A stretch of 63,341 bases of DNA, counting the filler, from Asterionella formosa (lineage: Eukaryota): assembly GCA_002256025.1 (NCBI GenBank). It is 22 parts of 22 records of this genome, joined end to end, with 100 filler letters (N's around TTAATTAATTAA, not from the genome) between each part and the next. Parts side by side here need not be neighbours in the genome. Positions count along the whole stretch, not along the records: positions 8,671 to 11,459 come from NKIB01014826.1; 21 more parts are not named here. The stretch is one strand, 5' to 3'. A program made the translations under genes and the position numbers. The notes beneath the pieces were generated by a model. The model did not search any database and was not told the DNA's origin. It saw nothing but the letters and a program-made list of their open reading frames with translations. This document shows, one piece after another, positions 1-63,341 of the stretch (positions are counted from its first letter, which is position 1; each line of letters begins with the position of its first letter).

Positions 1-759
1 TGCTTGCTTGTTCCCTAGAATGTTTGTTGCACTTGACACAAGCTGATCTTGATTCACACATGCCATTCCAGTTTCATGTGAACCACAAACCACCATACTG
101 GCTAATGACATCAAATAAAATTTATTAACCAAGCTGATGGAACTTCCATCAGCACCGCCTCAGGTCAATGGTTTGCTGAAATGAGGCGCCCAGGAGCCAC
201 CTTATATTTAGTGAGAGGGTTGCAAAAATCCAGACAGACAGCTATTGCGATTTTGCGCAAAATCATTTTAATTTCAAGATTGATCGTTCTTCGAGGTTCC
301 AAGCTCGATATATTAAAATGTTCGATTTATGATTCCATTCAGACCAAAAGTAAACCAGAAACATAAATTAATCATATAGAAAATCAAAGATTATGTAAAT
401 ATGCACATACAATCATATGAATACAACAAACTGGTGGGATAGGAGGGAAAGTTGCTTCATTCTAAACAGCTAGCCTCAAGGGTGCCGACAATTCAAGCCC
501 AATTGCCCAAAACAACAAACTAGCTAAGAAACCTCATGACTGCCGAAATCCTCATCAAGCCATGATGTTTAAGTCTGACTTATGAACGACTATGTTCCTT
601 GCAAACAATATTTTTATTCCACTATCTAGGCAGTGCATCTTCCAAACCTCAATTCATTGTGTTATCAAATTCACCCTCAACAAAACCACCTTCCCCTAGT
701 GTCCAAGTTAGATGTTAAGTTTGTAGAGTTCCAAAATTATTTCATTCAAACATGATTAC

Positions 760-1146
760 AATGTCAAAATATTAAATTCTGGCAGGTTGAGCTTCATAGA
801 GGTCACATGTAGCCTAATGATATTCTCCATTTAATTCATGGCTATTATATTCAGCATTGAATATAGGATCTTCAGAGCAGCTTCTAATGTCAAAATATTC
901 ATTTCTGACAGGTTGGGCTTCATAGAGGTCACATGTAGGCTAATGATATTCTCCATTTAATCCATGGCTATTATATTCAGCATTGAATATATGATCTTCA
1001 GAGCAGCTTCTAATGTCAAAATATTTATTTCTGACAGGTTGGGCTTCATAGAGGTCACATTTAGCCTAATGATATTCTCCATTGAATTCATGGCTATTAG
1101 CTACATTCAGAATTGAACATAGTAGGATCGTCAGAGCAGCTTCTAA
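760..1146. repeat. Tandem repeat, three units of about 126 bp
   Basis: Unit AATGTCAAAATATT...GCTTCATAGAGGTCACATGTAGCCTAATGATATTCTCC...CAGAGCAGCTTCT starts at 760, 886 and 1012. Confidence 0.92.
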
Positions 1147-1423
1147 CTTATGATATGTAGTATGATAGCATTGGTGCCCCTCAGCTACAGCTATAACTAC
1201 TAGCTAGATAGTACAAGGTAGCTAATAACGATCATATTTTGGGTTACCCAGATTTGACGCATCTAGCTACTACCAAAACAGCCAATGAAATGTACCCATG
1301 ATCATAAACTCCTTGAATACACAGAGTATACATTATACATGAAAATGAGAAGACTCCATTGGAAAAATTCATGCGAATTTCTACCAACAAAGGCGTGGCA
1401 GACTACTACCCTGCTGGTACCAG

Positions 1424-1510
1424 AAAGTTGCGGTAGTTATGCTGAAACTAAAGATTAGCTATCTTTATCCTAGATTTAAATGTTATTTTAAGCGAAATGA
1501 CCGCAACTTT
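1424..1510. mobile_element. MITE family A, copy 1
   Basis: AAAGTTGCGGT...ACCGCAACTTT inverted ends; internal sequence shared with the copies at 10827 and 50705. Confidence 0.75.
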
Positions 1511-1659
1511 CAGTAGTCTATGCTGATGATTCAAACATTTGCAACTAAAGAAAATGAACATGGATTATTATGTATTTGAAATACAAACAAGGTGATAATA
1601 GGATTTCTAATCTCTGCATTGCATTTTACAATTAAGTTTCTTGCTTGTAGAACCTTATT

Positions 1660-2492
1660 GCTTCCATGGTCTTTTTTGATCGCTTCTATCGTTGTTTGTC
1701 ATTCCGCACTGTTGTTTTGATTCGATTGAATCTATCTACATAAGAACCAATGTATTTATCAATTAAAACTTTTTGAAGATTTGGTATTGTGCCATTGTTG
1801 ACCTTATTTGTTGATTTGTATAGTCATTGACCATGATGTCAATATTGCTGCCAAGCAATGCTTTTCTTGTATTTATGCGCTTTGCTACATTTCTACAATG
1901 AGTTCGTATCACAAGCTACGTATATTCAGCTTGAGGGAGTCGATAGTGCTGGAGCAGCCTGGCAATCACACTCAATCAGAATGGATTGGAATGGAATGAT
2001 GATCAGGGTTGTTTGGTGGGAGGAACGACTGTGGGCGGAAGGACTGCAACTTGTGCGTGTCAGGATACTACAGCGATGTGCATGGTTGCAGCAACCAGAT
2101 CATCTACACTACATGAAGATGCAGGTCTAAATTGGGTTCAGCTTTTTCCCTTCTTATTTTGGTCTTTGATTGTGTGGTGATGGAAATTAAATTGTCTGTG
2201 TAAGTACTACAATGTCACAATGGATAGTACGTCTCCATTGAAACTCCTATTTTTTGCTTCATTTCTGACCCAGAACAATTTTTCTATTTCTCATTTGACG
2301 CTACTTATTACATGGCATTTCATCCTTTGGTTGCTCCACTGTTATTCTGGCTGTCATGCTAAAATCGGCAATTTCAATGCCGAAAAATTCGATGTGCCCC
2401 ATATTTCCCTACATAAAAATTACTTAATCCCTAAAAATTAATTAGAACTACTGTACCCGAATTATAAGACGATAGCTGGAGCGGGAATTGCT
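1660..2492. mobile_element. End of unclassified DNA element family C (terminus ...GATAGCTGGAGCGGGAATTGCT)
   Basis: About 800 bp homologous to 31860-32781 and 53015-53840; homology stops at the same base in all copies. Inner boundary approximate. Confidence 0.8.
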
Positions 2493-2791
2493 GACGCATG
2501 CACGGATAATTATTAACAAATTCATGAGAAAAACAGGCGCCCTGTTGAAGTACAGCAGACGTCATAACATGTTTTTTCTTACAAAAATTGTTTTAGAATT
2601 TACCGGTGCGATAATAGCTATCTCAATGTATGAGATTGGACTATAGTCTGAAGGTAATCTAACTAACAACGTACTTTCGGAAGTAAATTCTAGATATTGT
2701 GAGTTAGATTAATCTGTACTATATTGACTTTGGGAGTCAAAGAGTAATCGAAACTGATGGCAGTTGACACATTGGAACAAGTGTGGATATA

Positions 2792-2891
2792 NNNNNNNNN
2801 NNNNNNNNNNNNNNNNNNNNNNNNNNNNNNNNNNNTTAATTAATTAANNNNNNNNNNNNNNNNNNNNNNNNNNNNNNNNNNNNNNNNNNNN
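2792..2891. other. Artificial contig linker N44-TTAATTAATTAA-N44; first of 21 (others start at 5682, 8571, 11460, 14348, 17236, 20123, 23009, 25895, 28779, 31663, 34546, 37428, 40310, 43192, 46074, 48955, 51834, 54712, 57589, 60466)
   Basis: Identical 100-nt spacer with stops in all six frames. Intervening contig lengths fall steadily from 2791 to 2776 bp, i.e. size-sorted concatenation. Confidence 0.98.
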
Positions 2892-5681
2892 GTCAGGTAT
2901 TGTTCCATTGAGAAAGTTACTTGTTACGTGAAGCCGGCGAAGGTCAGTGGCCATTTCGAGACCTTCAATTGATTGCAGGCCAGTCGCCGAAAGTTGCAAC
3001 ACCTGCAGCATTGACAGGACTGAAATTTCCTTTAGATCTAGCGGAACATCGTTACCCGTGAGATCAATAGTTTTCAGGTAAGGAAGTGAGAAAAAAAGCT
3101 TCGAAACATCACTGATTGATGTGGCTTCAAGGTTGTTTTGAGCTAGATTGATTTCGACGACACTGCCGGCGACGTCGCACACAATACCAAACCACTTGCA
3201 AACACTGGTATCTGAAATCCAATTTGTATTATCATTCCAATTGGTCCCGTTGAGTAGCTCGAACAGAGTCATCAAAACCGATTGTTCAAAGCTTGTCGAT
3301 TGTGATACACAATGAGTGCTTCCGAAATAGGGGGCTTCAGCCGTTCCGTTCGGGCATTGCGAACACTTCGCCGATGCACTAACTTGGCGCCCGCTCTTAA
3401 GGGCTGTTGCAGGGGGACAAAGGAGCGCATCACAGCCAAGCGATCCCACATTACCTTCCATCCATCCTGCAATATTGGTGGAGGAATTGCATACTCCAGT
3501 TACATTGGTGATCTTATTTCCAGACAGGTCAATGAAAAGACTGGAGAATTCCACCAGGTTCGAGGGAATTTCACCTTCGAGTTGATTATTTGACAATAAG
3601 ACCTTGATCGACGCATTTCGGGCAACACCCGCAAGAAAGTCGATCGGAATAGTTCCTTGAAATGCATTCCCGCTGAGGTCGAGTTCAGTTAATTCTGTGT
3701 TGTTCTTAAAATTAAAAAGTGGACCTGTCATCTTCTTTGTCCCATCTTGTGCCCCAAGCATTAAACGCTGTAAGTTGACGAGAAAGTCAATTCCAGTGGG
3801 CAGAACGCCGGAGATTTTGTTGCCTTGTAAGTCAAGCTGTATGAGACTAGTCAACAAGGTTAACTCTGTGGGGAGTTGCCCAGTTATGTCATTGTTGGAC
3901 AAAAACAATTTTTGAAGACTTGACATGCCAGATATGGCACTTGGAATGCTTCCTGTAAAAAGGTTGCTTTCGGCATAGATCGTCGTCACGCCTTTAAGAG
4001 AGAAGAATTCGTCCGGAATAGTACTGCGAGAAATGTAAGAGAGTTTGAAAACACAAAGGTTTCAGGCGAAAAAAATTGAATAGACTCACCCTGTCATCTG
4101 GTTGTTAGCGATATGAATTTCGGTTAGCTTCGCGGGAGCTGATCCGATTCCTACAAGTGATTTGATACTGGTGTTTGACATTTCCAGAGTTTGAAGTTTC
4201 GTGGCATTTGCAAAATCAGTAAATGTTAGGTCAACATCGTTGTTGGTAAATCCAAGCAGCCGAATGTATGGCAGCTGGAAGATTTCCGAGGGTATCAGAC
4301 CCTGTAGACCATATCCATTTAGACGCAATTCGCTGACACCGGAATCACCCCATTGGTTTACCTCGCAAATAACACCTTCCCGTTGGCAGATCGGGACCCC
4401 TGGCTCCGTCCAGTTCTTGGACGACTTCCAGTAGGACCCACCTGTTGAAATGTACAGATTGTCCAAAATTTCTTTTTCTTGGTTCATGGTTAAATTCTGA
4501 GCACAAACTGTAGATCCCATGTATTCGTTGCCATTACAAGTTTGACATTTACTGGCTGCGCGAGCACTGGCCCTTCCATAAAGGTTCCAAGTATTGGAAG
4601 GACATAGGATGGCGTTGCAACTCTGGAGCAGTCCCACTTCTCCATTCATCCACATCGACTTCTTGCACAACTCTTGAGCAACCTCAGTGATCTGATTGCC
4701 TTCAAGCTCTATGTCGACATCAAGAAACGCAGCCAACTCAGGCGGGATAATACCAGTGAGTTTATTGAAAGAAAGACCTATCTTCATATGCTGGGATTTG
4801 TTAGCTACACCCTCCAAAAATGTCGCTGGGATGGAACCTGATATTTGATTGGAGTCTATGGAGAACTCAATCAAATTGGTGAACTTGTCAAATGCTGGGA
4901 GAGTACCTTCCAAATTTCCGAAAAATTGATGGACGTGAAACTTCTCTAATTTTACCAAATCACTAACTTGCGTAGGCAAGGTACCAACAAATGCGTTTTC
5001 AGAAATGTCCAGGGTGCGGAGGTTAATCAACAATCCCAATTCAGTGGGGATATTCCCATTTAGGTCATTATTGTAGAGGTTCAGGCTGATTGATGCCTTC
5101 GTGTTAGAAGCACAATCACATAATTTGGGACCGCATCAACGCAATAACTTACTCTGTCAATTTTGTGAGGAGTCCGATTTCGCTTGGGAATGTACCCGTC
5201 ATGTATGTAAAAGGCATTTGCAAACTTTCAAGATTTATCAGACCAAAGATTTCATCCGGAAAAGATTTTATGTCAAGGTCAATTCCTTCCAGTACTAGCT
5301 GCTTCAAACTCAAACCCAATGAAAGTTGGTTTAAATTGCCAAGCTTCGCACCAGCGAAATTGACGTATTCGAGTACTTTGGCATGTGCAATCGAGGAGAA
5401 GCCCGTAATCGAGTTTGGGGCGACAGCATTTCTTGACAGATCCAAGCGCTTGAGTGCAGGCAACTCGAATATCAGGGGTGGAATTTGACCCGTCAAACCA
5501 TTATTGCTCAAATTTATTTCTTCCACGAGATTCTGTGTATTGCATGTGATACCAAACCATTTGCAATAATTTAATGTCGACCCGTCGAGGGCCTCCAGTG
5601 CGGTCACTTGCAGAAGATTATCCAAAACGTCCCACCCAGTCCTATTAGCCCACTCCACCCCTCTTAACTCCACGTAGAGCA
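2892..5681 (-). CDS. Large leucine-rich-repeat protein, internal fragment; exons 5681-5153, 5085-4090, 4023-2892
   Basis: Plant-type LRRs (LxLxxNxLxGxIP), repeated LRRNT caps (CKWFGITC, CKWFGIVC) and Cys-rich linkers (CNAILCP, CDALLCP). GT-AG introns at 5086-5152 and 4024-4089 join the three ORFs in frame. Confidence 0.92.
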
Positions 5682-6546
5682 NNNNNNNNNNNNNNNNNNN
5701 NNNNNNNNNNNNNNNNNNNNNNNNNTTAATTAATTAANNNNNNNNNNNNNNNNNNNNNNNNNNNNNNNNNNNNNNNNNNNNACAAGCCTGACCGAACTGT
5801 TTGCTTCCGATTAAACGCTCAGTGGATCCAAATCGAATTTCTCCTCCCATGTACTATTCTTCCTCGGCTATGATGATACAAACCCCAAATCAAATTTCGC
5901 TTGGCTTCAATATGAACTTGTTGGATTAATTGTAATGATAGATTTTATGCAACAACTCAAAACATAATGCTCCGCCCTCCTTGCTTGTTCATACAAGTGG
6001 ATGAAAATCTTAATATTTTTCGATTTGAACAGTCAGCAGACTCAAACTGACTTTTGCATTCCATTTGAATCATTAGCCTTCTTCATAGCGACCAAATGAC
6101 CTGCTAGCAAATCAAACCAGTATGTTTGTACTTTTTGGACTATTCGGTGCCAAAAAATCTTAGCAGGTCCCAACTGAATATTGATTTCGATCTGAATTGC
6201 ATTTCATTGTCACGATGTGGGATCATATCCAACACCTCGAAATAGCATGATGTTGGTACCTGTCAAGAATATAGTATCAATGGCTATTATAAGTCACGAG
6301 AATTGTGGACTCGATTATAGTCCGATGAATCACATGGAGCATTCCCATGTCAAGAATCTTGCTAATGAGATTGATGTTTCAGATCAATCAGAAGAAGTTT
6401 TGCATCAACGAAAAGGGAACACGAAGAACAGGTTCTCATAGTGTAATGAATGGGATTGAAACTAGTTTTATTAGAGTAAGCTTATTATTTTAAGAAACAG
6501 TGAGAATTTGACAGAGAAAGGTCAAACGCGAAAACTAGACTAGAAG

Positions 6547-6730
6547 GTGGGGAATTTTAGGTTAAATTAATTGCTCCTGAGGGTCATTTTAGGTTATTCC
6601 GCACCTAAAATTCAGGAAATGATTGAGAATATTTTCTCGTCCTACAGACAAATGTTGGTACAAGGCTACAGACGAAGTTAAACTTCCTTTTCAGTTCTTG
6701 GAATTTTAGGTGTGGGAAAACCTAATAATG
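6547..6730. repeat. Dispersed repeat of about 185 bp; reverse-complement copy at about 52238-52424
   Basis: GAGAATATTTTCTCGTCCTACAGACAAATGTTGGTACAAGGCTA and its flanks match the reverse complement in another contig. Confidence 0.85.
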
Positions 6731-9396
6731 ACTCCCTGCATTCAATACTTTTGTACAGTGTAAAACGGATGACGGATTCTGATGGTTCATACCGTACTTA
6801 GCTTGAGGTCGGTACGTGATGCATTGGATGTACCGGTACCCTGGTACTGGTACCAGGTACCTGATACGCACCTGACATGGAGCATTGATGTACCGGTAGA
6901 TAAATAGAGAATTATACTGGACGGTAGTTATGACTTACTATGATATTATGGAGTGCTAATACCGGTACGAGGTACCAGGTACCTGGTACCTGATGGATGC
7001 GCATACATACATGTCAGTACGTACTGGTGTGTTGTAGAATCTTGTCAGCATGAACTTTTCTTTGTCCTTGTCATTAAATATTGCGAAACCATCATATGAT
7101 CGGTCTACAGTTTGCCACGGCTCACCTTTGTCATTGCTAGCTACGGATGTGCTCATTTGTATGAGGCGACGATCGATTATCGCAGCAATCAACCGAAGTC
7201 CATGCTGTCTCATCAATCTCTGAAATACTAGCTAGTATGCAGCAAAATTGCAGGTGAACTTTGGATTGTAGTATCTTGTGATAGTTGCATGTTGGTAATG
7301 CGACCACAATTCTAACAGCTCGTTGCATGTGTGAATGTGATTTTAAAATAGAATGTTGATGACTAGATATCATGACAGCCATGAAAATGTTCGTTTGATT
7401 ATGTAGTCGTCTGATTTGTTCTGTTTACCATCCATGCCTAGTATAGAGTCATACGTCTTCGTTTTCGTCGCCAATTCAAGCCCAATTGATTGCCCGCTAT
7501 CATCGATTAGCCGCCCTGTTCTTATTGCTAAAAAAACCCTTCGAACGTGTTCGTCTATTATTCACCGATTTCAAGTTTTTAAACTCTGGCGCATTTTTGA
7601 TCGTTGAATTGAATCAAGCTTTCTGGCTTCTCTATCACCATGTCATGCAAATTTGTCACTGAGGGTCCACCATTTGTTGCAAACTGATAAAGCAGCGGGC
7701 AGTTAAAAATTCACACAAATAGCATGATTCTTTGATGGATTTAAGAGATGATTGAACTCGCTCCATAAGCCTATCATTGAGGCTTCATCAGCGATGCAAG
7801 GAGTGCATGAAGCTAAACTCACAATGTGCAAGATTATTCAAACTAGCTAGCAGTATGGATAAATCTACTACTAAAGATTACAATGTTAACATCGAAACTC
7901 TGATTTTGAAACTTTGATGCTAATGAATTGCTACTAGTAGTTATTGAAATGAACAAAGGAATTAATTTGGTTCAAGCAGTCAACCGAAGAATCAGGCCAC
8001 GATTGTTGAATGTTGTCAACAATTTTCAACAGAACAAGTAGTACTTACACTACTAATAGCTAGCTATTCATTTCATCTACATTCTATCATTTGGTTGAGG
8101 TTGAAATGAAGTGATAGTGAGTCGTAATTTACATATTGTGTGTATACTATAGTTACAATATTTTTTGTCATCTGCTCCGCCCTGCAACGTATTATCAGTA
8201 CTTTCTGTATTAGGTATGGATGGGTGTGGTCCGCCCGAGGTAGAAGTCGTTCTCGTGTGTGCATTTTGTACCGACCATTTTTTAGGTGTCGGTTTGACCT
8301 AAAATTCAGGGTGTGAACAAGAAGGCTAGCAACAATAGGTGTAAGTACTAGTACTGCAAGAGGTAAGGTCTAAGTGAGGAGATCTACCCAGACGCGGGAA
8401 GGAGTACGAAGCTTCTAACAGGTACCCTGGTACCAGTACAAACCGAGTGAACCGTACAAATTCATGCACGATTTCATCCATATTCATTTTAAATACCCGG
8501 TATATATTCATTTTGTAAGGCACTGCCCAATTGGCAAACGAACGGATTCTGGATTCCGTCCTGTAATGCCNNNNNNNNNNNNNNNNNNNNNNNNNNNNNN
8601 NNNNNNNNNNNNNNTTAATTAATTAANNNNNNNNNNNNNNNNNNNNNNNNNNNNNNNNNNNNNNNNNNNNTATTTGTAAAATCTTGTGCCACTTAGCATA
8701 CAATACCCTTGATCATATATTCATGATAGTTTTTATTTACAGACGATGTCAATAGTACATGCCAACGAGATCAATTGTTGGGTTCACAAAGACTAAATGA
8801 TTGCCTCCTCCCCTAGCAGGATACCACCAATCTCGACCAAAACATTGAAAATGCTCTTGTTGAATCAATGAACCACTATTAGAAAATCACTGACAAAAGT
8901 TTGTTTTTTAATCTTTCAGTATTTTTTTTAATCAAAGAGTTTTGTTGTAAGATATAAATGAAATTTGTTGAATGGTTTATTGATTTGAACTTATGTGATC
9001 ATTGACTGACACATGATTTTACAGAATTATGCGAAAACTTCATCGATTTCTGGTAAGTGGAGCATGCCAAAATGGTACTGCAGTACAGATTGCGTTATAC
9101 ATGTTTGATTTATATGTGAAGAGTATGTGTTTGATTAGTCTGACTGAATATTATTTTCTTAACCCTACCTCGAGCTAGGGGTTCAAATGCAGCAACCTTA
9201 AATCGAACAAACTCAGGTATGAGCCTAAAATCTATTCTATCAGTCAAAAGAGGTGTAAGGACAATTTTTCTTCACATTAAAATGTAGTTTACTGCACCTC
9301 ATCAGCATAGAATGAGGGCTTTTCAAAACAGATACTGTTGATCATCTGAACAAAAAGGTATTAGCTCCAACAACTGCTTATAAGTCTCATTTATGC

Positions 9397-10504
9397 TCAT
9401 TTACCATTCTTGCTGCCCTTGCCACCCTTGCTTCCCTTGCCATCCTTGCTTCCCTTGCCGGAGGGCTCCAGGTAAGTAGTAGGGCAGATACGTGTTACCA
9501 CACGACCATTGAGAGCTTGAACAGGACGACTGGTAGATCCAGAATCAGAAGCAATGCTGGCTATTTCGCAAGTTGCAGAATCTCTGTACTCCAAGATAAA
9601 ATTACTCAAGCGAGAATATTGTGCAACCGAGATAGACACAGGGGTATCAGCAAGGTTCCACCAAACAACTTCAGAGCAAGGCGGAGTTGTGAGGCCACCA
9701 TCATAATGGTAGAAAGTCGAGCCCTTAGGGACTAGGCTGTAGGCATCAAACTGTTGAAGGCTGCGACGATCGCGTTCTAGCACACGCTTCCCTCCCAAAC
9801 GGGAAGAAGTGGAACAAGTCTGTGTAGTCTGCTTAGCAATGGCAGTCCAGCCCTCCACAAAGTACTCAAAAGACGCATGATTCTCAGGGTTTTTGGCATC
9901 AAGCATCATACCAACAACAGCATATCGATCTCCATCTGTCTGCTTGTGGACGATGTGTAGCTCAGCGCCAAAATATTCACCATCAATAGTGTGTTCAGAG
10001 CTCAAGTGAATGTGGAACTGAAGGGCTTCATAAGTTCCATCCACACCAGGGATTTGAATTGTATCCTTGGTGCAGTCCCCAGAGAATTCAGCCTTGACAC
10101 CACCACTGCTAATGGCGAAAGTCATGTCAGCAATGGTGCAATCTCCATTCTGTTCAAAATGGGAAATAAGGGGTTGAGTTTAGGAAGGTCACTATTGGCA
10201 AATTAAGTAAAGTATGCATCATTCTCTTGTTGGTGGGTTCTTCGTTACCCATCACCATGATAATAGAACTATTGAGTTAACTTACTGTAAAAATGTAATC
10301 AGCTTTCACATCACAAGCAGAAGTCTCGACAGCAATGGGAGAGTTCTTCTTCCCATTGCATGAGTTGTTGTCGATCGGTAGACTTCCCCAGTTGGATGGA
10401 CCATAAGGGCTGTCATGGTGATAGTCATATTGGCCTGATTCTGATCCAAGGATAATAGTAGGTGTGGCAAGAAGGGTAAGGAGAGCGAAGCAAGAAGCGA
10501 ACAT
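9397..10504 (-). CDS. Secreted alpha-carbonic anhydrase with Lys-rich C-terminal tail; exons 10504-10286 and 10149-9397
   Basis: Hydrophobic signal peptide; YGPSNW and NSPI N-terminal motifs; Zn ligands in QFHIH and ELHIVH; GGLTTPPCSE. Phase-0 intron 10150-10285 (GTAAGT...CAG) joins IFT to NGDC. Confidence 0.95.
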
Positions 10505-10826
10505 TTTGTATATGCCGGTATGATGGTTTTGTGCTTTGAAGGTGAAATGTGAGCAGTAGTAATCAACACAAAATGAATCGATAGTCGCTTGTCGATGAGA
10601 TCTGTAGACTTCTACGGCCCATAGAATATGGAGAAGTATTCATTTTCGCAGCATGTCAGTACTGAGAAAATCCCATCTGTTGCTTGCTTTTGATCCCAAA
10701 ATGATATACAGGTATCTATTTATTCGTACTTACATGAAAATACTGTATGACGAGCTTTGAAATTTACTCGGTACCGGTACCTGGTACTCCTGGTACCAGG
10801 TACAGTATGAGTGGCTAATCTTACAT

Positions 10827-10921
10827 CAAGTTGCGGTAATTTTGCTGAAACTAAAGATTTAGCTATCTATATTTTTTAGATTAAAAGTTAGGTTACGCAA
10901 AATGACCGCAACTTGCAGGTA
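10827..10921. mobile_element. MITE family A, copy 2
   Basis: CAAGTTGCGGTAATTTTGC...GCAAAATGACCGCAACTTGCAGGTA inverted termini. Confidence 0.8.
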
Positions 10922-10999
10922 CATAGGAGTGTCCTCTTTGAAACATAGAAGTAAGAAAAGCACGGTATTCAATCTGTAAGTGCACGACCCTTTCTCAGT

Positions 11000-11311
11000 A
11001 CGTCACTCATAAATTTGTTTAACGTGGTTTACTTGATTTCTCAGTACGGAGACCCCTACTGTACGTCACTTTCTTAATGACTTTCACTTGTAAATTCATT
11101 TTAGGTGGTGGACGTGATATACGTGAAGACTACATCACTATCTGAGTACGTCACTGCCTCAGTACGTCACTGCCTCAGTAAATTTATTTAACGTGTTGAA
11201 CGTGATTTTCTCTGTACTAAACGTCACATAATCAGTACTGAACGTCACTTCCCTTGCACTAAACGTCACTTCCCTTGCACTAAACGTCACTTCCCTTGCA
11301 CTTAACGTCAC
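11000..11311 (-). promoter_or_regulatory. Cluster of nine co-oriented GTGACGT (ACGTCAC on +) motifs, partly in 16- and 21-bp tandem units, 500-800 bp upstream of the CA start
   Basis: ACGTCA at 11000, 11063, 11148, 11164, 11221, 11242, 11263, 11284 and 11305. The motifs are certain; the regulatory role is inferred. Confidence 0.5.
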
Positions 11312-12319
11312 TTTCTCAGTTCAACGCTTCATGCAGTAAGGTAAGTATATTGGGATGGACGGGAAACTATCAGGGCGGAAGGAGGAACGAGCACTTGCAA
11401 ACGGACCGACAGATGTTGTTTGACAGAGAAACTGGGGATTTAGATTACCGGTACCGGTANNNNNNNNNNNNNNNNNNNNNNNNNNNNNNNNNNNNNNNNN
11501 NNNTTAATTAATTAANNNNNNNNNNNNNNNNNNNNNNNNNNNNNNNNNNNNNNNNNNNNTTTTGTCAGTTTTATTCCAACAGAAGTGAATAGGTCCAACG
11601 AGCGACAAGAGCACTTACGCAATTTGGTTTTGTTTTACATTGGTGCTCCCCAACAAGCGAAACGAGCTGTTGAATCAACTGAGAAAAAAGGAAATGTGCG
11701 TTTAGTTAACAATTTGTTGTTGTGCTGCCTGCCTGCCTCCCAACGATTGTCATCCAAATACCACATTGATGGCTTCATCACCTTAATCATTCTCCATCCT
11801 TCGAATGCGCAATGTGTCGAAGCCACAATGTTTTTCGTTATGTATTGCGTAAACTTTCTTTTCTTGTCATGTGCTTTACTACGACGTATCTTTTCATGAA
11901 ACAGCAGGCATTGTTTGTTAACATGACAGAACGATTTCAAAAATATATATGCCATGAATATAGTAATAAAATTTGTAAATATATATATATATATATTAAG
12001 TGTTATACATTTATAAAATTCAAAGGCGCTCTCGATATGGAACATCTGATATGGTTGAGATGATCATACTCGCATAAACATAATTCGAAAATTTGTTTGC
12101 ATCGATATTTTCTACGTCCGTTGAAACTAATTATTTAGAACGTTCAATTGCCGAAAGGGTTTTGGTAGCAAATTGTTTAAGCCCCTTTTTTGCGCGGGAG
12201 CTCTTCATGTGTACCGGTACATCATATGACAATAACAATATATCATATATATATACAGAGTACCAGTAGCAGGTAGTAAGTGATATACTGGGGGTAGTCG
12301 GAGTAGTAAACTAGCAACA

Positions 12320-12760
12320 GAACACCATATGTTCAGGACTGTTGCTACTGCAGTGGGACAGTAAATCATCATAGTTTTAGGATCGTATGATCGTAAAACT
12401 AAAAACCAATAGAAAATCATATGTTCAGGACTGTTGCTACTGCATTCGAACAGTAAATCATCATAGTTTTAGGATCGTATGATCGTAAAACTAAAAACCA
12501 ATAGAACACCATATGTTCAGGACTGTTGCTAATGCAGTGGGACAGTAAATCATCATAGTTTTAGGATCGAATAATCGTAAAACTAAAATTCAATAGAACA
12601 CCAAATGATCAGGACTGTCGCTACTGCAGTGGGATAGTAAATCATCATAGTTTTAGGATTGTATGATTGTGAAACTGAAAAGCTGTAGTCGGAGTAATAA
12701 GCATGCAATAGAACACCATATGTCTATGACTGCTGCTACTGCAGCGGGAAAGTAAATGAA
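12320..12760. repeat. Tandem repeat, about 92-bp unit, four full copies plus a diverged partial copy
   Basis: CATATGTTCAGGACTGTTGCTACTGCAGTGGGACAGTAAATCATCATAGTTTTAGGATCG recurs in units starting near 12321, 12412, 12504, 12596 and 12712. Confidence 0.92.
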
Positions 12761-14347
12761 TTTAAGATCATCAAACTTTAAGGAAGACAACGACAACAGT
12801 TATCAAGTAGTACAATGTCTTCAAGAAACCATAAAGAGGTTCATGGAAACAAGCGACATGTGGCAAATACTGCCGGTATGGAACAAAGAAGCAAGTTCCA
12901 AAATGAGTATACAAAGAAAAAGCGAATAGGCGATTATCCAAAGCAACCCAATTGGTGATTTGGAGACGTTCGGGGTAATACCCCATCGTCGATGGGGACA
13001 CCATCAGCTACTAGTACAAAGGATCCCGTAATTGATACTGACAGCAATGATGACGTTTCTACTTCAGTTGCTGATACAAGAAAAATGGCTCCTGTCGATG
13101 ATGACATTAACAACTCCCGGATGCAGATGGACGACATGGTACTATATCATAAATTTTCTAATCGCACGGACCAACAAGTACATGACAAACTGAGGGAAAA
13201 ACATTTTGTACTTGCCTAAGGATATTACCAATTGGTCAATGAACTCAATCACTACAAAGGTCGTAATTCGAATTCGGTTCAAAACTCGTCCATATGAGGT
13301 TATCAAGACTCTTCAATTTCAGCAGCCTTATCAGAACATCGTTCTCGCTTAGCTATAATTGAACCATCAATTGTCACAAAGGTTGTGAGTTTTATATTCA
13401 AGACCAAGAAGTTTTGCTGTGAACATGTAAGTTTGATGTTATAGTTTGTGAATTGCAGGTACTGTAAAACAGAATATCAATCAAATGTGCTTCTTTCTGT
13501 TCCCAAAAAAGAGACAAACATCCCGCCCTGCCAATCTGGTCCAAGTAGTATGAAAGGCATTTCCAATCAAAAACAGGATTGGTTTGCCCAATGTTGCCTA
13601 ACTCGGCCGGCTATACACAGTGAAACCGGAGTTAGGCAAAGAAGTGGAGAGTGACCCGGCCTAGAGCTTGCCGATTTCATATGGAATGGTTCTGATGCAC
13701 TACTTCCAATGAATCAGACCATTGAACGTACCAACAAGGCACGTTTAGATTACATCAAATCAACATTTGGTGGCATATGCACTAAAAAGTTGAGAGAATG
13801 TCAGAATGTATTGAATAATCAATTTAAAGGAATCTTAGGTAAGTTCTTGCAGGGAGATGCTCCGAAAGCATGATGTTTTGAGTCGGGGATTATATTCTTA
13901 TCAAATATGTTTGCTAACATAATTCATGACACACCAGCTGGTCTAACAGAATATAACTTCCAGACTATGGATATTGATGACTTTATTAGGTGGGCGTTGA
14001 CGCTTTATCGTTTTGCGCAGTCAAAGGACATTGACAGGGGAAGCCATGGATGCCAAGTCTGGCGTGATGTTCTTGCTCCGGTGTATTTTATAGGCAGGAC
14101 AAGCCGTGGAGAACCATTTTTAACAGGAGACAAATCTGGTGTGACCAAATTTCAACTCAGTCTTCGGGCACAGTGTGAATTGCAATCAAGTCAAGTTTTG
14201 TTGGTTAGCTGATCAATGCAAGTACAGAAGCATTTTGCTTCTTGGTGCTGAAAGGAAAATTCCGATTACAACAAAAATATTTGGGTTTCAATCCAGATAC
14301 CCATGAAATTTCAGAGAACGAAATTCGTCATTCTACCGATTTTGTCG
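12753..14347 (+). pseudogene. Degenerate copy of multicopy intron-containing gene family B (function unknown)
   Basis: Highly similar to the reverse complement of about 35830-37427; stops and frameshifts differ between the copies. Confidence 0.75.
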
Positions 14348-14883
14348 NNNNNNNNNNNNNNNNNNNNNNNNNNNNNNNNNNNNNNNNNNNNTTAATTAAT
14401 TAANNNNNNNNNNNNNNNNNNNNNNNNNNNNNNNNNNNNNNNNNNNNGCAACATAAGGGATCAAATACCACATAATTGCTCAAGCTGTCCTCATCAGTCA
14501 TGCAACTATTTTACACAAGATTCATCCTTTATTCTACTATATGTATATGAGTTTATGTACAGGTGGCTAATTAATACACTTTTTATACATAAATTCAATT
14601 ATCCCAAAAGCCCTTTCATCACCACTACCGGCATATTACTTAAAATGTGTGTATGATATAATGCATACATACATATATACATTCATGGATACATATATAT
14701 ACATTCATACATGGATGAGGGACAAAAGTTCCGGTGTGACTGAATGAATTTCGGACCTTGCATGTAGAATTGAACGACATGAGGTGGAAGGGAAACTATT
14801 TCCCGTAAAATAGGGAAGGACTCTACCGTACATAGAATTACAAACACGACCACAACAAAGAAAAAGGCGTATTTAAAACACAC

Positions 14884-16275
14884 ATGCGAGAGATTAAACA
14901 GAAATCAAACATGGCGAATATTGCACCTAGATGTACCCAAGGTCCTACTGCTCCAGTGACTCCAATGCCTCAGCAGTCTCCTTCTTTGCCAGCACCACAA
15001 TCTCAGCCTTCAACCCAAATTCCAACCACTTCAATTCCGTCTCCGATTGCTAAAATTCTTTCAAAGATGAGAATGAATGAACGGAATGCTAACATTCAAG
15101 AAGAAGGTCTCATGGAGCTTCGGAACTTGGCTTATAATAATGAAAACAACAAAGTGAAAATTGCTGAAGCAGGAGGTATCACTACGATTCTGTCTGCAAT
15201 GAAGACTCATTCCTCCAATGCTACTGTGCAAGAAAATGGTTGTGGAGCACTACAGAACTTGGCTGTGAATGAAAACAACAGGGTGACGAAAACCGGTCTG
15301 CAGGGTAGCAGTGTAAGTGGGGGTAGAAATATCGATACTGAATTGCAGAAGATTAGACACAAACAACAGCGGTTGCTGTTGTTGCGTCATGCCTCGAAGT
15401 GCCAATATGAAGCCGGAAAGTGTCCAGTCACTCCACACTGTGCTAGTATGAAAACGCTATGGGAGCACATTGCACACTGTAAAGATCAACAATGCACTGT
15501 TGACTATTGCATGAGCAGTCGATATGTACTCAGTCATTATCGGCGATGTAAAGATGCACGCTGTCCAGCATGTGGTCCCGTTCGAGAAACAATTCGAAAA
15601 AGCCAAGAAAAGGAGTCAAGTCGCGACGGTCAAAATGGCGGTACATCATTTCAGTCTTCAGGTGTGGACCCCTTTGCTGCCATGTCCGATATGACGGATG
15701 ACCCTACTATTCTGCTATCGAGCTCTGGTGCTTCACCTGATCTCCAGCCTGAACTGAAAAAAGCCAAGATAGAAATCAGCCCTTCAATCTCAAATCAATT
15801 TGACGCGCCACCAGCACCTAGTAACATCACGTCTTCTGCTCCCTTAAGTACTAGTAGCATTGGGATGTCAAGCTACGACCAGCAAATAGCTGCAGCAGGA
15901 GGTATCACTACGATTCTGTCTGCAATGAAGACTCATTCCTCCAATGCTACTGTGCAAGAAAAAGGTTGTGCAGCACTTAGGAACTTGGCTGTGAATGGCA
16001 ACAACAAGGTGACGATTGCTGATGCAGGAGGTATCATTACGATTCTGTCTGCAATGAAGACTCATTCCTCCAATGCTACTGTGCAAGAGCATGGTTGTGC
16101 AGCACTGCAAACCTTGGCTGTGAATGAAAACAACAGAGTGAAGATATCCAATGCTGGTGGAAAAGCCCTAATTGAGTCTGCTATGCGAAATTAGACATCC
16201 AATGCTGGTGTTCAAGAAAATGGTAATGGAGCACTTCGCAATTTGACTCTCCGTGGGAAATGGTCATTATGGTAA
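14884..16275 (+). CDS. Armadillo-repeat protein with an in-frame TAZ zinc-finger insert; TAG at 16192-16194 interrupts the last repeat and the frame continues to 16275
   Basis: Near-identical ARM repeats (IAxAGGITTILSAMKTHSSNATVQExGCxALxNLA). TAZ signature LLLLRHASKC-CPVTPHC-HIAHC-C-C-HYRRC-CPAC. Confidence 0.88.
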
Positions 16276-16632
16276 TAATTAGGAGGATCAACTAGTATTT
16301 ATTATTGTAATTACGGAACTGTTATGTTTTGATTATCAACAAGTAGGGTACGTTTTTGTTAAAATGTTTGTTGAAATTTACGTTTACACTCTTCTTTATG
16401 GATGTTTCCCTGATTATGATACATACATGGTGAGCGATGCTTGTTTTGTAAACTCGTTCATTTTGCATACACAAGGATCCATCAACATGGACATGGATAT
16501 GGAGATGAATAGCACACCGTCACCATCTGGGGGTAGCCGGAATGAAACAAGTCCATTTATAAAATGTATTCGCAACAGCAACAAATCAGAAATGATTCCT
16601 CGGAGAAAGTGATGAGTGAGTACCACTTAAAA

Positions 16633-16839
16633 ACTGTAAGCCACCGCTATTTTACTCTATCTTTCGACTAAAAATATTTATGTAATTCAACAATCAAAAC
16701 TTGACGCAAGTACAAAGCTTATGTTAGACAATGCTCTCTGCTATACTATTAAGGAATCAGTTTTTATTCAGTGTATCTAGCCATGAAGAAATAATTTTTC
16801 CAAAGTCACTAAGATTATTGCATAGCGGTGGCTTACAGT
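16633..16839. mobile_element. Candidate MITE (family D), 207 bp with perfect 18-bp inverted termini
   Basis: ACTGTAAGCCACCGCTAT (16633-16650) and ATAGCGGTGGCTTACAGT (16822-16839) flank an AT-rich non-coding core. Confidence 0.7.
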
Positions 16840-17037
16840 GCATATTTTTCTATCTGTACATGGATATATTTTACCCCCAAACCGTGTTTATTTTTACTCC
16901 GTTAATACTACAAAAATTATTTTCTTATTACTTTACGTTTTACACTTTTGCAGGGGCAGCATCATCGTTGGAGAATTCTTCTGATGCATTACATTAATCT
17001 CGAGCTTCTTTGCATCTAATTACTTGCTTGCAGAGTC

Positions 17038-17235
17038 TCAAACTTCATCACGGAATGGTGGATCGGCAGTAGCAGTTGTAGAAGGAAAGGGAATAGCAAC
17101 AGGAGGAGGTGCAGTAACAACAACCACAGCAATAGGAGGTGCATGGAGAGGGAATGGCGGCTGCTGGTCACCACGGTGATTGGTATCGTCGAATCTTGTA
17201 ATCAGAGCTTGCCTTATTTGTGGAACCGGCAAATC
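17038..17235 (-). mobile_element. C-terminal fragment of a pogo-like transposase
   Basis: PVPQIRQALITRFDDTNHRGDQQPP matches PVPQTRQALLTRLGETSHRGGDQQAP at the end of the transposase at 43338-46073. Confidence 0.75.
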
Positions 17236-20200
17236 NNNNNNNNNNNNNNNNNNNNNNNNNNNNNNNNNNNNNNNNNNNNTTAATTAATTAANNNNNNNNN
17301 NNNNNNNNNNNNNNNNNNNNNNNNNNNNNNNNNNNCTACAAGCAACATAGCTTGAATTATTATGTTCGTATCTAGCATATTTAGCCCAAAACGTGAATTT
17401 ACCCGCTTCAACGTTGACTCTAAGTTCAAAATCTTCCAAACATTGACTCTCAGTTTTTAGGTGGTACCCTGGTACTGGTAGAACTGAAAATGCTCCATTC
17501 TCCAAATAATTTTGTATCACTAAAATAAATCACGCTGTAACATGGATCTTCAATGGTAACAGGTCAGCATCAAACATATCCAAAATGTGACCAAGATTGG
17601 CTGAGAGATGATGAAGAAGTTGAAATTCGCAAAGTAACAATTATATATTCTTGTTTTGGACTTATAGATCTGGAACTATGTTTTGACATAGAGACATTAT
17701 GTACGAGAATTTACAAATATGATATATACTAAGTATCATCACCATGATGCTCCACTTTTCCACAGTCGTGCTGTTGACCTCGAAGTATGAAATGATGTCA
17801 TGCCACCACAAGTGTGAGTATTTTACAGAAAGAAATCAAAGGAGTTTGTCTATTATGATTAAATGCAGCTATTGTAAATTTACAAAAAACGCCAATTAAC
17901 AGGTTGAAAGCGCCCACTTTGTCTGACAATGAGCAAGTGCCAAAATGGAAATGCCACCCAAAGCATCACATGACATCATCATAACAAAACAAGCACCACA
18001 ATAGCAATGGCATCTACGAAATCAAGGAAAAAACTTCTTTCACAAAGCGCCAACTACAAACAACAACCAAAAACCACGCAAGCACCATGATGGCAGTAGT
18101 AACTGGCACTGGAAGATCTCGCCACTGTCAACAAGAGCCAACCACAGCTAGAATCACATATCATAGAAAAATACATTGTGAGCATGATATTACATTACAT
18201 TGAAATGTGTAGCCAAGGATCAAGGCGATTTTAATAAAGACTAAAAAGGAGATTAAGTTTTACAGCTCATTGGTACTCCCATTCCTATAATCCCTAGACT
18301 ACTTATTACTACTATGGATGCATAGTATTGTCATGTATGTATTGGGCTATTTCTTCTTTGCATGATATGAATATAGACATCTAGGTGCTTTTTGTGTCTG
18401 TCCATCGAATTCCATTCCGAACTCCTTAACAAGAACATGTCATTACAAGCACTACAATAAAGCCCTTTCCACTCCTCATAGATACAAAGTTTACCGGCAA
18501 CAGAGTGAGGGAAAACAGCAATCCTCATTATTGCCTGGCATGACACACAAGATGGCATGAACCATCACCCAAAAGCTTTGTAATTTTGTTGATGCTAAGT
18601 TACAACATACAAGATGATTCAAGCCTCCCAGTCATTGATTTTGTACCATTTGCGCAAATATGCTGCTGCTCTCAATGGATCGCTTTGTTTCATGCAAGAT
18701 TCGGCTACTTCCGAAAAAGCAGAACAAAACCAAGCCACCATGAGTATGGAAAGAATGGGCTCAATCCGTTTACATACTTGACAGTCCGGCATTGTATACC
18801 CCTGGCTGGCAAGCATCAAATAGACTTGATTGAAAGTGTCTTGCTCAGAAATGCTTGTTGTCCTGTTCACTGGGAAGCATCAAAAGATTCCATGTGTGGG
18901 AATCGAACCTCACAACCTCAGATCAAAGGCAACATGATTATCCTAAAGCCATCCTCTCAGAAAGGTTTATTTATATTCCTTCATGATCATGCTGCTGAGT
19001 TCTGAGATCTACACCGATATCAAATCTTCTTTTCAAGAAACTATCATTCCTTCATGATCTGATGGTTTAATGATGAGTTCTGATATCTTCAAGGTTGTAG
19101 CCCCGCAATTACACATTGCGAGGTCCGTTTTTTTTCCAAAATAATTTTATGATGTACCTTAATCGACACATTACGTACACATAAATAAAATAGTTAAAGG
19201 TAAAATTAGCTTTCAACATTACGACAACTTTGCATATGTTTGTATGTGCAAAACGTTCTCGTAGACTCACTCGTAGTCTTGCGTTGATATGTTTTGCTGC
19301 TTAATTCTCAGTCCGACAAGAGGACTCCAGGGTACGTTGCCGCATCTGAATTGAATTTACTCACCTGTTCCAGATTGGCTGAAGTACTCCGGTCTTGTAA
19401 AATCACGCCAGCCACACTTGAATCACACGTATTAGATGTACCATACCAGCAGGCAAAATCATTACCGGTACACCGGTACTACTTTCATCCTGTCTTCCAT
19501 TGTCATGAACCGAGATTTTGTACTACCGGTACTCTGGAACTTCGGTACCTGGTACTGTACTGATTTTTATTAAACCTACCGGTACTACATACTGCAGTGT
19601 AGATTCAAAACAATGTATAAACACCAACCATGAGCGTACACGTTGGCGTACTCCTGATTTATACTTGTGTTTTGACGTTGAGCAGAATCATGTCTACATT
19701 CAGCAATGACGATATAGAATTAAGGTATAAAAATCATTTTTTTGTTTATAATGGAACTCTATCAATCTGGCACTGATTCCTATGTATTTCAAATATGCAA
19801 CCTTAAATCGAGAACAAATCTTGGTTTTCACGAAACTTGATACCAGGGAGTTGAAGTTAAAGACGGTTTTGACGAAAAGGAAAACAGAACTAAAGTTTTC
19901 ATTCAATGCATCTTGCAGGTACCCTTGTTTACTGGTACATGTATAGAATTTTTAGCTTTCGATCTAATATTCATTACTACTGATCTAACTTATTACTCTC
20001 ATTGATCAAACCTATTATCATGTTCTATAAATGATAAACAAAAATCGAATTAAATGGATTGATATTTAATACTCAAATATTCTAGTCTACTTCTGGTCAC
20101 CCATACTTTCCACTGTGCATGCNNNNNNNNNNNNNNNNNNNNNNNNNNNNNNNNNNNNNNNNNNNNTTAATTAATTAANNNNNNNNNNNNNNNNNNNNNN

Positions 20201-20453
20201 NNNNNNNNNNNNNNNNNNNNNNTCACATGGTTCAACCTTCTCTTTCATAAATCATCTTTCTAATTACACAATGCGATCAAGAAGTTTTGGTAAGCAAAAG
20301 GTGATGATGCGCCTTCCTCGATGATCTATGGAACAATAATCGCGTGCAGTCTTGAGATTGATGGACGTAGTCCTGATGACAAGAATATGCCAGTATATAG
20401 GGGTTGTAAATGATGACGAGCTTCAAACTTTCACGTGGAGTCGACATTTATTT

Positions 20454-20560
20454 AGCAATTCCCGCTCCAGCTATCGTCTTGCCACTCGGGTACTTCTAAG
20501 TAATTTTTAAACTCTAAGTAATTTGTTAAGTAATTTTTATTTCGGGGCAATAAGGGGCAA
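20454..20560. mobile_element. Family C terminus in the opposite orientation, probably the other terminal inverted repeat (about 105 bp)
   Basis: AGCAATTCCCGCTCCAGCTATCGTCTTGCC...TAAGTAATTTTT is the reverse complement of the family C end; it diverges after about 105 bp. Confidence 0.78.
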
Positions 20561-21952
20561 GTAGGTAAGCGAGTGTGTTCGAAAGAATTTTGATACATGC
20601 ATCACGATCAACACAGTTACTTACACACCATGGCATCATTGTTCCATCATTTCATTGCTGCAAGACTTGATGGCTGCCCACATTAATCATGATCCTCTTG
20701 GCTTAGTGCGCTTGGTAAGCCTGGCAGGAAGTCATTGAATAGTTGATGCAGGTTGAAATGCACAAGCTAAGCAAGTTAAGTAGTAAAGAATTTTTTATAT
20801 CCTTTTGTCACAGATCTTTCTCTTCCCTCCATCATACCCACAGAAATTGGCTATACTCAGGAGAAACATGTTTTATGTTTGACAGCTTCTCCAACCTTCC
20901 CTCTTAGTAGGGCAAAATTCCACTCAATTAGAATTTGATTTTAATGAATCTGTCAGCAAAATAAAATAAATTTTCACTCTCTACATGTTTTTATATCCTT
21001 TGTATGATTATAGATTCAATAACTCAATACCAGTTATGTTGATTTTTGTTTTAACAAGTGGCTGCAACTCAAATTGAATCATATTTCTCGACTTGAACTG
21101 ACTGTCAGTAGACCAACACCATATCTCTGTTTCAAATTCATGACTTTTTTTATAAACTTCGTCATGACAGGGAATGAAATTACACTAAAGGATCTAAAGG
21201 ATTGAATGTATTATAGCCCATTCGTTCTCCACTATTTGCAGGCAAGTCTTTAATTGTGCTCAACACAACATATTCACAGTTTAAATAATTCGACAAAAAT
21301 TGGATTGTTTCATTCAGCTGAACTCTCAGCAGACCCAAGCCGAGTATCACTCTCAATTTGAATCTTTAGCTTTCATGATATGACCCTTGATTATCCAACA
21401 CAACAAAGCGGTTTTCAATCTAGTCGACGCAGACCCAATTCGTTCAACTCTCAGTATACCCAAATCGATTTTTGCTTTCCATATGAATCATCTCTAATTT
21501 TCATAAAAATAATGATAGATTATCCTGTACAACAAACAGTATGTATGCACCTTTAGAAAGAGTTGAAACAAACCTGACCCAACTGTTTGTTTTTGATTGA
21601 AAGCTCACTGTATCCAAATTGAATTTATTTCTCTTTGCATGTGAATTATAATTCTTTGTTCTGACAGTACTTTGTCAAACAAAGCTTGACTCAAGTAGAA
21701 TTTTTGATTGTTTACATAATCTGTCAGCTAACACCAAATTACCTCTGCCAATAAAAAGTATCATGCATATAGGATCAAGGGTATCGTACGCTAAGTGGCA
21801 CAGGATTTTCGTATACATGATAATTTTTGGATCAAAATTATGATCAAGGTATCCTATAACTATGATGATTAATATTAATATTTTACCGACCTTGAAGTAT
21901 AATGATAATAAGAACATTATCATCACACAATGAGATTATTTGATTGTAATTA

Positions 21953-23008
21953 GGAAATCTATACTGGACTTTCACAAAATAATCGATCTGAATATGGAAG
22001 GAATCCTAGTGGAATTGCTACTCCCACCACAAATATCATCTACCCACACTCATACTTCTCATTTCCCAATGTAAGTGAAGAGGATATGCATCAATATGTT
22101 GAACCACTTCAACCAAATGTTCCTGAGAAGAATATCGATTACAATGAACACATTAATCAACGGGACATTGATGACGACGTTGATTTTGAATGGATCTAAT
22201 AAAATCCAATGCATGCTTAGTACTAGTTACATAATAAATATAGTTAGTGTGAGACTTCTACAATGCACTAACCATATCATAGATGTTAGGAAAACATTGA
22301 TGTTGCTCTATACTACTATTAGTGACGCCTGTACTGTATGTAGCGGTATACCTCCATTTTTACTACTATGGTGGAGTGATAATTTCACGACTCTGTATTG
22401 TCCAGCACAGCATGATCGGAGTGATGCTAAATTTATTATTGATAATTCATTTTCACTCTATCCTTTTCATATCCTGACTTTGTCATCATTTGAAATTTGC
22501 AATGTCTTTGCGGACATGGCAATGGTGCTATCTGTGTAACTACAAATTTCGGAAGAACAAATCCCCATCTGAGTCTCACAATCGAAATTGTAGCAACCGT
22601 GTATTCTATGCGTATGGTCACTGTCGACATTGCATGCAAGAACATCGAGTTCCTGGAATACATAATGAAACTATGTATTGCGGTAGTGCGCGCATCGAAT
22701 CAATCAAGGAAAGAAGTTAATGGCAGTGTAACTGCTGCAGCGTTTAGGGAGAGAAGACAACAAGAAGAGATTATGTGTCCTTTCCTTGAATCAAGTGGCC
22801 ACAATCATCCATTTCATGACGACAGCGACGATTAAGTTTATAACAATATTCAGTCACAACAAGACAAACAATTGAGACTAAAAACTCTCCAAGGATTGAA
22901 TTCAGAGATCATGCAATATTCAGATTTCCAAGATCACACCGGCTTTCTCCCTGAAAATGCAATGGAAATGCCCCTTCCTCCTCAATTTCAACTTCCAAGT
23001 AAACATTC
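21953..23008 (+). pseudogene. Family B, 3' part, degenerate copy
   Basis: Matches the reverse complement of about 34650-35718; both contigs break at nearly the same position (CCAAGTAAACATTC). Confidence 0.75.
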
Positions 23009-23108
23009 NNNNNNNNNNNNNNNNNNNNNNNNNNNNNNNNNNNNNNNNNNNNTTAATTAATTAANNNNNNNNNNNNNNNNNNNNNNNNNNNNNNNNNNNN
23101 NNNNNNNN

Positions 23109-24724
23109 CTATACTGTTCAACATCTTCATTGATGACTTGGCAGTGGGGACGGAGGAGAGCGGTGCCCTGGTACCAACTGGGGACAGTCGCACATGGCGG
23201 AACTCCACACCCACACTGACAGTGGGATGTACCCTCTTTGCTGATGATGCGGCCGGAATCTGCCCCTCCCTGGAGGCGGCCAAACGGTTCTGTACGCACG
23301 TTACCAACTGGGTTACAGCTAACGAGATGAGTGTGGGCATAGGGAAGTGCGGGCTGATGGAATTCCTACCGCCAGACCCAGGTTCGGCCACCGAACCGCT
23401 TGTCCCTGGACAAGATGTGGCTGGACTGGAACTGGAGGGACTTCCACTCCCTGTTGTGGACAGATATATGTATCTGGGTGTCCTCATGACACCAGGTCTG
23501 TCTATCTCGTCTATGGTGGACCATAGAGTCAAGCAAGGGCGGGCCACAGTTGCCACCTTGGTACCGTTTCTACGGTGCCCGGTGGTACCAATGGCCATGC
23601 GTTTGCTGACTGTTGCAGGAGTAGTTGCCCCCCGCCTCCTTTTTGGGGCTGAGCTGTATGGTATGAACCGTCACCTTACGGACAAAATGCAGGTTCTTCT
23701 GAACCGATGCCTTAGGGCTAGCATTGGAGCCAGGAGGGCAGGGGATGTGCCATCAGTAGGCCTTTGGAAGGAGGCACGGATGTTGCCAATGTGTGCCTTG
23801 GCGGGTGCCCGACGGGCCAGAGCTTATGCCAAGGCCTCGGGTCTCAAAACCTGGCTTCAGGAATTGGTCCTAAGACCATTCCGAAGTCAGAAATGGACAT
23901 GGTGCTCAGGGGTTCCGCGCTGGCTGAAACGCTATGCGCTCCCCCATGCACCGGTGTCTATTGTGGAGAGGTACTTGGGTGCTGGATGGCAGAGCCTGGA
24001 ACCAAAGGTACTGGCTGAGGTAGTGAAAGCATGCATCTTGGAGAGAGAGTGTGGGATCCGACGGAACTTGACTCGTCCGTCGGGGGCCCGCACAGTGTGG
24101 TATGAGGGAGCCGGATTTGACAAGCATCCACTCACACGGTCACGTGTGGGGGGCAGTCCCAACGACCAAGCAGGACTGGCTTTGATAGTTCGGTGTCGGA
24201 TTGGGGCATTTGTAACTGTCCCCACCTTGGTGGGGTGGAAGCGAATGCCTCATAGGTATTTGAGGAAGTGTCCATTTTGTGGTATGGATGAACCAGAAAC
24301 GCTGGAACACTTAGTGTTCACGTGTGGTCGGTGGCGTGGTCTACGCACCGAGCCACACATGGCAGAATTGATCGCGAAAGTTCGGACGTTAGGGCCGAAT
24401 TTCGCCCTCGGTTTTGACCAACAACGGTTGGCATGGCTCCTCGGAGGGAGTTGTGATAACCGCTGGGTACATGGATGGATGATGGGTGAACCAACCGGAG
24501 TCACAGCACAGCAAAACTGTGACTCTTCGGTTGACAGCTCATCATCCGATGGGGACGGTAGCCAGATGGAACGGAACCCGGCAGGGGCCACCACCCTTGC
24601 CAGGTTCCTGATGAGCGTTGTTAGCCTTCGTGCTAACATAATCAGGTCCCGTTGGGGGTCTTACGCAAGTGAGGCATTTGACGGGGTCCCACACACCTCC
24701 ACGGGCCAACGCCCCGACGGGTAG
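23109..24724 (+). mobile_element. Non-LTR retrotransposon, 3' half of ORF: RT C-terminal part, thumb and CCHC zinc knuckle
   Basis: ILFNIFIDDL, TLFADD, YMYLGV and CPFCGMDEPETLEHLVFTC motifs; open frame to TAG at 24722-24724; clearly more GC-rich than the other contigs. Confidence 0.93.
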
Positions 24725-24774
24725 GGCAGACCGCGTACTGGTCAAGACTGGGGCTGCACACAGGTTTTTAGTGA

Positions 24775-25894
24775 GTGAAAGTCTCACACTACCTCGCCCA
24801 GGTGAGAGGGGCGGGGTGCCCATGCAGAGCGGATCGCATCCGAGTGCTCAGGGCCCTGCCCCGAGCCTTGGACGCTCTGCATCGGGAGTTTCCAGAAGAT
24901 CCCATTGTGATGATGGGAGACTTCAACATGAAGATGACGGAGCTGCAGATTCTGATGGGACCGTGGCGGCTTCCCTTTCGGGTGTTACCCATCCGAGGGG
25001 GGGCCTCCACTCGCCAAAGCCGGCGGGAGGGACAGCCAACACCTGCCATTGATTTCATCACATATTGTGGTGACACAGTGGCGGCTGTCCCCCCTGCCAG
25101 GGTCCTCGACACATGGGATATTTCGGACCACTTCCCAGTTGCTGCGGACCTACCTGGGCTTACCAGAATCCCAGAGATGGGGATTGCCCCACCACGGCCG
25201 GAAACACTATACCGGCGGATTGTGATGGAGGAGAAGGAACTCAAAGTAACCGTGGCTAATAGTAACTATTGGCAGCCACTAGCTGACTCGCTGGAAGAGG
25301 ACCTGGAGGATGTAATCGAGTGGTCACATTCACTTGAAAACCCCACCAGTTACCACCAGGAAAGGTTGGATGGTATGGCCAAGAAGTTCACTACAACATG
25401 TCACCAGGTGGCAGAGGACCTGAACCTCCACCAACGGGTGGCGGGACTAAACCCACCAAGAGTGACAGGACAGGTACGTCGGGCGATTGAGACCCGAAGG
25501 AGGATCTTCCGGGAAACCCGGAGGGCGGAGTCGCGAGGAGACCGTGAAGATGCAGCACGGCTTGGGGACATGTACAAGGCTGCCAAAGAGAGGGCGCGGA
25601 AGGTGATCCGCCTCTCGGGTAGGCGGGCATGGTATAAGGCAATTAGGGAGGCTCATGTCACTATGCGCGAGAAACCTCGCCATTATTGGCGGTGGGCCGC
25701 AGCGACTGCAGGATGGCGCCAGAAGAGCAGCATCGCAGGTGTCCAACCGGTCCTTGACCCGGATGGACGCCTGCTGACAGCGTTGACTGATATTCATCAG
25801 GCCTGGGGAGCGCACTATGCCTCTCTAGCAGCAGATGAAACCGGTCATAGCCAGGAGGCCCAATATTGGGAGAAATTTGACCCGCACCCACAGG
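24775..25894 (+). mobile_element. Non-LTR retrotransposon, second unit: N-terminally truncated APE endonuclease plus pre-RT linker
   Basis: MMGDFN, IDFI and SDHFPV APE motifs followed by the helical linker (WYKAI...PRHYWRW...WGAHYASL). The N-terminal APE motifs (NxNG, LQE) are absent. Confidence 0.9.
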
Positions 25895-26611
25895 NNNNNN
25901 NNNNNNNNNNNNNNNNNNNNNNNNNNNNNNNNNNNNNNTTAATTAATTAANNNNNNNNNNNNNNNNNNNNNNNNNNNNNNNNNNNNNNNNNNNNTACTGA
26001 AATATACTAGTACTTTGTCGTCGAGCCACATACAAAACTTACCCATTTGGGTTGTTCGTATCGTGTACCGGTATTCTTATCATTTTCATTGCAGGAATCG
26101 TTCCGAGCGAGTCTACAATCACAGTCTTCCGTTGTGCGTTTGAGTGCCAGGTTCAATCCGGGAGATGCAAACTCGGGAGTTGGCGCACCTAAAAACCACG
26201 ATAGTCCAGCTTTTTTCTGTCCGAGCAAGCCCCACTTGAGGTCTGTCATATGTGAGATCTTTTATAGTTAAAAAGTAATCGTAGTACCGGTAGAATAGAC
26301 AAAATCTACTTGAGATGCACGTGATCATTGTACCTGGTACACACCTGTTCTGGCCAATCTGCATCGGAAACATTTGACTTCATCTTTTTTAAGATTACGC
26401 CAACCACGACAACGTAAAAATCTGAGGAGAAGTGTGTTGTACTGTATGTATGTAGCTTCCCTCCTACATAATAACGGAGTGAGAATGATGACGAGTAACC
26501 TAAAGGTATATGCGTTATTTACATGTGATGCAACTGCTGTACAGTTACGGTGTATGAGGAACTACCACTAGCTATTTATTCTTATACACCGGTATATGGT
26601 ACCCTAACATT

Positions 26612-26679
26612 TACCTGCAAGTTGCGGTAATTTTGCTGAAGGGTTATGTGGTTGATTTAAGCAAAATGACCGCAACTGC
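26612..26679. mobile_element. MITE family A, copy 3 (shorter core)
   Basis: TACCTGCAAGTTGCGGTAATTTTGC...GCAAAATGACCGCAAC. Confidence 0.75.
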
Positions 26680-26705
26680 TTGCTGGAGTACCTGTTACTC
26701 ACTAT

Positions 26706-26845
26706 CTGGTACCTGGTACCAGGTACCAGGTTCTCCGTTCTAAGTACCTGGTACCAGGTACCGGCATACAATGGCGAAGTACCTACCGGTATGGGTATAA
26801 TACTCCGGAGAAGTCTACGGTACCAGTACCTCGTACCTGGTACCG
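26706..26845. repeat. Cluster of GGTACC-based palindromes, including a perfect 24-bp palindrome (26706-26729) and an 18-bp one (26744-26761)
   Basis: CTGGTACCTGGTACCAGGTACCAG and GTACCTGGTACCAGGTAC read directly. Confidence 0.9.
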
Positions 26846-27269
26846 TGGTTATTGCAAATAGAAGTCTTCTTCAGTATACAAAGGAGGTAGCATGCACTAA
26901 CTTCCCCATAATCAGTACCGGTAGCTGGTAGGTGCGTGCTTGCAAACTGCTAGCAGGAAGGTATGGTAAAACACGTTTGATCCTTTGGAAAAGATTAAGC
27001 TAAATAGCTCGAACAACGGATTTTCCAGGCACCATCATTGTTTTCCTCCCAAAAAACGTTAGTATGCACATGTACCCGGTACCAGGTTGTTGGCTGTCAT
27101 GAAGGTAATGAAAGGTGAAGAGCTGAATGCCGAAGAGAGCAATAAAGTTGCAAAACTTAGGAAGACGCATGCTGCACCTGCTGATGGTATAAGTAATGAT
27201 TTCTCGGAAGAACATCCTGAAAATTAAGATGGTGCTGTTTCTTCAGAACACCAACAAAACTATGCAGAT

Positions 27270-27785
27270 TTGATAAAAGGGAGAATTAAATGGCGCAAGT
27301 GTGCTATCAGGTCCATCAATGAAAAATACATTTGTCTTGACCTCCTCCTTGGTACTTCTGTTAGTTGTGAAATTCTCTTTTCCATTGCCAAGCACATTCT
27401 TACTTGTGTGAGGAAGTCAACATCACCTGCTGTGTTTGAAGCGATCCTATTTCTAAAAATGAATAGACATAACTGGAATGAGGTTATGGTCGGTAAAGCA
27501 ATGAGTAGGACTATCAAATTAGAGATGGATGACGATGATAAAGTAGATTAACATGATAGAACCAAAGCACTTAAGTAGCTGCCATGATTGCCTGCTGCAT
27601 CCCTTGTTATTGGCCGAAAAAAATTGTGCATAGTAGTGACAATAAGAATACTGCTTTGGAAGCAGTATCAGTATACTGGTATACTGTCATATCAATATTG
27701 AAATACTTAACTGCTTGCCAAGTCAATATGGTATACCATTATACTGTCTTTCTCAAAAACAAAAAAAAGCCCGCAATATCACTGC
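27270..27785 (+). mobile_element. hAT transposase remnant (C-terminal dimerisation region) with possible right end
   Basis: GTSVSCEILFSIAKHILTCVRKSTSPAVFEAILFLKMNRHNW fits the hAT C-terminal pattern (S..CERLFS..R....P..FEA.LFLK.N). Possible terminus ...CAATATCACTG near 27784. Confidence 0.75.
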
Positions 27786-28590
27786 TGTGTAATATACCCG
27801 ACCAACGTACTAGGTACTGGTAACAACAAGAAAACTCCACTTGATGCATCTTCGGGGAGAAAACGCCATCACATATTGTTCACGGGGTGCACTGAGTGGT
27901 ACCAGGGTTACCCTGTCACAAGGTGTACCTGCTACCCCTGGTACCAGCACCAGGTTATAATGTACCTGGAACTAGGGTTGTACCATCAGGGTTACAGGTA
28001 GGTACGTGCGTCGTATTTAGAAACTTTGGCTGAATGCGTCATACCGGGTATGTAGACGCATGATCACTTGATTAGGGAGGATTTGATGCATGGCTGGTCA
28101 TCAACATTCCATGCAAGGTACCGGTACTGCTCTTGCCAACCCGCTTCTACCTGGTACCATACCAGGTACCAGGTACCTGGTACCAGAACCGGGATCTCAT
28201 GCGACTGATTGGTATGCATAGTACCTGGTACCTGGTACCAGGTAACAGGTACCAGTACCGGTAACAGGGAGTGCCTTACCGTAATACGGTTTGTATTCTG
28301 CCACCACGAGTGTCACAAGAGTTCGTCCGCCTTAAATTCATTGAAAGGAAGAATTTATGGAGAGAACATGTGTATTGTTAATAACAAAAAGCAAAATACT
28401 ATTTGAGTTACTTTGTCCCTACATTTTAATTATTACATCATACAGCACGACGAAGCTGACATATGAATTATCAGAGTGTAGGAGGAGCGAGAAATCTAGT
28501 TCATTGATCACTTTCGATTGGCTTTTGTATGCCTATACGTTTTGAATAATTTATCCATCGGCGGACAATCTCAGTTCAAGCGAGAGTACA

Positions 28591-28778
28591 ATGACAAGTG
28601 ACGACACTGTGTTCTCGTCCTTATTGTCAGGCGTTCACGGTCGAGAACGACGACTTGAACGTAACATTGAGAAGATTGACCTCTTACGCGCTAAGAAATA
28701 TGGCATGGAGGAGAAGTCACGGTATGGACGTATCAAGTATACCTATGGCGGAATAGTGTTCATATATGACCCAGTTGA
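28591..28778 (+). CDS. 5' part of a hypothetical gene with a DUF4258-like N-terminal domain; cut by contig end
   Basis: SGVHGRERRLERNIEKIDLLRAKKYG...RIKYTYGGIVFIYD resembles the (S/T)xHA..R..ER.I pattern; recognised by eye only. Confidence 0.55.
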
Positions 28779-28878
28779 NNNNNNNNNNNNNNNNNNNNNN
28801 NNNNNNNNNNNNNNNNNNNNNNTTAATTAATTAANNNNNNNNNNNNNNNNNNNNNNNNNNNNNNNNNNNNNNNNNNNN

Positions 28879-29909
28879 ACATGCAAGGCAGCTGGCCTTA
28901 CTCCCATCATTGTAGGACCTCAATCCAAATTAGAATCCTTCCAATCGTTGGTGAAGGATGATTCCATAATGATGACTATCGGAATGCCAGAAGTTGGCGA
29001 ACCTACCTTTGGCACATTGGCTGCTGTTGTGTTTTGTGCAGAGGACGATTCAGTCCTCCCTGCTGCCATTGTTGATCGAGTCTTGAATTACAAGGATCAG
29101 AATCAGTTGCCATGGGTCGAGGGGGGACTGAAGAAAGTGGTATGTTGCGCGCCCATTTCGAACAAAATTGTCAAGGAAAAGTCCATGGGGTGGATCCCCA
29201 TTTTCAATAATGACAATACAAATGACAAATTGTGGAATGAGTTCCTGGCGGCATACTCTGGCCACCCTCTCTCAAAGGCAGAACAAGGAACGTTAGTGAG
29301 GTATGGGAGTTTGTTGGGCGGAAGTGTGGACGGGCCAGAGTGTTTGCGAGAAATGGGAATTGATGAAAAAATGTACAAGGTAACTAGAAATCAATGTCAT
29401 GTTCTCATACACATTCCTGAAGAATTTTTCATTTCTCTAAACGCATTCATCACCTCTCCTTATTTATCAATGACTCACACGCACGCACATACATACAAAT
29501 ACATTTGAAGATGACATTGGAACAATATCGCGACCTCAAAGAACGTGGATTTGATCGATTCAAGTTGGGGGCGCAAATCTTATCTGGTGATACGAACAAT
29601 CCCAAACCACCCAATCAAGATAAGCTGGAGAACCAAGCATTGAAAAAAGATGAATACAAAGAAGCCTTTCGAGTAACATCGGGATATCCAGAACAAGATC
29701 GTGCCAATCGTCATACCGTAGCACAAGCGATTGTACAATCCTTACTGTTGGAAAATGTGCCAAAAGAATTCACAGTGTTGAGTAAGGGATCGTCGTTCTT
29801 TCCGTCGGATAAGGAGTGGAATGATATGTTTGCCAATCCAGGACCAGCGCAATGGCCAGATCCCTTTGCCTGGGATCCAGTCAAGAATGGAGGATTTCAA
29901 CAAAAATGA
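28879..29909 (+). CDS. Hypothetical protein, 3' part, possibly an atypical Rossmann/SDR-like fold; intron 29380-29510
   Basis: Two ORFs joined in phase 0 by GTAACT...GAAG (KMYK to MTLEQ). RYGSLLGG and NRHTVAQAIVQSL resemble atypical SDR C-terminal motifs. Confidence 0.75.
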
Positions 29910-30563
29910 TGAACGCACCCATTTGAGTTGACAAATAGGTATAGAGGAAGCTCGATACATGCGATTCTATAGTCGGATATTAGTAATATACATCTTACTA
30001 GTGCAAACTTGAGCCATTCGTGCTGGGTCAAACCCAATCTGTCCTGGGTTTTCTCCAAAAACATTTACTCTTCCTTCCCCCTCTTGGTCAATTTCCCATG
30101 TTTAATAGCGTTAATCAAATCATAGTTCAAGCGGTTTCAGTTGGCCATTTCTCTTTCTAAATTATATTAATTTACAGTTCTTTTCAGGTGAATCTGGAAG
30201 TGTGATACCGGTAATTGACTACAATGCCAATAAAATGGTTTATAAGCTAGTCTCTGCTCCTCGCTGAGAAATGTAACGCTGCTCCGAAGGATGCAAAATA
30301 GATTTTTACAGGTCTTAATAAATAATTAATAAATATACCGGTATATTAGTTGTCTAAATGTTTTTCGATTATGTACAATATCATGTTCACAGATATAGCC
30401 ACGGGATTCTAGTCGGAAGGGTCAAACATTGCAAGGAACATCCTGGAACAAAACGAAGTCAACAAAAGGCGGAGTATCGGACGACAATGGCCGGCCAATA
30501 GATGTTCTCAATAATGTGCGCAATATATCATACCGGTAGCTGATTTGAATGGTTGACAACAGC

Positions 30564-30932
30564 TTATTGGATAACACGGCGAAGGGGCACGCATCGTGGC
30601 CCCAGTTGTAGCTTGCATCTGGGCTGCATTTGCTCGTAGTAGCAATCGCGAACTGTATTTGCAGTAAAGAAACCCCAGTCCTCCTCGTTGTCGTTGGCGG
30701 GCGGAGCGTCGGGGCTGCTTGTGACAAGATTCTTGTCATCCAGGGCAGCCAAGCACTCAAAGGTCTTTGTCTTTGATAGGCTCGATTTCAGAGGTTCCAT
30801 TACACATTCATTATCTTCCGAGATGGCCCGTAGTGGCGTGCGAAAGGAGGACCTGGACGACAAGGACTGCGGTGAGTAGTCTCTCGACAGGTGCACGGAG
30901 GACATTTCGTAGTTAAGACGAGGAATGGTCAT
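30564..30932 (-). CDS. Small disordered hypothetical protein with an acidic DWGFF motif
   Basis: Ser-rich 122-aa ORF with LSKTKTFECLAAL and DNEEDWGFF; coding-like composition. Confidence 0.6.
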   Translation of the reverse strand: MTIPRLNYEMSSVHLSRDYSPQSLSSRSSFRTPLRAISEDNECVMEPLKSSLSKTKTFECLAALDDKNLVTSSPDAPPANDNEEDWGFFTANTVRDCYYEQMQPRCKLQLGPRCVPLRRVIQ

Positions 30933-31859
30933 GGTCAAAAAAGGCTTCTGAATTACTTTTATTCTTCGAAACAGAATCACGCGTTAATTCGTAACTGAAT
31001 TGACGCTTCTATGGAAGGGAGATGGATTGTGATGGGCAGTGCAATGTAATGTAGTCAACGTCTCTAGCATGGAGCTGCACTTCAGGAAGCGCTAATTGTG
31101 GAAAAGTTGTTACTGTTGTTCCTGCAGGAAATAATGAAATGGCGAACGCAAATTGGTTTCTTCGTCGTCGCTCGTGATCACTGTATTAACTAATCTTTTG
31201 TGTGAAGTGCTATTGTGAACAATGTGTAGAATCGTTTTTTGTTCGCTTTCTACATACATGCGTCGTCGGAAGAAAACGAGGGTGTCAGAATCTCCATGAT
31301 GTTTGTCACATTTTCATATGCGTCCTCAGTGTCGCTGGTGACGTTTGCTGCGAAGCCGCTCTATACTACATGATTTTCTTATAAGTTTCGAAACCAAGCG
31401 ACATCTCCTTTGCATCACTTTCGTCAAAGTGCGTCAGTTGATGCCCTCTGTTCCGCCGGCTGGTTGAATCTAATTACCGGTACACGATAGCATTCAAAAT
31501 GCATCCGAAAAACGATTATCTACGCCGTATAAATGATAGCAAGGAGAGTACGGGACTGCGACACAATAGAATTCCTGCATAGTGGTATTCCATATCGTTT
31601 GCATTCGTCGCATCGCTTCAAAACGTATGCCATAGGGATAACGGTACCTGATACCTGGTACCNNNNNNNNNNNNNNNNNNNNNNNNNNNNNNNNNNNNNN
31701 NNNNNNTTAATTAATTAANNNNNNNNNNNNNNNNNNNNNNNNNNNNNNNNNNNNNNNNNNNNATCCCATCGTCTGCTGCTTGTTATGCTAGTTGAAGCGG
31801 ATTGGTAAGTACAACAGTGAAACACTGAATGTGGATTGTAGATCGTATTTATCGACTTT

Positions 31860-32781
31860 CCGATTTGATTGCTTCCGTGGTTTGTTTTGATCGCTTCCAT
31901 CGTTGTTTGTCATTACGCACTGTCGTTTTGTTTCGATTGTACATATCTACATAAGAACCAATGCATTTATCAATGACTACTCATTGAAGATTGCCGTTGT
32001 TGATTTGTATAGTCATTGACAATGATGTCAATATTGCCGCCAAGCAATGCTTTTCTTGTACTAACACGCTTTGCTACATTTCTACTGCAAGTTCGTATCA
32101 GAAGCTACATGAATACTCAGCTAGAGAGAGTCAATAGTGCTGGAGCAGCGTGGCGATCATGCTTGCTCAGAATGGAATGATCAGGGTTGCCTGTTTGGTG
32201 CATCTACTGGGCGGAGAGGAATGACTGTGGCGGAAATACTGCTACTGGTGTCAGGCTACTACAGCGATGCGTATGGTTGCAGCAACCAGACCGTTGACGC
32301 TAAATAACGATGCAGGTCTACATTGGGTTGGGCTTTTTTTCTTCTCCTTTCGGTCTTCGATTGTATATGGTGATGGAAAGTCAATGTTGCCTGTGTAAGT
32401 ACTACAATGATTCACAATGCATACGTCTCCATTGGAACTCTTATTTTTTATTTCATTTCTAACCCAAAACAATTTTTTCTATTTCTCATTTGATGCTACT
32501 TATTACATCGCATTTCATACTTTGGTTGCTCCAAACATCATGATCAATTTTCATTGATGTTGCATGTTACAATCATTCTCGTGTGTTTTACGCTTGTTGT
32601 ACCATCTCTATGCATATTACCGATATTCTGGTTGTCATGCTAAAATCGGCAATTTTATTGCCAAAAAATTCGATGTGCCCCATATTGCCCTTAAATAAAA
32701 ATTACTTAAGAAATTACTTAGAGCGTAAAAATTACTTAGAAGTACCCGAATGGCAAGACGATAGCTGGAGCGGGAATTGCT
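31860..32781. mobile_element. Family C element end, abutting and truncating a copia ORF
   Basis: Homologous to 1660-2492. The terminus GAATTGCT at 32781 is directly joined to retrotransposon coding sequence. Confidence 0.82.
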
Positions 32782-34545
32782 TCAACAACTCAGATGAGTT
32801 GCTGGGAATTCGTGGTGTCAACCAATGAATTGTGTGGGAGTTTGCTTCTTCGATTGTAGGTAGGCAAACATTGAATGTAAGAAGTTTTTCATCATCAGTG
32901 AACAATAGTTTAATCTGAATGTCGTCAACCTCAATGCATTGCAAACTGCCATCCCGTTCAGAAATGTCATGAACAATAACATTATTACGCCTCATCACAT
33001 GAGTGTTGATCAGCGCTTCTGTTTGTTCTGGTCTTTCATCAAAGGCTGCTCCCCCCAACCCAAGTAAATAGGTTTCTTTTGCTTCTGGATGTTCATAAGC
33101 AGTGACTGCATTGACAATTGGAAGAGTAGGTCCATCCATATTGGCCCCCCAACCATGCAGTTTTGCGCTCTTGCTCACATTTTCCAGAACTCTCCATCCT
33201 CCGACTCCGCCAATGACCTCAAATTCAGTTCCTCCATCAAGCACAACCCTTGCTGCTTCCCCCAGAATGCGTCCATGTCGGAGTACTGGGTTGCGACGTC
33301 CCTTTTTCTTTTTCCTGGGAGTCTCCTTCTTAGATTTCTTCTTTTGGGTAATTGTTGTAGAATTTATTTCCTGGTCACTATCATCTCCATCGTCCTCACT
33401 GTCTTTGTCATCAGAGTCCTTGATTTTCACATGAGGTGTAGCCGTATCACATAATCCAGAAGCTGAGGTCTTTGTCCTTCTAGCCTTCTTCTTGCGCTTT
33501 CTTGTCTTTGGCTTGTTCTTGGAGTGGCATCCCTCGTCAGATTCGACTGAGTTGTCATCTTTCTTGGCATCTCCATTGGCGCCAGTCAACTCGTCGACAC
33601 GAATTGCCCTTCCTTCATTATTCCAGACACTTCTCCACTTAAATAGATCTTTCTTGATAGAATTGGATTTAATTGTATTGAGTAGGTGTGTGGGGAGGAA
33701 AGGAATTTGGTTGTCTTTAGATGATTTAGGTGTGGCTCCACCTTTACTTGTAAAAGTTGTTGCACGCCTTGCCTTGGTGGAACTCTCTCGTGAGAATCTT
33801 TCCAATTCCTGTTCTCTGCTCCGAATACGTTGAACACACTCATCAAAAGTCTTGTTGGTGTCACCACGAAGGTTCTGAACGCAAACATCATAGTCTTCAT
33901 CCTCAATTTGATCAAGGAATTTAGTCCGCTTTGTTGCTTCAGTGTAGCCTTCATGTTTATCTTCCAACTTTCGACTGCAGAGGATGAACGTGTTTATGTA
34001 CTCGTTAGCTTTCACCTTATTGGACAGTCGTAACTCATTGAGTTGATTCCTGTAGTGATCAATAAGGGTCCTTGATACTTCTGCTTTTCCATACCACATC
34101 TTTAATCCAGTCCAGGCATCATGTCCACTCTGGAGCCCATTTGCATCAATTATATGATGTGCAGTCCCCTTATACAGTGCTTTCTTCAGCATGTTGTATA
34201 ATTCACGGTCACGTGCCATACCTACTGTATCAGCTGGTACTGGCTTGCCTGTACCTGTCAAAAGTGTTGCATATGCCGTCTGCCCAAGTGTTGCACCTGT
34301 ACCAATGTACCATTCCTCCCAGTTGATTGGATCCCCGGAAAAATCCTAGAGTGAATCAACATATATTTTCGGGGCCCCACGCGTAGGGTCTACAGGCATG
34401 GCTGGTACTGCTGGTACAACTGCTTGTGCCGTAGTGGCCATGGGCATGCTTAGTGTCACCATGACATTCTGCATAGTTGTTTGGACGTTTACGACATGTC
34501 CTCTTGCGAGAAATGTCCCAAGTCTTGCCAACTTGCGCCTAAGCA
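32782..34545 (-). mobile_element. Ty1/copia-type LTR retrotransposon gag-protease region, inactivated
   Basis: Gag-like FSGDPINWEEW, LYNMLKKAL, SGHDAWTGLKMWYG and KFLDQIEDEDY; protease-like VVLDGGTE. In-frame TAG at 34346-34348; truncated by family C. Confidence 0.8.
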
Positions 34546-34645
34546 NNNNNNNNNNNNNNNNNNNNNNNNNNNNNNNNNNNNNNNNNNNNTTAATTAATTA
34601 ANNNNNNNNNNNNNNNNNNNNNNNNNNNNNNNNNNNNNNNNNNNN

Positions 34646-37427
34646 TTCAGAGAATGTTTACTTGGAAGTTGAAATTGAGGAGGAAGGGGCATTTCCATTG
34701 CATTTTCAGGGAGAAAGCCGGTGCGATCTTGAAAATCTGAATATTGCATGGTTTCTGAATTCAACCCTTGGACAGTTTTTAGTCTCAATTGTTCGTCCTG
34801 TTGTGACTGAATATTCTTATAAACTGAATCGTCGCTGTCGTCATGAAGTGGATGATTGTGGTCACTTGATTCAAGTATAGGACACATAATCTCTTCTTGT
34901 TGTCTACTCTCCCTAAGTGCTGCAGCAGTTACACTGCCATCATTAACTTCTTTCCTTGAATGATTAGATGCACTACCGCAATACATAGTTTCACTATGTA
35001 TTCTAGTAACTCGATGTTCCTGCATGGAATTTCGACAGTGACCATATGCATAAAAAACACGGTTGCTACAATTTCGATTGTGAGACCACTCAGATGGGGA
35101 TTTGTTCTTCCGAAATTTGTAGTTACACAGATAACACCATTGCAATGTGCGCAAAGACATTGCAAATTGCAAATGATGACCAAGTCAGGATATGAACAGG
35201 ATAGAATGAAAATGAATTAATATATAATAATAAATTGAGCGCCACTTCGAACATGCTTCTGTGCTGGAAAATACAGAGTCGTGAAATTATCACTCCACCA
35301 TAGTAGTAAAAATGGAGGTATACCGCTACATGTAGTAGTACAGGCGGCACTAATAGTAATAGTAGTATAGAGCAGAATCAATGTTTTCCTATCATCTCTG
35401 ATATGGCTTGCATTTTAGAAGTCTCACACCAACTATAATTATTATGTAACTACTAAGTCTGCATTGGATTCTATTAGATCCATTCAAAATCAACATCGTC
35501 ATCAATGTGCCGTTGATTAATTCAGTCATTATAATCAATATTCCTTTCAGGAACATTTGGTTGAAGTGATTCGACATATTGATGTATATCCTCTTCACTT
35601 ACATTGGGAAATGAGAAGTATGAGTGTGGGTAGATGATATTTGTGGTGGGAGTAGCAATTCCACTAGGATTCCTTCCATATTCAGATCGATTCTTTTGTG
35701 AAAGTCCAGTGTAGATTTGCTTATAATAACCGAGTAAATCAATATCATCAGTCCATTGATCAGTGAGACCATTTGAAACTGAACTTTCTTCCTCACCATT
35801 TTTTTGATAAGTGGTTTCCCACCAATGTCGGCAAAATCAGTAGAATGACGAATATCTATCGTTCTCTGAAATTTCATGTGTATCTGGATTGAAACCCAAG
35901 TATTTTGGTTGCAATCGAAATTTCCTTTCAGCATCAGCCAAAAAACAAAAAGGCTTCTGTACTGGCATTGATCAGCGAACCAAAAAAACATGATTGCAAT
36001 TCACACTGTGCCCAAAGACTGAGTTGAAATTTGGCTTGGTCACACCAGAATTGTCTCCTGTTAAAAATGGTTCTTCACAGCTTGTCCTGCCTATAAAATA
36101 CACTGGAGCAAGAACATCACGCCAGACTTGGTATCCTTGGCTTCCCCTGTCAATGTGCATTGACTGCGCAAAACGATAAAGCATGAACGCTTACCTAATA
36201 AAGTCATCAATATCCATATTCTGGAAGTTATATTCTGTTATACCAGTTGGTGTGTCATGAATTATGTTAGCATTTTTAAATTGAAACATATTTGATAAGA
36301 ATATAATCACCGGCTCAAAACATCATGCTTTCAGAGCATCTCCCTGCAAGAACTTACCTAAGATTCCTTTAAATTGATTATTCAATACATTCTGACATTC
36401 TCTAGCTCAACTTTTTAATGCACATGCCACCAAATGTTGATTTGATGTAATCTTAACGTGCCTTGTTGGTACGTTCAATGGTCTGATTCATTAGAAGTAG
36501 TGCATCAGAACCATTCCATATGAAATCGGCAAGCTCTAGGTCACTCTCCACTTCTTTGCCTAACTCCGGTTTAACTGTGTATAGCCGAGTTAGGCAACAT
36601 TCGGCAAACCAATCCTGTTTGTGATTGGAAATGCCTTTCATACTACTTGGACCAGATAGGGCGGGATGTTTGATTCTCTTTTGGGAACAGAAAAAAGCAC
36701 ATTTGATTGATATTCTGTTTTACAGTACCTGCAATTCACAAACTATAACATCAAACTTACATGTTCACAGCAAAACTTCTTGGTCTTGAATATAAAACTC
36801 ACAACCTTTGTGACAATTGATGGTTCAATTTTAGCTAAGCGAGAACGACGTTCTGATAAGGCTGCTGAAATTGAAGAGTCTTGATAACCTCGTATGGACG
36901 AGTTTTGAACCGAATTACGACCTTTGTAGTGATTGAGTTCATTGACCAATTGATAATATCCTTTGGCAGGTACAAAATGTTTTTCCCTCAGGTTGTCATG
37001 TACTTGTTGGTCCGTGCGATTAGAAAATTTATGATATGGTACCATGTCATCCATCTGCATCCGGGAGTTATTAATGTCATCATCGACAGGAGCCATTTTT
37101 CTTGTATCAACAACTGAAGTAGAAACGTCATCATTGCTGTCAGTATCAATTACGGGATCCTTTGCACTAGTAGCTGATGGTGTCCTCATCGACGATGGGG
37201 TATTACCCCCAACGTCTCCCAATCGCCGATTGGGTTGCTTTGGATAATCGCCTATTCGCTTTTTCTTTGTAAACTCATTTTGGAACTTGCTTCTTTGTTC
37301 AATACCGGCAGTATTTGCCACATGTCGCTTGTTTCCATGAACCTCTTTATGGTTTCTTGAAGACATTGTACTACTTGATAACTGTTGTCGTTGTCTTCCT
37401 TAAAGTTCGATGATCTTAAATTCATTT
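34646..37427 (-). pseudogene. Family B, longest copy (ATG at 37366, 207-aa first ORF, putative introns, later frameshifts)
   Basis: Bridges the copies at 12753-14347 and 21953-23008. Conserved GTGAGT...TGCAG and GTAAGT splice-like sites. Confidence 0.75.
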
Positions 37428-37527
37428 NNNNNNNNNNNNNNNNNNNNNNNNNNNNNNNNNNNNNNNNNNNNTTAATTAATTAANNNNNNNNNNNNNNNNN
37501 NNNNNNNNNNNNNNNNNNNNNNNNNNN

Positions 37528-37823
37528 AGGGGATACCAATGTTGCTGATCTGTTCACCAAAGAACATAAAGATGATGCCCATTTTCTCCGCCTCCGCAAT
37601 ATTATTGTCCTGTCTCATGGGAATTTTCTCACTTGAGGGGGGTTTTGGTACCATATACCTATTACTCCGTATATCCTACCAAGATTCCTGTAAGTGCTTA
37701 ATTCCCGTGAGTACTCGTCCGTCTACAGCTAGTTAAATACTAATTTAGAATCTCAGTTCCTTGTTAATGTAGCTGCCGCTGGCACTCGTTGCAAGCGTTT
37801 CTCCCTCTCAACACACACAACCA
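37528..37823 (+). mobile_element. 3' end of a copia element: RNase H C-terminus, polypurine tract and probable 3' LTR
   Basis: Translates GDTNVADLFTKEHKDDAHFLRLRNII (copia NxADxFTK motif), then GAGGGGGG at about 37636-37642, then about 180 bp ending ...ACACAACCA. LTR limits approximate. Confidence 0.72.
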
Positions 37824-38185
37824 AAAGGTCTAGAGTACTGGTACATATATTAGGGATATAATTAGCCCCGATTGTGAACCAAAAGCGTTCTGATATTTTC
37901 CAAGTGGACGTGCGGCACTCAGAAATCGAATGATTGGCTGATTTCATGGATTAATTATTGGCCATGCCCACATTCCAAGAAGGTCCCGTAAATCTTTTCT
38001 TGGTACCTAGGACCTGGTCCTGGTTACAGGTAGAACAGTATGAACTGCTATCGTACAAACTCCGTGCTACTGTTCAATGCGATACCGGTACCTGGTATCA
38101 TGATGTGAGCGGAATAATACTTGGGAAAATGTTTGTATCAGAGGAATCAAATTCCGCGTTTCAAGTTCCTAGAACTCGTTACACC

Positions 38186-39481
38186 ATGTCTCCTGCTGAT
38201 CCTATCGCCTTCGACCCTCCTCAGATCCTTAATGCCAAGCGTGTAACAGGGCTTGTGGTAGTTCCAGAGTACGAGAAGTCAGAGTTGAAAGCAAACCCGT
38301 TGGACTTATCATGGAACGCAATGGCACCTGAGCATCTCGAGTCAGGATCAGATCCGCCCACACTCAAACGCCGAAGCTCACTAGCAGGAAACATTCTTCT
38401 CGTGGAGCACCCAGAAGGTCAGAAAGCGTTCTTCCTTCAAAGGAAGATGGCCAAGACGAGTCACGGATGTCTCCGAGTTGGTTTCTTGTGTGAGCAGAAA
38501 ATTGGAGGTATGGAATGGAATGTCATTAAGTCGGATGGGCCGCATCCATTTGAAATGGCAACCATAAAGATTGAATCCAAGGATAAGGTCCTAGTAAATG
38601 ACACAGGAAAAGATACATTTACCAAGGATCCGACTGTTGAATTAAGTGCTTTGCAGATGATTGCAGCATATGATCCACGAGGAGAGGGCGGTGTGATTGG
38701 AAGCTCCTGTATCTGTGCGGATCATACACATGTTTTCAGTGTTCTTCCATTCCATGGTGAAGGAACTTTATTTCAGCATGTTGTGGAATCTGGGCGCCTG
38801 GAGGAGCGAATGGCTCAACACTTCTTCCAACAAATTTTAAAGGTAGGTGTATTGTTTTCTTTTTGTCAGGTGATCAATTCCAAACTGACATCATGTCTTC
38901 TTTTCATTTCGGAAAAATAGGGCTTGAAAACAATGAAAGAAGTTGAAATTTGTCATCGCAGACTGTCGCTGGAGAGTGTTTTGCTACGGGGTTCAACTTG
39001 TATCCTTGCCGACCTTGGGTCGGCACTGAGAATACCGCATGATTGCAGCTTGCTTCAACCACATACTGCATTTGGCGTCGGGTACCCAGGATACTTGGCA
39101 CCGGAAATCGTCAAAGGCGAACTTTTTGATGGGTACGCAACTGATCTTTGGGCAGCTGGTGTCATGCTGTTTGGTATGTTGTTTGGCACAGAAGCACCAT
39201 TTGTGTGGGCGACACCAGATGACCATAGGTTCAAGGAAATTTGTTTAATGGGACATCTGAAGATTATGTCCTCGAAGTGGGAAATAGAAAATCCGCAAAA
39301 ACGAGCCAAATTAGAGCCTCACAAGCCTGTGAGTAATAGTGCTATTGACTTACTTCAAAATATGTTGTGGGCAGACCCAAATGCTCGATTGACGTTAACC
39401 GAGGTCATGGCACATGTTTGGGTTACCAACCAGGATGAGCATCATGCAATATCAACTGTGACATCAAAATTGGCTGAATAG
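38186..39481 (+). CDS. CAMK-like Ser/Thr kinase-fold protein, probably a pseudokinase; intron 38843-38920
   Basis: ATIK, DLG, YLAPE, DLWAAGV and RLTL motifs; phase-0 GT-AG intron; catalytic loop reads HRRLSLES. Start codon inferred. Confidence 0.88.
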
Positions 39482-41582
39482 ATGAAAATGAGTGCGAATT
39501 GGAATCTTACTATTGGTATGGTGTGATACTGGATTATTGTTTAACTTATGTCAATCATTTCTATGGTGTGCTCAATCAGCCTATTTCTAGAGCAGTGGTC
39601 ATTACTCTTGATGGCCTAGATAAGGTAGGGTAGTGGAAAGTTCTAGTCAACTCGTTGTGGATAGGGCACTGCTGGTCATTGACTTCATCTTCTACTGCCA
39701 TAGGTTGTCATAGTAACATAATGATGAATTTGTGAAGAATCCTGTAGAATTGCATTCTTGTACCAGCGATCATGCTACAGCATGTAATACATCAATCTAA
39801 ACCTCCATGATATGTGATCCAATGTTTAAAAACCTCATCAATACATATCGCCCTGTCATGGTCATGATGAAGCATGCATTATGTTATAGAGATCAAGAAC
39901 TGCAACAAATATGTGAGTAAATTATGATCATGGATATTGAAGGAGGAAATACAACAAAAATTTACATACAGAAGAGAATACTATAAGTAATTGACTCGTG
40001 TTGAAATGTATGGCGTTTCTTCCTTTCGCGGCCGCTCCAGTACTGCCCTGGAGGTCAAGATCTTTCTTGCGCTGCTTGTCTGCATACTATTCTGCTATGT
40101 AAATACTGTCTATTTCTATTTAGACTTTCCTCAGACTACATCTAGTCTGCGGACATCTGTCGACATCAACAGCCTAACAGAGACACTTTGACAGACTTGC
40201 ACAACTCAGTTGCTTTTGCTCGTACCAGCATTGAACTCTCAGATATTGGGGAAAGTGATGGTGCCTGAAATTAAAAACACTCTTGCAGCAAGTTTCGATT
40301 GACAAATTANNNNNNNNNNNNNNNNNNNNNNNNNNNNNNNNNNNNNNNNNNNNTTAATTAATTAANNNNNNNNNNNNNNNNNNNNNNNNNNNNNNNNNNN
40401 NNNNNNNNNAAGTCCAATTGAAATATTTTCTTTGCTGACTCTAGTTGCCTGAAAATCCCTTGGTTTAGGCTTCATGGATGCTGGTGACAAAGCTCCATTC
40501 TTTTCCAAGATGGAGATTTGGTTCGACTTGGTAGCAGGTTGATGAAGTTGTCAGCTCCAGGTGACTCGTGGTGCATGAGTTGCAGTGAGTTCCTTTATCT
40601 CCATTGATGAGGCTTTCCTGTGAGACATAATGTTTCTTTTTTTTCGACATTAGTATCCCTGCATGAACTACAGCAGCCTGGTTGAGCATTCCTGCTTTGC
40701 TGTTGACCCGCCTTGGGGCTAGTCTTTGTTCAATCCACTGATCTAGATCAAACAACGTTATATTCCTGACATTGGGCTTGTTCAGCGCTGGTTCTCCGAG
40801 TGAGTCCTACTAGTCACTGCTCACTCTAAAATTTTCTTAATCTCTCTAAATCAAGACCATTGGGAAATTTCATATCCAAGTTGGTGATTATAGTATTACA
40901 TCGCTAAAGCAGAAGTACTGGCCTCGGAATTTACTGAGAGGTCACAGGAGGGAGGGCCAAGTGTTCATTCATTGCATTTCCCAGGTATGCAGCCTTACAA
41001 GGGAAAAGTGATAGGATACATAGCTTCCTTGAGAGACGATTCAAGAACACATCAAAAGCATAAAACAAAACTTAAGAACACATGACAAGAATGATATTAA
41101 TTGTGAAACTACAGCAAGAACATTTGCATCACAACCACAACAAAAACAAGCAATAGCAAAATATAGTCATGGGAGGCTCCCTACTGGTGACCAACAGTAG
41201 TAGTTGATTCATCCGGTAGACTAATTAAGCCCTTGCTGTTTGATGCGCTAGACAATCAATCACTTGATTTTATGCTAACATATGAAATTCAGTTAACATC
41301 TCCCACCTGGATGAATATTTGTCTCATATCATCAACACAAGAGGGCATGAAGCCAATCTCTGTTCTGCGGCACAACAAGTACAAGAGAAAAAATCGTGAA
41401 TCTTTAGGCAATTGGGCATCAATGAAAGCTAAGGAGCACAATGCTGGAAGCTATTTTACAGATGATTACTAGCATCAGTTTGGATGAATATTGCTGAAAC
41501 TCTCTCGAATCCCATAAAGTAGCACAATGCTGTGAGCTATAAAAATTAATACTAATATTGAGGGGTATTGCTGACACACAAT

Positions 41583-43191
41583 CTAATCCCATAAACTTGG
41601 TGAAGTGATTGGACCACTTCTTCTGCTATATGACGGTGGGCCTGCCTGAGGGGAAGTGACTGGAGATAAAGGTACAACATCATTGGCAACATTGTAACCC
41701 TTGCCACCAGAGGGGCCTTGATCCCCCTGAGTGCTGCTACGAGCGCCCTTGCCACCCTTACCCCCAGAGGGGCCGTAATCCCCATGAGTGCTGCTAGAGG
41801 AACCCTTGCCACCCTTACCCCCAGAGGGGCCTTGATCCCCAGGAGTGCTGCTAGGGGAGCCCTTGCCACCCTTACCCCCAGAGGGGCCTTGATCCCCAGG
41901 AGTGCTGCTAGAGGAACCCTTGCCACCCTTACTACTAGAGGGGCCTTGATCACCTGGAGTGCTGCTAGGGGAGCCTTTACCACCCTTACTTCCAGAAGGT
42001 CCTTGATCGCCAGGAGTGCAGCTAGGAGAGCCTTTACCACCCTTACTACAAGAGGGACCTTGATCCCCAGGAGTGCTGCTAGGAGTGCCTTTACCACCCT
42101 TACTACCAGAGGGACCTTGGTCTCCAGGAGTGCTGCTAGGAGTGCCTTTACCGCCCTTACTTCCAGAAGGTCCTTGATCCCCAGGTGTCCCAGTAGGAGA
42201 ACCATTGGAACCTTTACCGCCCTTGCCACCTTTGCTGCCCTTGCCGCCTTTGCTGCCCTTGCCGCCTTTGCCGCCCTTGCCGCCTTTGCTGCCCTTGCCG
42301 CCTTTGCTGCCCTTTCCGCCTTTACTGCCTTTACTAGAAGGGGCACCTGGATCAAAGGGAACTGGTGCAGCACTTGAAATTCCTGGTGGTGCAACAAGAA
42401 TTGGTGACAAGGTTGGAACAACAACAGGAACAGGTGCTGGGGTTGGAGCTACAAACGGAACTGGAGCAGCTGTTGGAGAACCAACAGGGACCATAGCTGG
42501 ACTGTCGACAGGACTTGGTGGAGGAGTCGAAATTCCTGGTGGTGAGGCAAGGAGTGGTGCTGGAGTTGGAACAAGAACAGGAACTGGTGCTGGAGTCGGA
42601 GTAAGAACAGGAACTGGTGCTGGGGTGGGAATAAGAACAGGAACTGGAGTTGGAACAATAACAGGGACTGGTGCCGGAGTAGAAGAATATACTGGGCTAA
42701 AAGCTGGACTGTCGACAGGAATTGGTGGAGGAGTCGAAATTCCTGGTGGTGAGGCAAGAAGCGGTGCTGGGGTTGGAACAATAACAGGAACTGGTGCTGG
42801 AGTTGGAACAACAACAGGAACTGGTGCTGGAGTTGGAACAATAACAGGAACTGGTGCCGGAGTAGAAGAATACACAGGGCTCATAGCTGGACTGTCGACA
42901 ATCGGTGGAGGAGTCGAAATTCCTGGTGGTGAGGCAAGAAGCGGTGCTGGGGTTGGAACAACAACAGGAACTGGTGCTGGAGTTGGTACAACAACAGGAA
43001 CTGGCGCTGGAGTTGGAACAACAACAGGAACTGGCGCTGGAGTTGGTACATTAACAGGAACTGGCGCTGGAGTCGGTACAGTAACAGGAACTGGCGCTGG
43101 TGCCGACGTTGGCATAACAACAGGGGTCGGTGCAGGAGTTTTAGGTTTGAAACGATCACAGACGTAATTTCCGTTTTTGCAGACACAGGTC
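41583..43191 (-). CDS. Pro/Thr/Val-rich and Lys/Gly/Ser-rich repetitive protein (silaffin/cell-wall-like), 5' truncated
   Basis: Frame is open to the contig edge (TCVCKNGNYVC). PTPAPVPVVV repeats, a block of 14 Lys at 3-residue spacing, and eight 19-aa GDQGPSGxKGGKGxPSSTP repeats. Confidence 0.85.
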
Positions 43192-43337
43192 NNNNNNNNN
43201 NNNNNNNNNNNNNNNNNNNNNNNNNNNNNNNNNNNTTAATTAATTAANNNNNNNNNNNNNNNNNNNNNNNNNNNNNNNNNNNNNNNNNNNNAATATACAA
43301 TTATTTGCAGAGTCATCGTTGAGACACTATAGTAATC

Positions 43338-46073
43338 ATGTTGGCAGACCAAGGAATGCTAACTCCTCATGAAACGGAAATTGAGCAGCTAAACCTCAAC
43401 AATGTAATTCGAGAGTTAGAAGCTATCAAGGCTAACAACGGAGGTAAAATGCCATATGGCACTATTTCTAAAGTGGTGGAGGCTAGGAAAAGATTGCTCC
43501 CATGGCTATCAATTAACCATGTCGAGTACCAGATGAAGAAGAACAAGAAATTATTTAAAGAGATTTACTCTAGTAGTAGTACTACTACATCGACCAGCAC
43601 GTTCTCAGCTGCTATGGGTAATGCCGCCTCATTCTCTCTGACTTTTGCTTCCCTTTCCACAATGTCGACCAGCGACTTTAATGCTCCTAGGAACCTTGCC
43701 CCCGCCATCCCCACCAATAATGTTTCCTCACCAGTACTAGCACCAGCAACCACCCCAGCAATTGATTTATTTTATTTGTTTCAAACACAGCAGGACGAAG
43801 AGGAGGGTGGTGGTGAGATATCATTTGATAGCCAGCAGCTAGATGAGCTGACAAGCGCAGAGCAGAAGGACACACACAATATTAAACATACCTGTGAGAA
43901 TTTTGGTGAGGGCGAGATGAGAACAGCAGATGCAGAAGGCAGTGTTAGTCAACAAACAACCAGCACAATAACCGGAGGAAGACCAAAGGGTGCCACTGCA
44001 GCTGCTGTACGAGATGTTGGGCAACGACATGAAATTGCCATGAGGGAAATATGTGATTTGTATTCTGTTGCTCAAGAAAATTTCAAAGATGCCAATAGGC
44101 GAGTAAAAAATGGAACACTTGCGATGATCATAACACAACAAGCAAAAACAAGGAATGGGCTGCCAGAAGAAACTTTCATGAATAGAAGCACAATTGTCAA
44201 CAGAGTCTCACAAAAAAGGGGCACCGACATGGAAGGGTAAGCCCAATGCTTGCAATAGAACCGTACATGGTGGAATTGATTCATCAACTTGCCCGAATGC
44301 GAAATCCTATATCTGTCAGTGATGGTCTTCGACTTGCCAACTCTCTAATATCTGGAACTAAAATAGGAGACAGCGTCAATTCATGGAGACAAACTCATTC
44401 TTCTGCATACCGATCTAATAAAAATCCGAAACTTGGAATGGGTTACTGGAGAGGGTTCATGAAAAGGAACAAAGACTTAGTGCCCGCTAAACGTGGTGTT
44501 AAATTTGAAAGCAAGCGAGCTGATTGGTGCACTTACAATAATTTTGAAGCAATGTATGAGCAAGTATACAAGGAGATGGTTGCTGGAGGGATTGCTGTTG
44601 AATTCCCAAATAAGGAATGGTTGAATAAAGAAGGAGTAGTGGTACTTGAGGAAAAGGATGCATTGGGACTCCAGACAAAGTATAATTTGATTTGTACTGA
44701 CCGGCTGCTTTTTGTTGACAAGGTGGGATCAAACACATCTCAAACTAAAGATGGCAATGTGGGGGAGAGTTATTTCTCTGTGGAAAGGGTGAGCAACCAC
44801 AGCAAAGATCGGCACATAAAGATGCACACTTTACCGTTCTTGGGTTTACAGCTGCGAATGGGAATCCAATTATGTGTGCCATCATTTTTGCTGCTAAGAC
44901 TCTCGAAGATGAATGGGTACTTGGTCTTGATCCATTTGCAGAGTGGGTGGGAGATGAAAACAACTTGTTAGCGAACAATGGAAAGAAAAAGAGGTACCCG
45001 CAAGGACCAGTGTGCACAGTTGACGGAGTCAACTTACCTATATACTGTTGTGCCTCTGAAAATGGAAGTATCACAGCAGAGCTACTTGTTGGAATGCTTG
45101 CACACATGGACAAAACCGGAATTTTTGCACGGGACACTGGCCCACCACCTTTCTTAATTCTTGATGGCCACGGAAGCCGTTTTGACTTGCTCTTTCTTGA
45201 ATACATCAATAATCCTGAGCACAATTGGAATGGCTGCATTGGTGTTCCATACGGGACCTCCTACTGGCAAGTCGGTGACTCCACTGAACAAAACGGTTGC
45301 TACAAGATGGCCATTACAAAAGCGAAGCGGGAACTACTCACCAAGAAAGCGGACCATCGTCAGGAATTCTCACTCAATAAAGTTAACATTGTCGGAATAG
45401 TAAGCACTGCATGGGATGAATCATTTGGTCAAGTTACCTCCAACAGGACTGCAATTGCCAACAGAGGATGGGGCCCACTCAACTATAATGTTCTCAATCA
45501 TTCTGAAATCCAACTTACAAAGACAAGATTGAAAAATGGCACCCAAAACAACAACACTGGAAATGCTACTTCTCCCCAAGAATTAAATCTGTCAGATGGA
45601 TATGCTGGCACTCTAGTTGACCGTGTTGTTGAATTCAGGAATCGTGAAGATGCTCGAAATGGAATCGACCTTGATGCCCAAGCCTGTCAACGCAAGGAAA
45701 CTGCCCAAGCCCATCTCGACTCCCACAAGAAAAGAATCTCTGCCGGCCTATTGGCATCTGCTGGCATTCATGCTCTTGGACCAAATGTGCTTGCATCTGC
45801 ACTGGTGAGAAAGGCAGAGGAACTGGTTACTGAGCGTCAAAACAAAAGGCAGCATGAATTTATGAAGCTACGGAACAAATTTATGGCTCTACGCGCAGCC
45901 AACAAGCCTGCTGAGCATATGCTGTCAGTTCCTGAAATTAAGATCCTTGTGCGATGGTTTCGACGCAACGGAGATTTCCCGGTACCACAAACAAGACAAG
46001 CCCTACTTACCCGCTTGGGAGAGACCTCACACCGAGGAGGAGACCAGCAGGCGCCAGCAGAAGAGATCAAAAC
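43338..46073 (+). mobile_element. pogo/CENP-B-like (DDE_1) transposase with two frameshifts
   Basis: HTH-like LGMGYWRGFMKRN; acidic motifs LFVD, ILDGHGSR and WQVGD. Frameshifts lie in homopolymer runs near 44215 and 44765. Confidence 0.85.
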
Positions 46074-46173
46074 NNNNNNNNNNNNNNNNNNNNNNNNNNN
46101 NNNNNNNNNNNNNNNNNTTAATTAATTAANNNNNNNNNNNNNNNNNNNNNNNNNNNNNNNNNNNNNNNNNNNN

Positions 46174-48839
46174 TGCTCCACGTGGAATCCTATAGAAATG
46201 AAATAAACAATTTTGTGTTAAATATTTGTAATGTATGTGAGGAATATAAGGACTGATGTATCAGTTCATTTTGCATTGGGTATCACTTCATTTGAAAATG
46301 TATTAGTAATGGTTACTTGATTCGAACTGAATTTTCTTCATTCTCCACATAAAATTGTATCACTTAACTTGTCACACAATGTATCATGGTCTAACATGGA
46401 TCTTCAACAGTGACAGGCCAGCAAAGGTCATGTGTAGTAAATCACTCCAGACTGTATTGAGGATGCTCAACCAGCGGTATGTAAAAAAGATAATATTAAA
46501 AACCCCATCAACCATAGGATGAATCAGGTCTTCGCCTCTGGAGTTACCAGGTGATGACCGTGATGATTTCGATGATGAAACAGGCAATAACTCGCAGCAT
46601 TCTGGATTTCCTCTTTCTCTGTCATCATCTAGCTAGCAAGCTGAAGGAGCCAAACAAAAAGACTCATCCAAAAGGGGGAACTGGCAAATGGCACCATGAA
46701 AGAATCTCCTGTCAATCACATGTTGAAATCTCAATCACGAGATTGCTTTCGAAAAAGCATACAGAATATCGCAAAGAACATTTAAAAATCTGCTCTCCAT
46801 GCTGAAATTCAGATTGCAGGTAATTATTCCAAGAAGGGAACCTCTGAGCTTAGTATGATTCACGAAATTGTGGGAGTCATTGGTTTGCAATGGTTGTCTG
46901 GTGGCAGTTACATTGACATTTGTCATACTTATAGTTGTAGCATTACTTAACTTTATCAATGCCGAAATTTGTTCATTGATGCTGTACTTAATTACAAAGA
47001 ACTCAAGATTGCTTATTTTCCCAGAGGAACGAGAAGATTAAATCAAATTGGCATACAACTCTCAATGCAAAAGCTCCGATGGCTTGATAAGAGGATGCGT
47101 TGGTGCTATTGATGGCCTCCTAGCTAGCCACGATCAACCGCCCTACTTTAGTTGACAGTGCCAACATTTTTTCAGGTCACTACATGACTTATGGAATCAA
47201 CGTCCAGTCTTTTTGTGATGCTGACTAACGATTTATATATTTTGGTGTGATTTCACTGGGAAGATGCAGTGACCAAGTATTTTTTGAATGAACTTGATTG
47301 AGTTGCAGCATTTGATGCAGATTTTATCTCCTGGCTGGTTGTCGATGCAGCATACACTTTGTTGGCTCACAATGTGATGATCCAACACAGGATTCATATA
47401 ACTTTTTTATTTCACAGGTGAGGATAAGAATAGAAATGGCATTTGGTCTGCTTCAGAAAAAATAGTGCGTCCTGAAAAGAACCTATCAACAGGCTTGGAA
47501 ACATCCACACAAGTTCTTGAATCATGTGCTTGACTTCACAATTATGTGATACATGAGAAGAAAATTCATATAATCATTTTTGTCTGCTGCCTGGTGATGA
47601 TGCAGAAATATTTCGTTCATCTCACAATTTTGGTCCAATAGTAATCATAAATGTGATGTGGCTGGCTCTTCTCAATTTTTATCATGATCAAAGTTGTAGA
47701 ACCTACACAAATCATTACCATTGGCTGTAGGATTAGGTACAAATGTGTACACACACTAGGAATTACTATTGATGTCATCATAAAACTTGGGCCTGCCACC
47801 AGTGCTCCAAATTTTTTTTTGAAATTTTATCGATCATAGAAACATTTTGAACCTATAACAATATGTCTTTTAATGTTGATATTATATTTTAGCCTATGGA
47901 GAAAATGGTGGTGTAGTTGGTTTGCTCTTAATGTCTGGGGTCAAAAAGGGCCGATTTCTTGTACCCCTTTAAGTTAATTCAGTTGCGGCTTTGTTCATTG
48001 AGGGGTAGCTACTGGACAGCAGGCTCTATGGCTGGTTGTACCCTGAAACTTTAAATCTCATGCAAATGTTTTGAATGATTTTGACAAATATGTGTTTTGT
48101 GTCAACTCCTATTATATGAATCAATCCCAACCCAGTTTCATCCAGAACAAATTCATCTGGTACTATGGCTGAGTGAGTTGACGAACTCATTAATGTCAGC
48201 CAACTGGTCCACCATTAAAAGGTTATTTCCTCTTTTCAACAATACTGATCTCATTTCTGTCCTCAACTGGACCACCAACTAAAGGTTTCCTCTTTTCAAC
48301 AATACTGATCTCATCAATGTTGACTGGACTACCAGCAAAAGTTTTTTCTCTTTTCGACAATATTACCAATCTCATCAATGTCCACTGGACAAGCTAAAGG
48401 ATTCCTCTGTTCAACAATATCTTCCTCATCCTCATCAGCTGTACTGCTTTGATTGCTCATCAAAATGGGAATATTGGCATCCGAACTTTCAGCTACTATA
48501 GCCACTAATTTGCTGCTCATTGCACCAATTAACCAAGATACAGCAGTTGATGTTGAAAGGTAGGTACAGAGTGTATTTAACAAAGAATTTAGTTGATGCA
48601 ATATTATAGTCATGCTTGCATGATGTTAACATTTTTTTTAATTGGTGACAACAGGTTTGATACACAGCAATCAAATACAGTTTTTGGACAGGGTCAAAAA
48701 ACTTGATCAGTGACACAGCCGTGATCAAAAGCCGTTGGTGAGACAAAAATACAATTGATCATACAAACGGCCATTTTCGAAACAAAACCCGGAGATAATA
48801 TACCAATGACGACCAATGACAAATGACAGGAACGGCCCT
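46174..48839 (+). mobile_element. Degenerate PIF/Harbinger transposon with right terminus
   Basis: Broken frames give GCVGAIDG, SGHYMTYGINVQ, DAAY and RIRIEMAFG (DDE_Tnp_4). A decayed opposite-strand ORF with about 59-bp repeats lies at 48220-48560. Terminus ...GGAACGGCCCT. Confidence 0.85.
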
Positions 48840-50704
48840 ACATAAAAGCAAATAAAACGTGGGAGTACGGCCGAGGTACCAGTACCAGGTTGTACGAGGG
48901 ATGAGGCATGTACCGGTCTTTACAGTTCACCTACCACACCGGCATGGTACCTGGNNNNNNNNNNNNNNNNNNNNNNNNNNNNNNNNNNNNNNNNNNNNTT
49001 AATTAATTAANNNNNNNNNNNNNNNNNNNNNNNNNNNNNNNNNNNNNNNNNNNNGGGGGTGTTCAGGAGGATGTGACATCGGCTCAGCATCGCACCTTTT
49101 TATCCTCCAATCCAAAGTCAAGTCAGAAATATCTTCAGGCGGTCAAAACATATTGGACAAGCATTAAAATATTTAAAAGAATCAAAGCTGCCTCTTCATT
49201 CTCAAGAAATGTGGACTAAAGAAAAATTGCGAAAGAATGGGAAATCCTCGATGAAGACATTGGCAGCCAGTGTGATGAAACTTGGAGAAAAGGCGGTCAA
49301 ATGTCCAATGGAGAAATATGCCTGGTCCAAAAACCTCAGAGTTCTTCTTGCATAGTAAGCTAGCTCTCAGTAATGGAAAAATACTAAAGCTGCAAAATTA
49401 TGCTGATCAACAGGAAGACCTACAGTCGATGAGGGATCATCTTGCAAACTCTTTTATATTGGAATATATGTTGCTTGCCTGTGTTGATTGTCCGTATTAA
49501 TGGACCTAAGAAAAGGTTCTTGAATTGGAGCTGTTCTTCCTTCTAGCAGAGGATTATTACAACATACCTCTGGTGGAGTCATTCAATGGTTAACAGGCGC
49601 AGTATGGTGGAAATACATATGACAAATACAAATGTAGGTATATGCTGGAACTTGAATCTATGGATTTAGTATGGTAGGCAGCCAACTGCTACCATCTAAA
49701 AACTGATTTGAACCTCTATCGAAATTATTTACTGTTTTGAACCTCTATACGTAGAATAATAGGTTTTGTCACGAATTTCTGATTTTTTTACAAATCTGAA
49801 ACGATCCATCTGTAGCTGAGCATGTAGCGCTTATCTATGATTGAACGTGCTACTCTGAACATTCATTTGTATAATCGATTTTTATACGTGAAAGTGTCGA
49901 TCGACCTTTTTTGGACAAAATAGCGGTTTACCACAACCTCGGAGTATGCAGGCATGTGAACACATAAATGACATAGGTAAACCTTATTATCATATATTTA
50001 TTTAAATCGACATGGATTTGTTTAGCCCCATAGTAGAAATCATACCAAGTGTATGTTGCACCGGTAATTGATGGCAAACATCATGCATTATGGAACGTTG
50101 TAATCTGTCTTCCCTGTAGAACAACATAAATTAATTCTATGGTATTAGGATTTTTATATACTGCTTTGAACCTCTATAATGGATAAATGCATAATTATAA
50201 ACACTCATATCTTCTGTTTTCAATGGAATCTGGTTGAATCATTTGTCCAATCATAGTCCCTCACCTCTTGTGAACATCTGGAGCATCTAAGGTGACTGAA
50301 TTGAATATTTCAGTGTTAAGTTTGTACTAATTGATCGAATGTAGTTAAATAACAGTAGAGGTTCAAAGCAGCTTTTAGGTGGTACCAGCAGTGTATCCAA
50401 CAAGGTATGAAATTAAGTTATAGAGCACACATTCATTTTCTCTGTGTCTGGCGGCATATGCTCCTTTCGTCGTGATTTTGTGGACAGGTGTTTATATTTT
50501 GCTTGCTAACCATTACCTGTTAAAAACTGCTGTGTCCCGATGAATTATCCTATTCGTTTGAATAGTTCGATTAAACTTATTTGATGCTTCGTGAGAAAAA
50601 CAATTCCAGGTCTTGTTAGCCGAAGGTGTCAGCAGGTTGTCAAGTTGATATTATCAAGGGCGATTCTTTACTGTGGGTGCTGTATATCACTACCTGGTAC
50701 CTGA

Positions 50705-50792
50705 TACCTGCAAGTTTCGGTAATTTTGCTGAACTGAGGATTTAGCTCTTTTTATCCCATATCGAATTGTTTATTTAAGCAAAATGACCGCA
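50705..50792. mobile_element. MITE family A, copy 4
   Basis: TACCTGCAAGTTTCGGTAATTTTGCTGAA...GCAAAATGACCGCA. Confidence 0.72.
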
Positions 50793-50964
50793 TCTCGTTG
50801 TTGTACCTTCAACCAGCAGTCATTTTCCTGAAACGGACAACATGTTACAGGTCATCGACTAATTTATAACGTATAAAGAACAGCTTCTATTCATAGCACG
50901 ATTCAGCGAAATAAATAGCGGAATTCTTCTAATTGCAAAAACGAGAACACCCAGCATAAGACTA

Positions 50965-51120
50965 TGACATTCAGGAAGAATTATGACTTTCAGAAAATTC
51001 CTATAAATTTCAGGAAATGCTTATGACTTTCAGCAAAACTTAAGGAAACTTTAGGAAATGTCAGGAAACATAAGGAAATGCGTAAGAAAATTTCAGGAAA
51101 TGCATGGAATTTCCTGAAGT
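50965..51120. repeat. Degenerate short tandem repeats around TCAGGAAA
   Basis: About ten (T/C)AGGAAA or CAGAAAA variants at roughly 10-20 bp spacing. Confidence 0.6.
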
Positions 51121-51270
51121 CTCCAAAATTAGTCTTTTCTGGCCGACGTGAAAAACCGCATATCCTTCGATCTGGATTTAAAGTACCGTACAAGTTTTCC
51201 TGCTGGTAATAGTTAGGATCATTTTTGAAATACCGGTAGTGGTGTTGCTAACTATTATATATTTATATTT

Positions 51271-51833
51271 AGGGCTGTTCTTATAATTTTTTTCGTGTAG
51301 TATAACGGAATTAGAATTTATTTGAAAATTTATCAGCAACGGTAACTCGATTTGAACTGAATTTCATTCATTCCAAAAGTGTCACTGTATCACTAATTTG
51401 TGATCACATTGTATCATGGAGTAACATTGATCTTCAACGGCAACTGGCTAGCGACGATCATGTGTATACCCCTCCAGAATATAATGATGGTCTTGATATC
51501 AAGCAGCAACATAAAATATAATTACCGGGAAACTATATATTGTATTAGTAACACACCATTGCATGAATCATGCCGTTGCCATTTGATTTACTTGATGATA
51601 ATGATGATGACAGTAGTGATCTTGATTTCTTCTTCCTCTGTCATTTAGCGAAGGAAGCAGAGGAAAAAGAACACTCATCCAAACGACACAGGCGACGCTG
51701 TAAACGGCAGCTTCAGTCATCCGAACGACGACGACAACGAAGGCATAAGTGGCACCACGAAAGAATCTCCTGGCAATCACATGTCAACAAACTCAATCAC
51801 GAGATTGCTTTCGAGAAGACATACAGAATGTCA
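51271..51833 (+). mobile_element. Left terminus and transposase 5' part of the same Harbinger family
   Basis: AGGGCTGTTCTTAT is the inverted match to ATAAGAACGGCCCT (ending at 61007). WHHERISWQSHVNKLNHEIAFEKTYRMS is homologous to 46690-46770. Confidence 0.8.
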
Positions 51834-52237
51834 NNNNNNNNNNNNNNNNNNNNNNNNNNNNNNNNNNNNNNNNNNNNTTAATTAATTAANNNNNNNNNNN
51901 NNNNNNNNNNNNNNNNNNNNNNNNNNNNNNNNNCATCACCTCTGCAGTTCGAATTTGCCTTGAACCCCCTAATAGTCGCTTTGTGACGCTATTATTAAGA
52001 AAAGAAGCGACATTACTGTTCTTCGGAAACAAAGGAGCAGGAGAACCATGGTCAGAAAAGGAGAATAGGTTGTAGCGGACGCTCTTGACTTGACAGTTGG
52101 CTCTATAGAAGTCCACCACTGTGCCACTTGGAATGGTGATTCTATTGGGATCATAGGACATTGAAGGGTACTAGCACTTGTTCATGTATGTCATCAATGT
52201 TCGCGTAGTCAATAGCATGTCGCTTCCAATGTTGAAT

Positions 52238-52424
52238 TTTACTAGGTTTTCCCACACGTAAAATTCCAAGAACTGAAAAGGAAGTTTAACTTTGTCTATA
52301 GCCTTGTACCAACATTTGTCTGTAGGACGAGAAAATATTCTCAATCTTTTTCTAAAATCAAGGTGCGGAATAACCTAAAATGAACCTCAGGGGCAGTTAA
52401 TTTGTTAACCTAAAATTCCCCATC
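52238..52424. repeat. Reverse-complement copy of the 6547-6730 repeat
   Basis: Direct sequence match. Confidence 0.85.
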
Positions 52425-53014
52425 TGCCTACTACTACCGGTACTCTAACTAAATTCAATCCCACTTTCAGTCCCATAAGTCATTTCACGACTTGATTCAT
52501 TAGACTCCCAGCGTCACCTGGAGTCTTTATAACCTCCAACATACTCCCCCCCCCCTATTTTCATTATAACTTCAATTTTACTCTTATTTAGCAAAGACTG
52601 TTCCTTCATCGTTCACCTCCTTTTCGCCAAGAACAAGACACCCCCAGGCTTTTTGTACTCTTTTCAACTACTAACAATGGCTGCGATTGCCCTTTTTACG
52701 AAAGATGGAGAAATAATGATGCACCCACCATCATTGACTCCAACATATACTGGAGTAGAAAGCTCCGTGATTTGACTGATCTTGTTGCTTTGGAAACTTT
52801 GGAGACTAACACCAGCAAATTGCCTAGATTTACGCTAGTACTAACAGCAGATTGGGCGACACTTACATATGACAAACGAGATAAGAGAGTTGCTACAGCC
52901 ATAGTACAAGAAAATAATGCTGGGGGTAGGTACTAGGTACTATATGGCTGATGGGTGCATGATGATCAAAGAACATGTACCAGTAGTGTAGATCCTGTTG
53001 GCCTCGCACAAACT

Positions 53015-53840
53015 CCATTGTCCGTTTTGATCACGTGTTCCGCCGTTGTTTGTCATTACGCATAAAACCAATGTATTTATTGATGACTACTCTTTGAAGA
53101 TGTATTGTTGTTGATCATATTTGTTGATTTGTATAGTCGTTGGTGACCATGATGTCAATATTGCCACAAAGCAATGCTTTTTTTAAATAATGCGCCTTTG
53201 CTACATTTCTACTACGAGTTTGTATCACAAGCTACGTTAAAATATTCAGCTAGAGGGAGTCTGTCAATAGCGCTGGAGCTTCCTGGCAATCTCGATCAAT
53301 CAGAACAGGCTGTTTGATGGGAGGAACGACTGTGGGCGGAAGGACTGCAAGCAACTTGCTGGGTCAGGCCTACAGCGATGTTCATTGTTGTAGCAACCAG
53401 ATCATCTACGCTACATCACGATGCAGATTTCAATTGGGCTGAGCCTTTTTCTTTCCACCTGTTTCATTTTGCTCATCGATGGTGTGATGGAATTTTGCCT
53501 GTGTAAGTGCTACAATGCATACGTCTCGACTGAAACTCCTATTTTTTACTGTATTTCTAACCCAAGACTATATTTTCTATTTTTCATTTGACACTACTTA
53601 TTACATCTTTGTCATACTTTGGTTGCTCAAAACATTCTTATGTGTGTGTTTCTTGTGTTACTATTTCTATATATATTACCGTTATTCTGGCTGCCATGCG
53701 AAAATCGGCAATTTTAATGCCGAAAAATTCAATGTGCCCCATATCGCCCCTAAATAAAAATTACTTAAGAAATTACTTATAGCCTAAAAAATACTTAAAA
53801 AAACCCGAATGGCAAAACGATAGCTGGAACTGGAATTGCT
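53015..53840. mobile_element. Family C element end, third copy
   Basis: Homologous to 1660-2492; ends GATAGCTGGAACTGGAATTGCT. Confidence 0.8.
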
Positions 53841-54508
53841 GTAGGAGTAGGAGTCTAAAGCATCGAACTCTTTTATTTCCAGCATACGGGTAGTATGATA
53901 TTACATTTTAAACACATTACCGGTAGACTAGTTGGAATTAGGATGGTGTCTAATATAGTAGTAATCGTTTCTCCGGATGAAGAATTGGACTGGTGGTACC
54001 AGGTGCTAGGTAGTGTTGAGTTCACGGTTTCAGTGCAAAATGAAACTTAAGCACCGGTACCGGTATTCTGCTACGAAATAATCATGTCCTCCGCACATTG
54101 CAAAATGCCCCCATCACCACAGCAGTGACCTTTCTGGCAAACTTGTATGCAGTAGGCCAGTTTTCCACAAGCTGTGAAGAAACGGCAATGGTACTTTGAT
54201 GATATCGGGACACTATTCATATGACCTTTTTATTGCAATACGCGCAGCAGGCGGGCTTCAGCAAAAAAGACGCGTGAACCACAAGGTTCTCCTCGTCGGT
54301 ACCTATTTCAAAAAAACTCAATGAAGTGTGCTTTACGTACATTCCAATGGATGCAATCGCATGATTTGTAATATATACCGGTAGTCTATATTTGAATTGG
54401 TTACACTAAAAAACGTTTGTACAGACGAGCAACAGCATAGTGTTGTCACGTCATTCGAGTGTTTGCACGAATCGACTTGAATCGAGAGTAACAATTGTTC
54501 CCTCCAAA

Positions 54509-54711
54509 TCATGGTTGTTGTACCATTGCCAACTCCTTGGCCAAGAGGATACGAGAGTGTCGTACAATCTTTTCCTCTGCTTCGGCAACATCAATAAAGT
54601 GCCCCCATGTATCGGATGGATCGTCGACTGTTTGTGAAAGGTACATCGACTTTCGTTTCGAAGGTGTATGGTCGGATTTTTCACTGTTTGAGAGTAAATC
54701 CAATTGGCGAC
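54509..54711 (-). CDS. 3' end of a small hypothetical protein with a DTWGHFIDV motif
   Basis: Frame is open from the contig edge: ...DDPSDTWGHFIDVAEAEEKIVRHSRIL. Confidence 0.55.
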
Positions 54712-56055
54712 NNNNNNNNNNNNNNNNNNNNNNNNNNNNNNNNNNNNNNNNNNNNTTAATTAATTAANNNNNNNNNNNNNNNNNNNNNNNNNNNNNNNNN
54801 NNNNNNNNNNNTTTGGAATTGTTCTTGATGACTTGTGGTTGAATACATTTATTCCAGCCATATCAGCTGCTTTCCGTATCTGTATAGTTTGCAGCTTTAG
54901 TGTTCCATGTGTCAACATAATCCTTGATAGGTGTATCAAAATATAAAAACCCATTATGTAAATGTTCTGTGGCATTATAGGAATCAATGACATGCAGAAA
55001 AACACTCCTGATATACTATCCAACACATAGGAGAACAAGCAAGGAATCTGCTGGACTGAAGATATACATGTGTTAGCCAGCCATATCACAGGATTTACTG
55101 AAATCAATCAACAAGCTTCCCCTCAGTGTCAATTGATCATATTTTGGTGGTTGAATGACTCCAAACATTGACCTGCTGGCTTGTAAGGATACACAAAGAG
55201 GTCTGAGTCTTGATGTTTAGTATGCTGTTATCCTTCATCAATGGGACCCCTGGGACTTGAGAGTAGCTAAGACATCAACATGATTAATTCAAATTGGACT
55301 ATTTTTGAATTCAAAGTGAAGTATCTAACTAGAAGTAGCAGTATTTGTTGAATATATGAGCTTATTACTTAATCCTTGCTTGTGTGCAACTCATTCCATA
55401 ACAAGTTGACACCAAAGTATACAATAAGGGTTAGTGGAGTTCTCTCATTATTGAGTTCTGATATTTATGATATAACACTAACCCTATATACATCTGTATT
55501 GATGCGCGAGATCGCTCACCTGGTACCAGGTACCAGGTACAGATGAGATGCCGGTATACCGAAATGTAAATCTCACAGGTGTCTGTTTCGCAAACAGATA
55601 AATGGCGGAAAATTGATGATAATTCGGAAGCGATGAAATAGATAACGTGCTGTGGCAAACTCTGTCATATGATGGGTTGTTAATAAAGGATTCCAAGGAG
55701 AATGATCCCCCAATTGACTCCCTTACTACCGAGGATGAATTGGAAAATGGCAGATCGATTGACATGTCATCATAGGATCACTCTGGCGGTTCAACTTGAT
55801 TTCACGCGGTTTATCCAGAGTACCATTGTTTTGTGCAAGTGATGTTGCTAACGTTTACATAGGCTACATAGTTCACCTTCACAACGCCACAGGAAGCAGC
55901 AAACCATAAACCATGATTTTATCTGTTAAATGTTTAGATTTCAGTAACGCGACCTGCAAAACCTGCAACCTGGCTGTGCTGGTCCTTTGTAGTTCTAAGT
56001 CAGCAATATATTTCTTAGGTAGCTATAGCCAGGAGTCACACACGAACAGTCAGAT

Positions 56056-57111
56056 TTAGGGATTACTGACACGAGTAAGCATTTTAGTACGATCAGTTGC
56101 TGGAATGGGAATAAAACCAGCAGTAGTCACGTCGGCAGTACCCTTGGTAGACATGCCGTACTGAATGTATGCCTTGGTTCTGGTGAGAGTAGTGGTTTTG
56201 ACATTCATAAAGATACGGCGGGAAAGAGGGTTGTAAGTGCCGTTCTGGATGGTCGTAGAGGTTGGAAGGACGAAGCTGCCAGCGCTATTCTTGATGGCAG
56301 CAGCATTGACAACGCTTCTGTTCTTGTTGTATTGTAAACCATATCCAACAAAGGCAACAGACGATGCAGTACTCTTGATGTAGGTAATAACGTTTGCTTC
56401 GACGGCAAAGGCTTTGTAACGGGAACTGGCGATTCCCTCACCATTTTTGCTGTCCGTCAAAATTGCATCAATGAAGTTCGTGTAGGAAGCAAGGGTGCTG
56501 TCCGTACCAGAAAGCTTGATCTCGGTTTTAGGGCATTTGGTACTGAGCTCACTCCAGAGGTGGGTGGAATCGTTTCCATCACTGTTTGGAAGGGAAGCGG
56601 CGTTCCAGCCGGTAGCCTTGAGCTTGGAGACGGTGTAGTTGGAGAAAATCCAACGGAGCTGATGGTTGGTCAACCCCCCGAGTGCTTTGATACAGAGGTC
56701 CTCAGCACCATTCAACTTGGTAACCACGGCAAGAGCATCAATAGCAACATCAACCTGAACAACTGAGGGCTGGGTTCCAATTAGGCACGTGTATGTGTAC
56801 CCATTGGTGCCAACTTTAGCCTCGGTAGACTTCCAGCCACGTGCCAAGTTGCCAATATCGACGGCAGATCCTTTGGTTGTGTCACCACACACACGTAATG
56901 CTCCGGTGGAGGATCCACCTCCCTCAACAGTAACCGCGCGGTTACACTGTGCCTTGTACGCCGCGGCCCAGAGGGTAGCAATAGGTTGCACATTGACAGA
57001 ACCAGCAAGGGAGATGGTGCCAGTTGCACCACAGGTGGTGGCCTGAGCAGAAATAAGTGGGACCTCCACCATCATGGCAGAAAGGAGGATGAAAAAGCGA
57101 TTGAAAATCAT
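56056..57111 (-). CDS. Secreted PstS-like (type 2 periplasmic-binding fold) protein, intronless
   Basis: Signal peptide; ISLAGS, VEGGGSSTG, VDIG, VAIDALAVV, LRWIFS and YNPLSRRIFMNV match phosphate-binding-protein motifs. Confidence 0.88.
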   Translation of the reverse strand: MIFNRFFILLSAMMVEVPLISAQATTCGATGTISLAGSVNVQPIATLWAAAYKAQCNRAVTVEGGGSSTGALRVCGDTTKGSAVDIGNLARGWKSTEAKVGTNGYTYTCLIGTQPSVVQVDVAIDALAVVTKLNGAEDLCIKALGGLTNHQLRWIFSNYTVSKLKATGWNAASLPNSDGNDSTHLWSELSTKCPKTEIKLSGTDSTLASYTNFIDAILTDSKNGEGIASSRYKAFAVEANVITYIKSTASSVAFVGYGLQYNKNRSVVNAAAIKNSAGSFVLPTSTTIQNGTYNPLSRRIFMNVKTTTLTRTKAYIQYGMSTKGTADVTTAGFIPIPATDRTKMLTRVSNP

Positions 57112-57688
57112 GCTGGGATGATGGCGGGGCTGGTACTGAGGAAGAGGAAGAGGAATGGGCAGTTATGTCCAGAGGCGGATTTGGAAAATATGAGACGAAA
57201 AGATTCAGAGCCCTATTGAGATGTAGTATTGAGTATTAACAGTATTTAGTCTCTAATGCCCGATGTTAGTAGCTACCTGACCTGGTAACCATGTACTCTC
57301 CTACCTGGTACCAGTACCAGGTAGTTTTTATTACCTGATACTCCATACATGTAAAGGTAGTAGTTACCACTAAGATAGGTGGGTACCGGTACCTGGTGAA
57401 CCTGGTGAACCTGGTACCAGGTACTATCTAACGGTATACCACTTCACCATATAGAATAGAGATTCAATGCTGTGTTGGTGGTAATTTGAAAGAAAGTTCA
57501 TCCGTCTTGATTTAAAAGTGCACGTCTCGACAATGCTGTAGTGGTCGCCGTAAAATATTACAAGGGATCGAAGTTGTTGTACAGCCACNNNNNNNNNNNN
57601 NNNNNNNNNNNNNNNNNNNNNNNNNNNNNNNNTTAATTAATTAANNNNNNNNNNNNNNNNNNNNNNNNNNNNNNNNNNNNNNNNNNNN

Positions 57689-57768
57689 CGAACGATCGAT
57701 TCTTCCTCGTCTTGTTCGTCGTTGTCTTCATCGCTGTCAACAGTGTTGTATAAACTGTTAACTGACAT
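57689..57768 (-). CDS. Probable 5' end of a gene (MSVNSLYNTVDSDEDNDEQDEEESIV...) cut by the contig edge
   Basis: ATG followed by an acidic open frame running to the linker; only 26 codons are visible. Confidence 0.4.
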
Positions 57769-58714
57769 TATTATAGGGGAACTAAATCAATTGCTTCTTT
57801 ACTTTCGCGAGTAGAAGCTATCTGTATCGACCGTCGGAATCTTGTTGTTACTTCGATGTTCTGCGCCTCGCGCTGATGTTGAATGCACTTATTGACTTGA
57901 CGTTGTGTGTTTTGCTTTCGCAGCTATGTATCGGGAATAAAATGTTGTGAACACCATCACGGATCATTGATAGACATCAGCATGACGTCGATTCGCGGTT
58001 GAGGAAATCTCAAACGTCATCACCCGCAACCCAAGCAAAAGGCCCGGTAGTGTACCGGTACGTTTCATGCGCACTTTTTCAGTTTCGACTCACTCCAAAT
58101 TATTCCTCCCATGCCTACGGGAAGGGTTTGACTGGTTTTCCATTCCAAACTCTCTTAAGTAACTTTCTATTCGGTTAAATTATCATCCATTGCAAGATCC
58201 AAATCGTGTTCTCTTCGTCAAAATCGTGTTCACCTACTTCCACTAGTAACAGATGAAGCACTTTCCGTGTGCAACAAACTCGAACATTGCTCTGGTATGT
58301 CAACTACTTGAAACACGTAGAAAAAATGATACTAAGATGAAAATATTATTTTAGCCTCTTCATCTTTTCCTATAGGCAGGATGCATCCCTAAATGCCAAC
58401 CTGGTTGTGGTACCAGAAATTCTAAGCTGCTTTTGACGAAGTTACATGATCAAGGAAATATAAGCGAGTCCACACCCCAATTTCTCGTAATCTCAAATTT
58501 GGGAGCATCTAGGGGATTAGCATACAAATCTACAGTCTAAAGGCCAGAACGTGTTGTAAGAGCCCTGGCATCTTGTTCGATTTTGCACATGGAAAGTGCT
58601 CCATGTGAATAGTATTCAGGAACTGGAAGGCGGTTTGATTATAGAGTTCAAACATTGCTCAGCAACTTCTACTAGTTGTAGTAGTCAGCAAATCATATTA
58701 GTAATCTGCAATTT

Positions 58715-59052
58715 CAAGTCGTTGTCGGCAAATTTCTAGTAATATGTAGACACCAACTGGATCAGTAGTCGTAAACAAAAGAGTCATTTTGAAAATATCA
58801 ATGGACTATTATTTAATATTTTTAAATAGAGAATCAAACAAAATTTGGTTCTCAAATCGCTCAGTGATGCCACTTCTAGTCGAAGTCAGCAAATTCTAAT
58901 TGTTGCCAGCAAGTTGTAGTTGTTGTCAGCAAATTTCTAATCATATGTAGTCACCAACTGGATCAGTACTTGTAAACAAATGAATCATTTTGAAAACATC
59001 AATAGACTATTATTTGATATTGTCAAATAGCGAATCAAACAAAATTTGGTTT
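58715..59052. repeat. Diverged direct duplication, period about 200 bp
   Basis: GCAAATTTCTA...CACCAACTGGATCAGTA...GAATCAAACAAAATTTGGTT occurs at about 58728-58850 and 58929-59051. Confidence 0.8.
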
Positions 59053-60699
59053 GACCTACAAATTATCATAGTGTAGCGTGTTGCATGCTGAGAAAGTGTT
59101 AAATCTTGTCAGAACTTCGTCATTTTAATTGTGCATTATCCAAACTACATAAAGAAATTCGCCTTCGGCGGCTTTAATTTTCGTTGTCATTATTAGTGAT
59201 ATCACAATGATTCTTCTACGATTGAATTGTATATATCATGCATAATTTATGTGCCAAATAGCATAACATCGTTCTCATTTTCCGTGGAGATATTCGTTAT
59301 TTTTGTCATGGCTGGTAGATGGCATGATGCAGGATTCTCCAGCCGCTCACAACAACTGGTGCACTGTAGCTTAAATCGCAACATCTAAGGTAAATTAAAA
59401 TATACTAGCTTCTACAAGGCAGGGCTAACTGAGCATACCGGTATATCCTAGTAGTACTATGTAGCCATTCTTGATATGAATGATATTTGCAAATATTCCA
59501 GCCAGGACTTGGTACAGTTTTGCATCAGGCATGATAATGACTCTGACTAGTATTTTTATAGATGTAATGTTATGTATGTTCAAATCAGTATTAGCATGGC
59601 TATTAGGGGTATGTAATACATAGTAGTTGTGTATTTTCATGTATATACTGGTATGGTAGTACTTCATTTGCATTGGGGTCATTCCGAAAATCTATACATA
59701 TTCACCCACAAGTTCTACCGGTAGTTGTTGTGAGCAGATTCTATTCATAGTGAGTTAATTCTAGTCGTTGTCAGCAGGTTCTAAATGTAGAATGATTCCT
59801 AGTCTATTTGTATTCCGAAGCAAGAAGACGGCTTGCTGAACCAGTTGATCAGGCAGTAAATCCGAGTCGTGTTCAGAGTTTAATTTGGTCAATAAGAGTT
59901 ACATTTTTTCATCGAAAGCTGGCCTCTCTCATCTGGCAGGCATGTGATAATCATTGGAAGTAATTTGTAACAGAAAAGGTGCATTACTGGACTTTCATTA
60001 CCCTATGCTTAGCATCCTGGTGCAACTCAACGTTTGCCTCTTTCGAGCTCTTTTAAAGCTTACTCAAAGATTTATTTATTCCTTATCTAGTTTACCACAA
60101 CAAGTAATATTCAAATTAGCAGCGCTTGACTATACATATGCAAAATATATTGTGGATTAAGTGTTTAATATATATTTTTCAAATAATTATACATGTAGCT
60201 AGGTGCACAACAGGAGACCGACATTTGTCATTTTTGGAAGCAAAGGTCGGTACTTTAGTTTGGAATTTTGGTCAATACTGCTATGTATGCATACGTAGGG
60301 TGCCAAGAATCCGGAGATCAATTCACATGCTGATACAGGTAGCAAAATTATTCGTGCCTGTCATCGTCAGGTTGGATGGAAATTGATTCGTAGCCATTCC
60401 TCGCATATCAAGAACCATAACATAAAAAAGAATTTTGTTCTACATGCATACCGGGTTGTCTTGAANNNNNNNNNNNNNNNNNNNNNNNNNNNNNNNNNNN
60501 NNNNNNNNNTTAATTAATTAANNNNNNNNNNNNNNNNNNNNNNNNNNNNNNNNNNNNNNNNNNNNCGGTAAAGCTATGACTACTAATATGACTAAAACAA
60601 TACTTTCTTGTGAAATTAGGGCTTGAAAAGTGGTGTGAGGCTAGAATTTGAATTTCAGACACCATTAGATCAATCAATTACACCAATGGTGTTTTCATG

Positions 60700-61007
60700 T
60701 TGTGCTGTGATGCTGATGTTGATTTTCACATCAACAGAATAAATTATAAATTTGGTGCTGGCATGTTTACAGTTATTATGACAATGGACGTTATACACAG
60801 TTATCAATGGCCATATCACTGTACCTGGTAACAGCATTGGTCAGTGAAGGGTCCAAATGCTGTATCAGTGATACTCCAATGATACACGGGTGATCAACCA
60901 AAAAATCCGTTGGTGATACACACAAAAAACGCACGCCGCTATTTTTGTATCATATTGTGAAGATAATAACCAATGACGACCAATGACAGAATGATAAGAA
61001 CGGCCCT
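60700..61007 (+). mobile_element. Right end of a Harbinger-family element
   Basis: ACCAATGACGACCAATGACA...AACGGCCCT is shared with 48802-48839. Inner boundary approximate. Confidence 0.72.
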
Positions 61008-61833
61008 TCACGATATACCGGTATTTAGATCAACTCCGGCCCGGCATCCATGAATACACGTAGAGACCATAAAGAAGCAAATAAACGGGAATGTTAAAAT
61101 TCGACTGTATTGATTAAAAAAATCCTTGACCAAGTGACGTGTTTTGATACTTTCAACTGCAATTGGCTTTGGTATTTGGTCGATGCGGTGTAATATTTAT
61201 AAGTTAGCTGACTAAAATAACGTTTGCTTTCGGAATAATATCATATTTTTCACGTTTTTGCATGTTACTTACTACCGGTACGTACGGAGCACATCAACTT
61301 TTCGTCTGGCCTTAACACTACGCTTTCTACAACCCGGATGTTAATTTGCTCCACTCGATGCCACAAAAAACGCTGATGACCATCGTCACAATTTAGAAAT
61401 CATCAGTTATTTTATGAAATATTTGTTTTGCACCCACAATTCCATACTAATTAATAGTATGCATAGGCACCAAAAAATCATGAACACTGATTGAGCAACA
61501 TTTTGACAATCAATCGGTTTAAAGGTAAAAGACAATTTCGACTGCCAAGGATGTACCAATAATCAAACAATTTTCAAGTTTAATTGCAGCCAAATGATTA
61601 CAACACTAGTTTAGATGACGAGTCTGACGGTGGTATCGCACCATTCATTCATAGCGGTCCACCATAACGTGGCGATTATTGAGGCATTTGTATGATGGCA
61701 GCAGTTTATGTTGATCACTTTTAAACGTGTCTTGCATTCAATTTAGTTATTGCTCACGTCACCTTGTTTTCTTTTTATCTACTTCTCTACTCAGCCAACT
61801 CATGGATGTTACTTTTGCCGACTATACTACTAT

Positions 61834-63155
61834 CTAACAGGGCAAGCAATTCATGCTCCCTTTTCGGCAGTTGAATTCATCATCGTCGTCAGTCCACATG
61901 CTTATTTTGGCCCAAAGTTCTTCCATTGTGTCGTGTAACGTTGGATCCAAGTGTTTGAGTTGCCCCTTGGTAAATGGATAAAACTTGTTGCAATGGGGCT
62001 CCTGTGTTGATGATTGCATCGCTGACTTTCTCCAAAACCAGCAATTGTTCATTGAGAACGGCACTGTTTTTTTGGAATGTTGGTAAACGGGGTAGGATGT
62101 TTTGGCCCTAGCTCGAACCCGCTCCACCACGTCAGTCGCCAACAACGGCGGCGTACAGTGATCAAGTTGACTCTTACAAGACTCGTTCAATTCATGGTAA
62201 CCATCCGCAAGAAACGAAACAGACATCTCGGCAAAGAATTCCTTGTAATTGACCATGGCATATGCCATGTCAGTTTCGACGTCATTTCCTGCCCAGTCCC
62301 GTCTAGGAGAGGGAATTAGATTCCAACGACTTTAGACGAGTGCTACACTTACAATGGCTCACCTTGGGGTTGAATTGTACAATCCACTCTCCTTCGCCTT
62401 CACATACGCATCTTTCACTAATTGACATTCCAGCCCCAAGCAGAATTGATGGATGAGGTGGCAGAACTCATGCAATATCAAACCACATCCATTCCAGTGG
62501 AGTCGCATAGCTCGATAATCAAATACATTATAAATTTCAATTCCTTCGGCCTTATCAGGTCGGTCTAGGGCCCTGCTTGAAGTTGTTAGGAAAATATGGG
62601 AGCAAATAATATCCTTTTCCCTCGACCACAAAATATGGGCGTCCATAAGTGACAGCTTCCAGATTGATAACTACGACACACTCACCACAACAACCAACCC
62701 TCATGATGGTGGGCTGTCGAATGATTGACATTACGAGGGCTGGCCTTTGGGCCATAATAGTAGGTTGTGTTGAGCCACAAATTCGTCCGTTTAACGAGAG
62801 CGTGGGTTGACATAGGAAGAATAGCCAAACAAGCTTGAATGTCGCTATTCAAATCCTGCAATACCAGAGGACACCTAACCAGTACATCTGGTCGACAAAA
62901 TGCTGTTACGCCACATTGCAAATGAAAGTGAAGGTACCTTAGATTGGTATTGTCAATCATGGGGTGTTCCACGGATGTGACTTTGTTGTGATGATAATGA
63001 TAATTGAAACCTGGTCTCTTCATAGTCGCTAATTCAAAGAGTTCATTTTGATCAACTTGGGTCAAAACTTCGGCATTGTGAGAAAGAAGTGGGGATTGCA
63101 AATCTTGTATTCGTGCCACGGCATCATTTCGGGACGACGACGAAGACGGATCCAT
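61834..63155 (-). CDS. Zincin-like metallopeptidase-domain protein; exons 63155-62686, 62572-62363, 62302-61834
   Basis: LILHEFCHLIH (HExxH) and a downstream YAMVNYKEFFAEMS third-ligand motif. GT-AG introns at 62573-62685 and 62303-62362 restore one frame. Confidence 0.88.
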
Positions 63156-63341
63156 GTCTCTTCTTTTGTGTTCCCTCGATTAAGTTGGTTTACCGGTTTG
63201 CTCCTCTGGCTGTTTTCGGGGAACTTCTGGTAGACTATTAAGCCTCAAAGAAGCGATGTTTAATGATATTAAATTGTTGGTGCAAACAAAAGCTTCAGTT
63301 CAACTTCCTTCGTGAGTGTTACAACTGACAAACACGTAGTA

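Follow-up and report, generated by a model that had tools for sequence, protein, structure and literature searches.

An expressed diatom α-carbonic anhydrase with a period-three lysine tail: a candidate for retention at the cell wall of Asterionella formosa

In the stretch of Asterionella formosa DNA analysed here (assembly GCA_002256025.1; 63,341 nucleotides, filler included, referred to as the window) we have found a two-exon gene for a 323-amino-acid α-carbonic anhydrase (α-CA) whose product has a secretory-type N-terminus and ends in a 22-residue tail with lysine at every third position. The reading that we favour, and to which we would give about an even chance, is that of an external α-CA which a lysine cluster, resembling those of cingulins and silaffins, keeps at the negatively charged wall. 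The enzyme would enter the secretory pathway and act outside the plasma membrane, where its disordered polycationic Lys/Gly/Ser tail would bind it to the silica and/or the acidic organic casing of the wall. The tail would thereby substitute for the hydrophobic, GPI-signal-like C-terminus of most of its relatives, one surface-retention device being swapped for another. New here are the distribution of tails in the family, the retention of the tail in natural variants, the family-wide occurrence of the RxL loop and the finding of the GKGSK string in proteins that do not belong to the wall.

Table 1 Features of the α-CA gene and the second lysine run, with their positions in the window
Feature	Position	Strand	Description
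α-CA gene	10504..10286 + 10149..9397	minus	two exons
Exon 1	10286..10504	minus	73 aa; first residues MFASCFALLTLLATPTIILG...; start codon, hydrophobic N-terminus, then beginning of the CA domain (YDYHHDSPYGPSNW...NSCNGKKNSPIAV)
Signal-peptide-like hydrophobic N-terminus	10445..10504	minus	about residues 1-20; from hydropathy
Intron	10150..10285	minus	136 nt, GTAAGT...AACAG (GT..AG), phase 0; from sequence and RNA contigs
Exon 2	9397..10149	minus	250 aa + TGA; bulk of the CA domain, RxL loop, Lys tail
Zn-binding His triad block	9955..10014	minus	QFHIHLSSEHTIDGEYFGAELH, QFHIH...AELHIVH; H119, H121, H138 of the 323-aa protein
RxL loop	9754..9786	minus	RVLERDRRSLQ; two RxL motifs (RVL, RSL); variable surface loop
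C-terminal tail	9400..9465	minus	PSGKGSKDGKGSKGGKGSKNGK; 22 residues; 7 Lys at positions 4, 7, 10, 13, 16, 19, 22
18-nt tandem repeat encoding the tail	9409..9459	minus	2.8 copies, 93% matches; unit G-G-K-G-S-K
3′UTR	9254..9396	minus	RNA contig ends at 9254 and 9267; contigs cannot fix the true end
Second K-x-x-K run	42213..42332	minus	14 Lys, within the 510-aa repeat protein 41583..43115(-); separate from the CA gene

The predicted splice (10149 to 10286, 136 nt skipped, CT..AC on the plus strand) has been seen in RNA contigs from three of four runs, and one contig (X19 record 22) spans 10286..10555, which includes exon 1. Two others (X1 record 2 and X18 record 20) do not differ from the gene at any position across the CA domain, tail, stop and 3′UTR, and RNA contigs continue without a break across tail and stop codon and through about 130 nt of 3′UTR; contig depth is 691 (X1) and 624 (X18), figures unsuited to ranking expression. 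The exon junction and the N-terminus are identical in kind in P0003, a homologue of 323 aa. Transcripts neither splice nor stop before the tail: the spliced mRNA carries it, and the α-CA gene put forward in the preliminary description of this DNA is real, spliced and expressed, its secretory type being judged by hydropathy. Scans for tRNA genes and Rfam families near the gene gave no matches. An ARM/TAZ open reading frame at 14836..16191 is a conserved neighbour gene in the window.

The enzyme domain is readily recognized. Exon 2 matches Pfam PF00194 with an E value of 6.5e-30 and 105 bits (cutoff 27); in a PDB search 240 sequences matched at E<=0.001 and every one of the 60 displayed is a carbonic anhydrase or carbonate dehydratase, while the ESM Atlas gave generic CA clusters only. 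For P0003, which is 93% identical, AF2 gives a model with a pLDDT of 84 and a pTM of 0.78, and the PDB matches listed by Foldseek for this model are α-CAs or proteins of the CA fold (TM 0.68-0.84 when normalised to the target; best E 5.8e-20). The Zn-binding His triad is intact, as had been claimed: H119, H121 and H138, which we take to be His94, His96 and His119 in human CA II numbering, are invariant in an alignment of 29 sequences and align with FHFH...H of solved α-CAs. The Glu106/Thr199 gate is present in the SEH and LTTPP blocks (in the same alignment T227 is invariant, E125 and T228 nearly so), the cysteine columns C99, C185, C231, C267 and C295 are invariant or near-invariant, and the Cys of NSCNGKKNSPI aligns with a conserved Cys in bacterial α-CAs. 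Judged by these residues, the gene product is an active-type α-CA with the full CA catalytic set. The position of the proton-shuttle His64, which is a feature of high-activity isozymes and does not define the α-CA family overall, is occupied by Gly, the bacterial NNGH aligning with SSGG in a strand without His; turnover may be modest because of this Gly.

A signal peptide had been proposed for the protein, and hydropathy agrees with it: the first 20 residues or so are hydrophobic, with Kyte-Doolittle values of 1.7-2.3 for 12-aa windows starting at residues 1-9, and the signal peptide is on this basis putative. Diatom proteins targeted to the plastid or the periplastid space have a bipartite presequence composed of a signal peptide and a transit-peptide-like stretch. 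In the present protein the conserved CA block YDY..GP.NW starts about five residues past the hydrophobic signal, too close for a plastid transit peptide to fit between them, and no bipartite plastid presequence was found in the sequence or the 29-sequence alignment. At the C-terminus there is no KDEL-like or other ER-retention motif. The di-lysine rule of ER retrieval was also considered and such a motif rejected on inspection, the protein having no membrane span and its last five residues being S-K-N-G-K. We infer from these features that the window CA is secreted.

The seven lysines at an exact period of three, counted in the preliminary description, have been confirmed. The DNA that encodes them is an 18-nt tandem repeat, so that the tail is a coding minisatellite rather than the outcome of independent chance events. 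One RNA contig carries a 9-nt insertion variant (+GKG) in the repeat, and the period-3 Lys tail is retained in all 14 natural cluster variants with a C-terminus (7 Lys in seven of them, 8 in three and 5 in four). Residues 300-323 of the P0003 model have pLDDT below 50, and the tail is thus predicted to be disordered. A pentalysine cluster has 5 Lys in 12-14 aa (PMC9650480). This composition is found in KGSKDGKGSKGGK, where five lysines fall within 13 aa; for the tail the count is 7 within 19 aa, and its Ser content is 4 in 22 residues. The tail resembles the lysine-enriched regions of cingulins, which have been shown to take SP-eGFP to the frustule of T. pseudonana when they are its sole fusion partner (PMC9650480).

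C-termini were scored in those 103 of the 120 listed homologues that carry the end-of-domain motif. Hydrophobic, GPI-signal-like ends were found in 59 of the 103, with a median uncharged terminal run of 23 aa, a run of at least 15 aa in 57 and a three-small-residue run upstream in 54, features which suggest that these may be GPI signals. The window protein, which ends in ...GSKNGK, has no hydrophobic C-terminal GPI signal, and no relic of a hydrophobic tail was found in any of the three frames of the 3′UTR. Lys-rich ends occur in 5 of the 103; within the set of 50%-identity representatives P0273 and P0325 add two more, and P0366 a weak one. When a tree is built from nothing but the CA core (82 rows), the Lys-tail label requires three changes, at least two of them forced by starred branches, and the pair to which the window protein belongs is sister to the hydrophobic-tailed P0004 and P0007 (support 96). 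Lys-rich tails appear to have arisen more than once, in at least two to three separate places of the tree, and since the window gene adjoins hydrophobic-tailed sisters, one surface-retention device has probably been exchanged for another.

The string GKGSKGGKGSK had been described as common to the tail and an unrelated structural protein. It does recur in the 510-aa repeat protein (41583..43115, minus strand), and a six-frame scan of the window gave two long K-x-x-K runs only (7 and 14 Lys) together with one 4-Lys chance match. The string is also present in Ebp2 nucleolar, RRM and EF-hand proteins; since these include nucleolar and other non-wall proteins, it is not diagnostic alone and does not serve as a mark of wall proteins. 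The DNA of the two Lys-run copies in the window is identical at 48 of 63 nt, with a longest shared word of 14 nt, which lends no support to a recent transfer of tail DNA out of the repeat gene at ~42.2 kb. The preliminary notion of a modular C-terminal address has been strengthened by the GPI-signal-like tails of the relatives and the recurrence of Lys-rich ones, but not in the parts that would make the string wall-specific or the module recently transferred. A scan of metagenome DNA with the pattern G-K-G-[WSN]-K-G-G-K-G-[WSN]-K gave at least 119 stretches, most of them GC-rich short ORFs with GKGRK or GKGWK because WSN can likewise encode Arg, Cys, Trp and Thr. Among 20 of these ORFs given to Pfam, which were picked by eye and are mostly long and of lower GC, a domain known to Pfam with such a C-terminal tail was found only in L107 (the same CA) and L098 (EF-hand), a sample too small and biased to gauge how many enzymes carry the tag. 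A protein search with the tail only (P0003 residues 284-323, maximum E 10) passed one of 289 candidates, namely the query's own cluster, and is therefore uninformative on other tailed enzymes.

The tail might also be a neutral low-complexity sequence without any addressing role, a product of tolerated microsatellite slippage on a CA that is soluble and secreted or periplasmic, or resides in the lumen of the ER or chloroplast ER. The 18-nt tandem repeat with its length polymorphism fits this account, as does the occurrence of the identical peptide in unrelated intracellular proteins, and the tail being slippage-prone, its persistence over ~7% protein divergence is weak evidence of selection. 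Furthermore, 19 of the 103 scored homologues have at most 12 residues past the domain (some of these may be truncated predictions), and passages of PMC7215798 place the α-CAs of P. tricornutum and N. oceanica in internal secretory-type compartments. However, Lys-rich ends recur at two to three or more places of the family, and sit where relatives have anchor-like tails; tail or period is lost in none of the 14 variants, and the ER-retention motif is absent. We consider neutrality rather unlikely.

The loop RVLERDRRSLQ, with its two RxL motifs, is present as had been reported, and the term insert is justified by the residues that it has in excess of two bacterial α-CAs (alignment gaps). The loop is of low confidence in the P0003 model, with a mean pLDDT of 55 for the block of residues 191-200, and in the 93%-identical variant the first motif, RVL, reads RVR. 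The proposal that the RxL motifs are a silaffin-type addition is not borne out: R.L occurs in this loop in 58 of 106 family members, hydrophobic-tailed ones included, and is enriched there family-wide, independently of the type of tail. There is no RXL directly after the signal peptide, both RxL motifs lying within the CA loop. In one relative (P0376) the RxL-bearing loop contains a Ser/Lys/Tyr-rich, cingulin-like insertion of ~170 aa, and in P0335 there is a Lys-rich insert in the RxL loop as well.

These insertions, together with the C-terminal tails, raise the unlikely idea that silaffin/cingulin-like lysine modules are native biosilica addresses of the diatom α-CA family, as a C-terminal tail in the window protein and several relatives and as the long loop insertion in P0376. 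If so, some diatoms would immobilise CA in or on the frustule, the low ionic strength of freshwater would favour electrostatic binding, and an enzyme without its own proton-shuttle His would be placed beside the proposed silica proton buffer. More specifically, the tail could be a true signal of the silaffin/cingulin type, by which the CA goes to the silica deposition vesicle (SDV), has its lysines modified and is embedded in biosilica beside this buffer; we regard this as improbable. The tail has the pentalysine-cluster composition and is similar to lysine-enriched regions such as KSGKGSKSSGKSGK (PMC9650480), P0376 and P0335 have the loop inserts described above, RRSL/RRNL are similar to the RRIL/RRNL with which the repeats of Sil1p end (in an excerpt of PMC4557024), and for an enzyme without the shuttle His a proton acceptor outside the protein would presumably gain in importance. 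Against embedding stand the family-wide RxL loop, independent of tail type, and the low Ser content of the tail, silaffin targeting being reported in part of the text of PMC4557024 to require Lys clusters plus phosphoserines; as a weaker point, the term carbonic anhydrase does not occur in the main text, supplements excluded, of a three-species silica proteome preprint. A role in silica metabolism, in which a wall- or SDV-targeted CA-fold enzyme would set the pH of silica deposition or act on silica like sponge silicase, a kin of carbonic anhydrases that dissolves biosilica (portions of PMC3820600), is highly improbable in spite of the recurrence of silaffin-like Lys-rich segments in the family, given the full CA catalytic set and a large family mostly anchor-tailed like external CAs.

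Retention of an external α-CA at the wall by its lysine tail has to be weighed against several observations: the string in intracellular proteins, the few Ser in view of the phosphoserines reported for silaffin targeting, the lack of RXL after the signal, the Gly at His64, the slippage-prone tail and the results with CinW2, in which deletion or mutation of the lysine-enriched regions caused no mislocalisation and expression timing mattered (PMC9650480). Moreover, the diatom α-CAs localised to date lie inside the cell according to sections of PMC7215798: P. tricornutum has five in its four-layered plastid membranes, and T. pseudonana has one in the stroma. The known periplasmic CA of Thalassiosira mentioned there is of the delta class. 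On our reading the tail would bind to the wall and the enzyme would serve in the acquisition of inorganic carbon; a physical coupling of the CA to silica, and to the proton-buffer idea, is putative.

How diatoms hold external CA at the surface, and whether the silica wall aids by proton buffering, is unsettled in the field; silica was reportedly proposed as a proton buffer by Milligan and Morel. Current models, as outlined in part of PMC13326513, assume external CA to be confined between membrane and frustule. The gene analysed here, which is expressed, provides a testable handle: its product comes from an α-CA family with otherwise anchor-like tails and is unusual only in its last 22 residues, a lysine tail of a type able to take GFP to the frustule. 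Should this tail bind the wall, the protein would be a natural example of an enzyme with a silica or wall address and the tail a minimal tag for enzyme display on biosilica, and its removal would test the proton-buffer hypothesis; should it not, the protein would be a secreted CA of the ordinary kind whose end is a microsatellite.

Among known systems the closest are the diatom and stramenopile α-CAs (PF00194), with Mayamaea pseudoterrestris (47% identity) and Astrosyne radiata (45%) as the nearest named relatives. The fold, the Zn triad, the Thr/Glu gate, the conserved cysteines and a putative N-terminal signal directly before the domain are all common to them and the window protein, which differs in its Lys/Gly/Ser-rich C-terminus, where most of the scorable relatives are hydrophobic, and in the Gly at the His64 position. 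GPI-anchored external α-CAs, represented in mammals by the CA IV type, are secreted and have a conserved Cys pair and a C-terminal surface-retention device, to which the GPI-signal-like tails of the relatives correspond. The window protein, unlike them, has no hydrophobic C-terminal signal, and its retention would be electrostatic, to the wall, rather than by lipid to the membrane.

With the pentalysine clusters of silaffins and the lysine-enriched regions of cingulins from T. pseudonana the tail shares K-x-x-K, Gly/Ser spacers and at least 5 Lys in 12-14 aa, here on a protein with a putative signal peptide (PMC9650480; passages of PMC4557024). It differs from them in that the cluster sits on a globular enzyme, at the extreme C-terminus, is Ser-poor and has no RXL after the signal, and its presence in silica is putative. 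The silaffin/cingulin-type class is defined by composition, not by homology.

Chlamydomonas CAH1 is said to be processed into two chains, one large and one small, and the paired RxL sites in the loop of the diatom family could permit a similar cut. To our knowledge there is no Lys tail in CAH1 or CAH2, and the window CA comes from a different lineage. As is proposed for it, CAH1 and CAH2 are secreted algal α-CAs acting outside the plasma membrane (part of PMC7215798). Finally, there are engineered precedents, described in portions of PMC4557024: bioinspired silica has been used to immobilise CA, and the silaffin R5 peptide has been attached to enzymes so that they entrap themselves in silica. 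There too an enzyme is put in or on silica by a Lys-rich peptide of the silaffin type; those systems are man-made, and the window CA, with its putative binding, would be their natural counterpart.

The carbonic anhydrase (CA) gene of the window encodes a product of 323 aa from two exons on the minus strand. The matching exon junction (between …ADYIFT and NGDCTIAD…) is found in P0003, a database variant also of 323 aa, which is 93% identical to the window CA across exon 2 and carries an identical tail. The gene stretch is present in 20 of the 24 public runs listed (13 studies, mostly labelled freshwater metagenome), six being RNA runs. Contigs of four of these, which are suited neither to ranking expression nor to fixing transcript ends, were compared with the window between 9100 and 10700. 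The joint 10149->10286, with the 136-nt intron exactly removed, was seen in three RNA runs (X1, X10 and X19); the contig of the fourth, X18, ends at 10094, short of the splice junction. Two contigs, X1 record 2 (9267..10149) and X18 record 20 (9254..10094; X18 is a poly(A) sequencing run), show 0 differences from the window and extend from the CA domain over the tail and the stop codon into the 3'UTR (about 130-140 nt of it), so that the mature mRNA includes the tail. The tailed α-CA gene noticed in the preliminary description is thus confirmed as real and expressed, and its transcripts neither splice nor stop ahead of the tail. Intron-spanning X1 contigs, also present at low depth (10-29 vs 691), are unspliced RNA or DNA. 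Beyond the 3' end of the gene, about 80 nt of the window (9124-9203) draw many otherwise unrelated X10 RNA contigs, with a summed depth of about 4700 and contig ends loose at both sides. No tRNA, Rfam match or second copy within the window was found for this segment, which may be a dispersed repeat or conserved element.

Coordinates of the CA gene and of other features of the window
Feature	Position	Strand	Remark
Exon 1 of CA gene	10504..10286	-	73 aa
Intron of CA gene	10285..10150	-	136 nt, GT..AG
Exon 2 of CA gene	10149..9397	-	250 aa, then TGA stop
RxL loop of CA	9754..9786	-	RVLERDRRSLQ
Repeat protein	41583-43191	-	510+ aa, no Pfam match
ORF with LRR	4089-5135	-	Pfam match
ORF with ARM and TAZ zinc finger	14836-16191	+	Pfam match
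ORF with C-terminal half of protein kinase domain	38921-39478	+	Pfam match
ORF with PBP_like_2 domain	56059-57162	-	Pfam match

The four ORFs with Pfam matches have no obvious functional link to the CA. Paired 44-N blocks, about every 2.9 kb (21 pairs; e.g. 2792-2891, 5682-5781, 8571-8670, 43192-43291), interrupt some genes and look like withheld or masked stretches, not assembly gaps.

Exon 2 matches Pfam PF00194 (E 6.5e-30) and 240 distinct PDB sequences (E<=0.001), and the 60 of these that were listed are all named carbonic anhydrase or carbonate dehydratase. Across an alignment of 29 family sequences the Zn triad H119, H121 and H138 is invariant together with T227, C231 and C295; E125, T228, C99, C185 and C267 are nearly so. 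The AlphaFold2 model of P0003 built from this alignment (mean pLDDT 84, pTM 0.78) has low confidence in residues 1-22 (signal), 191-200 (RxL loop, mean pLDDT 55) and 300-323 (tail), and its listed Foldseek PDB matches are α-CAs or CA-fold proteins (best E 5.8e-20). In phmmer alignments SSGG of the window CA pairs with NNGH, the proton-shuttle-His block of bacterial α-CAs, which places a Gly at the proton-shuttle position. The window CA is a member of the α-CA family and not a silaffin.

Residues 1-20 form a strongly hydrophobic stretch by hydropathy, and the conserved domain block YDY…GP.NW begins about 5 residues further on, as it does in full-length homologues. The presequence of diatom plastid and periplastid proteins includes a transit-peptide part, for which a putative signal followed so closely by the domain would leave no space. 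A KDEL-like end is absent from the C-terminus, and the numerous conserved cysteines suit an oxidising environment, be it in the secretory pathway or outside the cell.

Variation of the tail was followed in the 90% cluster of P0003 (19 members, 15 listed, 14 with the C-terminus). Lys at each third tail position is kept in all 14, with 7 Lys in seven variants, 8 (an extra G-G-K) in three and 5 in four, three of the latter ending …NGKQRE; one RNA contig has a 9-nt insertion within the tail. At the DNA level the tail is an 18-nt tandem repeat, so that length changes by slippage are expected, and the absence of tail-less variants is, at this small divergence, only weak evidence of selection. That the tail is neutral low-complexity sequence, carried by an enzyme that is soluble or sits in the ER lumen, is the strongest of the alternatives, and we regard it as unlikely.

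A homologue search gave 318 matches (E<=0.001) among 868 candidates, and the best 120 were examined. The end-of-domain motif [RHK][IVL]CP is present in 103 and missing from 17. After this motif the C-terminus is hydrophobic in 59 of the 103, Lys-rich (>=20% Lys) in five (P0003, P0042, P0074, P0090, P0119), at most 12 residues long in 19, membrane-span-like with a cytosolic tail in four and of another kind in 12; four end in D.Y.PY.G[ML]. The last class (P0086, P0094, P0100, P0122; also P0064 and P0075) has long acidic or Gln/Tyr-rich tails closing with that conserved motif or with DEDRYAGM. The hydrophobic ends have an uncharged terminal run of median 23 aa (>=15 aa in 57/59) and, in 54/59, three consecutive small residues 12-32 aa from the end, a composition which suggests GPI-attachment signals. 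Several giant proteins from the HMMER search described below (P0261, P0262, P0265, P0277, P0352) match the CA query over many stretches, with as many as 10-11 where the protein is 1841-3007 aa long; P0261 contains a tandem pair of full CA domains.

On a maximum likelihood tree of the CA core with tails removed (quick LG+G4, 82 rows; 39 of the 120 homologues, with no anchor motif or a core <170 aa, omitted), the window CA and P0003 group as sisters of P0004 and P0007, both hydrophobic-tailed (support 96). A second Lys-tailed clade unites P0074, P0090 and P0119 (support 100), and P0042, one of several long branches that meet in the tree, stands at a third place. The Lys-tail label needs three changes, at least two of which starred branches make unavoidable. 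HMMER, run against 1.84 billion representatives, yielded 8889 matches (E<=0.001); the best 150 include further Lys-rich C-termini (P0273, P0325, weakly P0366) and Lys-rich insertions inside the RxL loop (P0335 and P0376, the latter of about 170 aa, Ser/Lys/Tyr-rich, cingulin-like and ending RGRRIM). Lys-rich modules thus constitute a recurrent, derived alternative to the anchor-like tail. We give about an even chance to the reading that the window CA is an external enzyme retained at the cell wall by its polycationic tail, which would have taken the place of a GPI-like anchor. According to PMC7215798, diatom α-CAs known so far are internal, the periplasmic CA of Thalassiosira that it names is of the delta class, and CAH1 and CAH2 of Chlamydomonas are periplasmic.

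The RxL motifs had been taken as part of a silaffin-like package with the tail, which did not hold. The loop varies in length through the 29-sequence alignment, and 58 of 106 family members have an R.L in the 22-residue stretch that precedes the conserved F..Y block (background in the same proteins, 114/1459 22-aa windows). As it is also seen in hydrophobic-tailed members, the motif belongs to the family at large and does not go with the Lys tail. A pair of R.L motifs, in most cases separated by 7-13 residues and typically GG[DE]RKL…RR.L, occurs in 23 of 115 members, among them P0009, P0011, P0013, P0019, P0028 and P0040 (in the loop equivalent to window 9754-9800); the first RxL of the window CA (RVL) is RVR in P0003. 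PMC4557024 describes RXL as a general endopeptidase site of wall proteins that diatoms secrete, and the repeats of Sil1p as ending in RRIL or RRNL. By analogy the CA loop may be cut, which may excise a linker and leave a two-chain enzyme joined by its fold and disulfides.

Only two long K-x-x-K runs are present in the window, in the CA tail and in the repeat protein (41583..43115, minus strand). A second copy of GKGSKGGKGSK exists, as first reported; its value as a silica mark by itself did not stand. A metagenome pattern scan, too permissive in its pattern, returned at least 119 stretches, those listed being mostly GC-rich short ORFs. Among 20 ORFs chosen by eye and scanned with Pfam, one (L107) was the window CA itself, and the string also occurred in an Ebp2 nucleolar protein, an RRM protein, several Tyr-rich ORFs without Pfam family (L010, L057, L106) and an EF-hand protein (L098:1-348, plus strand), which ends GKGSKGGKGSKGGKGS and represents another globular domain with a like tail, known from 116 aa only. 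The string alone is therefore no silica mark, and its meaning depends on its presence on a secretory protein. At the DNA level the two runs are identical at 48/63 positions (longest common word 14 nt), which does not show recent copying. The repeat protein, whose 5' end meets an N block (43192-43291), carries PTPAPVPV-type repeats, followed by (GKGSKG)n with 14 period-3 Lys and then by repeated GDQGPSGSKGGKG[TS]PSSTP-type units, and resembles proteins of the wall or of mucin-like type.

True incorporation of the window CA into biosilica seems to us quite improbable. According to PMC9650480, pentalysine clusters hold 5 Lys within 12-14 aa, the lysine-enriched regions of cingulins resemble KSGKGSKSSGKSGK, and one such region fused to SP-eGFP suffices to reach the frustule; CinW2 deleted of these regions is not mislocalised, and expression timing matters. 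PMC4557024 treats the roles of RXL and KXXK, has targeting require Lys clusters together with phosphoserines, and describes enzyme-R5 fusions designed to self-entrap in silica as well as CA immobilised in bioinspired silica. The idea that silica buffers diatom CA is attributed to Milligan and Morel in PMC3478156. A role in silica chemistry itself is very improbable for this α-CA. The sponge silicase is described as related to CAs (PMC3820600).

Passages of PMC13326513 and PMC9732472 mention no tails, and in the literature searched, with most subscription journals outside it, listings and passages showed no description of a Lys-tailed or frustule-bound α-CA. The tail of the window CA may work like the lysine clusters of silaffins and cingulins, though the enzyme itself is no silaffin.
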